A stretch of 64,000 nt of DNA, taken from assembly GCF_016432865.1 (NCBI RefSeq), contig NC_067400.1, positions 338,396,001 to 338,460,000 on the forward strand, read 5' to 3'. The DNA comes from Antechinus flavipes (taxonomy: Eukaryota). How positions within the stretch are numbered: position 1 is the stretch's first letter; each line of letters begins with the position of its first letter. The notes below the pieces were generated by a model. It was not told the origin of the DNA. It saw only the letters and a list, made by a program, of their open reading frames with translations, and did no database searches. Positions 1-64,000 of the stretch are shown in pieces. The position numbers were made by a program, and so were the translations under genes.

Positions 1-385
1 ACAGGTTTTCCCACTGTCACCTCTATGCCTGGAAGATACTCTCTTCTCTTCTACCTTTTATAATCCTTATCTTCCCTCATGGCTTAATTCAGTTGCTATC
101 ACTCAGAGAAAGCCTTTATTAATCCTCTACCTCCTCAAATTACCTTGTATTTGGAATACCATGTGGGGGAGGAGAAGATGCAGGGATATATTCTGAAATG
201 AAGTGAAGCAAAACCAAAAGATATCAATAAAATATAAAATATTATATTTACTTTTTTGTTTACATATTTTATCTCCCAATAGATTGTGAGCTCTTTGAAG
301 GCAGAGACATGTTTTTGTTTTGTCTTTGCATTTCCGGTGCATGGTATCAGGATGTAGCATGTAATCTTTGTTGAATCACATTGAA
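1..385 (+). mobile_element. L2 LINE 3' end fragment
   Basis: Typical L2 terminal motifs: gcctggaagatactctc and cccaatagattgtgagctctttgaaggcagagac...tttgtctttgcatt. Confidence 0.6.
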
Positions 386-859
386 TTGGAATGATGTGAC
401 TATAGTGGAATGGCATTATCAAAACAAGCCAAGAAACAAAAGGACTTCCAGGGAACTCACTAGTGATGAGCAGAATTGAAGTTCCTACATATAGTTCAAA
501 CTGGAGTTTTAACTAATCAACAATTTCACATTGAACACATAGTATGTGCTCGACCCTGCCACGGAGGTTAGGGAGGGTACAGAGGTATAGGACATGGTTT
601 TTGCCCTCTAAAAGAATACAGTGAGTCAGGGAGCAATAAAATCACAAAGACTTCCATAACAATATATAAGTAAAATGTTAGTTCCCCAAGAAAAGCTCTC
701 TTAAGGGCAATCATGATTAATTTAGAAAATAAGTAAAGAAGACTAAGTGCCTATGTGGAGAGTATGGTATAATAGAACACTGGCTATGACATTGGAAGAC
801 TTGAGCTAAGAAAAGGTAACTTGTTACATTTAGCAATATATTCTTTTCTTAAGCAAGTG

Positions 860-1475
860 GCATAAAAGTGATTAAAAAGAATAAAACAATTTTTATTGCA
901 TGAAGATAGAAAGACTTGCCAACAAACAAAATCAACAAACTAAGAATAAAAGAGAAGCTATTGACTAGAGGGAAAAAAGTTTGTCTCAACTATCTATGAC
1001 AAAAGTCTTATATTCAAGATAAATAGGAAACTTATACAAATAAGATCAATGGCTGTTTCTCAATGGATAAGTGATCAAAGGATATAAATAAATAATTCTC
1101 AAAAGAGGAATTGCAAAGTACAAATAGCATGTAAAATATTTCTCCAAAATGACTAATAATAAGTCAAATACAAATCAGAAAAACTCTGAGATTTTACCTC
1201 ACAAACAGCAGATTAGTAAAAATGATAAAAGATGGGAATCATCGCTGTTGGAAGCACTAGAAAAATAGTGATTCAAGAAAACACTTTTAATTGCTCTGTG
1301 AATTGCTCCAACTATTCTGAAAAGCAAGTATACTCTGCAAGCAATATATCTTTTGACCCAAAGATCCTACCGTTAGACATAAAGTAGGTCAAAGATTGAA
1401 ATAAAAATTCCATATCCACCAAAAATATTCATAGCACCATTTATATAATAGCAAAGAACATTTTTGAAGTAGTGA
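860..1475 (+). mobile_element. Old L1 ORF2 C-terminal fragment
   Basis: A-rich strand with L1 ORF2 remnants (caatggataagtgatcaaagga, aaactctgagattttacctcac, tttgacccaaagatcc, aaaatattcatagcac); many stops. Confidence 0.7.
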
Positions 1476-1489
1476 GAAACCTTTTCCAC

Positions 1490-2150
1490 CAAAATAACCC
1501 CTATTTCTAACTTCCCTGGATCTAGTGAAATTTCTACCTGGTTACCAAATCTCACAAATTTAGTCATCATTAACTCCTCAATCTCCCTCGTCCATTCCTT
1601 ATATCCAATCAATTGCCAACTTTTGTCATTTCTACTTTCACAATGTCAACAAGATTTATCCTCTTTTCTTACATAACCTTCACCCTAGTTCTAGCCTTTA
1701 TTACCTTAATTGCAATAGCCTCCCAATTGTTTTCCCAACTTTACATCTTTCTTTTTCCAATCCACTTTCAATATGATTACCAAAGTGATTTTCCTAAAGT
1801 ACAGATTTAGCTACATCATTGATTTATTTAATAATGATCCCCCATTCATCATCCCTAAGAAAAAATGTAGGATTTTAAAGCCCTTTTCAGCTTGGCCTCA
1901 AGCTATCTCTTGAGCTCCATTTATAAATTTTTCCTCTTCATACTCTCTGGTTAAAGTTGCCTTCTTTTTCTAGCTTTCTATATCCTGTCCCCAATGCCTC
2001 ACCACTGCAGCAGAATAGAGTCAAGGACTCCTGTGTGAAATTCACTCTCTCCTTATTTTCTTTTCTTAGAATCTCTAGATTCCTCAAGTGCCACTTCTTA
2101 TATATTTTTTTTTCTAATCCTCCCAAATGCTTGTGTCCACTTTCAGAACC
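1490..2150 (+). mobile_element. L2 LINE fragment
   Basis: Pyrimidine-rich L2-like text (tccaatcaattgccaa, ttccaatccactttcaat...ccaaagtgattttcctaaagtacagattt). Confidence 0.55.
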
Positions 2151-2260
2151 TTTTAAATATTTTGTATGTGTTTATATCTTGAGAAGATCAAACTGATTCT
2201 TATCATTTCTTATTGGTGTAATTTACACTAGTTGATTTTGTCCTATTACTGCCTAACAAT

Positions 2261-2452
2261 CAGGGGTCCTCAAACTTTTTAAATAGGGGGCCAGTTCATT
2301 GTCCCTCAGACTGTTGGAGGGCCGGACTATAGTAAAAACAAAAACTTTATTTTGTGGGCCTTTAAATAAAGAAACTTCATAGCCCTGGGTGAGGGGGATA
2401 ATCGTCCTCAGCTGCCGCATCTGGCCTGCGAGCTATAGTTTGAGGATCTCTG
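2261..2452 (+). mobile_element. Non-autonomous hAT MITE, OC1 (OposCharlie1)-type, 192 bp
   Basis: Terminal inverted repeats CAGGGGTCCTCAAACT ... AGTTTGAGGATCTCTG (2 mismatches). The 5' sequence ggccagttcattgtccctcagactgttggagggccggactatag matches the OC1-family start as I recall it, and several CpGs are retained. No 8-bp TSD match (ctaacaat vs gaagtcat). Confidence 0.8.
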
Positions 2453-3043
2453 GAAGTCATAGTTCTTTGTCTCTGAACTTAGTCCAGGGATTTAGCTGGC
2501 CTATAATGGGTTAAATTTAGAAATCTAGTTCCTGCTAATCACTGTTTTATTCTTGTCTCAAGGAAATTTTCTATCCTTGAGGGAGATGCATAGACATCAG
2601 GGAGTCTGGTCTAATATCTATACACCACCAACCTATCTTTCAAGGATGTCTGGTTCACTATCTGACTGTGTAAGCAGACTCAAACAATGAACATTGTTTA
2701 GTCAAAGGAGAGAAGGAAAAGATTGTTGCTAACCCCTCATTCCCAATTTCTAACCAATCATATTTTCCCTCATGCTTCAGCTCTATAACCAATCATCAAT
2801 TTTACCATTCATGTGGTCAAGTTCTTATAACCAATTATAATTCATTGCCTACCTACCAAGTCCTGTTCTTTGTACTGTACTCCCCAAAATCTATATAATC
2901 TATATCTATATAAAAAGAACACTCTCATTTGTGGTCTTTTCTTTGCTGAGGAAGCCAAGATCCTATTTATTAGTAAATTCACACTTTACTAATAAATTAA
3001 TCATGCTCAGAATTTTGTGTTTCAATTTACCTTCATTTTAACT
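2453..3043 (+). mobile_element. Solo ERV-type LTR
   Basis: U3-R-U5 layout: three TAACCAAT(C/T)A CCAAT boxes (2751, 2786, 2828), TATATAAAAA at 2907, AATAAA at 2991, then ~45 bp of U5-like sequence. Exact ends and TSD not resolved. Confidence 0.65.
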
Positions 3044-3864
3044 GTTAAAATCTATACATTTTATTCCCTCCTGATAGAATGCAAAATCCTTAAAGACAAA
3101 ACCCTTAAAGACAGGAATTATTTTATTTCTGTCTTTGTGTCCCTAGTGTCTAACATAATATATAGCACATAATAAGCATTTAATGAATATTGGTTGTTTT
3201 ATTGATTGAAATAAATGACCATCAATTAGGAAACCTGTGAACAAACTGTATTACATGAAGACATCAAAATATTAATGTACCATAAGAAATATTTAATTCA
3301 GAGAATTCAAAAAAATAGAAAGATTTATATGATGTTTTGCTAGTGGCCATACTATTGAAGTCACCACTCACATTGTTGAGAGAACACTAGCCTTGCCTGA
3401 GCCATAAAAGGGAGAGAATCTCTGCTTTTGAGGCATGCATGATGTTCCTGAGGCTGGTACAGGCCCCACATTTGGCAAGGACAGGAAGTCCTGCTCCCAA
3501 AGGTGCAGTGGCTGGAGGACCTAGTCATAGTCTTGGTCAGCATTTATAAGACTGAGGATAAGGTTGGGTTCCCTATCGCTAAGGGGTCAGGGAGTCTCTA
3601 CCTTGCCTCCAAGTCCTGAATCCCAACATCAGGATAATGGGTCAGCTGCCAAAGGATTAAGCCCCAGTCTTGTTCAATAATTTATGGATCCAGCAGAATG
3701 AATGCCATTAATGTCCTCTAGCTAAACACTGATATTAGAGTCCTGAATCCTGGCACCATGCTCATCAGATATTGGAGTTATCCCGCTGAATTATCCCTTT
3801 TTAGGAAAATTGTTCATGAGTTAGAAGACGGGGGTACAGGATAAGATATGAGACATTGAGGTCC

Positions 3865-4352
3865 TTTTCAAACTAAACTACCAAGCACTCTTACTCTTCT
3901 GCAGAGAGCACAACTCTATTGGGCTGGGCACATTGTTCAAATGCCAAGTGTATCATTGTCCCAAAAAAAGTGATTTTAAGGAGAATTTAGGGCAAGCGTT
4001 CAGGTCAGAAAAAAAAAAAAAAAACAATGCAAGGACATTCTCAAGGTATCTTTAGAATCAATAGTATGACATAGGAAACACTAGCACAGAACCACTCAGC
4101 ATGACATGCCCTCATCAGAGAAGGTGCTGTGCTCCATGATCAAAGCAGAATTGAATTATCTCAAAAGAAACGTGAGATGTGCAAAGTTAGAGAAGTATCC
4201 CAGTTGTTCATAGGAACCAATTGTGTCTGACCTGTGGAAAAGCATTCTGAACTCATAGTGGTCTGATCAACAAGTCAGACACAAGATAACTGGACTCTAA
4301 CATAGTGATGTCATTTTGGACTTTTTCAAAAACAAAGGACAACAACAATCAA
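3865..4352 (+). mobile_element. RTE LINE 3' end
   Basis: cagagagcacaactctattgggctgggcacattgttcaaatgcc and gccctcatcagagaaggtgctgtgctc, ending ttcaaaaacaaaggacaacaac; same family as 20050-20665. Confidence 0.8.
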
Positions 4353-4490
4353 CCACTGGAGCACCTGGTTTAGTATGTTGATTCCTAATCTCTCCAGGAA
4401 GGACAGGAGATATCAGTGAGGTTGTCTGTCCTTTTGTGTCTATGAAAATGTGATTTGACTTAGTCACAACCTGATTAGGAGCTCATGAAC

Positions 4491-5276
4491 TGAAGGGGGG
4501 GGGGGGGGCGGCGGTCCTTGTGGTCCTGTTTGACCTGTTGCCCATCTGGCTGCATCGATTGGATTCTGCCAAGAAGGGATGACTCTAAGAGTCATTGCAG
4601 GAGGCTTTATTAGCAGATTATTGACACTTCTCAGGACTGGCAGTTGGTGAGCAAGAAGTAGAAGTTCCAGAGACAGATGATGCAGGGCAGAAGAAGAACA
4701 ACAGAGCCTAGGGGAGTTCCATACAGGACTTTAGGTGATCCCTGAAGGACAGGGAACAGTTTCTGGGTAATGGCTGAGAATGGGAAATGATCTAGCAGTC
4801 TAGGAACTGTCAGTGATTGTTTCACTGATAGTGTTAATGGGGATTATATAGGGTTTGAGTGGAAGGACATTATATGGATGTGAGTGGGGCATTCCTCCTT
4901 ATCTCAAGGTGAGGAAAGGGATATTTCTCCTAGAAGTCAAGGCAAGATTAGAGCATTTCTGTTTAAACACCTGAATGATTACAGACCTTATCTCCAAATG
5001 AAGTGTACTAAAGGCCCATCTAATGTATTAGCTTTTGAGCTCTGTTGGCTTTATTCCAGGAATTGTAGGTAGCCTATCAGAGTACACAGTTGGGGCCAAG
5101 ACATGAGAGGTTTTAGCAAGCCAACTATTATGTTTCCAAAGTGAATTAAAATTGTGTTACAGGTGAAAATTGCAATTTGGGTCCCAGGTAGTAAGATAAA
5201 GCTTAAGAGATAAAGTTAAGAGATAAGAGTTTAAGAGATAAAGTTTAAGAGAATCAGCCTGTTTAAGAATTATCAA
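4491..5276 (-). mobile_element. Solo ERV-type LTR
   Basis: On the minus strand: tandem U3 repeats (5191-5250), TATA-like CCCTATATAA (~4845-4854), AATAAA (plus TTTATT ~4607), U5 ending ...CCTTCA at 4491. TSD not found. Confidence 0.6.
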
Positions 5277-5690
5277 AGGATCATGGAGAAAAACATAGTC
5301 TCACTGCAATGAACTAACTGATACAAAGTGAAATAAGCAGAACTAGGAAAATAGTTTTCACATTGATTAAAACAATGTAAATGGTAAGGGGGAGGGACCT
5401 GAATGCTACATGATTATTATGATCAAGCTTGGACCCAAAGGAAAAAAAAATGAGAAAATGCACCTTTCTTTCTTCTTTGCTGAGCCAGGACTGATTACAG
5501 GCACAAAACATTGTTTATATCACTGGACTTGGTTGATACATCAATTAGTTTTGCTTTTTTTTTTCTTTGTTTTTTGCTTGAAAGGATAAATCTCTGGAAA
5601 GAAAAGGGGAAGGGATATATCTTGAAGTAAAGGAAATGTATCATTCTTTCAAATTGTAAATAAAATAGATGTAAATAAAACAATGGGTTA
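5277..5690 (+). mobile_element. L1 3' end/3'UTR
   Basis: gaactaactgatacaaagtgaaataagcagaactagg motif, marsupial L1 3'UTR and A-rich end. Confidence 0.7.
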
Positions 5691-5879
5691 AAACGTCAAT
5701 TACTTACTAATAGTATGAATCTGAACGAATTCTTTTATTTTACCTCAGCTTCCTCAAATATAAAAAGGATATGATAATACCATAAGGAACTATGTAAAGA
5801 AACAGATTTTCTTGGGGAGGGGTCTTTATTGGAGCTCATGTTATACCCACTAATTCAAGGTATATATTTCCCCAAGGCT

Positions 5880-6200
5880 CTGGGCTGGGACTTCTTCACT
5901 TTTCTATTGATACTATTTCACTAAATGACCTTAATTATCATCTCCAAGTAGATGAAGCCCAGATCTAGTATTTAGACCTAGGTTTTCTCTTGAGTTCCAT
6001 TTTCACGTTACCAAATGCCTATTGAACATTTCAAACTTAGTACATCCAAATCAGAACTCAGTTTCTTACCACCCTAAATCCACTTTTCTTACAAACTTTA
6101 TCATTATTGTCAAGGGAATCCCCATCCTTACATTTACCCTGTTTTCACAATCTCATTGTCATCCTTGATTCCTCTCCCTAAAAATCCAAATCTGGTCATT
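5880..6200 (+). mobile_element. L2 LINE RT-region fragment
   Basis: ttaattatcatctccaagtagatgaagcccagatcta and aaacttagtacatccaaatcagaactc (degenerate LKLNMSKTEL-type motif). Confidence 0.6.
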
Positions 6201-6414
6201 TAATAAGGTCCCATCAATGTATTCTCATAGAGGGATATGAAGATCAAATGATAAATTACATGTAAAGTACTGTTATAACTGTAAAATGCTAATATATGTG
6301 TTAATATATCAGTAGTATCATAGTTAATGCTAAAAGTTATCTAGTATAAATTATCTAGTACAAATCTCTTACAAAATCACAGATACTATATAACATGTCC
6401 CCAATAAGAAATCA

Positions 6415-6582
6415 CTTAGCCCTGGGATCCTTGAACTTTTTTTAAAATGTTTTGATAACTCTAATTCAATATAATTGGTTTCTTTTATAATCTTGTGCAT
6501 CTTGTTTTAAAACATTATTCTAAGAAAAAGTTCATAGATTTCATCAGAATTTCCAAGGGATTTATGACATAAAAGGGTAACC
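6415..6582. mobile_element. hAT-Charlie-type MITE fragment
   Basis: Same family as 31506-31967 and 34919-35120 (ttcaatataattggtttc, aaacattattctaagaa, ttcatagatttcatcaga). Confidence 0.5.
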
Positions 6583-7037
6583 CTCAATCTAGCCTCTACT
6601 TAAAAGTGTCAAAGAATTCATTATCTTCCAAGGCATCAAACAACATTTTTTTTTACAGTTCTAATTATTAGAAAGTTTTCTTTGTGTTGAGTCAAAATTA
6701 CAACAGTAATTTCCTCAATCATTTCTATGCATTTCATGGTACAATGGGAAAAGCATGTTGTATTTAATAGCTTGGGTAAATCTGATTTCTCTAGGTCTCA
6801 GTTTCCTCATTTTTGCAATAAATATAAAGGATTAAATGATCTCTCAGGTCAATTTCAGTTTTAAGTCTCAGATCCTATGATCCCAATTATCCCCTCTAAA
6901 ACCCAAAAGAAAATAAGGGAAAGCTCTCTCTAAAAGTTTTGTTTATGGAGTCCTTATCACCAGAAAGAACACAGAAGTAGGAGGACTGTACTTTGGCCTG
7001 GCTCAAAGATGGGCAAAGTTTATCTTTAGCATTGTAT

Positions 7038-7039
<2 letters not shown>

Positions 7040-7087
<48 letters not shown>
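7040..7087. repeat. (CA)n microsatellite
   Basis: Uninterrupted AC run of ~24 units. Confidence 0.98.
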
Positions 7088-7089
<2 letters not shown>

Positions 7090-9943
7090 CCTGGCTTGAT
7101 GCCTTCTGCCTGTTTCCATCTAAATTGAGGCTCCCTTCTTTTGTGTCTCATCACTTCAAAATTTAAGGTTTCAATTAACTATGTTAAATTAATTCATGCT
7201 CGTGTGCTAACAGGAGAGATGTTTGTCTTTTGCTATTAAATAAACTGCACGCATTGCCATAGTGACAATGATCCATTTTCATCTCAGCTTCTCCCTTACT
7301 TTTGTTATCTCTGTTGACTTAATGACCCTTCTTCCCCTGATTCTGTGGTTGAACCCTAGCCCCACATTCAGACAGCTGCTTTGTTATCTTGCTCCTGGTT
7401 CCAGTATCTGGCTCCTTCCTCTGTAAAAGAAACAACTTCTCCTTATTGGCAGCAACATGGATGGATGATCCTTTGCTGGTTGATACTAGGCAACTCCAAG
7501 GGTGTATCTTGAAAGCTGGGAGTAAGACTATCATTTTCCTCTTAATAATAATAGTTTACATTTCTATTTGAAAGATGATTTCTTCAATAGCCATGTGAAA
7601 TAAACAATGTCAATAGCAGCATCATTTTAAAAATGAGAAAACTAAGGTTTGAAGAAGGGAATAATTTTGCCTCCTTCAAACCTTAGGTTTTTCATTTGTA
7701 AAATGATGATAATTTGTATAATTAACTGATGTAGAAAGAAGAGGAGGCTGAAGAATGATCAGGTAGAGGTGTCCCAAAACCAACATTGGCCAGTTTTGCT
7801 CAAGGACACCCTGCCTGACTTTCAGGGATGGCATGGCAAGAAAATGAGAAAATAACTGTAAAAGCTCTTAAATCACATAAAAGGACAAAAACTCTCTAGG
7901 AATATATGGTGATGTCATTAGATGAGTGGACCTAAGTGCATGGTAGCAAGATCTCCACATCAACAACATGGACTAGCATAGGAAAAATAGCAGAGAAAAA
8001 TCAAACTCCCATATTCCCTTTGGTTTCTCTTCCCACTACCTGGAGAGAGTGGAACAGTGAGGAGTCTGGCCCGGCTACAGAATTCTCAAGTTAATGACAA
8101 GTGCATTACTAAGGGGGCTGTCATGAGCCACAGCTCCCAGCTGGTACTAAACTCCCTGGAAGGGATAGCCTATCAGTCTCATTGATTGGACTGCAGCCCC
8201 TGCCAGTGCAGCTAACTATCAGAGGGGGTTTCATAATGAGGAGAGGAAGAAAAGAACAAGATACAAGGGGAAGGAGAAGAAAAGGGGAAAGGGAGAAGGA
8301 AGACGAGATTAGGCTCAAAAGAAGGCCCAGATTTAAATATTCAATCCCACAGCTATTTCTCTTTTACTACAGAATGTAATGTTATTGGGAAAGTTTATTC
8401 TTTCTAATGCTGAACTTAGTATGTAGATTTTTCTCATCCTCAAGTTCTTCCCTTCACCCAGCCTAAGACACAGACTAGCCCTGTATCTATGCAAGTAGTT
8501 TGATTCACAACAGTCACATGGTAAAGATCTAATCATCTCACCCCTAAACTACTGCAACAGCCAAAAATCTGATGTTCTGCCTTCATTCTATCAATTGGGT
8601 CCTATTGAATAAGCATTCATTAGGTGCCTGCTGTGTGCTAAGCACTATACTAGATACCAGATATATAAAAACAAAAACAAAGTAGCTTCTGCCCTCAAAG
8701 GGCAGAAAGGAGCTTATATTCTGCTAGGACCTTCCAGTGCATTCTACATACTATCACAGGAAAAGGAATAGAATACTGTGTGGTCCCTAATCAGAGGATA
8801 GCATAACAGAGTAAGCATGGAAGAATAATTTGCAGAGCCATAAATAAGGGGGAGCATCTGGGACTTTGATCCAAACAATAACATCCTTCAAGAAGTTTAC
8901 TATGCTCATCCCTCATGCCTTAAATTCCTCTAGTGACCTGTGCACTAGTGAGGAGGGAAAAGTAAGTCATGCCCTAGAAGAGGCTAACAGAGTAAGGCTA
9001 CAGGCTAGTAGGAAAGAGGAAAAGGCCTGGCCACCCCTTCTGTCCATGATGAAACTATTCTCAGATTAAGTATAATCTCCTCTAGTGGACCTGTAGAGGA
9101 GGGGGACTGAATCCCCTGGAAATAAATCAGAATTTTCTCCTCTGGACTGGAAGTCAAGAGATCTGATTTCTAATCTAGATTTTTTCACTCTGTGACAATT
9201 TCCTTCATTTCTCTAAGTCTCAGTTTCTTCATTCATAAAACTGAACCTGGGTTAGATCTCTAGAGATCTTTTAAACTCTGATGTTCTCTATAATTCTGTT
9301 ATTCAATAGACCATCACTCCTCATTCCATCACAGTGAACACAAGGCCCTTAATCTGCAAAAATACCCACAGAGTTTTGTTTACTTCAGAGAATTTGTTTG
9401 TTGAGATAATATTGACTTTTGCAACTTCCCTTTAGTCCACTATTGGGTACTAGTCCAGGGAACTAAAGGACATTCCTCTCTGGGGTTAATGTTTATTAAA
9501 GCCATAAAATAAATATGCAACATTTCCCATGAAATTTCCATTCAGGTCAGGCCTCATCCTTTATTCACATAAGAGATTCACTTATTTTGTAATCCATAGC
9601 AAAGGTAATATTTACATGCAGAAGGTGAAAAACATTTCCACTGCAATCTATAATGCTTAGTTTCCCATTAAATCCACCATTATTAACATTGAGTGGAATT
9701 CACAACACAATTTCTCCAGGTTCAGATGAAGTCCTACCTCTCCATGAATTCATACTGATATCTCCCTGATCTAGCTTTTTATACCACTTAATGTTGCTGC
9801 CATTCATTTACTACCTGTCATAGACTGCTGTGGTTTTTTAAACTGTTCATTTATCTATGTCCTTTATTTTCACTTAGAAAGGAAGCTGCTTGAAAGTAGA
9901 TACCCTGTCTCATTCATATAAATATAATATATGTTATCTGTGG

Positions 9944-10059
9944 GTATACATATACATGTGTATGTATACATATATACATACATATATGTGTGTAGACAGA
10001 CAGATAGATATAGATGGATAGACAGACAGACAGATAGATAGATAACTAGATAGATAGAT
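9944..10059. repeat. Compound microsatellite (TA/TG, then GACA/GATA)
   Basis: Directly visible. Confidence 0.95.
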
Positions 10060-10722
10060 CTTCCCATAAGTAGTGAAGCATTATGGTGAAGTCAATGGAG
10101 TCTTGAACTTGAAGATAAGAAAACTTGATTATCCCTTTGCCAGGGCATTCTCTGTGGGGACAGAGTTTAGGAAAAATGATGGTCCAATCATCTAACAGAG
10201 GTTGGATTACCTGCAGTAATTAAAAATGTTTCCTTATCTGAAATTCATAGAAATCACTTTTTGCAACTAATCCCGACAGCACTGATCAAGGGATATATTA
10301 GCAGTCTGCTCAGATTCACTGAATTTTATCTTATGTGCTAAAAAAGAAACTCACAACAAGGCAACATCTTCTCTTCATTTATTAATGATGAGTGCCCAAA
10401 GTTTGCTTGATCTCTTCTTATAAGGCAGACAAACAGCCAATCAAGAAAAGGACAGATGTGAAAGAAAAATCCATATCAGAGTTAAAGCAATTTCTTCTTC
10501 ATGGAATTAAAACAAATAAATAACAATCTTATAAAAGTTACCACAGAGAAAGGCAGCACAGTACATTGGAAAGGGTCCTTAATTTGCAATCAGAGAAGTA
10601 AGATCCAAAACATGATTCTGTTATCTGCATGATTTTGAGGAATGGAAATATTACAACTGTCTGTGTGACCTTGTTCAATCACATGACTACCCTGCCCTAA
10701 GCCACAATTTCCTTTTCTGTTT

Positions 10723-10906
10723 AAAAAAAGAAAGAAAGAAAAGTGGGGAAGGGAATGAGGAGTAAATAAGAGGGAAGGACAAGACCAGAAAGGACAGGAA
10801 AAGAAAGAAGAGAAGAGGACAGGACAGGACAGGAAAGGAAAAGAAAAGAAGAGACTAGAGGAGAGGAGAGAGGAGAAGGGAAGGGATGAAAGGGAGGAAA
10901 GGAGGA
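10723..10906. repeat. Purine-rich low-complexity tract (GAAA/GGACA/GAGAG units)
   Basis: Directly visible; produces the spurious 119-aa minus-strand ORF. Confidence 0.9.
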
Positions 10907-13900
10907 GTATATACTGATTACATACCAAATCTGTTCTGCGTGGTTGCATTAATGGGTATGTAAAATATTAGGACCTGTAGTTTTATCCAATTGGGAAAGT
11001 CCTTTTTCTCATATCATTTAGTCCTAACTTGTGATAAAGTAAATGAGGCCAGACTTGAAGTTAAGAAAACCTGTATTCAATTCCTTGATATTAACACATT
11101 TGATGCGGGATCGGATAAAAGACTCATCTCTTTGATATGGAATAATTGATATTATTTCTTAGCCTGTATTGGGAAGCAGTGAGTCCAAGATGTTTTATAA
11201 CTGATTCAAGTCAAAGGATCTTGGTTAAAACCTGTCTCTGATACTGCCTACACAACTATGGGTAATTCATTTAATCTCTCTAGGTTTTAGTTTCCTAAAC
11301 TTTAAATGAGGATTTGGACTAGATGTCATCTAAATCTATGATTCTAGAATCCTTCTCTTCTTGGGAAGGACAAAATAAGTTAAAGTCTCATGCATTCCAT
11401 TCTCTTCCTGATTCAACCTGTTGAGCTATATCTGAGGTGAGTCTGTCTTCTACCATCAAAATTTCAGGGAATTCCCTAGAAACAAGGAAGAAGAAGAACA
11501 TGGCATTTTCTGTGAGTGGTGGTCTCATTTACATGTCCTTAATTGCTTTCATTCAGACCACCATATTTCATTGTCTCTCCTACATGACACAAGCGCATTT
11601 TTAACAAAATTTTCTGGTAATGATGCATTCATAGAATGCAAGTTCCTTGAGAGTATGAATTATTTCATCTTTATCTTTATATCCTAGATGCCTAGCACAT
11701 GACAGTACTTAATAAATATTGATTGATTGATTGATTATACAATCAAAGGGTCAACATCAGAGAAGAAGAGACATCAGAGGTCATCTACTATAATCCCTTC
11801 ATTTTACTGGAGAGGAAACTAAGCCAAAAGAAGCTAAATAATTTGTCCAAATTCACACAAGTAAAGAGAGGTAGAATATGAGCACAAGACCTCTAATCGT
11901 ACTAATTCTACTAATGTCATGCTAAGTGACTCATACTTGAAGTATACTTTCAGAACCAGAACATTCCAATAATCTCTCAAACAAAAAGAATACCTGCTAC
12001 ACATAATATTTTCAACATGCAAAGGACCTTTCACCTAGAACCACATTTGAGCTTCATAGTAACCCTCTGAGATAAATACTGAAGGTATTGTTAACCTCAT
12101 TGGCAAAATGAGGAGATTGAGTAAGGCTCAGATTTGAACACAAGTCTTCCTGACCCCTAAATATATTGTTCTGACTACTACAGAGACCACTTCCCCTAAT
12201 ACTTTCTAGGATGAAAAATGAGTGTTAAGAACAATCTTACCCTTGATCAAGATAACCACTTGACAAAATACTTCACTAACTCTCTTACCATCTACATTCA
12301 GAATTTCTGGAATTGTGTTTTCCCCTGGGAGAAAAGAATTATGCTGACTTCACAGAATGAAACTGTCTTGGATCTGTGTGTTCCCACAAGGGTCTCACAC
12401 ATAGTATACAAATGTTTAATAAAGTATTTAATAAAAGCTTTTTGGTTTTACTTTATTTCCTTCTTTCTTCCTTCTCTTTTCTTCTATATTTGCCTTGGTT
12501 CCCTCTTGATAAAATCATTGAGGGAAATTAGGGCTTCCAATGTCTTGTGAATTCAACCTTTGTAACCTCAAGAGATTTTTTTTAATCACAATATATTAAT
12601 TAATATGACTTCCCATTTTCAGATCTAGCAATATTTAATTATCCAGAAAGGACACTTAGAGCACAGAGAGGAACTCCCCAACTTATGGAAATCCACAAAT
12701 CATGGGTGCCTGTAGTATTTCAGAAGCCTCAAGAAAATGTAGCACCCTCTCCTATAGTACACATTTCCCAGACCAACCAAAAATTCTGCATAAAGGGGAT
12801 TTTTATTTCAAACTAGTTCCTAGGTACAGACTCCTTGGTATTTGCCTTAGCAGTTAAGGCAGAAGCTATCTAGGACTGAAGTATGTCTCCCTAAGGCCAG
12901 ACTGTCCATACTATATGGCAAATATTCATCAACAATCCAGAAAACTAGTAGAGTGGGCCTGTAAGGACATATTTGTTGTCAATCTAATGGTTTGTTTACA
13001 TAATTCAACTCATTAGACACTGTTAGTACACCAAGGAGCCCCTTTGTTGGTTCCAAGAACAACAATTAACCTTGGGGACTAAAGAGTAAACACAAGGAGG
13101 ATTTATCACTTTGGCAGCCTCAACAAACACAATTTTGTTGTGCTAAGGGCCCCTGCTAAAGACAGCAGCCATCTGTTAAATAAACTGTTAGGTTGGGAAC
13201 AGAGCTGCTAACTAACACCGACACAATGCTCCAACTTGATAATAACTGATGGACGTTATATTCTAAAGATAAAAGAACTTTGAGAATTACAGTGGTTTAG
13301 TTAATACTTACCATCAGAATTTATACCGCCTTATGAGAGCTCTCCTCCAGAGTAATAACCTTGAGGAGCTACAAACTTATTCCAAGGATGTTACAATTGC
13401 ATAAAAAAGTAACTCCTCTCTTGTAATTGTCTTCAGAAGCAGTTTATAAAGCACATGAGAAAATTAGCCTCTTTTTTTCCCAAAAAATCAGTATTACCTA
13501 ACTTGAATATTCAACTTAGCCACAAGACTTGATTCCAAATGTCCTTTTAATTTTCAAAGTAAAATTTATTTTGCATGCTTCACATAATTTTATTTTCAAA
13601 AAGCAAATCCACCTTCAAAGATTGTTAAGACTGTAGAAGTTCAAATGAATTGGAATGGTCATTCTCAAAATGGATGAAGAAAAATATTTTAAGCAGTGAC
13701 AGCATCCTTTGAATAAGCATGTTCAAAGCAATTGCTTTAAAGGAGTCAGAATTTATTTGATTGTATGTTATCACAAATAGAAAGACAGAAACTTGAGGCT
13801 GAGAACAAGAAGGCACCAAATGTTGCCAATAACTTTAATAAAGGCTTCCATTGATCTCTTTGGGATGCTATAGGTAGTTTATATAAGCAATGATCTTTGG

Positions 13901-14464
13901 GCTGATCATTATAATATGACTGAAGAGTTGGGTGGTTTTGATTGGCTAGTAAGAGAGCAATGTGAGCCTTTATTAAGACAAAATAATACAACTCTGTAAG
14001 TTTGGTTCCCTGGTTGCTTTTACTTATTTGTCTGAATTTGCATTTCCCTATGCTACATTTGAATTTGGGGGAAAATCATACAACGGCTGTGTTGTGAGCT
14101 GCTTTATGTCTCAGGCATGGAATATACCAGAAGTTTTGACAATAATGAATCTATGTCTCAAAGTCAATAACCGCTGTATACATGATAGCATCTTTTGAAT
14201 CTTGTCCCTATAATTTTGGACACATCTTGTTGGAGACTACAGAACTCTGATTAATAAAAGCCAGCAGCATAGACTTCACAACCCACAAACCTATAAGTCC
14301 AAAAGTCAGACCAACATTATCCATGGATTTGGTAAACAGCTATGATGCTTACTCAGCTTGTGATGTGCCAAGAATATCTCAACATATCAGCATGATGAGT
14401 GGTACCAGCATTATCTTCCCTAGCAATTCTCCTGCTACCCAAACCATACTTTGGGATCACATGT

Positions 14465-15040
14465 TCCAAATACAAAGGAAACATCCACTTGCTTTACTAA
14501 GCCATATGGAAGCTGGTCTTTTAGTCCCAACCACAAAGCTTTTCACCAAATCCAACAAGGAGGTATCTTAACTGTGGTCAAGTGAGGGTGCATTCTATAT
14601 TAGGTAATTCCTCTGAAGAAAGTATAAAATCTGGTATCTAGTAATTTTAGGATATTCTCATTAGATGTGGGATACTGCAACTGTCATCCTTACCTTCCAA
14701 TAAGAAAAATGAATGTGTATGTCTATAAATGAATTCCACTAACTAAGAGTTATCTGAAGGTAGGAGACATGTTGATGGGAATGTTTAAAAGAACTTAAAT
14801 AAGAACTTAAAGGACCACTTATGAGGGAATCCTGAGTCTAAAGATTTGTTGGCCTTAATTGATATGACAGTAGAATTGAAGGATCATCTAGAGGACAAGA
14901 AGGGACAGTCCCAAGAGCAGGAAAGCATTATAGTGACCCTGAGATGTTAGAAGATCCCATTAAGCTCATGCAGATAAGGGTCAAAGGAGACTGAAATTCC
15001 TGAAAAAAAGTGACAATTCCATGGGTCTGTACTTCTGGTT
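14465..15040 (+). pseudogene. Degenerate Ty3/gypsy (sushi-ichi class) gag: capsid domain to start of zinc knuckle
   Basis: Manual translation across frameshifts gives ordered blocks: SKYKGNIHLLY*AIWKLVF*SQPQSF (14465; cf. PEKFDGN...LYF..QP..F), *GCILY*VIPLKKV*NLVSSNFRIF (14583; gapless to LDOC1 WVVPYIEMDSPILGDYRAF with TAG read as TGG), LPIRKMNVYVY/INEFH*LRVI*R*ET (14694; cf. PEG10 [26 protein letters not shown]), MLMGMFKR/NLNKNLKDHL*GNPESKDLLALIDMTVELKDHLED (14769; cf. [40 protein letters not shown]), MQIRVKG/TEIPEKK*QFHG (14968; cf. EPMQI...LTQEEKERRRKLNLCLYCG). Reference sequences are recalled from memory. Confidence 0.75.
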
Positions 15041-15044
15041 TTAA

Positions 15045-15175
15045 CTAATGAACAAAAGTATGTGTTCACATACTATATAACATGCTAAGATTTTGGGATG
15101 CCCATAAAAAATGGAAGTTGCCCCTGCCCTTCAGAAGTTCCCATCCTAATAGGAAATAACACATAAAAAGGAATT
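15045..15175 (-). mobile_element. L2 3' end fragment between the gypsy gag and protease
   Basis: catactatataacatgctaagattttgggat...gttgcccctgcccttcagaagttcccatcctaataggaaataacacataaa resembles the antisense L2 terminus. Confidence 0.6.
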
Positions 15176-15459
15176 TGAGCCAGAGAAAGGTCTTTGGTCT
15201 AGGTAAATCAATAGCAATGTTAAGGAGAGACATAAGACTGTCCATTCCAAAAAATGAGATATTTGTTTGATTGTAGATCTTGGGACATTAGCTGGAAGTA
15301 TGGATTGCATTATACTTCTAAAAAACTAACCTAGCAGTACCAGTGGGTCTGGCATAGGGACCATAGAAGGATACCATCAGAAAGACAAGAGAGCTTTAGG
15401 ATCTGTCAGTGTGAAACTAGCCAGAAAGCTGTTTCCCATAGTATGGCTTTGATTGTTTC

Positions 15460-15720
15460 TCTTGCACAAGTGCTTCTGATGTAGAGAGCACAATAATATA
15501 GCCACCATCTGGGGAAGAAGGTCTGCCCGAGTCAGGAAAAAAGTCTTGAAGGCATGAAGCTGTTGGTAACACAATGAAAACTTTTCCTGGGAATAAAGTA
15601 GACTAAGTTGACAGAGACTATAATCATTTGAGAACTGTGAGAAATCATCCTGTTCCCAGCTTAGCAGTAAATTGGGGCATGCCCTTCTGAGAAAGAGTAT
15701 CCCAGAATAAGTTATCAGGA
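15460..15720 (+). pseudogene. Degenerate Ty3/gypsy aspartic protease remnant
   Basis: One frame from 15478 reads DVESTII*PPSGEEGLPESGKKS*RHEAVGNTMKTFPGNKVD*VDRDYNHLRTVRNHPVPSLAVNWGMPF*. It is collinear with PEG10-type protease (GIP..K....EAIDG...G.V...VDLGDH...VVLG); the catalytic DSG is decayed. Confidence 0.55.
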
Positions 15721-15879
15721 CCAAAGGGAGATCTGTCAAAGAGAGACTTATGTGGGAGGAAAACCATTCCTCTTAACTAATAGGAGTAAATCATTCAAAT
15801 TAAATAGTTTGCAGAGTTGCCAACATGGTCTTTAAAAGGGGTTGGGGTCAGGCTGCCTGAGCTCAGGCAGCAAAATTCT

Positions 15880-16545
15880 TGTCTCATGCTGGATTCCTCA
15901 CTAACTCTCACCACCTTAGCCAATATCCAAACTTTACCAAGGACCACTGATTTTACCTTTGCAACACTTCCTAAATACACCCCCCTTCTCTCTTATGATA
16001 CTGTCATTATTCTAATGGAAACTTTCATCACCTCATGCTTTGATTATTTCAATTTGTAGGTCTGCTTGCCTCAGTTTCTCCCCATCCTAATCCATCTTCT
16101 ATCCAACTACTAAAGTGAACTCTGGTCTAATCATGCCAGTCTCCTACTCAATAAACTCCAGTGGTTCCCTATTGCCTCCAGGAGCAAATACAAAATGCTC
16201 TTTTTGGTATTCAAAGCTTTTTATAACCTAGCCCCCTCTTACCTTTTCAGACAGGTCCCCTGTCTGTGGGCATTCTCTCTGCCCTCCATGCCTAAAATGT
16301 TCTCCTTCCTCCACTTCAACTACTGACCTTCCTCTAATCTCAAATAAAATCCTATCTTTTACAAGAATACTTCCCTAAGCCTTCTTAGTTCTAGTTCTTT
16401 CCTTCTCCCCTGCCCACATATATCCTGTATAAACCTTTCTTTTTATATGTGTGTTTATATGTTGTTTCCCATTAGATTGTAAACTCCTTGAGAGCAATGA
16501 CTGCCTTTTACCTTTTTTGTATCCTCAGTGCTTAACACATAATAA
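15880..16545 (+). mobile_element. L2 LINE 3' portion
   Basis: ctcaataaactccagtggttccctattgcctccaggagcaaatacaaaatgctc and terminal cccattagattgtaaactccttgagagcaatgactgcc. Confidence 0.8.
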
Positions 16546-17014
16546 GATTGGTTGCCTTAATTATAGCTCAGATTGGTATACTTCCCTTGGCTGTTCCACA
16601 AAGGTAATCTTACACTCTCTCACAGCCCCACTATAAAAATTAGAGTCTTGAGTCACCCAAGGAGCTTTTGCTTAAAAAATTAAGGACAAGGTCCCAGAAG
16701 GCTGGATTTTTTAATTCAAGATTTGGTCTGGGATTGAGAGATGTCAAGAAGAATGGAAGGTAACAATTTGTAGTTTGTCCCACATTCAACGAAAGCAGAA
16801 CTTTGAGCATAAATCAGCCTTTAAAAAGAAGAGAAAGAAAGTAAGAGTGTATTGAGATATTTGGCATGGACCTATAGTGGTGTAAACTGAAAAGGATGGC
16901 CAACCAACAACTATGTAAATCCAAGGCAACCACAGTACATGCCCTTGAGAACATATGGGAAAGCCAGATCATACCCATCGACTCTCCACTTGAGGGGAAG
17001 AGAGAAGTGGAAAT

Positions 17015-17265
17015 CTCAGAAGGTATAAGGTGTAGTTGTTTCATCATTTCAGTCATGTCTGATTTTTTATGGCCTCATTTGGGATTTTCTTGGCAAGGGT
17101 ACTAAAGAAGTTTGCCATTTCCTTCTCTAGTTCATTTTACAGAGGAGGAAACTGAGGAAAATAGGGTTAAGTGGCTTTACCCAGAGTCACACAGCTGGTA
17201 AGTATCTGAAGTATATTTGAACCTGGGAAAATGAGTCTGGCTCTCCACTACACTACCTAGCTGAC
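17015..17265 (-). mobile_element. MAR1-type CORE-SINE
   Basis: BovB-like tail (ttcagtcatgtctgatttttt...ttcttggcaa...tttgccatttccttctctag), CORE (ttttacagaggaggaaactgagg) and tRNA-like head. Confidence 0.8.
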
Positions 17266-17764
17266 CCCAGATACCATTAGAAATGAAACGATAGAAAAGC
17301 TCATATGCAAAAGCAGGAAGGAGCAACTATTACTATTAGCTTTAACAAAGATATCAGTCCCTTTCCTACTCTGTGGCTTCCCTGTAGACAGCTTATCAAA
17401 TAGAAATAACCTAGATCTCTTGGTTAGTATTCCATAAACTACTTACTCTGTGACTGTAGAGCTGTTTTCAGTAATGGCAAGGAGCAAACAAGCAATAAGA
17501 TGAAGTCTTGTGAAACAGTGCTAAAACTTTTAAAATCTAGTTACTATAGCTACTACTAGGATTTCTATATTGATATTTCCTTTAATTGTATTCATCCTTA
17601 GGGAAGGCCTTGCACATTGAGTTATGCTGTAACTTGCTTAAGACAGAAGGTACATAGTACATCAAAGAAACAGCCAATGATGACTCTATGACAGAATTCA
17701 TAACAGCTGTATGGGATCATTTATTTAGAACCAAAAAGAACATTAGAGACCAGAGAACAAACTA

Positions 17765-17978
17765 CATTCTGCAGGCCATGGCTGACTCATCCTATGTTTT
17801 TGTATACCAATGAGCTAGAAATGGTTTTCAAATTTTAAAATAAAGTTTTCAAAAAGCAATTAAACAAGAAAAATTTTATTGCATTTTAAAATGTTTTTTT
17901 AAAAAACACACATTCTTAGCTCACTGGCCATAGAAAAACAGGCAGATTTGATTCTCAGGTCACAGTTTGGAGACCACT
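17765..17978. mobile_element. MER58-like hAT MITE
   Basis: tgtttttgtataccaatgagctagaaatggttttc ... ttcttagctcactggccatagaaaaacagg internal inverted structure. Confidence 0.55.
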
Positions 17979-19278
17979 CTCTAATCTAATATTACCTTTT
18001 TGCAAATAAGTAAGAGACATGTCCATGGTCACAGTCGCAGTGAAAGTCCCAGGATTTTAACCCATACCTTCTAAAACCCATATCTAATACTCTTTCTACT
18101 TCTGAACAAAACCTTTTGAGTCCTTTCCTTTTTTCTCTTGGGCATGTCAGTGTCAGGGTAGGGCACCTTATGAGATAGCATTCACAGGACCTTGAGAAAA
18201 TCTAAGTTTTAACAAGCTTTTTAGAATATTGGGTCCATTATTTTGCAGCTACATTTCATACAGTTCACTGACCATTACAAAGTTCTGAAATAGTAGCATG
18301 AGGAAGAATTCCTGATTTAAAAAGAAATCAAGGATTTTAAAAATCATTCTCTCTAATCATACTTTCCAGTCTAGTTCACAGAGGAGATTTCTATGCTTGA
18401 AGTGTCTTGGAAGATTACAGAAAGGATGAGGGAAAGCTTACATGAGCAGTTACCTGTTTATGAGATACAAATTCTGACATCTCTCCCAAATTTTTGCCTC
18501 TCTACTGACAGTTGAAATTTTACAATTAAGATTTTATTCTTTTACTTAACACTTTGGAACCCCAGTAAAATTTAAATAGACTTGGTAGAGTCATCCCTTA
18601 AATTATTTTCAGTTGATGTGTGAGTTACAAATCCTGTCTTGGAACAATGGGGGAAGAGAAAGTAAGAGATCAAGGTGCCTATGATGGACTTTTTAAATAC
18701 AAAACTGTGGATTGATTTGTAGCAAGTATGTTCTGCTCATGTTCCCTGAGCCAGACACACTATATCTGCCTCTTCAGGTTTCTAGAAGAATCAGTTCTCT
18801 CCTCTAATCTTCAACTCAAACCCCCAATGGCTGTGTTCCTTCTATGTTTAAGTGCCAGTGACTAGTACTCTAGTTCCATTTAACTATTAGTATCAATTAC
18901 CTTTTACAAAAGTTTATTTACTTCTAAGATATAGCAAGAATAGAAGTACATTTCCCCATAATAGCTTGGAAGTACACTCTGCCTGTACAACTTGCTGTCT
19001 GAGAAGAAGACATTCAAATTTAGTCTAGTTCTGACACAACATTGGTCCCATCAAATTCATGCCAAAATATGTCATTACTGTCAGAAGAGTTCATGTCTCA
19101 GTTACTATTATCTGAGTCTGAAATGTTATTACTGAACCGTCACACAACTAGGAAATGTCTAAGTCTAGATTTGAATTCAGGCTCAACATTCTATCACCCA
19201 ACTGCCCCAGAAACTCTCCAGGAAATAGTCTTCACATAAAAATTTACAATCATGAGTGTTCTGTGCAAGCTCCAAATC

Positions 19279-19372
19279 CTACAATATTATGCAAGAAAAT
19301 AGGATGATTCAATAAACCTTGTTACAAAAAACGGTTTATTGAATCATCCTATTTTCTTGCATAATATTGTAG
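19279..19372. repeat. Perfect 40-bp inverted repeat with 14-nt spacer
   Basis: CTACAATATTATGCAAGAAAATAGGATGATTCAATAAACC (19279-19318) is the exact reverse complement of 19333-19372; spacer TTGTTACAAAAAAC. Confidence 0.97.
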
Positions 19373-19554
19373 ATCACAAGGAAAATGTTAAGCTCTGGTA
19401 TACCTTAGGTGCTTATCTTGGATACAACCTCAGACAAAGTATGTAAGTCAGCGTAGAACATCAAATGCCTTGAGAACAGGGACTGATTGATTTTTATTTT
19501 TATATTCCAGGCCCCAGCTCAATATCTCCACACATTTGGGTGGGGTGTGAGGAA

Positions 19555-19800
19555 GAGGAGAAAGGAATAATGACTTGCATCTGTGATTCCATTGGTAAAA
19601 GGAACTCAATAGAAGAAAATTCTCTCTGCCAGAGAAGCCAGGATTTTTTCCTACTTATAGTATTTGAGACACAGAGAAATTTAATGACTTGTCCAGAAAT
19701 TTAGTGACGTCACACAACTGATATATATCACAGTCAAAAACTGAACTCAGGTCTTTCTGACTTTGTGGCCAGTTCTCTGTCCAATACATCATGTAATTAC
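19555..19800 (+). mobile_element. WALLSI4-like marsupial SINE
   Basis: ccattggtaaaaggaactc...gaaaattctctctgcc...gagacacagagaaatttaatgacttgtcc...aactcaggtctttctgactttgtggccag. Confidence 0.55.
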
Positions 19801-19849
19801 TCACCAAAACAGGTGTTTAATAACTTTCTTTCTGTAAAATGAAGGGGTT

Positions 19850-20045
19850 GGACTAGCAACTAGGTATGTGCAATGTACATAATGGTCAAGTCAACAAGAA
19901 CCGAGTTCAAATTTGATTTCTAATATTTACTAGCTGTGTTACCTTAGACAAGTCACTTACCTCAGTTTCTTCAATTGTAAAAAATGGAGACAATGATAAC
20001 ATCTACCTCCTAGGGTTGCCATAAGGATCAAATGAGTTAATATTT
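19850..20045 (+). mobile_element. MIR-family SINE
   Basis: gagttcaaat...ctagctgtgttaccttagacaagtcactt...ctcagtttcttcaattgtaaa core. Confidence 0.75.
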
Positions 20046-20049
20046 TGCA

Positions 20050-20665
20050 AACCACTGATAATGAGATTGATAAATGCATTGCCAGAGCTAGCTCAGTTTT
20101 GGGGAGGCTCTGAAGGAAAGTGTGGGAGAGGAGAGGATTAGACTGACTACCAAACTAAAGGTCTAGAGAGCCATTGTGCTGATCTCATTGTTTTATGCTT
20201 GTGAAACCTAGAGGGTCTACCAGTGCCATCCTAAGAAACTGAATCTCTTCCATTTGAATTATCTTAGAAGGATCCTGAAGATCACCCAGCAGGATAAAAT
20301 AACAGACACTCAAAGCCAAGCATCTGCAGAGAGTGCAGCTCTGTTGGGCTGGTCACATTGTTCGAATTCCTATTGCACACTTGCCAAAAAGATTATTTTA
20401 TGGAGAATTCACACAAGGCAAGCACCCAAAAGGTGGTCAGAAAAAGTGATATAAGGATATTTTCAAGGTTATCTCTTAAGAATTTTAGAATTGATTGTAT
20501 AACATGGGAGACACTGGCACAGAACTGTCCAGCATGGCGTGCCCTCATCAGAGAAGGTGCTGTGCTCTATGAGCAAAACAGAATTGAATTAGCTCAGCCA
20601 CACTAACTCAAATCTAACATAGTTATATCATTTTGGTTCTTTTCAAAAACAAAGGACAACAACCA
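20050..20665 (+). mobile_element. RTE LINE, C-terminal ORF remnant and tail
   Basis: Degenerate reading DNEIDK(R)IARASSVLGRL(R)RKVWERRGIRLTTKLKV(Y)RAIVL...RRILKIT..QDKI, then gccctcatcagagaaggtgctgtgctctatgagcaaa and a caa-repeat tail. Confidence 0.9.
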
Positions 20666-20674
20666 AGAACCAAC

Positions 20675-20700
20675 TATTATTATTATTATTATTATTATTA
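20675..20700. repeat. (TAT)n microsatellite
   Basis: Directly visible at the RTE tail. Confidence 0.95.
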
Positions 20701-21759
20701 CTGTATTATCTCTAAGGTCTCTTTCTATTCTAAATCCCACGATCCCAAATATCAAAAGGAAATAAAAGCAATTAGAATAATCTATAAAAAGAAAATAATT
20801 GTAAAAATGGAGAAATTCCAGCAAATGCTTTAAAGTGACCCAGCCTTCAAGAATTCTTGCAGAATTCTCCATTTCTCTCAATGATATTCAGAATGGTAGT
20901 TCATCATAATATGGAATTGTGAGTCTTAGAGTTAAATGTTGAACTGGTTGAGGCAGAACTGCACGGCAGCTTAACTTCATCAGAGAAATATGAGGCATTG
21001 ACCTGAAATTAACTCCAAAAGTCAAACTTTTTTCCCTGGGTATTCCTGATGCTTTCCAGATATTTCCTGATGCATGTGGATGTCAGGACCCCATTAGGAA
21101 TGTGATGGGCCCCCTTAGCTGTTGCAGAAAGAAAGCAGGTGACTCAAGTTATGTTTCCAGAAGACACTGGGGGCTAGATACATTTCTCCTTCAATAACAG
21201 ATTTCTAATGATTTCTGCTAAAGTCAAAATACATAAAGCTAACAACAAAAACAAACAGAAACCAAGTACACATTTCATTACTAAATGGTAATGGAGATTT
21301 AGAATTGCAAAGGACCTTAAAAAAAAGATCACTTTAAAAATAAGAAATATGATGGCTAAAGAGACTTAACATTTTGAATTTCCCAAAGAAACGAAGGTGG
21401 GTAAGTTGCAGAGTGAGAATCCAAAGATAGGTCCTCTGATTTCACTACACCAGCCTGCCTTTCAAGGCTAGGTAATGTAAAACTCAGCCTAATTGTAGAT
21501 GATCCCTATAATTAAGAAGGGGGGGAAAGCAATTATTCTTTAGAGAAGAAAGCTGGGGATTGACATTCACCCTGAGTAGTAAATGACAGATATCAGATTC
21601 TTTTCTAAGGAGTACGTTTTGAAAGAAGGAGTAAAGAGGATACTCAATATCTAAGAACACAGGCAAGGGAGGTTAAAGATAGGGGAAAGGGGGAAATATG
21701 TTCAAGTAGAGTATTGTGATAGTCACACTGTATTATATAGCTTTATGATTATAATAATC

Positions 21760-22090
21760 AGGTCACCTCTGGAGAATTGTGCCCACTTTTGGCATCAAAA
21801 TTTAAGAGGAGCATTGAAAGATTAATTCAGGTAATCCATAAGATATTCCATCAATCATTTATACTTAATGTGTTACAAGTCTCTTCTGGAAACCTATAGG
21901 AACCTTAGCAAAGTGGCCCTAAACGAATAGGAGATTTTATGTCACGGAAGAAGTAAGTGTAAATGAAAGGGAGATAGATCCCTTTAGTAAGTAAAAGGGG
22001 ACAAGCAAGGGTGTCACACAACAGAATAAATAGCATAAAAGACCTAGAAGGCAATGGTTCCCTCACTGGAGGTGTTCTAGTAGAAATGAC
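21760..22090 (+). mobile_element. CR1/L3 LINE fragments
   Basis: gtcacctctggagaattgtgcccacttttggcatcaaaatttaagaggagcattga and ggttccctcactggaggtgttc. Confidence 0.5.
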
Positions 22091-22419
22091 AAAGCTACTC
22101 TTCAAAAGAAGAATTCACTCATCAGACAGGAAGTTGAAAAGACCTCTCAGATGCTTTTGCTGAAATTTTATGAGCACAGTGGGGAAGGACAAAGAATTCC
22201 AAGGGAGAGCTAGAAAACAAACCTGCAAATTTCCAGATTTCTTTAAGGGCTGGCGCAGGATTTCTGACACTAGGGACTTTTGCTCTAAAGCTGGCATCAG
22301 AGTTGTTGCTATAAACTTTGAGGGCCTATTAGCCTGGGCCCCCTATTAGCCTGGGTACCTTCCAATCAAATTCACAACCAAAAGGGTTCCATAATGTTCA
22401 AAGAAGAGGTACTTTGAAA

Positions 22420-22750
22420 ATCAGGTTAAATATAAAGGATAAAAGAAGAAAGATGTTATCTGCATCCAGAGAAAGAACTGATAAATAAAAGTGTATATAG
22501 AATAATTGAACAAATGTTGTATGTGTGGATATACATATATACATACCTATTTGTGTCTAATGAAAACCATCTCAAAATGAGGGGGTAAAAAAAAAGAAAA
22601 ATGTATATGATAATTTTATTGTACATTCAAAGGAATAGCAAGTTGCACATATTAGATTCGTAGTTTCATTATAATCATCTTTTATTGTACTTTGTTACGT
22701 AAAAATGCTTGTCTTATTCCATAAATTAAAAATAATTTTTTTAAAGAAAA
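22420..22750 (+). mobile_element. Marsupial L1 3'UTR
   Basis: tatctgcatccagagaaagaactgataaataaaag...atcatctttttattgtactttgtt; same subfamily as 54420-54680. Confidence 0.7.
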
Positions 22751-23504
22751 AAGGAAAATCAGGTTCAGTGTCTATGCCATACCCAGGATAGTTTGAGATT
22801 ACCTTCCCCTCTCTTGAAAGGGACAATGAATAGGAGTAGATGTACCTCTAAATCTATTTCCCAGCCTATGTCTGAGTGCTCTAAACTGAGGATCCCTCTA
22901 TTTTGATGCTCAAATCTCAACCCGTTAGTTCATCAATAAAAGCTTATACTACTCTCAGTTTTTCAATCCCTTACCCCCTATTATATCATTTCTAACCCCC
23001 ACCAAACCCACAAACCTGTGTTTCTCCCACCCTCTACCTTTTCAATTTTTGTTCTTCTGGTATTGAATACAATTGGAAAAAGTCACAGAACAATGCTAAC
23101 CAGGTCTACCATAAATTACATTATCCAATATCAACTGAACCCTCACTGTTAGCCTGCCAAAACTTTGACTCTATCCTCCCAAAGTAGTTATTCCAAACTT
23201 TCTCTTCTCTTTCCAAGTACTTACTCTATCATCTTTCCCCTCCATAACAACAGAAAACTTTAATTAAAATTTCAAATCCCCTTTCCCTTTACTCCAATGT
23301 TGTAAAGTCCTTTCTCATTGCCAAATCCAGCCTCTTTACTTATATATTTAATCCCATTTCCTCTTATATCTTCCAGGAATTTCCCCCTTCCATCATCACT
23401 ATACTTCTCCCCTCACTTCAAGTCTTTGCTTCTCCAGTTACTGGACTTACATGCTGTCTTCAAACATACCTATTATTTCCATAACTTAAAAAAAATCTAT
23501 TTCT

Positions 23505-24010
23505 TGAAACTGAAAATTGAGGGTATGCCCATCAATTGAGGAATGAACAAGTTGTGATTATGGTGAAATTCTATTGTGCTGTAAGAAATGATGCGCCGGA
23601 TGATTTCAGAAAAGTCTTAGGAGACTTACATGAACTGATGCAAAATGAAATGATCAGAAGCAGGAAAGTATTGTACATAGTATTAATAATATTGAAAGGA
23701 TAATCCACTGTGAAAAACATAGCCACTCTAATCAATACAATAATCCAAGACAATTCCAAAGGACATGATAAAAAACACTATTCACATTAATTAATTCTGA
23801 GTGCAGATTGAAGCATATTTTTCCACTTTATTTTTCTTGCTTTATTTATAATATGACTAATATGGAAATATATTTTGCATGATTTTACATCTATAATTGA
23901 TATCATATTACTCGCCTTCTCAATTGGAAGAGTAGAGGCAGACAAGAAGTAAAGAATTTGGAATCCAAAATTTTAAAAACTTAATTTTAAAATAAACAAA
24001 GCATATTTTT
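23505..24010 (+). mobile_element. L1 3' end
   Basis: gggtatgcccatcaattgaggaatgaacaagttg, ttacatgaactgatgcaaaatgaaatgatcagaagcagg, A-rich tail. Confidence 0.85.
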
Positions 24011-24659
24011 AAAAAAATACTTTCATTTGACCCTACCATTTCCTTATGTTACTGTCCTGTATCTCTCAATCATTTCAAAGCCAAATTCCTGGGGGGGAAA
24101 TGCCTTATCTTCTCTGCTTCTACTTTATCACATCCCACCACTTGTCAATACCTTGCAATCTGACATCTATTCTCCCTACTTAATTGAAACAACTTTCTCC
24201 AACTATTTCTTAATTCTGCACTGAATAGTCTTTTCTTAGTCCTCATGCTTTACCTTCCTTCAACATTTAATATTTCTTACCACCACCCCTTCTTTCTGAA
24301 TACTACCTACTTCCATATTTTCATATCATTGTTTTCTCCTGATTTTTCTTCTATCAGTCTAGGTACTTCTTAGGCCATTTGCAGTAGCAGCATGCACACT
24401 CTACTCCTAAATATGGTTATTTCCCAGGGCATTGTCCTTAATACTCTTTATCATCTCTCAAATTCAACTTATTTAAAACAGAACTCTTGTCATTCCGCTT
24501 AAACTTCCCTTCTTCCTTATTCCCATTTTTCTATTAAGGCTATCTCCTAAAACTCCAGGTTCCAAACATAAGTAAGAATAACCCTTGACTCTCATTCACC
24601 ATATTCCAATATACTATCACTTGCCAAGTCATTTGATATTTCCTAATATTTTCATATAT

Positions 24660-25110
24660 ATTCTTTTCTTTTTTTCTCTAAAATTTTTATTTATTTTTAA
24701 TCTATGGAATAAAAAGTTCCATAAAAATAGCATAATAAAAAAGATTATTGAACTTGAAACTGATTATATACAACTTGCTATTCATTTTAATATATAATAA
24801 AGTTATATACATTTCTTTTTCTCCCTTTTTTCCTCTCCCCCACACTAGAGATGGTCACCATTAAACACAAACATATATATGTCTGTAGTTGTGTTATGTG
24901 AGTAAAATCATCTTCTACATATTTTTTAATCAGTGCTTTTTCTAGATGCAGGTAGCATATTCCTTCATAGGTCTTTTGTAGTTAATTTGGATATTTATAC
25001 TAATCAAAATGACTTAGTCACTCAAAGTTGTTAAACAATATTGCTGTTATTGTATACAACATTCTCTTGGTTCTGCTCATTTTGCTCTTCATTATTTCAT
25101 GCAAGTCCAT
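24660..25110 (-). mobile_element. L1 3'UTR
   Basis: Antisense L1 end: aaacaatattgctgttattgtatacaacattctcttggttctgctcattttgctcttcatt. Confidence 0.75.
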
Positions 25111-27299
25111 CATTTCATGTAGCATCCTTTTTCTTTTATCATACCACAACCAACCTACTCCAGACTCTCACAACTTCTCATTTGCATTACTGCAAAAGGT
25201 TTCTGATGTCCCAAACTCATTTCTCTTCTCTCTAATCCTGCTTCTGTATAGCCACCAAATTAATATTCCCAAAGCACATATCTGACTATGTTATTTCTCT
25301 GCTCGAGAAGCTTCGGTTCCTCTCCATTATGTAAAATAAAATACACTCTTTTTTGCATTTAAAGCCATTCACCTTATGATTTCCCACAGTGAAACACTCT
25401 TCTCTAGCCAGAAGCCCCCTATATTTGTTGCCTTCCAGCTTGAGAACACAAGAAACTCTTTCAGGACTGGGACTGTCTTCCTTTTGTATTTTTATCTCCA
25501 CAGTTTAGTGCAATACTTGGAACAAAATAAGATCTTAGTAAATGCCTTCTCAATCATTCTCAATTTGTAAAGATAAAGAGGGAGTGTATTCTAGAAGTAG
25601 GGGACAGCCAGAACAAATGCACAGAGATGGGAGATAGAGTTTCCTATATGAACTAGTAAGCATGTCAGTCTTGCTGGACTTTGAAGAAAAGAAAGGGGTA
25701 ATGTGTGATTAAATTCAATCAGTAGAATGTAAATCTCCCAATGATATGGATTGTTTCCCTCAGGCCTTTTTAATTCCAATACTCTACACATAGTAGGAGT
25801 AGTAGGTGCTTAATTAATGTTTGGATTGAAATTGAATTGGTGAATGGTGAAGAAGTCATTATTAAATTTTCAGCTCAGTTTTCACTTTTCCAATGTAACC
25901 AATTCTATTTCCTCTTCTCCTCTTTTCCCAGGTCCTGCCTTCCAATCCTTTAATCATCTTTGTGGGCATTTGGAGTTGTGAGGGTAAAAAAAAGTAAAAA
26001 AAAAAAAAAAAAAACTTTCAAATGTTTCTTATTTTACTGTATTCCTCAGTCCAACCACTGAAGTCAAATATTTATCCAAAATGTGTTGTGCTGAATTACT
26101 GGCTCTGGAGCCAATTCTGGCCAAGTTCAGACTCTATCCACAACCCTTGATTACAAGAGCTCCAGCAGAGCTAGAGCTGAAAGGCAGAAAGATGGGCTTG
26201 TCAGCCCCTCAGACCCTTTAAAGGCAGGCAGGAATTATTCATTGTTAATTCTTACCACATGGCAAATTAAATTCTATTTAGCTGGTTTTTAAAATATTTT
26301 CCTCTCTTGATTTAATAAGGACTGGAGCCATGCCATTATTCATAAACAGGCAGAGAAACAAATCAGAATGAGCGGCCGGCTCCCATAAAGTGTTCCATCA
26401 TCTCCCTTCTTCTCAGAAACTCAACTGCACGTCTCAGATTTCACTACCCTGACAGCTCTAAAAGCTATACCATGTTGCTTTTAAAATCTGATTTTGTTTA
26501 CAGTTACAAATAGGACATGATTTTGGTTCAAGACATTTAAATTGGGAATATGATGTGTTTAATCTTGAATGTTTTTTTCTCAGCTCCTGCCCGAATTCCT
26601 TAAAACAATGATGTATAGATGTGTGTATGTAAGGGAAGATGGGGAGAGGAGTGCTGGGAGGAAGAGGTTAAGGGTCCCATCCATCCTAGTTAAAGTATGC
26701 TTTCAGATAACCTATACTCAATACACAGAGGATCTTTCCTACATCAGTCTCACCTTCTGTTTATGTGCGTACATTGTTTATTTTCAAATATAGTAGCTGA
26801 CAGACCAGGTCACCTGGATTATTGCAAGAGCCTCCTACCCTGTCTCCCTTCCTCCTCTAAACCATCTTTCATCCCACATTACCAGGGCACTCTTTCCAAA
26901 GCTTCAGAACTTTCAACAGTTTTCCATTGCCTCCAGGATAAAGGCTAAAACTCTTCTGCCTGGTTTTTCATGCTACTCTTTCACAGATAAATGGTTCTTA
27001 TCTATAAAATATATATATATAATCCTTAAAGACTGAAATTATTTCATTTTTATTTCTATATCCCCAGCACCTAGCAACAGTACCTGACACCTAGTCGGTA
27101 ATAAAAAAAACATGTTGAATTGAATTGAATTGAAAGACTCCATGCAACATTCATCACTTCAATAGCATTCCCTAAGCCTGGCCTTTTGCAGTCATATGAG
27201 ATAACATATATAAAGTGCTTTACCAACTTTAAAGCACAACTTAAATGCTAGCTATTAGTAGTAGTATTATTTCATCAGCCTTTCCTTTTGCCTAAAACA

Positions 27300-27460
27300 T
27301 AAGTTTTCAAACTTTTTGGCCTCAGGATCCTTTTACAATCTTAAAAATATTGAAGACCCCCAAAAGATTTTGTTCATGTGGACTATGTCTATTAATAATT
27401 ATTAAATGAGAAATTAAAACTAATAAAAATTTTAAATTTTTATTAATTCATTTAAAATCT
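27300..27460 (+). mobile_element. hAT-Charlie DNA transposon end
   Basis: tcaaactttttggcctcaggatccttttacaatcttaaaaatattgaagacccccaaaagattttgttcatgtgg. Confidence 0.6.
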
Positions 27461-27924
27461 TCCTTGTTTCCATACATGGTCCATACTTTAACAATCACTA
27501 CTATAATGAACTCTCTCCTAACCTTCTCCTTTCAGAATACTCATCTTCCCTTCAAAACTCAAGTTAGCTATTCTCTCTTTCATAAACCTATCCCTGATCC
27601 CTGTCACCTACACAACAGAAAATATTCCTGCTCAAATATTCCCCTAGTACTTTATCTGTATGTACTTTACCTGTATCCCCTTATCAATATCGTGAAATCC
27701 TTGAAATATCCTCATCTGTTTTTATTCTTTTGAGGGAATTTTAAGATCCTTAAAGGGAGAAATAGTTTTTTTCTTTTTATTCCAGTGCTTAGCACAGTAT
27801 TTTATGGTAAACATTTAACAAATGTTTGTGGAATAAATTATTAAATACCTGGGCACAGGCAAGTATTTTGGCACTTTATTATAAATCTTCTTGTATTGTC
27901 ATATGTTTTATGAGTATATCAGAT

Positions 27925-28720
27925 AAATCAATCAAAAAAAATTATTAAGTACTTACTATATACCTGGCACTGTGCTAAATGCTGGGAGCATGATGGCAAA
28001 ATAACAAGAACCAAAATGCAGTCCCTGCCCTTAAGAAGCTTACAATCTAAAGGAAGAAACAATATGCAAACAGATACGAGGCAACAGAAATAGGAAACTC
28101 TAAACAAAGGAAAAGCATTGGAATTAGGAGGGATTGGGAAAGGCTTCCTATAAAAAGTGAGATTTTAATAAATTTATTTATTTAATATTTTCCCCCAGTT
28201 ACATTTAAAACAATTTGTTTTTAAAACTTTTGAGCTCCAGATTTTCTCCTTCATCCCACCCCTGACCCCATTAAGAAACCACATGTGAAGTTATACAAAA
28301 CAAAAAGTGAGATTTTAATTAAGACTTAAAGGAAACTAGGGAAGTCAGTAGCTAGAGCAGACAGGGAAAGCATTCCATCACAGGGGACAGCCAAAGAGTC
28401 TGAGAGATGGTGTTCTTGCTCATGAACAGCCAGAAGGCCAGTGTCACTGGAACAAAGAGTACATGTCAGGGGTAAGAATACTGGAAAGGTAGGAAGGCGT
28501 TAGGTTATGAATGGCATTTTGTACATGCTCCACAAAGCAGAAGGAAGCCAGTGGAGGTTTTTAAGTGGGGGAAGCAATGTGACATGATCGTGTCTACATT
28601 TTAGGAAAACCATTTTTGTGGCTTAATGTTAGGATAGATTGGAGCAGGGAGAGACTTGGGAAAGGCAGATCTATCACCAAGGTGATGAGGGCCTGCACTA
28701 GAATGTCAACAAGGTCAAAG
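27925..28720 (-). mobile_element. L2 LINE 3' portion
   Basis: attattaagtacttactatatacctggcactgtgctaaatgctggg...cagtccctgcccttaagaagcttacaatcta. Confidence 0.8.
28170..28301 (-). mobile_element. 132-bp 5'-truncated L1 3' end with perfect 18-bp TSD
   Basis: TSD AAAAAGTGAGATTTTAAT at 28152-28169 and 28302-28319; T-rich tail on the left. Confidence 0.85.
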
Positions 28721-31505
28721 GATCATAAAGAACCCCAAGCACGAACCAGGATCACTTTGCACCTAAGTAAGGTAAATGGTCTCTTCAATGGTATGGAACA
28801 CCACAGTTTTTCCTGAAAAGCGCAAGTAGTTTAAGGATGATCTCCCCAATGAAAAATATCTTTTTCTCATTTCACCTATCATATTTTCATTTAACTTGAC
28901 ATATTCCATTGTTATAATACAATAACCCTCCAGGGAAGATTAAGCCTATTAATCATTCACACCTTAATTTCCATCAGTTAATCAGATTGCTATCATTCTC
29001 CACTTTGAAATTTATTTACTTGTAAACATTGACTAAAGAATTAATGACAGGGTGGATAGAGAGAAAGAAAAAAAAATCTCTTAACTTAAATTCCCATAAT
29101 GGAAAAAAATCATCATGACTGTTAAAGACACTTTAAAATAAATACAGAGAGACCAGTGCTTTGATGTTGTCCAGAATGACTAGCAATTTTGTTGCTGGCA
29201 GGTATGCAGAATAAAGACATGATTACAGACAAAAGCTGAGTCTCAAAACCCTAGAATCTTTACCAATCCTTTTTATCATTGCCCCTAGATTTATCTCTAT
29301 GGCTTCCAGGTCCACTCTAGAGCACTGACAGGAACTTCATCACCCCTACTTATGCACATGCCTCCTTTGAAGTTTTAAGTAGAGTCCCCAAAATTATTTG
29401 AATGGACACAGCTTGGTGATCAGGGTAGGAAGTCAAAAGTAATCTTTTCTCAGGGATTTCAAGTAATATCCAGACAAAAGTAAGTCAAAAAAAATCAACT
29501 TTATCTTAGACTGGAGTTTCTGCTGGCTTTTGAGGTAGTTTTGATTTATCAGAAAGAATGCTATAAATGAAGTCATTAAAATCTGGGTTCTAAGAGACAA
29601 AGATGGAAACTCCAAAGCATTCTTTTTCTATGAACCAGTTGCCTCCCCTTTGTACAACTCAAAAATAATAAGTATTATCCAGTGAAAGGTGCAGGAAGCA
29701 GCTCTAACATATTCCAATTCTATGATCATGCATAAATCACAACCTCTTTGTATTTCCATTTCTTCATCTATAAAATGGGGACAGCAATATCTATTTCAAT
29801 TATTCACACCATAGTTGTGAAATTAAACAAGAACTCCTATAAAACATTTTGCAGACCTTACAATACTATATTAATTTAGATTTTATTTTGTTGGCTGATT
29901 TGTTGAGTGTGATAGTTCATAGCTTTATTTAGTCTATTACTAAAAAGAGATTTAACCATCTCTTGACTTCTTTTAATATAATGTAAGGCACTTGAGAGCA
30001 AGAGCTGTTTCATTTTTATCATGTAATTCCTAGAACCTAGCATAGTGCATGACACTCAGGAGCACTTGATAAATGTTATTTGATTGATTAATTGCCAAGA
30101 AGAGACTTGTACCCCCAGCAGACAGTAGCAAAAGGTAACAGATATCTCTGTCGAGTTTGAATAACTGAAGGAATAAAATGACAGACAAGCAGCTCAGTGA
30201 TCACCAGAATAGTGGATATCCCTAACCAAGATCTGAGACTCAAAATCCAGCAAAGAAATTCAGTCAGTATTATGTCAGTAAGTTACTTGGGAGCTCTGTA
30301 ACATTGAGGAATAGGTTGCCCCTGCCACATGTGTGCCTTCCCTGAATGCATCTTTGTCACACTTCATCCTTATATGGATTTTCCTTCATGCATGTTCCCT
30401 GGCAATGCTTGTTTCCTACATGTACTTTCTGTGGGTATCTAATTCTTTGCATGTATGTCTTCCTCATTGTTGGTACTATAATCTTAAAAGAGTGCACTCA
30501 TGCATGGAGTGGGATTTTTCCTTATCACTAAGTTTGCTATGCTATTTGATTACGTGTCTTTTACTTTTAACCTAATATGTTTTGTGGCCTCACACATCAG
30601 GGAAGATTTGTAAGCTGTGGGTCTGAATGAATGCTGCCCTGAAAATTTCTAGGACTCAAAGTAGGGGAATCAGGAGTAGGAACGTGTACTGTTACACAGA
30701 GATGAAAATTATCACTGGATATGAAATTAGAAAGGAGCTCAGAGATTACCTTGTCAGCACTCCCCTCATTTTACCCACAAAGAAATTAGGAGATTAAGCG
30801 ATTTGCTCAAGGTCACGTAAGTAAGCAACAAAGCTAGGTTTCCAGTTCAGGTCTTTGACTGCAATTCTACTTGTTTTACTACACTACAATATTAAATAAT
30901 GAATGTACCTGCTCCCCTTTCTGCCACTACAAGAAAATATATCAAATACACAGGGTAAATAAATCCCTAGCTAAGGAAAAAAGCATTCCCTGAAGATAAT
31001 CAAACAGCCTTACACAAAAAATAACAGCAGCTGGCTTGCTCTTGTCTAAGGAGTCATATCTCTTAGGCTCCTGCCAGGGGCTTTTAATTCGCTTCAAGTT
31101 CTTTGTTCCTGTGATCTCAGGCAGCAATGACCTTGGATTTGGGCCTTCTCCATTCTTTCCCCTCCGGAGTTCCTCGATAAAGGATCCCTACTTCATTAGA
31201 TATAGAAGGGCGAAGGGTAGAGAGCAGCTGGAACTTTGAATGCCTCGTTGTTAGACAGCGATCCTCAGTCAGTACCATTGTCTTCCTTTGCTCTCCCTAA
31301 GCAATGAGCTCCTGAGTATGATTAGTTTCTGGGGATGGGAAATAGAAAGGAAAGGAAATGAAAGCACAGTTGCCTCCCAGAGAGAAAATTGGTACATAAT
31401 GTATCCCACCTCACACTTTCAGGTATGGAAAAAGAAGGGAGAAAAGGATACCAAAATGTGCCCAACATTCAAGGCATAAAATCCGAAATGATAGAAAGGA
31501 GATGG

Positions 31506-31967
31506 CAGAGATTCCTGAATAACATAAAATATCCTCGGCTAGCTATTGTCTCATTTACCCCTTTGTCAGTGTGGTGAAGCCAGACTCCTCGGAATAAAGG
31601 TTTGTATCTGTATTAATGATTAAATGATTAATGATTAAAAGAAATGCTAAATTTCATTTACAGTGAGTAAAAATAAGGATATGTTGTTTTCTTTTCAAGT
31701 TGACAGCCCTCATTAAATTTATCCACAGGGTCTAGTTCAGTGGTTCTCAAACTTTTGTTCTCAGATTCTTCATGTTGTTAAAAAAAAACTATCGAGGATC
31801 TGGTCAAAGAGTTTTTGTTCACTTGGGTTATATTTATGCTATTTATTATATTAGAAATAAAAAATAATTTTGAATTTGTAGACTCTCTGAAAGGGTTTCA
31901 GAGACCCCAACAATTCTTTGAACTACACTTTGAGGATCACTGGAGTTCCTCAGTTTAAGAACCCTTG
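31506..31967 (+). mobile_element. hAT-Charlie-type MITE (outer) hosting a second hAT MITE
   Basis: cccctttgtcagtgtggtgaagcc...caagttgacagccc...[insert]...cagtttaagaacccttg. Confidence 0.55.
31738..31942 (+). mobile_element. hAT-Charlie MITE (inner)
   Basis: TIRs CAGTGGTTCTCAAA ... TTTGAGGATCACTG; left flank GTCTAGTT resembles the hAT nTCTAGAn target. Confidence 0.7.
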
Positions 31968-32745
31968 CCCTACAAAAAGCGATCATAATATGTTTAGAAG
32001 ACAATGAAGAAAGCAGCCTTACTCAAACAAGGAGTTAGTATAAGGGAATAAAGTGAAATACACCCCAAAAAAAGAAATCCCAGCTCTTTCAAAGCCTTGA
32101 TTGCCATTGCCTCAGACTAGTTTAACCTCTCCTAATTCTGCATCCATTGAAGATTTTTCAACTGATAGATGACATAATACAAAGAGTTTTCCAAAATATT
32201 ATTCTAATAACAGATATAGACACTGTTTTGCCCACTCCCTACTCCTTGTATCAAAAGCAAGATTGGTGAATCTTTCTCTAAAGAAGACCAGATGGAATAT
32301 ATAATTTCTTCTTGCTCTGACTTTGGGATATTTCAGGAAGAAGCCTGAGGGTAATTTGTTTAACCATACCTAAATACTCAAGAGAAAGTATGTGGGGTGG
32401 AGGATGGTCTAGGGGAGAACAGCTCCCCTCACCACCACCACCCATATCTATCATACACTCAAGACCCTGGAAATGCAGGGTCTTGCAAGAAATACTGATG
32501 GAAATGCAAATAATTACAAGCTACCAAGTACACTTACTTTAGGGAGAGAGGATCCTGCTTATCCAACATACAAGAAAAAAATCTCTCTTACAATCCCCTG
32601 GAACTCTCTTATTCATGAGGTACGTGGCCAGGGGAACTGATTTACAAAAGAAATCTTCATAAAAATGGAGGTACTCTGAGTTAGAGACCATTGCTGAGTT
32701 ATAACTACACTGGTCAAGACAGACTCTACAGGATATTCTTTTTTC

Positions 32746-33180
32746 TGTAGATAATTTTCCTCCTCCCCCCTACCTTAAAGAAATTAAGTATTCTATATTG
32801 GAGTCAAGGAGAACTTTAGGAAGTGGAGCTCTGGAAGAACTGAGGAGTGGAAATTGCATTGAATAAGCATCTACTGGGAGCTGAGGAGAGCTGCAAGAAG
32901 CAGCACTACAGAGATCAGCAAAACAGACCAGTGACAGAAAAATACCGAGATAGAAGGAGAAACCTCAGCTATCTTGTTTATGGGGCATCTACTGACATCA
33001 CTACAGTGAGTCACTGAGTGTACCAGTCTCTGGCAGAAGGGCTGATCATTGGTGCTCCGTTTTCCATGAGTCTGACATGAGACCTATTCATTTTCAGTAA
33101 TTTGAAAATAAAACTGATCATGTATTGCTTCATAAGTCTCTGTCATTTTTAAGGGAAAATCTATTCTTAGATAGAGACAT
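32746..33180 (+). mobile_element. Possible old solo LTR
   Basis: TG start, GA-rich R-like segment, AATAAA at 33107, then ctgatcatgtattgcttc...ctctgtcatttttaaggg...gaca. No TSD found. Confidence 0.35.
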
Positions 33181-34918
33181 CAGACACCAAATTATCTGTG
33201 TAGGAGCAACAAACAAGAAAAGTAAGAAGTCCCCAAAGTGTATGGGGTCCCTTCATGTCAGGAGGAAATTTCTGACAAAAACACCCATTCTACATGCCAC
33301 TTTTCACGACCAGCTAGTCATACAGGTGTTCCCAATTACAGCAGAGCTGCAGGTACAGAATACCAGCTGTTCCAGCGACGGGATTTTATATGTAGGATAT
33401 ACTCAGGAGACAAATCCTAATTCAGTGATTTTGTTTATAGACTTCCCAACTACTAATCAACGAAAACCCAGGATTTATTAAAGAAACCAAACTATGTCTA
33501 GTATCTTAATAATATCCAAGAAACAACAAGGACAGCCACAACTTTTCTGCCCTATTAATGACTAACTTTTCTCTATGCATAGATGAATAGTTAGGATACA
33601 GCATTCACAGTGGGGATCAACCTGAACTTGACATAACTGAAATTCCATGGATGGCCTCGTTCAAGTCCACTGCTTTACACGTGGAATGCCAAATGGAAGG
33701 GAGTGGGAAGGCATGTCCAGTTTTTTTTTTTTTTTTAAAGAACACACATACAATGGAGGAATTATCCAAATTGTCCACCCAATCTATTACAGAGGGCACA
33801 CATCAGGTTAACATCAGCACTTTCCCTCTTAAAGACTAAAGCAAGGTATGTTTGCTAACTTAAGAATTTGACAATGTTTGTCTGTTGGATTTCTACCTTC
33901 CAATTCTGTCCAGTTTGTCAAAACATCTCACAGAATCCTCAGAAGTTCTTTCATGCACAAAAGAAAGCCCCTAATTTTAAAACAATAGTCCTTTGTGAAA
34001 ACAGTATTGAGTTCTTAATTTCTAATGGTGAATTTTCAAATAGCATGGAAGTCTGATGGAAGAAGAATTCCTAGGAAGAACAATTCTATTCTTAAGTCTT
34101 ATTATTTAAACGACCTTTTATTCAACCTATGCATAAAGTTGATGCTACCTCCAATTTACTTTATTTTCCATAGTTCACCTTCTCTGCCCATTCTTCTCTC
34201 CTTCTCTCTGGAATTCAACTTTAAAAGAAAATGGGTATAGATAGAGGAATATTGAAGCAAAGTGTACAACCTAGCATTTTATTCCCTAGGGTTTTATGTT
34301 AAAAAGCAGATTCAATAACTTCTCAGAGAATAGTGGGGAGTCTCCTAGTTTTATTTAGTTAGTTAAATTAATTCCATTTTAATATTTCCATTAGCCATTT
34401 AATTCATTCTAAAACCTGGCACTGCAAAGTAATAAAATCTTCCAAATATTGACAGACAGAAAAGTAAATGTCACCCAGCTCTAACCATCTGTTTTTCAAC
34501 CAAATTCCTCCAGATAGAGAGCTTGCTATCATAATTTATTTATCCATTAATAATGGGCCTAGTTTTATCATCACTTATTCCCATCCCACAATTAAGAAAA
34601 AGAACGATAGAGTCTTCACTAAGTCAATATCTGTGTTTGGTAAATTTTGAGAATCCATTACTAAAACCTTCTTGGTCAGCAGACTAAGAATGCCCAAAAA
34701 GGCTTAGGAATATAGTAGGTAATGAAGCATAAAATTCAAATAAAAGCACAATGACATTTTTTTCAAGGAATCTATGATCTCATCAACATAGGTACTCCCT
34801 CCAATTATGCAGGTATGATCTCATCCAAGGCTTTTCTATTCTTCATGAATCTCATCAAAATACTTCCACAAATTCTCTCTGGGACATCTATCAACAAGGC
34901 AAGAGTTTTTCCTCTAAA

Positions 34919-35063
34919 TTGGGGATCTTAACCTGGGATCTGTAAACATTTTATTGTTTATTATTATTATTTCAATATAATTCATTTCCTTGAATTTCTA
35001 TGTGCTTTCTTACATTATTCTGAAAGGAATTCATAGTCTTCACCAGACTGTCAAAGAGGTCCA

Positions 35064-35108
<45 letters not shown>

Positions 35109-35120
35109 TAAGAAATTCTG
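34919..35120 (-). mobile_element. hAT-Charlie-type MITE containing a (CA)20 microsatellite at 35065-35104
   Basis: ggggatcttaacctgggatc ... cttcaccagactgtcaaagaggtccat(CA)n aaaattaagaaattctg. Confidence 0.65.
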
Positions 35121-35139
35121 AACTAGATATTATGGTTTC

Positions 35140-35895
35140 CAAATAAATAAATAACTTTTGTTATTATTTGATAAAGTTGCATAAAGTATTCCTTTGATAA
35201 TTTAATTGGCATAGATTTAAAAATTGTAAATTAACATTGGCAGTATTGTTACTTATTATATTGGCAAAGTCCAGCCACTGGAACTATCTTTAGCTATTTA
35301 AGTTGTTCTTCATTTCTTTCAGAAACACATCGCAATCAAATATATACAAGTATTTTGTATGCTTTGGGAGAATGATCCTCAGATATTTGATATATTTTGT
35401 AGTTATCTGAAATGGGATTTCCCTTTCTTTTTCCCTCTTAAATTTTGTCATTATTTTAATAGTATAAATACTATACATTTTTAAAGGCTTATTTCAGAGT
35501 CTGCAACTTTGCTGAAGCTATTAATTGTCTCAACTATTGTCTTTTCTGATTTCTTGGGATTTTCAAAGTGAACCATCCTACTATCCACAAAAAGGGATAG
35601 TTTTATCTTCTTTTTAACCTACCTTTACACCTTGAATTTTTTCCCATTGTCTTATTGCTTCTGTTAACATTTCTAGAACTTTATCAAATAATAGTGGGGA
35701 AAGTAAATAAAATTATTTAGTTCAATGAATCTGTGATCTCATCAACAAAGGTACTCCCTCCAATGATGCACGTTTCAACCCAACCATGGCAGCTCTATCC
35801 TGTATGACTGTCATTCTAGCCCATTCCAAGTCTTTAAAATATACATTCTATGTTTATTAGAAAAAAAGTTCTAATGTATTCTTATTGCATGTTAG
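35140..35895 (-). mobile_element. L1 ORF2 RT-region fragment, interrupted by a WALLSI4-like SINE (~35706-35850)
   Basis: Antisense reads like TILPKLIY..AIPIKLPKEYF; 62-aa ORF 35290-35478 (REIPFQITTKYIKYLRIILPKHTKYLY) is L1 RT-like. Confidence 0.8.
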
Positions 35896-35899
35896 ATTC

Positions 35900-36460
35900 T
35901 ATTATTATTGAGCTTATACCTCAAGGAATCCACTGACAACAAGAAAGTTCTCATATACAATAAAATATTTATAACAGCACTTTATGTGATAACAAAAAGT
36001 GGAAACAAGATAGATGCTCACCAGTTGGGAAATGGCTAAAAAAATTATGGTTTATAAATATAATGGAATATTACTATCAACAATACACGAATATAGGGAA
36101 GCATGGGAAAATGTACATAAACTGATGCAAAGTGAAGCAAGAAAAGCCAGGAAAACTATGTATAATCATTATGAGAAGAAACATACCCACATATAAGGTG
36201 AATGTCACAAAAATACGGAGAATAAACATGGCTCAACAAAAAGAGATAGAAGAAGATATCTCTAAGTTTGTAGATGAATTGGTCAATTTAACTCATTTTT
36301 TTCCTCTTTTTTTTATGGGAAAGGAAAATGTTTAAAAATATTTGTTATATGATTATATGATATGACTCTCTGGAAGGGGACAGGAAAGAGATGATGGATT
36401 ATAATGATGTAAAAAAAACATCAATAAAAACATTTTTTAAAAGAAACAATAAAAAAATTC
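35900..36460 (+). mobile_element. L1 ORF2 end and 3'UTR
   Basis: gagcttatacctcaaggaa, aaaatatttataacagcactttatgtgataacaaaaagtggaaac, aaactgatgcaaagtgaagcaag, caataaaaacatt tail. Confidence 0.8.
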
Positions 36461-37334
36461 TAGGTATATACTAATGGAAGACACAAGTTGATCAGGCTGT
36501 CCATCAGCTATACCTTACACTTAATGTATAACCAATCCACAATCATATTTAAAAAAATAAGCTTATGTCATTAAAAAAACAAACAAAAAACTAACATTGT
36601 TTTCTTCTAACATTAGCACACTACACTTTTATTTACCCAGATGCTCATGAGGAAAGATCATCCATCAGTTCACAATTTGGATTCCCTTTCCACAAATGTA
36701 CTAATGTTTGATTTAATATTTACCAAGAGGCTACAGCATACCAGGTTCTGTGAAAAAGAAAAAGGAGTAGGGGATAAAATGCAAATGAAGTCATTCCCTA
36801 TTCTCTAGAAATCTAATTGCTCAGTAAACAAGGGCAACCCATTTGAGCAATTGCAACAATTAAGAGGCACTTCACTGCTTGTTGTCTATATTGTTCATGC
36901 TCTGGATTAGAGCCAGAAATAATATTTGTAACCAGCCCGAGTTGACCCCATAGGAGGAGGGACCAAAATTCTGACAGAAGTCTAATCCTACTATCTTTCA
37001 TGAATGAAGGATGTTTTATTTCTTTCAAAAATTTGCAAAGTGCTATTCATATCTATGGGATGATAATGAAGACCTCTGGGTTTGTATTAAAAAAACCTGG
37101 GCTTGGATCCCATTTCTGCCATTTATTAGCTACATGATCTTACATAATTCACAATCTTCCTGAACTTTGATTTCCTTATCAGTAAAATAAGGATTAAAAA
37201 GATATACTACCTACTTTCAAGGCTACTGTGAACTTCAAATGAGCAAATTTTTGTTTAATGCTAAATTATAAAGTGCAATATGAACATGAGATTGTATATT
37301 GCTAGATTACTATGGAACTAAGTCATAGTACTTA

Positions 37335-37510
37335 TTGTTGTCTTTCAATCACTTTTCAGTCATGTCCAATTCTTCATGACCCTATTTGGGGTTTTTATGG
37401 TAAAGATACTGGAATGTTTTGCCATTTCCTCTTCTAGTTCATTTTACAACTCAGGAAGATGAGACTTCCTAAATCCAAACACCACACTCTATTATATCAC
37501 CTAGCTGTCC
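37335..37510 (-). mobile_element. MAR1-type SINE
   Basis: ttttcagtcatgtccaattcttcatgaccctatttgggg...gatactggaatgttttgccatttcc. Confidence 0.75.
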
Positions 37511-37613
37511 CCATGTCACCTACTTATCATTATGTAGCTATTATTATAAGTGCTCACATCTTTCAGGATTGTTCTAACAGAGGTACTAACAGAGTACAGC
37601 ATTTGACAATTTT

Positions 37614-38284
37614 CTTTTTTTTCTGTTCAATTCCTTTTTTTAAGTTTCAAAAGTATTTTATTTTTCCAAACACATGCAAATATAGTTTTCAACATTCATT
37701 TCTGCAAGACTTTGTATTCCAAGTTTTTCTTGCTTCTCCTAACTCCTCCTTCCTCAAGACAGCAAACAATTTGATATAGGTTAAATATGGGCAACTCTTT
37801 CAAACTTATTTCCATGTTTGTCATGCTGTACAAGAAAAATCAGATCAAAAGGGGAAAAGCATGAGAAAGAAAAACAAACAAAGCAAAAAAGTGAAAATAC
37901 TATGCTTAGATCCACATTCAACATCCACAGTTTTCTCTCTCTGGATGCAGATAACATTTTCCATCCCAAATCTATTGGAACTGCCTTGAATCATGGCTTA
38001 CTGAGAAGAGCCAGATACCTCACAGTTGATCATCCCATAATCTCATTGTTACCGTGCATAATGTTCTGTTGGTTCTTCTTATATCACTCAGCATTGTTTC
38101 ATGTAAGTCTTTTCAGACTTTTCTGAGCTTACCCTGCTCATCATTTCTTATAAAAGAATAACATTACATTACATTCACATACCATAACTTATTTATCCAT
38201 TCCCCAATTGATGGGCATGCACTTAATTTCCAGTTTTTTGCCACTACAAAAGGGCTGCTACAAACATTTTTGTACATACAACAA
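37614..38284 (-). mobile_element. 5'-truncated L1 with 11-bp TSD
   Basis: TSD TTGACAATTTT at 37603-37613 and 38285-38295; antisense cattccccaattgatgggcat...tttgccactacaaaagggctgctacaaacatttttgtaca. Confidence 0.85.
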
Positions 38285-38519
38285 TTGACAATTTTTTGCC
38301 ACCAAATAATTTGCCAAAATCCTTACAAGCATTCAGTTAATCATACTTCACTTAATTATAAATATAATAGACTCAAAGTCTTAGTCTTGTTTCCTTTCTA
38401 CCCTTTTCCATGGTGTACTTTTCCTTCCTGATCATTGTAAAACTCATACAGCTTTCCCATTTCAGTAGAACCAAGTGGAATCAAGATTATATATGCTTGT
38501 TCTTCCTTTTTCCTCCTTC

Positions 38520-39960
38520 CATTTCTTTTTATTTTTAAAACATTTTATCAATATCTGTTGTCTTGATATTAGAGTCATTTCATTTCCAACATTTGAAGCT
38601 TCTCATGTGATAAAGAAAAAAGTAAGCAAAAGCATCTAATACAGTGATTGTATCTGATATTGTATATAGTATTCTAAGAAGTTGTCTACCTCTCTGTCAT
38701 GAAGGACATATGTTTCATTAGATATTCTCCAGAACTATGACTGATTCCCTTTTTAGATTGAATTTATTAAATTTTTTCTCTTTATATTGGTCATTTCTCA
38801 ATAGTCCCTTCATATTGTTGAACTCTTCTTCTAAAGAACAAAAATAACTAAACAAAGATATCTGATAGAATACTCTTGGCCAACAACATACGCAAACATA
38901 CTCTCCTGATAGTCTCCCACTTTTCTGCTATGGAAGAATTATGTGTCTTTTCTTTAGCATTCTCACTGGTCTTCTGATTACTCAGAATTCAATTTCCTTT
39001 TACAATAATGATCATTTCATTTATATTATTATAATAATAGTATATTTTGTTCTCTTGCTTTTATTTATTATTCTCTACATCAGTTCATACAAATCTTGCT
39101 TTTCTTTTAATTACTTGTCATTTTTTTGCTATCTAATACTTTGCCACTAAATTTATATACCATGAGGTTTCATTTTTTTTCTAATTAATGGACACCTACT
39201 TGTTTCCAATCCTTTGCACTACACACAACAAAAGTGTTGCTATTAAAATTTTGGCACACATTGCAATTTTGTTCCTATCTTGGACCACTTTATGTTATAT
39301 TCCCCATAATATAATTACTGGGTCAATTGTTATGGATAGTTTTGTCACTTTTTTATATAATTTCAAAATGACATATAGAATATTACTACTGTATAGCTCC
39401 TCTAACTGCATATCAAGTGATATCTTGAAAAATGAAGGTATAAAGAAATAATTATAAAAATAATTAATAATTATATGAAAAAGAATGATAAAGGTAGGAT
39501 TTCTGGGGTGCAGCTAAAGTATTCCTTTTAGGTAAAATTTTTTCTATGAGCATATATATTAAGAAAATAGAGAAAGTATAAATAAATTTAATGTTATTTA
39601 AAATATTGGAAAATCAACAAATAAGCAAACCCAAAGTAAGTACTAAAGAGGAAATCTTGAAATTGGGGGAAAAAAAATAAAGGGTTGATAGAATTGATAA
39701 ACCAAGCTTAAAAAACTGGTTCTTTGAAGGGGGAGAAAACTAACATAAATAAAACATTCTTGAACTTAATACAAAAGAAAAAGGTAGAATGTCAAATGAA
39801 CAAAATGAAAATAAGTGCAAAATTACTACAATGAAGAAACAAAAGTAATTGTCAAAACCATAGTATTTTAGTATATCTATCTTCCTCCAGTCCATAATTT
39901 TTGGCATTTCTGCCAATTTGTATAATGTGAGGTGAAATTGTGTTGTTTTTATATTTTTAT
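38520..39960. mobile_element. Cluster of old L1 fragments in both orientations
   Basis: Antisense 3' end at ~38520-39420; sense ORF2 piece at ~39550-39870 (aactggttctttgaa); antisense piece at ~39870-39960. Confidence 0.6.
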
Positions 39961-40536
39961 GTATATCCTTCACCTCCTTTCCATCCCTTCCTTTTTAACA
40001 AGTTCTTATAAATTATTTCTTTGTAGCCATAATATCTCGACTTTTTTTTTCCAAAATCTTGACTAGTCCATTCCTAAGGTCTTTTGGAGACTAAATGCTG
40101 CTGAGTCTCCCTCTCCTCTGATCATTTTCTTGTATGGATTCTGCCTCTCCCACCTCAAATACCCCTTGTTTTCTGAAGCAATTTGCTGTATAAAATTCTC
40201 CACATAAAGCTATAGAGGTCTATGAGACTGGAAGGAAAGAAAATAATAATAACCTTATGTGATAGTCAAGAAAACTGAGGCACTCAGATAGGTTATGACT
40301 TGTCCAAATCACATATTAAGTTAGTAAAGGAAGAAAGTTCCCAATCTCTGCGCTCAGCTCAGAGTTCTCTCCACTATAAAATATTCATAATATTTGATAC
40401 ATATGACATTTTGAGATTGGAAAGCACTTCACATATACTATTATGTCTCAACTTCACAACAATTCTTTGAATTAGGGACTTAACAGATGACGAAGCTGAG
40501 AGTCAGAGAGTTTAAATGATTAGTCCATAGTTTATA

Positions 40537-40738
40537 TCAATGGTGTCAAAATCAAGTACAAAAAGGGCCATTAAACTATACATAAGAATCCCTGATGGTA
40601 CATATTGCCTTTTTCAAAAAACCAATAACATTATCTATATTTTATTGTATTTTTATTTATTCTGCCAAATATTTCCCAATTACATTTTAATCTGGGTACA
40701 TTCTAGGGTATTGTGGGCTGTGTATTTGATATCTCTGG
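40537..40738 (+). mobile_element. hAT MITE (marsupial, MER45-like ends)
   Basis: ggtgtcaaaatc ... tatttgatatctctg termini; internal aaatatttcccaattacattttaat is shared with the antisense copy at ~46760-46950. Confidence 0.6.
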
Positions 40739-43700
40739 TTTCCACAACTAGAAAGGAGAAGAGTTACAATTCAGATACAAGTCTCCTGATTCTAATTCTA
40801 AAGTTCTTTTTACTATAAGACATTAATAACAACTGGTATTTATGAAACATTTTAAGGTTGGCAATGTGTTTGAGTTACACTGTCATATTGTATGATCTTA
40901 ATACTTCTAAAAGGTGGGTACTAATAGGTTTTATTATTCCCATTTTATAGATACAGAAATTGAGACTCAAACATGTTAAATAATCAGCCCTTAGTGAAAA
41001 CTAATAAAGGATATGAGGTAGGATCCAAGACTTGATATTCTAGCTCCAACTTCAGTGTGACTCCTCAACACTGAGCACATTTACCCATCATTTTAAAAGG
41101 GAAATCATCTGCATCATCCCATTTACAACTTGAAATCCATATCTAAATTCCAGGAAATATGAACTGTGCTGCAAAGCAGCTAAAACTTTACTGGAATGCC
41201 AATCTTCATGCATATGTGGACCATGCTAAAAATGTAAGTTTTCTCATCAAAGTTTTTTGCATTACTTACAGAGTTCTTGTGGTCTTAACTTGGGCTGAGG
41301 CTGTATTGGTCCAGGGCCCTTGTTTTGCAAGTGCTTTCTCCAATCTGTTCTTAAGCTATGAGGTGAGAAGAATTTGCAATGAGGTACAGCCTCATTGCTC
41401 TAACAGCAATTTTCTCCATTTGTTATCTACAATGTTTGGTCCTTAAATTATCTCAACAAGCCCTGCTGACATCATCCCTGGAATTAATGAAGCTCAGCAC
41501 AACCTGCTAATCTCCCAGCCAGGGGAGGGGGAAAGAATTTGGGTTTGCAGAGCCAAAAGACAAGTTCATAAATTTTCATTAAATTACTAGATGTTTGTAA
41601 TTTATAGCCGGGCCAAGATGGCTTGGGTCTCTAAGGAACTGAAAAATGCTCTGTAGAAATGGCTTAATAGTAGAGAGAATGATGGAAGTGTTAATTTGAT
41701 GATTTTGTGGCTTTTTCAGACATTGAGGTGCTATACAATAGGATGTTCATGATCCTGTGATAATGGGACACCTCCAGGGTATAATGGGGTAGGGACAGAA
41801 GTAGGGAAGAGACTATTAGGTGAGGGGACTTTAAAATTTTTAACGATCTATGATTTCACTTTGATGGGCACAATGCATCCATGCCTTAGCACATCAAAGG
41901 ATCCCAGATTTCAGGGATGGAAGAGCCCTTCCAGGCCATGTTATCTAGTCCCCTTGCATTACGATCAGTATATGGAAATCTAGAGCAGGAAAGTGAATTT
42001 GCCCAATGTTGCACAAAGAAGTGGTCTATTCCCTAGACACAAGGAGAAAATTAGTGATAGAATGTCAGTAAGAAAAACTGTGGAGAATAAGGAAAACTAA
42101 GTAAGCAAGGTTAGTTTCAGGATAAAGAGGGGAGATCCAGCAAGTATTCAGCACTGAATATTTGAGATTTCAACACCAGCCTTCATTTGTAATGTCTTCA
42201 GTGTCTCATTGCTGTGGGTTATGTATATTTATAACACACAAGTGAAAGTGGGAAACATAAGGAGAGGTATTTCATCAGATGGTAGATTTAGAGCTAGAAG
42301 GTATCTATTTGTAATTTAAACTTAATAGGGACATGGGAGATCCCACTCTAACCTCTTTATATTCAGATGAAGAAACTGAAAACTAAAGGGGTTACTGAAT
42401 CTTATTGCACAATCTAGGGGGGAAATGCTGGAAGGCTCAAGAAATTAAAGTTAATGAAAAATTATATATACCTACATATAATATTTATATAGTTATAGAT
42501 TATATTACATAACATATATGTTGTACATTTTATATATTGTATATTATGTATTATGTTTATATATATTTACATGTTTATATATAATAATTTTTACATAGAG
42601 CTAATTCACCATCAAGGAAGAATCCATCCTAATCTAGCCCAGAGAATTAAGTGATTTACTCAGTCATATAATTGGCAGAACTAGGATTTGAATCCAGATT
42701 TACAGACTTCAAATTCAGCACTCCTCCTGCACTATGCTACCAATCCACAAGAATTGCTGTGACCTAGGTTATGTTACTATATTTGATTTCAATACTGCAT
42801 TTCATAAGATTTTTTTAACATGGAAGATTAAAAAATATAATTTGGGGGGGGAATTTTACATAGAAATCAGAGGCAATGGAAAATAACAACCTGACCTAGT
42901 ATGAAGGGCACTGATTTAGATTCTGAGGAGATATCCTTCCTAATACTTCCAGCTTTAACATTCTGATTGTCATAAATATAGACATATCACTTTGGAGAAG
43001 TATTAAAGGTACTGAAAATGGGAGAAGGCTGCATATAAATTATGCAGTGCTGAAAAGTTACTGAGTCTTCCCCCTTCAGCCTGAAACTACCCATGCCTCC
43101 TTTTGCTCCCCAGCTTTCCACAAGATTTTCCTCACAGGCTTCTTCTTGTCAACATTCCCTTTATGTCCATGAAATTAAATGGAGAAATAGGGCTCTTCTA
43201 TCACCTGAGAGTGATTCTTATGCTTTAACAGCTCTTACTTGGAATCCACCAATCCAACAGGAGCTTCTTTTGCTGGCATTTCACAATTAAACAATAAGGT
43301 ACAGGCCAGGGAGGCTGGGGCAGGAGGCCTGTTGGCCAAATGAGCCATAATCTGCTGCCAGGTTATTATCTCTTGATAAATACTCCTCTTGGAATCTCTC
43401 ACTGCTATTACAAAAAGTCATCTTGGTGGGAAGGAAAAAAAAAAAAACTCTTGGCAAGAGACAAATATTCAGTTTACATTGTTGAGCAGTTAAGTCAGCA
43501 GCCAATTACATACATTAATCTATCTTAAGAGGGCCCTGCTCCTTCCAAGATTCCCGGAAAGCTCCTGATGACAGCAAAGGTCAACAATAGTTTAGTGAAG
43601 AGGGTGGGAGAAGAGAGGAGAAAGAGGAGGGACACAAATAACTTTATTCTTTGGTTCCAATAAAAACACAATGCAAAATATGAAATCATATTGTAATCAG

Positions 43701-45328
43701 ATGACCAAAGGCTGATCCTTACTCACAAGATTATCTCCCTGGGATTCATTAAGAAGCAAGGCAGAGTATTGTGTGTGTGTGTTTTTTAATCACTTTTTAG
43801 AGGTCAAATTTATTTCTTTCTGAGTGTCAAGACAATGATATCACTGAGAACCATTCCTCTAAATTAGAAGGGACCTTGGAGATCATCTACTTCAGCCTCC
43901 TCATTTTCAGATGAAGAAACTGAAGCCCAAAGAGGTGATTGAATTTCATTGCACTATCTAGGGGAAAAAACGCTGGAAGACAAGGAATGAAAGCTAATGG
44001 CAAATTATATAATTCACCATCAAGTAAGAATTCACCCTATTCTAGTACCAAGGTTTTTTCCAACACTGAATAATAACTAGCTAAAATTATTTTTAAGCAA
44101 GATCATATGCGGCTTTCTGAAATGAAAGATTTTTGCCTTTCTGTGGGTTACTCATTTTCCATGGAAGAATTGTATTGTATACTTAGCACATAGCAAAAAC
44201 CCAGAATCCAGCACATTTCTTTCAGGCAGAAAAGCCTGGGGGTATGAACATGTATGGACAAAGGAATGTAAGAAATCCAGCCTCCACATCCACATTCTGC
44301 AAATAGCACATTCTAGGGACTCTTGGAGGTGACATTGTTTAATCACCTGTTTCAAAACCAGGACTCCCTATAGAGAAAAATCCTTGTCTGCTTTTCAAAG
44401 GCCAGTGGGGAAAATATTCTGGAATATCTACCTGATAGAATCCCCCCATTCCTTCAAAGCCAGCTCCGGCAGCCCCTATTACTCAAAACTTTTATTTTCC
44501 CCAAGTTATTAACATTCTCCTCCTCTTAGAATAATTTTATTTGACTTCATAGCTATTTTGTAGTTTCTTGTACATCTGTGGATGCAATTTGGGACCTGAA
44601 ATCAGGAAGTCCTGAGTTCCAATCTGACCTTAGACATTTAGATACTTAGACATGTGACCCTGGGCAAGAATCTTTAGTTCAATTTCTTCATCAGAAAAAT
44701 AATAGCCACCAACTCTTAGGTCTGATAAAATGAGGTAATATTTGTATAAAATTTTGTAAATCCTGGAGTGTCATATGCTAAATACTACTTAATATCACCA
44801 TTGCCTTCATTATTATTATCGATATCGTTTGCCCTCATAAGATATAAATAATTTCTTTGGCAACAGCTATTGAATTTTTTGTCCTTAAATCACCAAAAAA
44901 TTAGTATATTGCCTTGTACACAGTAGGTATTTTACATGTTTTCTAAATTGACCTGCTGAAGTGATTTGTGGCAAAATGGAATGCCAATAAAGGGGCAATT
45001 AATCGATAGAATATCAAAGTAATAGAAGGGGAAGGACAGAATTTTCATGCTGTGTGATAAATACTTTTTACAAACATTATTTTATTTGATCCTCATAATA
45101 ACCCTGGGAGGTAAGTGCTATTATGACTTTTACAACTTTACAATTGAAGAGACTGAGGAAGACAGAGGTCAAGAGGCTTGCCCAGTAGTCACACAAGTGA
45201 CTATTAAGTGTCTGTGCCAGATTTGAATTCAGGCCTTCTTAACTTCAGACCCAGTATTCTCTCTCTCCTGTGACACTTAGCTACCTTGAAAAATTAAGGG
45301 GGAAAATGCCTAGAAAAACATGCTGGTT

Positions 45329-46189
45329 CACCTGTCAGATTGGCTAGAATGACAGGGAAAGATAATGTGGAATGTTGGAGGGGATGTGGGAAAACAGGGA
45401 CACTGATACACTATTGGTGGAATTGTGAACACATCCAGCCATTCTGGAGAGCAATTTGGAACTATGCTCAAAAAGTTATCAACTGTGCATACCCTTTGAT
45501 CCAGCAGTGTTTCTACTGGGCTTATACCCCAAAGAGATACTAAAGAAGGGAAAGGGACCTGTATGTGCCAAAATGTTTGTGGCAGCCCTGTTTGTAGTGG
45601 CTAGAAGCTGGAAAATGAAAGGATGTCCATCAATTGGAGAATAGTTGAGTAAATTGTGGTATATGAACGTCATGGAATATTATTGTTCTGTAAGGAATGA
45701 CCAGCAGGATGAATACAGAGAGGACTGGCGAGACTTACATGAACTGATGCTAAGTGAAACGAGCAGAACCAGGAGATCATTATATACAGAATATATATAT
45801 ATATTCTGATGGAAGTGGATCTCTTCAATAAAGAGAATTAATTCAGATCAAAGATGGACAGAAGCAGCTACACCCAAAGAAAGAACACTGGGAAATGAAT
45901 ATAAACTGCTTGCATTTTTGTTTTTCATCCCGGGTTATTTATACCTTCTGAATCCAATTCTCCCTGTGCAATAAGAGAACTGTTTGGTTCTGCACACATA
46001 TATTGTATCTAGGATATACTGTAACCTATTCAACATGTAAAGGACTGCTTGCCATCTGGGAGAGGGGGTGGAGGGAGAGAGGGGAAAAATCGGAACAGAA
46101 GTGAATGCAAGGGATAATGCTGTAAAAAAAAAAAATTACCCTGGCATGGGTTCTATCAATAAAAAGTTATTTAAAAAAAAAAAAAAGAA
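45329..46189 (+). mobile_element. Young 5'-truncated dasyurid-type L1 with 17-bp TSD
   Basis: ORF2 C-terminus (MTGKDNVECWRGCGKTGTLIH.../LCIPFDPAVFLLGLYPKEILKKGKGPVCAKMFVAALFVVA) with one frameshift, then 3'UTR, AATAAA and poly(A). TSD AGAAAAACATGCTGGTT (45312-45328) vs AGAAAAACGTGCTGGTT (46190-46206). Confidence 0.97.
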
Positions 46190-46759
46190 AGAAAAACGTG
46201 CTGGTTTTTTGTTTCCCAATTTCTGGTTTATTGGGGAATCAGATGATTTCTTATTCTATCAAGGAGCATTTCAGATTTGGATCTACCAGAGCAGATAAAA
46301 GATGTGAGAAAGAAGAACTCACATCTACTTACATCCATCTCCATTCTTAAACAACAGTCAGCTCTATTATTGACTATAATGGAAATTTAATTAAGAAGCT
46401 TTTTAATGAGCATCTTAAGAAAGTGCTGCATTTTTAATGTAGATAAATATTGTCTTAGACATAGAGCAGTAGGATTCCCAACTTTTTTGAAGTCTCAGTT
46501 CATGTATCACCATATGGTTTCCCTTGCTATAAGTACTTTCTCCATCCTCAACTCATCACATGTTTGTTTGCATGTTTCTAAACAATATGGCACCAAACAA
46601 TTCCAAGAAAAATGTAAACTCCCTGAGGGCAGAAAATATTTTTCATTTGTCTTTGCATTCCAGATTCCTATTACATAAAAGGTACTTGAAAAATGCTTGC
46701 TTTATCAAATTGTTCTTAACCAGAAGTATCAAAAGCATAGCCACTATGCCTTATCGCTG

Positions 46760-46950
46760 ATAATAGCACTTCAGAGTATTCCAAGAATAAAATTAAAATG
46801 TAATTGGGAAATATTTAACAAAATAGTTAAAATGCAATAAGATATAAATAATGTCAATATTTTATTTTCTAAGTAAACATGCATCTAGCAAGGATCCTTC
46901 TGTGTGCTTTAGTAGTTCCCATTCCCATTTTGAGTTGGATATCAAAGATC
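46760..46950 (-). mobile_element. hAT MITE, same family as 40537-40738
   Basis: attaaaatgtaattgggaaatatttaacaaaat...aaggatcc...tttgagttggatatc. Confidence 0.55.
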
Positions 46951-48189
46951 TTAACAATGCTGAACGATTAATACTCACAAATAAGCATTATAAGTGCTAT
47001 CATCTTCTCCATAATGTGCAGTCTTAAGAATGTGTATGACTGCACATTACTTCTACCTCCCATACATGCACACACATACAGTCACACATGTAAACAAAAC
47101 AACCAGAAAGTGATCAAACTATTTCTCTTTCCCTCTTGATGTTTCTGACATTTTATAGCTAAAAGTAGAGTTCTGGCAGAAGGTGTCTAGTAATTACAGC
47201 AGACTTCAAGTCAAGTACCAGGCAAAACATGTTCTAGACTGATACAGATGTTCTCAGATCAAAATCACATCTCTGCAGAGAACTGTATGACATACGTAAA
47301 TGTTGGAATATCAACTCTAAAATTTGTATTATGCTTGTAGGAGGGAAGAAAAAATCAAAGAAACTAGCCAGCTTGGTGAAGTTCCCAATCAAGAATGTCA
47401 AAAAAATTAACTAATTGTAAATCAAATTATCAAATTATCAAACCATCCTTGTTTGCTTACCATAATTACTGCACATTCCCTTTTTCTCATTAGAGAAGGT
47501 AGGAAGAAGCTAGAGACATAGTTTCTTAATCTTTGGCCAACCAGTCCCAATGCCAGAAATTTTATTATCAAGGATCAAATTATTCATATTCATAATTTCA
47601 TAATAATATTCATAATCACATGTGGAATTTTCACATACAGTAGAAAGAACACAACATTTGGCATAAGAAAACTTGAGTTCAAATCCTAGCTCTTTGAGTG
47701 AACCTTAAATGAGTCACTTAAATATTTTGAACTTTAGTTTCTTCTTTATCTGCAAAATTAATTTAGACTTGGATGATCTCTAAAGTTCCTTCTGTCTCCA
47801 AATCCTATGATCCTATGAACCAAGAAAATATTAACAATTAATATGTACAATGGGATTTAAAATCTGCAAAGGCCTTTGTATGTTTGATGTCACAGAGCTT
47901 TACAGTAACCCTTGGGGTATACATAAGGAATCTGAGCCCCCGGGGTTAACACAGCTGCTGGGAATGCCTGATACGGATTTCAACTCAGGTCACCATAGTT
48001 CTTTGTACAATACCATTCTAGGAAAAAGGAAGGTGAGGAAATGGGTCAAGTAGAAACAAGAAAAACCTCACAGTGGCTCAGAGAACTGAGATTGCCAGAG
48101 AGAGAGAGAGGGAAGCGCCCTAAAGCCTAAAGTAGAAGACACTGAGATAAGAGGTATTGAATCAGACCAGTAATATATTTATTGTTCAG

Positions 48190-48430
48190 TAATTGTCAGT
48201 TATGTAACACTTCATGATCCCATTTGGAGTTTTTATGACAAAGATAATAGAATGGTTTTCTACTTCTTTTTCCAGTCCATTTTACAGATGAGGAAACTGA
48301 GGCAAATAGGAGTAAGTGCTTGCCCAGAGTCACACAGCTAAATAAGTGTCTGAGGACAAATTTGAATTCATGAAGATGTCTTCCTGACTCCAGATCCTTT
48401 CTTTCATCCACTGGGCCACCTCACTGCCCT
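48190..48430 (-). mobile_element. MAR1-type SINE
   Basis: cacttcatgatcccatttggagttttt...cattttacagatgaggaaactgaggcaaatagg...gacttgcc-like core and tRNA-like head. Confidence 0.8.
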
Positions 48431-49373
48431 GTGTGACTTTAAAGAAGTCACTTAAATATTCTGAACCTCAGTTCAAAAATTCACTGATATAGTTCCTTGA
48501 ATTGATTTCAGAAATAGCCACAGAGCTAGAAGTTTCCTCAGAAATCATCTGACCCGCCTTATGTTTTGCAGATGGGGAAATGGGGATCCAGAAAGGAAAG
48601 TCCCTGTAACTAAATAAAGCAGAACTGGTCAGTCAGGGCTTAGAAGCTGAACAAATTCTTTAAGGGCATCTCCAAATTTCATTTCAGAATTGACCAAGGA
48701 TGCATTGTTAACGAAATTGATGCTTAAATTGATTAAGGAAATTGGTGAGAGAATTCTCCACATGCCGCATCTTATAGGAAGAAAAAAATTAGGTAAGGAA
48801 AACATTGATTAAGCACTTACTCTGTGTCAAACACTGAAATGAATTAGAATATTTATCACAGAATCATTGTTATAACTCTGGAAAGGGTATCACAGTCCAT
48901 TTGAAATCCAACCCCTTCATTTTATAGATGAGGGAATTGAGACTTGAGGGGAAAGTTGACTTTTCTGAGGTCACACAAGCAGGAAACATCAGAGGCAAGA
49001 TGTAAATCCAGAAAAAGGATTTACCTCTATAGATAGAGCTCTTACCATGCTCTCCTTCATAAATGGAACTTAGAATTCTTTCTACTATACCATGCTTTCC
49101 TTCAAATTTCTTAGAGGGAACATAGAATGAAAGATGTTGAAGTAGAAAGAAACTCAGAAACCATTTAGTCTGGTTTTATAGGTAGGGAAACTGAGGCCCA
49201 GAGAGATTAAATGACTCCTCCTTGGCGAATCTGGTGGATAAGCACCAAAAATAGGATTTATTCAGGGTATTTGCATTAAATATCTTGTCTTAAATCACAC
49301 AGCTAATAACTGTCAGTAAACTTTCCTGTTTCCAAACAGAGCAGTAGAATGCTGTAGTAGAGTATTGAGTTTA

Positions 49374-49892
49374 TTTTTTTTAATTTGACTTTTTTTTAAA
49401 TAGCTTTTTATTTACAAGTTATATGTATGGGTAATTTTACATCATTGACATTTGCCAAACCTTTTGTTCCAATTTTTCCCCTCCTTTCCCTCACCCCCTC
49501 TCCTAGATGGCAAGATGACCAGTAGATGTTAAATATATTAAAGTATAAATTAAATACACAATAAGTATACATAACCAAACCGTTATTTTGCTGTACAAAA
49601 AGAATCAGACTCTGAAATATTGTATAATTAGCCTGTGTAGGAAATCCAAAATGCCGGCAGGCAAAAATATAGGGATTGGGAATTCAATGTAATGGTTCTT
49701 AGTCATCTCCCAGAGTTCTTTCGCTGCATGTAGCTGGTTCAATTCATTACTGCTCCACTGGAACTGATTTGGTTTATCTCATTGCTGAAGATGGCCATGT
49801 CCATCAGAATTGATTATCATATAATATTGATGTTGAAGTATATAATGATCTTCTGGCCCTGCTCGTTGCATTCAGCATCAGTTCATGTAAGT
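49374..49892 (-). mobile_element. Young 5'-truncated dasyurid-type L1 with perfect 16-bp TSD, inserted in a MIR head
   Basis: TSD TAGAGTATTGAGTTTA at 49358-49373 and 49893-49908; antisense L1 3'UTR with T tail. Confidence 0.95.
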
Positions 49893-50869
49893 TAGAGTAT
49901 TGAGTTTAAAGTCAGAAAGACTTGCATTCAAATCCTTCTCTAATATAAGTTATGTGAACATGGTCGTTTCACTCCTATATGTCTCAAACAATTCCCTGGG
50001 ACTTATCTAATAAAAAATGAGTTACCTGCGATATGTGACCTATATTGGTGGAGAGTTTTTCACACCTAGGGTCCTTTTCTGTATCACCACATCTAATTGA
50101 AAAGATCTGATACGAACTGGGGAGAAATGTTTGCTTAGTCATGCTTGTTCCTGAAGAACATACATCTAATGAAAAATTCAGAATAAATATCCATGAAGTT
50201 ATAAAGGACATTGTTGTTCAATAACTTGTAGATTAGAATTCCTTTGTGTCAGCAGATATTACCTTTCTAGGTCTGAGAAGGTATAACAGCCAATTCAAAA
50301 TTCTCCTTTGCTTTAAAATAATCAGTGGTGACCCAGGAAAAAATGCCCCCATCCAGGGTTGGGATTCCAGCTTTCACAAACAAGCTTTAAAAAATTGTCT
50401 CAGCAAAGAGTCACAATGCAGCAGTGAAACATGAAGCGCCAGAAGAAACTGAGTCAGATGACAAAAATAGACACTGCCTGAAAGAAGGCACACAATTCAA
50501 ACCAAATGAGGAAAACTTTAAACAAATGTTTGATATGCAGCTGCCTTTTAATCTTTCCTAGTATCCTAGCCAGGCCAAGGACACCATTACCTACTGGTTC
50601 ATGTACTATGAAATTAGTTTTGTTTATTTTATTTGAAGTCCTAAAACAAAGCCCATGAATGTTAGAGTTGGGATGTAAGAGACTTTACAGATCATCTATC
50701 CCAACTTCTTTATGTTACAGATAAAGAAAGAGAGACCCAGAAAGGGGCAGTGAGATATCCAGCATCCTGTAATAAGCTCTCATCTGAGCCAGATAGAACA
50801 GAGAGACACAAAGAGAAAAAATCCAGATGTTTAGTTTATATGGACCAAATATTTGAGTGCAAAATTTTT

Positions 50870-52200
50870 ACATTCTTGCTCCTTTTATCTCTTAGACTTT
50901 TCAGCAGCATTGACACTATTTAACCACCTTATCTTTTTAAAATTTCTCTTCTTTTTATACTTTCAACTTCAAAAATGTATCATATATCTTTGTTATGATT
51001 GAATAAAAAAGACATTTATTAGTCTCTTACTTGCCGGCTAGAATGCTTTTGTTTTTGTTCCTGTACCCAGAGTCCTATCATAGTGCCTGGAAAGTTGTAA
51101 GTGCTTTAAAAATGCTTATTGATTGATTCCTAAAGTGCCCATAAGACTGGTTCTTTCCTGATTCTCTTCTACCTCTGATTGTTTCTTCATGCTCTTTTAT
51201 TGGCACTTCTTCCTCATCCTGACTCCTAAATGTGATCTTTCTCACAAAATTCTATTTTAAGCTTTCTTCTCTTTTCTCTCTATACTAACTTCAATCAATA
51301 AGTGTTTATTAAATTCTTTCTATCTACCAGGAACCTATGCTAAGGGAGGAATACAAAGACCAAAATGAAAGTTTAAACTCTCAAGAAACTTGAATTCTAC
51401 TGGAGAAATAACATGTATGCAGATGAGCACATAAATAGAATAGGTAGATATATACACATACACATGTAAATTCATATAACATAGGTAGTTGGGGATATAC
51501 AGATAAGGGTTAGGAAAAATCAACAAGGTTTGATGATTGAGAGGATGATGATATTGTCAGTAAATATGAGAAAGTTAGGAAGGCAGACTTTGAGAAGAAG
51601 AGATTATTGAGTTCAGCTTGGGTCATGCTGAGTTTAATGTTTGGGTAGCAAATACAAGTTGAGATCTTGGAAATGCATTTGGAAATGCTGAACTGGAACT
51701 CAGAAGGGAAATAGGATTTGGAGATAGAGATTTGGAAGTTGTCAGCTAGCACTACAGGGATAATTTAATTCATGAGAGTACACAAAATCACCAAGTGACT
51801 CAGTTCAAGTACCCCCTTTCTTGCTGAACTCAGTCATTTCTTTTCAAAGTCTACCCCTCCTAACTTTCTCATATTCAGTGACTACACCATCACCTTCTCA
51901 GTCATCAAACCTTGTTGATTTTTTCCTAACATTTACCCCAATTCTATTGACTGCCAAATTCTATTGATTATCACTCCGTAAGATCTCACATCTTCTCCTT
52001 TCTTTCTATTCCCTCTATTACTATCTCATTCAGAGCTACAGAATGCTTGGATAAATGATACAACTCTCTAACTGGTCTCCAGTCTAATGCTACTCCAGTC
52101 TACTTACTCTACCTACACCCTAGTGATCTTTCTAATTCATATGACTAATCACATAGTCCCTGGCTAAAATACTTTATTTGCCCACCCCATCCCCAGTTGC
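50870..52200. mobile_element. Cluster of L2 fragments in both orientations
   Basis: cttagacttttcagcagcattgacact (+); gtttattaaattctttctatctaccaggaacctatgctaagg (-); ttgctgaactcagtcatttc...ccaattctattgactgccaaattc (+). Confidence 0.6.
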
Positions 52201-52346
52201 TTAGGGTAATAAGTAGGGACTACATTCTCCTGGGGGAAGCGGAACAGGGAATAGCATGAATTCAAGAATTATGTGACCAATTATTTGAGAATGATATAGT
52301 GGGTCATATCTCACCCCTTCCCTGATATTCAATCATGGACATAATA

Positions 52347-52573
52347 NNNNNNNNNNNNNNNNNNNNNNNNNNNNNNNNNNNNNNNNNNNNNNNNNNNNNN
52401 NNNNNNNNNNNNNNNNNNNNNNNNNNNNNNNNNNNNNNNNNNNNNNNNNNNNNNNNNNNNNNNNNNNNNNNNNNNNNNNNNNNNNNNNNNNNNNNNNNNN
52501 NNNNNNNNNNNNNNNNNNNNNNNNNNNNNNNNNNNNNNNNNNNNNNNNNNNNNNNNNNNNNNNNNNNNNNNNN
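52347..52573. other. Assembly gap (227 N)
   Basis: Run of N. Confidence 1.
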
Positions 52574-54419
52574 TTCCAAAAGAAACTAATTATATTGAAA
52601 TATATTTAACAAAGGATTGTTTTTCTCATTTTTATTGATCATACATGTTGCCCCTGAAACCTATCCATGGATCCTTTTGGCATAGCTATCTGAACATTAA
52701 GTAGATGATCATCTCTCAGGAAAGCTGTAGAAGAGATATCAAACATTGTTACATTAAAAAAAAAAAGATTAGGGACAAAATGACCTCCAGATTCCCTTCC
52801 AACTGGAAATTATATGATTTTTAAAATTCTAGATGTTATTAAATGATACATTCATGTCACAGACACCTATGTCAAGATTATATCACTCAATTGGGTCTCA
52901 TAGGTAGGATTAGGTATGAGTGGGGAGAAGCATATCAGCCAACCAACAGCATTTATTGACACTATCTATAGAATCCAAGGTCTAATTTAAAAGTGAAAAT
53001 TCAGATGATTTCATCCTAAAGATGTTTTCAAATTTCTGGATGTTTGATATCAAGTAGACAGATATCTAACTGGCTAATGGGATCAAAAAAAATTAATACT
53101 TTTCATTTTAGGTATAAGTCTATCAGAAACAATTTTATTTAATTTTATATTATTCTAATAGCTAAGCATTTCTAATCTTCCAATTTGTCTCTCTGTCACA
53201 AGATGATTTGAGGTAATGTTTATAGAAATCTTGAACAAGGAAAAGATTTCAATTTGTCAAAATAGAATTTAAGTTAACATTCCAAAACAACAATCATCAT
53301 TCAGTTCCTTCCAGTCCTACTCCCCTCAAATATTCTTTAGGAGTAATGATAGGGGTATTATTCCCTAAGATCAAAATCTTAATCTTTTCTCAATAGAGAT
53401 GAGTGGATCATCATTCCAATGGCTTCAAGGAGTAGACAAAAAGGAGTCTAACCTTAGATGTTTAATAACCTAATCACTTCAGAGGTAGTTGTTCAAACAC
53501 CAGCTTGCACTCTTGATCTGTAGCCTTATTAAAAGGTTTTTTTTTTTTTATCCAGAGTCAAACTGGGAAACCTGGAAAAGGCTTTTTAAACCATGTAAAC
53601 ACTCTTTCTTGATATTTTCAGTTTTACTGAAAAGGAAGTTTTCAATGTTTCCACAGTGGAATGTTTCCATTTTCATCTAATTAATTATAACATCACACAG
53701 AGATAACCACTGAACACAATACAAGAAGAACCCTCTATTTAGTAGTATGGATTAGAAAGGAAGAATCCCACAGAAAATAGCCTACGATGTGACTTTGAGA
53801 AACTGTGGAACAAAATTGATTTTAAATTTCCCTAATAATGTAAGATATGGCCCTATCTTCTCCCCCTACATCAATATCCGTAATCAGTCAGTCAATAAAC
53901 ATTTATTAAGTACCTACTTTGTTCCAGACACTGTTCTCAGCTTTGGGATACAAATACAATAAATGAAATAATTCTTATTCAGAAGAAGCTATCATTCTAA
54001 TAGGGGGAAGCATCACTGAATATATAGTTATGCCTTCTATAGAAATAGTGAAGTTTGGAAGAAGAGAGAGTTTGAAGGAAAGATAATGAATTCAGGAATG
54101 ATGATTGGATTATTGAATTCCCCACCTTCACCCCACTCCCAATTTATTTTACAAATAAAAATAAGGCTCTGAGACCAGACGTATCATGCCCAAGGTTAAG
54201 CAGCTCAAAAATTTAAAAAGCTCTTTCAACAAAAGTATTTTGTAAGATATTATCCAAGTACAACACTAATGCACTGATCCTTTTGTAAGCCAGTTAACTT
54301 TGCTCTGTTCTAAGGCCAGAGTCTGTATCCCTAATCCTACTTTCACAGCATTTCACATGCTATCTATTACAAAAGGTTTAGATCTTAGAGCTAGAAGGGA
54401 CCATGATTGTTGCCTCGTC

Positions 54420-54680
54420 CCTGATAAATAAAAGTATGTATAGAATAATTTTACATATGTGTGCATGTACCAAGATATGTCCTATGATAGCCATCTCTAG
54501 GGCAAGGAGGGGAGGGAAAGAGAAAAAAAAAGAATTTACATGAAAACTTTATTATATTTTTAAAAGGAATACATAATAAATTTGCAGTTACATATACAAT
54601 TGTCTTTTTTATTGTACTGTTATGTAAATGTTTGTTTTATTCCATAAATCTTTAAAAATTAAATTAAATTTTTAAAAGTC
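54420..54680 (+). mobile_element. Marsupial L1 3'UTR
   Basis: ctgataaataaaagtatgtatagaataattttacat...ttgtctttttattgtactgttatg. Confidence 0.7.
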
Positions 54681-55053
54681 ACTAAGGGAGTAAATTACAG
54701 TCAGGATTTTCTCACCCAGGTCTTGCTCACTTCTTACTTCAAAGTAAAACTTTCCTATACATGATGATATAGGACAAGGGCTTGATGATACATTCCTTTC
54801 TACACCCAGAAAAATTCAAATCTCTGACAATAGAACCAAGTATAAAAAGAACATCGTATTAAAGTTTAATCAGTAAAAATGCAAATATTTTAGTAAAATA
54901 TTATATAGAGAGATATAGATGTATTGTCCTTTATTAAATTTAAGGATAACATAGTAAAGCAGAACATGGCATGGTATGTTATATATGATAGGATGTGATC
55001 CCATTATAAATATATTATATATACTATAACATACCACATGCTATAATTTACTT

Positions 55054-55292
55054 AGGGCAGCTGAATGGCACAGTAGATAGAATGTTGGTCCTGGAGTCAA
55101 GAAAACATTGTCTTCAGGTCATTTCTCTCCTTAGACACTTATTAGCTGGACAAGTCTCTTGATCCTGTTTGCCTCAGTTTCCTCATCTGTAAAATGAATT
55201 GGAGAAAGAAATGGTAAACAGCTCCATTATTTTTGTCAAGAAGACTCCATATGGGTCATAAAGAGTTAAACATGACTGAAAAGTGACTGAGC
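55054..55292 (+). mobile_element. Near full-length MAR1-type CORE-SINE
   Basis: tRNA-like head gggcagctgaatggcacagtagatagaatg, CORE tgcctcagtttcctcatctgtaaaatg, RTE/BovB tail ggagaaagaaatggtaaac...catgactgaaaagtgactga. Confidence 0.85.
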
Positions 55293-55359
55293 ATATTAAT
55301 AAATAGCTGAATAGTGCCATACTATTCTATATAATATCATATTATCATATGTCTCTCTG

Positions 55360-55406
<47 letters not shown>

Positions 55407-55420
55407 ATCTGTGTGTGTAT
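55360..55420. repeat. (TA)n(TG)n compound microsatellite
   Basis: Directly visible. Confidence 0.95.
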
Positions 55421-57199
55421 ATATACATATATGAATATTTTATTTATATGTGGAGTATGTGTGAATGTGTTAGCGTGGAAAAAGTATATTGGATTTTAAA
55501 TCAGGCAACCTATATTTCAGACTCAGTAATTAGCCTCTCTGAACCTCAGTTTCCTTATCTATAAAATAAACATGTTGTCTATATCTATAACTAACATATA
55601 TATTATATTATACATTTATAATATATATAAACATACATAGTTGGGACAAATATTGCCCATGATTTCACCAGTATAAGGAATGTATAATGTGGAAATTTAC
55701 TCTCAGGTCAGATTAACAACTTCTCTAGAGCATCATAGTAGTGACTTGGACCATTGAAAAGTTAAAGGATTTTATCCTTTTCCATACAGTTAGCATGTGT
55801 GGAGGGAGGATCTGAATCCATGTCCTCTTGATTTTGAAGCTGGATATTTATTCACCATTCTACATACAATTTTATTCATGTGTATGTATCTTAATGTCTA
55901 TTGTTGTAGTTAGAATATATGAGTTTGTATATAGGGACAAAGGCGTTGACTTTTAATAATGCAATTAAGAAGATGGAAAAAGGTTTGTCACAGAAACATT
56001 GGAAAATTCCAACAATATTTAAAAGCAACTAACAGAGGAAATCCAAGAGATTTAGAATGAGTCAGACTATACTAAAAGGGCAGCTTTCAACTTCCTCTGA
56101 TATTTATGGGAAGTCACCTTATTTTCCTCAACTTTCTAGAAGGGTTCAACTCAAACCACTACTAGAAAATAAATGTTTCCTTTTCCTGTGACATCCTTTG
56201 TAAAACAAAGATGGACAATGATGGTCATTAGGGCCTTACAGGAGGTGATGCACGGGTCATGCTCCCAGACCTCCTAGGGAATTATCTCCTTGTATCTCTC
56301 AACCCAATATCCTGAAAGCTTTTCACAAAATCAAATATTTTTTCCTAAGCAGACAGTTTAAGAGACTTTACCAGGCAGTTAAAGAGATTTAAATCAAGCA
56401 TGCTGCATGACAAAGACAGATCTGACTAGCATGTTCTGAAGTGTTCCCTATAAATCTTTCCAATGGAAAGTTTCAGAGACTATAGGGCACAGAAAGGATT
56501 TACAACCAACAAGAAGAAAAGGACAATGGTGACTTCTTCAGTTGCTTGATCTGGCTTCCATTTCCCACAGTCGGTTCTAGTAAGTAGGTCAGATTATTCC
56601 TGTGCAAGGAAAAATCATTACATAAGAAATCAGTACCCAAAAAAATGGGTTGTCCTGTTATGGAACAGAACCCCTTCTGGCCAACTCCAAATAGTCTCTA
56701 TCCCACCCCCTTCCAGAGGAGTGAAGAGTGAACTAATAGAGAGCCTTTGAATTTCTAATCCCTAGAGAACCCACATGAAAAGATCCCCTGGTTCTGGAAC
56801 AATTCTCCCCATAAGCCAAGCAAGACCCAACGCAATGGAAAGCTAACACATTATTCTAATTACTCCTCAGAAAAGGCAGAACTGACAGTTGCCACCCACT
56901 TATAACCAGATCCACATTACTGATCCCTTTTTCAGGGTCTAGTCAGATTTCCCCTTTTATTACCACAGGAAATTCCTGGGACAGATGGCTAGGGTTCTAA
57001 ACTGAGTATACTTAGGATAGGATTTATGATCCTCCAAAATCAGGAAAAAACAGTTTGACATTAAAAGCCAAGATGTCACTTGTGGAAGGTGTTGCAGTCT
57101 GGAAACCATAGGATTCTCTCTGTTCTTCCAGTGCAATCTTACTATGTTACTCTCTTTTCAATAAACAGCAAGCGCTCCCTATTATCTTCAGTGACAACA

Positions 57200-57650
57200 A
57201 TGAAATCCTTTGGCTTCAAAGGCTCTTTCTAACCTAGCTTCTTTCCAGCTTCCCAGGCTTCTTATAATATTTCATGATATAGTGGCTCTCCTTACTCTTC
57301 CTCAAACAAGACATTCCATCTGTTCTTCCAGATATTATTTCCCATGACAGGAATTCCATCATTTTTCACTCCTGCTTTCTGATTTCTTTGGCTTCCTTCA
57401 AGTCTCAGCTAAAATTCCATTTCTGCAGTCTTTCCCTGTTCTCCTCAATGTCAGCCTTCCCTCTGAGATTCTTTCCAGTTTATACTGTTTATGTGTTGTT
57501 TGTACATAATTTTTTGTATATTGTCTCCCACATTAAACTGTAAGTTACTTGAGGGCAGGAATCATGTTTTTCCTAACTTTGTACCCCAGAGTTTAGCACA
57601 GTGTCTTTTACACAGTAGGTGCTTAGTAAATGCTTATTGATTTGACTCTA
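57200..57650 (+). mobile_element. L2 3' end
   Basis: ttccttcaagtctcagctaaaattcc...tctcccacattaaactgtaagttacttgagggcagg...gcacagtg...acagtaggtgcttagtaaatgcttattga. Confidence 0.8.
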
Positions 57651-57989
57651 CTGTCTTGAAATAAGGCTCTGATCTCACCTATCTTCCAACATTGCAGGCC
57701 TCTGTCTACTCACTTAAGATGTCAACAATATTAGAGTGGAGGATCTGAGGATCACTCCCTACTTGGAGCTTTCAAGAACACCTGTGTCATCTCATCCTAA
57801 TTATTATTGAAATGGTTCCCAGCATTTGCACAGCATACTTGTGTTTTTTTAAATTACTATCCCAATCTCTTAATCTTTTAGTCCTCACAATAATCCTTTG
57901 AGAAGCAGAATGAAGCAAATAGAACCAAAAAAAAAAAAAAAATACACCACAATGACAACCAGCAAAAAAAACAGAAAGAACAAACAAAA

Positions 57990-58275
57990 CACTGAAAGCT
58001 AGGTTATTACAATGACCAAGTTTGGCCCTAGGGAAGAGGTGAGAAAATACACTTACCTCCCTTCATTGCAGAGGTGAGACGTGATGGGTGTGTAATACAG
58101 TCTATATTGTCAGGGATAATGGTTATTCTTAGTTTTGCTAAACTACTATTTTCTTTTAATCTCTACTACAAGGAATGACTCACTGGGAAGGAGAAGGGAA
58201 GAATATAATTAGGAATTAATACCATGTGGAAAAAAAATGAAATTATAATTTTTTAAAAATAATAAAATGGAAAAA
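57990..58275 (+). mobile_element. Old marsupial L1 3'UTR
   Basis: gggaagaggtgagaaaatacacttacctcccttcattgcagaggtg; same type as 5400-5690. Confidence 0.6.
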
Positions 58276-58934
58276 AACTGTGAAGTAGGAAAGATAGATC
58301 TCAGTATCTCCACCTTACAGCTGAGAAAACAAAACAAAAAGTTCAGTCTACATGCATGTTCTGTCTAACAGGAGCATCCACTCTGGTTTAGAAGTGAACT
58401 CAGTAGGGCAAATTATAAATTGAAGTTCAATCTTTCCCAGAAAATGAAGTGGCATAGAAAATATGTCCCCATGTTTGGGGAAAGGGAATATTTGTATTTA
58501 TGTTCTTGCTATATCTTCAAAGGAAATATCCCTTCATAAAAGGTAATTGATGTTAATTAACCAATGGAACTGGAGTACCATTCACTGGTCATGACACACT
58601 GAAATGGGAACTTGAGCTGATAACCTTAGGAAAGCTACCTCAAACCCCTCAATGTACCCATAGAATCCTGAGGGAGAGAATAGTACTTCACTGGGAGAGT
58701 GATTCCAGAAAATTAATGGTGACTAATAAACTACCAACAAAAACAATTAGATGCAAAATAAGAAGGGAGAAAGGACACTGGATTTGAAAAATTTTGGAAA
58801 GACTTCTAAAGGAGGGTATTCTTGAGCAGTATCCTTAAGAGAGAGTGATTCTATGAAGAAGCATGGGTCTAGAACAGCCAGGAACTCAGAGTTTAGCACA
58901 TAATTGTCCATTTGTCTTAGTCTCATTAGTCTCA

Positions 58935-59140
58935 AAGGGCAACAATAGATAGAGTGCTGGATCTAGAGTCAACAAGACTCATCTTCCTGAGTTCAAATCT
59001 GTTCTCAGACACTTTACTGTCTGATCCTTAACTCTATTTGCCTCAGTTTCCTCTTCTGTAAAATGTACTAGAGAATGAAATGACAAACCTCTCCAATATT
59101 TTTGCCAAGAAAACCCCAAATAGAATCATGAAGAATCTGC
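58935..59140 (+). mobile_element. MAR1-type SINE
   Basis: gatagagtgctggatctagagtcaacaagactcatcttcctgagttcaaatc...gaaatgacaaacctctccaatatttttgccaagaaaacccc. Confidence 0.8.
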
Positions 59141-59559
59141 TATTTATTACCTATGTGACTTTGAAGATGTCACTCAATGTCTTCATCTGTAAACTCCAGA
59201 TTCAAGGATTCTAACTCCTTTTAGAGTTGTACAGATAAAAAGTTGCAAATTCACTTTGGAAAATGTAAAGGTTGTGTTATTTTCTCTAACAAGAGCACCA
59301 TGATAGGATGTGGTATTGGAAGAGAGGGGAAATGGCAAAGGAAGGTGGTATTGTAATGCAGGATACACTGAGATATGCAGCCAAGAGGCAGAATTTGGGG
59401 TTAATAATTTCTTCCAAGATATCAGCTGTAATGATTAGGGACATCTCTCAAGTAGCCTAACTTTTCTTTAATAATCCATTATGGCCCTATTATAAGTGTA
59501 TTAATTAAAACCCTTTGTAAAACTGTATTTTATATTTTCCATTTTTTGTTGCTTTTCAG

Positions 59560-59805
59560 TAGATTTTAAATCATATATGACTCTTTGTGAGTCTGTTTGG
59601 AGTTTTCTTCATAAAAATACTAGAATGGCTTGTCATTTCTTTTTCCAATTCATCTGATAGATGAGGAAACTGAGGCAAATGGGGTTTAAGAAACAACCAG
59701 AATCACACAACTAGGGAGTGTCTAAGGCTAGATTTGAATTCAGGAAAATTACTTTCTTTCTGGCACAAGGCCCAGCACTCCATCCACTGAGCCACCAAGT
59801 TGACC
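59560..59805 (-). mobile_element. MAR1-type SINE
   Basis: tttggagttttcttcataaaaatactagaatggcttgtcatttc...gatgaggaaactgaggcaaatgg. Confidence 0.8.
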
Positions 59806-60929
59806 ATTTTCCATTTGCATTACTTCAAAAGACAAAGGGCTATATAACTTTATTACCACTGTAAAAAGTAGGGATTTCTTTTATCTTTGCTCACTCTCCT
59901 GGGATCTTACTTCTCAAGGTTTCCCTCTTCTAAATCCTTTTTCAGTTCACAGTCACACTGCCCGTAGAACTGCTTCATACTCTACATTTCACAATAAATG
60001 TATGAACCAACACATAGAAGTCAATTAACCAAAAATTAAGTATTCTAACCACTTCTAAACAATTCTCTATCATTAATAATTACAGTTTTGTGCATGCAAT
60101 AAAGCAATTAAGTTCACCTTCAGTATTCTGACCTGCCAAGTCTCCCTGTGACACCCTCTACACACATATACTCCCAACAAGTCTGTCAGTCGCCCAGAGG
60201 GCACAGCTACTGAAAGGTCAAAGCTTTTGCATCTCCAAGGTGCCAAGGGTCCTATCAGGGGTATAACCCCAGAACTGGCTCTTGCCAGTTCACATGGATC
60301 TGTTTCTCCTAAAAGAAACAGAAAGCAGAGAACATTATTCTGAGTTGCTAATATTTTAGAATTAGGGGGAAGGTAGAAAGCAAAAGCTTAACCATAAGAC
60401 AAATATATTCAGAATAAACACACCATATTAAAAGCAGAGGAGAGGAAAAGAAGGTGATACCTGAACTTAAATTAGTTTATCATTGCAGTATTTTTCGGTT
60501 GTAATATGTGTGTGCCCATGTAAGATATGTATGTTCATATGGGTTGTCTAAACATAGATTTAGTTTGTTCACAGGTTGCCTGGATATTTCTAGAATCTGG
60601 CCCAAGAAAGACAGATTTCTGCCTTGAGGGAAGAGGAAAAGTGGGAGGGGGAGGGGAAAGTGAGTAGTCCCTTTCCTTTACTATCTACAAAAATTGTATC
60701 TGTTTCACACACATGACTGACCTAGGGATACAGTAAATTTAGAGCAAAAGTCACTTTTCTGACTTTTTTATTCTTTAGCTTATACTCACCAGTTTAACTC
60801 CTCATCAAAGGCAGGTTATCCAAAAGATCATCACAAACAGCAAATAGTGAGAAAACTTACTTATCGAAACAATCACCAACAGAAATCAGAGAAATTATAT
60901 CAGTTAGAATGTACCCAAAAATACATGAG

Positions 60930-61480
60930 TCTGATCAACAAGTATTTTTAAATGCCTTCTATTTGCCATGCATTGAGCTAGGTGCTAGGGATAAAAAGAA
61001 AGATAAAAATAATTCTCTGCCTTCGAGGAGCTTACAGTTTAATGGGAGAGATGATTTGCAAAGAACTTTGCCTAAATAAGATATAGGTAGGATAACTGAA
61101 GATAATCTCAGATGGAAGGCACTAGTAATTGTTGTTATGGTTGTTGTTCATCCTTTATTCTTGGTGATATCTTGACTTGCAAATGAATTGGATTTAAGTG
61201 AGCAAAAGCTGGGCAAAGTCATCAACCTCACTCTCCACCAGTCATCAGAGTAGTCTCAAGATACAGGTTGGGATGACTGGCAATGGCCCCAAGTGCAATG
61301 GGAGACATTGGCCTTTCTAAGTTAAGAGTTTTCCTAGGTCTCAGTTTATCTGAGACATTACCCATTCAGTAATTCAGGCTAGGTAAGAATTGAAGCAAAT
61401 GGTGGCCTAGTAATGGAGAAAGATTACTTAGAAAAGGAGGGATTTTAAATGAGACTTGAAGGAATCCAGAAAAAGCAGCA
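60930..61480 (-). mobile_element. L2 3' portion with an RTE-tailed WALLSI-type SINE inserted at ~61130-61412
   Basis: L2: atgccttctatttgccatgcattgagctaggtgctaggg. SINE: gttgttcatcc...gacttgcaaatgaattggatttaagtgag. Confidence 0.6.
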
Positions 61481-63194
61481 CAAACCAAGCAATAGATACC
61501 AATTTCACCAAAGGAAAAATTTCTCTCCAAAGTCTCTACAGAGGCATGCTGGAAATCAAGGACATGTTCAGGATCTGACTCCTCAAAGTTTTTTTTTTTT
61601 CTCTTTCATTTTTCCACAAGAAAATGTGGAACTACACATATATTTCTCCCAAGAAGCTTTTGCACCAATTCTGCCTTTCACACAGTATTGTGTTAGCATT
61701 CTCTCCATCAACTGAGTCACATCTCTTTCCCCAAAGCAGCAGCATACAAAATACCTCTGGGCTTGAATGAAAGTCCAATTATACTATGAAAACAATACAA
61801 TTCAATCTAAGGTGACAGGGTTAGCATGGATGAGCTGTCTACTATTGGAGTCTTCCCAAATCGGATATCCATTCTCATTGAGATTTGCAGCCAAGAATTA
61901 GGAAAGTTAGATCAAAGAAGAAAATTATTTGACATATTACCAAGATCCAACACTGAATTATAATACCACATCTCCTATCAAGCACAGACTGTCCTGAGGG
62001 AGTCTAAGTTGTGTCTCATGGTCAGGAAGCCTGGAAGTCAGAGCTGCCCCCTCCACCTTCCTGACTCCAGCAATATAATCCTGTACATCCTGTTTAACTT
62101 TCCTCACCTGCAGCCTCTCAATCATTCCAAGGACCACTTTACAGTGTCCTGAGCTGTATGTTTCTAATTCATACAACCCTGACCCATCATATAATCTTCT
62201 AGCATGAGCCAATCTTTTGCGTAAAAGCCACTTGGGGGAATTTTATAAGAGAAAAGAACTTTACTCTTTTAAACAGAACTTTCCATTTATTCAGCTGTCA
62301 GGCAAATCCAAACATCCAGGTTCAAATCCTAAAAGCTTTGTGCAGACTGAAAAATTTTGGCATTGTACAGTCCCCTACTCTGAACAGCAATCACAGGAAA
62401 GACATTCCTGGGACCATAACTACATTTTTACAAATAACTTAAACCCAGGAGATTTCTAACATAAAGAGAAATTTGTCCCTCCCACTTCCCTAAAACATCC
62501 TCACTCCAGGCCTGCTGGTCTCAAAACCCCTTTCACTTTTAAGTCCTCATCCAAATACATTTTTTAAAAAATATTCTTTGGAGTTTGCTCCATGCAAGAA
62601 AATGATTAAGCTAGTTCTAAAAATTCAATAAGAACCCATTGAAGTGGCTCATTACCATATGGCTTTAAATATATTACAGATCACATTATCTGTCCCAAAA
62701 TATGCCCAAACAATACAGTAATAAGCTGAGGTAAATGGCTTCATCTGAACAAGTATCAGTAACCTCTGAGATCTGCACAAAAGGATACACAGAGACTGCT
62801 ATGGTTGAACAGACTCTGCCATGGGCAAAAACAAAACAAAACAAAAAGAAATGAATTTTATCTTAGGTCTCTTTCTACCTTCTCCTCTGTGCAGACTCTC
62901 CAAGATTTCTTCCTTCACCTACTTGCTGCTATCATTTCTATTATCCCTTTCCCAGTTGCTTCCCTTTTCCCTCCATGTTCCTGGTTTGAAATATCATTTT
63001 TCTATCATCTACACTTTCAAAAGCTCCCACTTCAACACTCCATTCAAGTTTTCTCAGAGCTGAAATGCTCCCCACAAACACATAAAACTTAGTTGCCCTG
63101 CATTTCCTTCCTAATCTCTTTATAAACTTTAGCTAAGCTTTATTTTGACATCATTCACTGAGGTGTGAATGACAGTGGGTTTAAGTGGATGATG

Positions 63195-63420
63195 ATGGGA
63201 CTGGACTGGTAATTTCATTGTTTAAAGAGCTCCTAGGTGACAAGATTCCTCTGTTAACATGTCAGCACTTTCTCTTCAATTTACATTCTTAGTTGTATAA
63301 CACTGAAATTTTAAGTGACTTGCCCAGGCTCATGCAACTAGTTTGTGTCAGGTATGGAACTTGAATATGGTCTTCCAGACCAGAAAGTCAGTATCCTATT
63401 CACTGTTTCACCCTGTTTTT
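63195..63420 (+). mobile_element. WALLSI4-like SINE
   Basis: ggtaatttcattg...gagctcctaggtgacaagattcctctgttaacatgtcagcactttctc...aagtgacttgcccagg. Confidence 0.55.
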
Positions 63421-64000
63421 CTCTGTCATATTAATTATGTGAGAGGAAGTATAAATTTGTAGAAAGGGAATGTCTCAAGATTAATGAACTTCCAATTAAT
63501 ATATTATATAAAGGGAAGCTTTTTTTTTTTTAGCAAAAGGAATTTTATTTCACACCTATATACTCTAACTTCTATCCTACTTTCCCCAGAAGAATAGAAG
63601 TCAGTGTCACCTCACTTATGAAAAGCTGCTTAACTTGGGCCTAGATTAGAAGAAGAGAATTAATCCTCTGCCCAGACTTTAATGTTTCTACAATAACAAA
63701 ATAAGATTCTCAGAATCCCCAGAGGCATAAACTTGAGAGGATCCTCCCTCCACTCTTCCTTACCTCTACTTTGATTGACTTATTTAGGAGACCACTGAGA
63801 TTGGTCTTCCTTAGTGTCTAGAAAAAAAAAAGTATCTCATGGAAAACAAGAAAAGGGAATGTTACCATCTATTTTCCCACCATATTCCATATACTCCTGA
63901 CTCACGTGAGTATTATGGAATAGTCAATGTCTCCCCCCTAAACCCATTCCATGGACCATCCATACACACAAACCCATTATCTAATTGTCCTTCCCACAAG

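What the first reader, a model, noticed from the sequence alone, without database searches (positions are those of the whole stretch)
19279..19372. Perfect 40-bp-arm hairpin: candidate de novo pre-miRNA, cruciform or unknown TA-flanked MITE
Seen: two 40-nt arms with zero mismatches and a 14-nt spacer, 94 nt in total, in otherwise unique sequence. This cannot be a chance match in 64 kb. The arms begin C-TA and end TA-G, so it can also be read as a 37-bp-TIR element flanked by TA. Established: replication template switching creates perfect local inverted repeats and has been proposed as a source of new miRNA hairpins. Tc1/mariner MITEs such as MADE1 have this size, have TA TSDs and have given rise to miRNAs. 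Inference: perfect identity implies a recent origin, arm-to-arm conversion or selection.
Basis: partly seen in the sequence, partly recalled or inferred. Interest (0 to 1): 0.7.

Follow-up and report, generated by a model that had tools for sequence, protein, structure and literature searches.

The report
Young backwards-copy hairpin scar
A 39-base stretch of this marsupial genome was copied backwards and pasted 14 bases upstream of itself, making a perfect 40-base-pair hairpin; it is a real but ordinary scar of DNA copying that jumped template, not a jumping gene or an assembly error, and nothing shows that it does anything.

Summary
Arms 19279-19318 and 19333-19372 are perfectly complementary over 40 nt, with a 14-nt spacer, and nothing else in the window resembles them.

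Short-read contigs of three other organisms (A, C and D, about 1-3% divergent) contain the palindrome. Their contigs break exactly at the arm borders, as a k=31 graph must. The assembly fold-back reading is therefore refuted.

A relative about 6% divergent (organism F) has one contig across the locus. It carries the upstream flank, the spacer, the right arm and the downstream flank, but no left arm. The empty site therefore keeps half of the 'element', and contig depth is single-copy. This refutes the MITE reading.

The window equals the F-type sequence plus one 39-nt reverse-complement copy of 19334-19372, inserted with a 3-nt junction ambiguity (CCT). This is a template-switch mutation of type 1-4-3-2.

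Organism D already carries one arm mismatch. Zero mismatches elsewhere fits neutral drift since the event, so neither conversion nor selection is needed.

The miRNA reading could not be tested, because no RNA run holds the stretch. No Rfam family matches and there is no CNNC motif.

The scan has already noted two larger template-switch inverted duplications elsewhere in this genome. This one is ordinary and a new member of a known kind.

The parts
19279..19318 (.). Left arm: the derived copy. It is a 39-nt reverse-complement insertion whose placement is ambiguous by 3 nt (any of 19278-19316 to 19281-19319).
   Evidence: Absent from the organism F contig, which joins 19280 to 19333 through 12 spacer-like letters (tables 5, 5c, 8). 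Deleting any of the four 39-nt frames gives the F junction.
19319..19332 (.). Spacer: ancestral sequence that becomes the hairpin loop.
   Evidence: Present in organism F as a 12-13-nt version with a shorter A run (table 5c). Organism D has A at 19332 (table 3).
19333..19372 (.). Right arm: ancestral sequence and the source template of the copy.
   Evidence: In organism F it is contiguous with the spacer and the downstream flank in one 2035-nt contig at single-copy depth (record 25).
19278..19280 (.). CCT, repeated at 19317-19319: a 3-nt microhomology at the return junction of the insertion.
   Evidence: Four equivalent deletion frames.

Best explanation
The hairpin is the scar of one templated inverted insertion. 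In the common ancestor of the window's species and organisms A, C and D, after the split from organism F, a DNA polymerase left its template at about 19278. It copied the neighbouring 39 nt (19372 back to 19334) from the complementary strand or from the folded-back nascent strand. It then returned to the original template at a 3-nt microhomology (CCT). Nothing was lost: the event is a net insertion lying 14 nt from its source. In the four-point model this is a type 1-4-3-2 template-switch mutation. Since then the two arms have drifted as ordinary neutral DNA. Shown here: presence in four genomes, absence of exactly one arm in a relative, exact reconstruction by one copy, and single-copy status. 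Inferred: the polarity (one outgroup only), the enzymatic context (replication fork versus repair synthesis) and the absence of function.
For:: the organism F contig (record 25, 2035 nt, 6.1% divergent) spans 18826-19280 and 19333-19825 with only 12 letters between, so it has the spacer and right arm but no left arm; in X1, X6 and X7 the upstream contigs end at 19308 (the outer arm border plus k-1). The inner contigs cover 19289-19362 (30+14+30). In X7 the inner contig covers 19284-19367, because of a T>C at 19337 that shortens the perfect arms to 35 nt; depths of these contigs are 18-38, like the single-copy flanks at 21-29, whereas SINE bins reach 14,000. L->19278 plus the reverse complement of 19334-19372 plus 19318-> reproduces the window exactly, with a 3-nt junction ambiguity; no other copy in the window. 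(PMC5453318): type 1-4-3-2 creates an inverted repeat, makes up 31% of high-confidence human-chimp events, and needs only 2-3 bases of identity at the switch points; expected arm mismatches are 1.2-2.4 for the allowed age range, so 0 (window, A, C) and 1 (D) fit neutrality.
Against: Only one relative without the arm could be laid, so polarity rests on parsimony and on the coincidence of the indel with the arm borders. It does not rest on a second outgroup. The outer junction (19278/19279 against 19372/19373) shows no microhomology. No contig of A, C or D was laid on 19370-19437, so the junction between the right arm and the downstream flank in those species is taken from the window and from F. 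Differences in F inside the right arm may sit among the 19 rows the tool did not show.
Confidence: 0.82

Rival explanations
1. Same origin, but the hairpin is transcribed and processed by Drosha/Dicer into a lineage-specific miRNA, or by Dicer alone into endo-siRNAs.
For: The geometry is close to the preferred pri-miRNA: a 40-bp stem and a 14-nt loop containing UGU, against a preference for about 35 bp with a loop of 10 nt or more (PMC10710096). Template switching is documented as a source of new miRNA hairpins.
Against: No Rfam family reaches its threshold; the best is 43.5 bits against a gathering score of 95, and the hits are generic long-hairpin matches to plant families. There is no CNNC within 30 nt of either strand's 3' flank. 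No RNA run holds the stretch. No gene or exon was recognised in the window. Organism D has an arm substitution, and the hairpin changes at the same rate as the flanks (2/84 against 15/483). In primates about 6,000 such hairpins gave about 18 miRNAs.
Confidence: 0.04
2. The insertion was made not at a replication fork but during repair of a double-strand break. A resected 3' tail snapped back on itself at a short microhomology and was extended, as polymerase theta does in alternative end joining. It was then joined to the other end. This is a mechanistic variant nested inside the best explanation, not exclusive of it.
For: Snap-back (in cis) templated extension by Pol theta and templated insertions at repair junctions are documented (PMC4912351, PMC5068794). 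The 3-nt microhomology at one junction and none at the other fit end joining.
Against: A 39-nt insertion is long for typical Pol theta insertions (own knowledge, not checked here). No flanking deletion accompanies the insertion. The sequence alone cannot separate the two mechanisms.
Confidence: 0.25
3. The palindrome is older than the split from organism F, and F secondarily deleted exactly the left arm.
For: Only one relative lacking the arm was examined. Long palindromes are deletion-prone (established knowledge).
Against: This reading needs two events, and the second must undo the first to the base within a 3-nt ambiguity. Hairpin-guided slippage brings the outer ends of both arms together, so it would remove the whole palindrome rather than one arm. 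At that age 2.45 arm mismatches are expected, and P(0) is 0.087 or less.
Confidence: 0.05
4. A TA-flanked palindromic MITE of Tc1/mariner type inserted here.
For: The ends read C-TA ... TA-G, and the size is MITE-like.
Against: The empty site in F retains the spacer and right arm instead of a single TA. Contig depth is single-copy in four genomes, while real repeats in the same stretch reach hundreds to thousands. There is no other copy in 64 kb.
Confidence: 0.01
5. An assembly fold-back artefact.
For: Long-read chimeras can create palindromes (general knowledge).
Against: Independent contigs of three other organisms carry the flank-arm and arm-spacer-arm junctions. One of them has its own two substitutions.
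Confidence: 0.01

Closest known systems
Short-range template-switch mutation (TSM), four-point model type 1-4-3-2 / 3-2-1-4 (Loytynoja & Goldman 2017, PMC5453318)
   Same: A reverse-complement copy of adjacent sequence, placed within a few tens of bases of its source, creates a new perfect inverted repeat in one step. There was no pre-existing repeat, and the switch point shows 2-3 nt of identity. The four-point product reproduces the window exactly.
   Different: At 39 nt the copied fragment is on the long side but inside the reported range; up to 90 bp in complex sequence is given in PMC9435742. The event is a pure insertion, with nothing replaced.
TSM-born miRNA hairpins such as hsa-mir-4713 and mmu-mir-3086 (Monttinen et al. 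2023, PMC10710096)
   Same: A lineage-specific perfect stem made in one event from unstructured sequence, with stem and loop lengths suitable for Drosha.
   Different: Those loci have small-RNA evidence and sit in transcribed contexts. Here no expression data exist, no CNNC motif was found and no constraint is seen.
MADE1-type Tc1/mariner MITEs
   Same: About 80-100 nt, palindromic, with TA at both ends.
   Different: This one is single-copy, and the relative's site keeps half of it. It is not mobile DNA.
Pol theta snap-back templated insertions (PMC4912351)
   Same: An inverted templated insertion primed at a short microhomology next to its source.
   Different: It is longer than usual and has no accompanying deletion. 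The context (break versus fork) is unknown.

Membership tests
Template-switch mutation, type 1-4-3-2 | The derived sequence equals L->1 plus the reverse complement of 2->3 plus 4->R of the ancestral sequence, with no residual differences in the copied part | tested here: met
   the product equals window 19000-19700 exactly, with a 39-nt fragment.
Template-switch mutation, type 1-4-3-2 | A related genome retains the state without the copy | tested here: met
   the organism F contig lacks the left arm only. Just one such relative was laid, so polarity rests on parsimony.
Template-switch mutation, type 1-4-3-2 | The source lies within the same short region (tens of bases), giving switch-point order 1,4,3,2 | tested here: met
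   The source at 19334-19372 lies 14-15 nt from the insertion point.
Template-switch mutation, type 1-4-3-2 | The event arose during DNA replication rather than break repair | not testable with these tools
   The sequence scar is the same for both mechanisms.
MITE (Tc1/mariner-like, TA duplication) | Many dispersed copies in the genome | tested here: not met
   Single-copy contig depth in four genomes. No other copy in the window. No whole-genome search was possible.
MITE (Tc1/mariner-like, TA duplication) | The empty site in a relative lacks the whole element and keeps one TA | tested here: not met
   organism F keeps the spacer and right arm.
Animal pre-miRNA | A stem of about 35 bp with an apical loop of 10 nt or more | tested here: met
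   a 40-bp stem and a 14-nt loop.
Animal pre-miRNA | Small RNAs of about 22 nt with Drosha/Dicer-consistent ends | not testable with these tools
   no RNA run holds the stretch.
Animal pre-miRNA | A match to a described miRNA family | tested here: not met
   nothing at the gathering score. The best hit is 43.5 bits against 95.
Animal pre-miRNA | A downstream CNNC processing motif | tested here: not met
   none within 30 nt on either strand.

The most novel reading that the evidence does not exclude
This 1-3%-divergence-old hairpin, born in one template-switch step with near-ideal Drosha geometry, is already expressed as a genus-specific miRNA or endo-siRNA. That would make it a dated marsupial example of de novo miRNA birth, with both the 'before' and 'after' states preserved in living species.
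Probability: 0.04. Interest if true: 0.6.

Novelty: new member of a known kind. Interest (0 to 1): 0.2.

Why it matters
It is a clean, datable example of how one copying error creates a perfect 40-bp hairpin from unstructured DNA. The state before the event survives in one living relative, and the state after it survives in four genomes. One of those four shows the first decay mutation. Such loci are the raw material proposed for new miRNA genes. Together with the two larger events already noted in this genome, it suggests that a systematic template-switch scan of dasyurid genomes would be productive. By itself it is an ordinary mutation scar.

Tried and rejected
1. Rfam with permissive thresholds on 18500-20200, and at gathering thresholds on the whole window, gave only generic long-hairpin hits to plant miRNA models, far below their cut-offs.
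2. A search for diverged copies of the arm or flanks in the window found none. The only flank matches are SINE fragments.
3. The ten longest stop-free frames of the window were scanned against Pfam to place the hairpin in a gene. Nothing matched, so intron versus intergenic remains undecided.
6. I considered fetching orthologous contigs through spurious ORFs with the protein look-up tools. I dropped this because exact-sequence look-ups cannot reach relatives 6% divergent.
7. Selection or arm-to-arm conversion as the cause of the perfect identity was rejected. Poisson expectations and the mismatch in organism D make neutrality sufficient.

Full report
**Observation.** The sequence is as described. 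Window 19279-19318 and 19333-19372 are exact reverse complements over 40 nt, separated by a 14-nt spacer.
- The pairing stops at the outer ends, where 19278 C faces 19373 A.
- Inward it can be stretched to 45 nt with two mismatches and a 4-nt loop.
- The arm occurs nowhere else in the 64 kb, even allowing 3 mismatches, and 0 of 100 shuffles match. Short-word BLAST finds no weaker copy.
- As RNA it folds at -62.9 kcal/mol, z = -14.7. As DNA it folds at -41.7 kcal/mol, z = -16.3.
- It is the outstanding local inverted repeat of the window.
- The window is AT-rich (35.7% GC) and strongly CpG-depleted (170 observed against 2031 expected), as expected of vertebrate non-coding DNA.

**It is real, not an assembly fold-back.** The run search found holders in several organisms that form a ladder of word sharing: A 0.89, B 0.65, C 0.53, D 0.34, and E/F/G 0.17-0.19. 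I laid Logan contigs of X1 (A), X6 (C), X7 (D) and X9 (F) on 18826-19825.
- A k=31 de Bruijn graph must break at a perfect 40-nt inverted repeat exactly 30 nt inside each arm border, and that is what is seen.
- In X1 and X6 the upstream contig ends at 19308 (19279+29). A separate 74-nt contig covers 19289-19362, which is 30 nt of arm, the 14-nt spacer and 30 nt of arm.
- In X7 the upstream contig also ends at 19308, but the inner contig is 19284-19367. X7 carries T>C at 19337, so its perfect arms are only 35 nt. It also has C>A at 19332 in the spacer.
- Three further organisms therefore hold the flank-arm and arm-spacer-arm junctions, one of them with its own substitutions.
- X1 differs from the window at single-copy sites (18983 and 19010), so it is not simply the same haplotype.

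**What the locus looked like before.** X9 (organism F) gives one 2035-nt contig (record 25) at single-copy depth.
- It lies on 18826-19280 and on 19333-19825, with 28 and 30 differences respectively (6.1%).
- Only 12 letters, a spacer-like string with a shorter A run, lie between the two pieces (tables 5, 5c, 8).
- F therefore has the upstream flank, spacer, right arm and downstream flank, but no left arm.
- A script shows that deleting any of four 39-nt frames (19278-19316 to 19281-19319) from the window gives the F junction. The insertion is thus 39 nt with a 3-nt ambiguity, CCT.
- Concatenating L->19278, the reverse complement of 19334-19372, and 19318-> reproduces the window exactly.
- The remaining 1-nt length difference lies in the A run of the spacer.

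**What this excludes.**
- A MITE insertion would leave an empty site without either arm, and would have many copies. Here half of the 'element' is ancestral. The contigs over it also have depths of 18-38, like the flanks at 21-29, whereas true repeats in the same stretch (SINE cores near 19132-19199 and 19744-19777) reach 1,000-14,000. The TA at the ends is coincidental.
- The alternative polarity, an old palindrome with loss of one arm in F, needs two events, the second exactly undoing the first.
- Hairpin-guided slippage juxtaposes the outer ends of both arms, so it would remove the whole palindrome rather than one arm.
- At that age 2.45 arm mismatches are expected, giving P(0) = 0.087.
- I rate that reading at about 5%. 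It could not be excluded with a second outgroup, because read laying is capped at one call.

**Mechanism.** The pattern is the type 1-4-3-2 template-switch mutation of the four-point model.
- The polymerase leaves the template at point 1, copies 2->3 in reverse complement from the other strand or from the folded-back nascent strand, and returns at point 4 just after point 1.
- This type 'creates an inverted repeat' and made up 31% of high-confidence human-chimp events. No pre-existing repeat is needed, and 2-3 bases of identity at switch points are typical (PMC5453318).
- Fragments of 39 nt are within the reported range; the longest event in complex sequence was 90 bp (PMC9435742).
- A repair variant cannot be told apart from the scar. 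In it, a snap-back extension of a resected 3' end by polymerase theta is followed by end joining (PMC4912351). I treat it as nested in the main explanation.
- The step from 'copy made by a polymerase switching template' to 'at a replication fork' is inference.

**Age and selection.**
- The event lies between the split from F (half-distance 3.06%) and the split of D from the window's lineage (half-distance 1.55%).
- Over 80 arm sites this predicts 1.2-2.4 mismatches per lineage. The window, A and C have 0 and D has 1.
- The hairpin changes in D at the flank rate (2/84 against 15/483).
- Perfect identity therefore needs neither arm-to-arm conversion nor selection.
- With the ancestral A at 19332 (seen in D and F), the repeat was probably 41 bp when born.

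**Function.**
- Nothing indicates one. No Rfam family reaches its cut-off anywhere in the window.
- The sub-threshold hits at the hairpin are generic matches to long plant miRNA stems.
- There is no CNNC motif within 30 nt on either strand.
- No RNA run holds the stretch.
- The ten longest stop-free frames of the window have no Pfam match, so I cannot say whether the locus is intronic or transcribed.
- The geometry (40-bp stem, 14-nt loop with UGU) is nevertheless close to the preferred pri-miRNA shape.
- Template switching is a documented source of new miRNA hairpins, although only about 18 miRNAs arose from about 6,000 suitable primate hairpins (PMC10710096).
- I put the expressed-small-RNA reading at about 4%.
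- Cruciform extrusion is physically possible for a perfect 40-bp repeat. The 14-nt spacer and 27.5% GC arms say little either way, and this was not testable here.

**Context in the scan.** Two earlier notes on other pieces of this genome describe larger template-switch inverted duplications. One is 191 bp, pasted into a MIR. The other is 263 bp, in a SWI5 intron, and its note names the yellow-footed antechinus. I did not re-test them. They agree that this kind of scar recurs in this genome.

**Verdict.** The origin is a single templated inverted insertion. The MITE and artefact readings are refuted, and the miRNA reading is open but unlikely. This is a new member of a known kind and of low interest by itself.

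Noticed in passing
window 7620-7708: A second hairpin-like inverted repeat with 42-nt arms, 88% complementary, and a 5-nt loop (sequence). It may be an older, decayed event of the same kind.
   Followed up: partly
window 19370-19437: No contig of X1, X6 or X7 was laid here, although X9 covers it at single-copy depth. The tool warns that filtered contigs leave holes. As a result, the junction between the right arm and the downstream flank in A, C and D is not directly covered.
   Followed up: no
window 19132-19199, 19708-19777 and 18894-18961: MIR/SINE-like repeat fragments. Summed contig depth is 500-14,000, and hundreds of contigs run on into unlike sequence. The hairpin lies in unique sequence about 100 nt downstream of one of them.
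   Followed up: partly
window 19010: The window has A where all four laid organisms, including the 6%-divergent one, have G (table 3). This is a window-specific derived allele or a consensus error.
   Followed up: no
window 52347-52573: A run of 227 N: an assembly gap or masked stretch. It was left untouched.
   Followed up: no
window 9935-10006: A TA/TG-rich microsatellite that scores as overlapping palindromes. It is low-complexity sequence, not a discrete hairpin.
   Followed up: no
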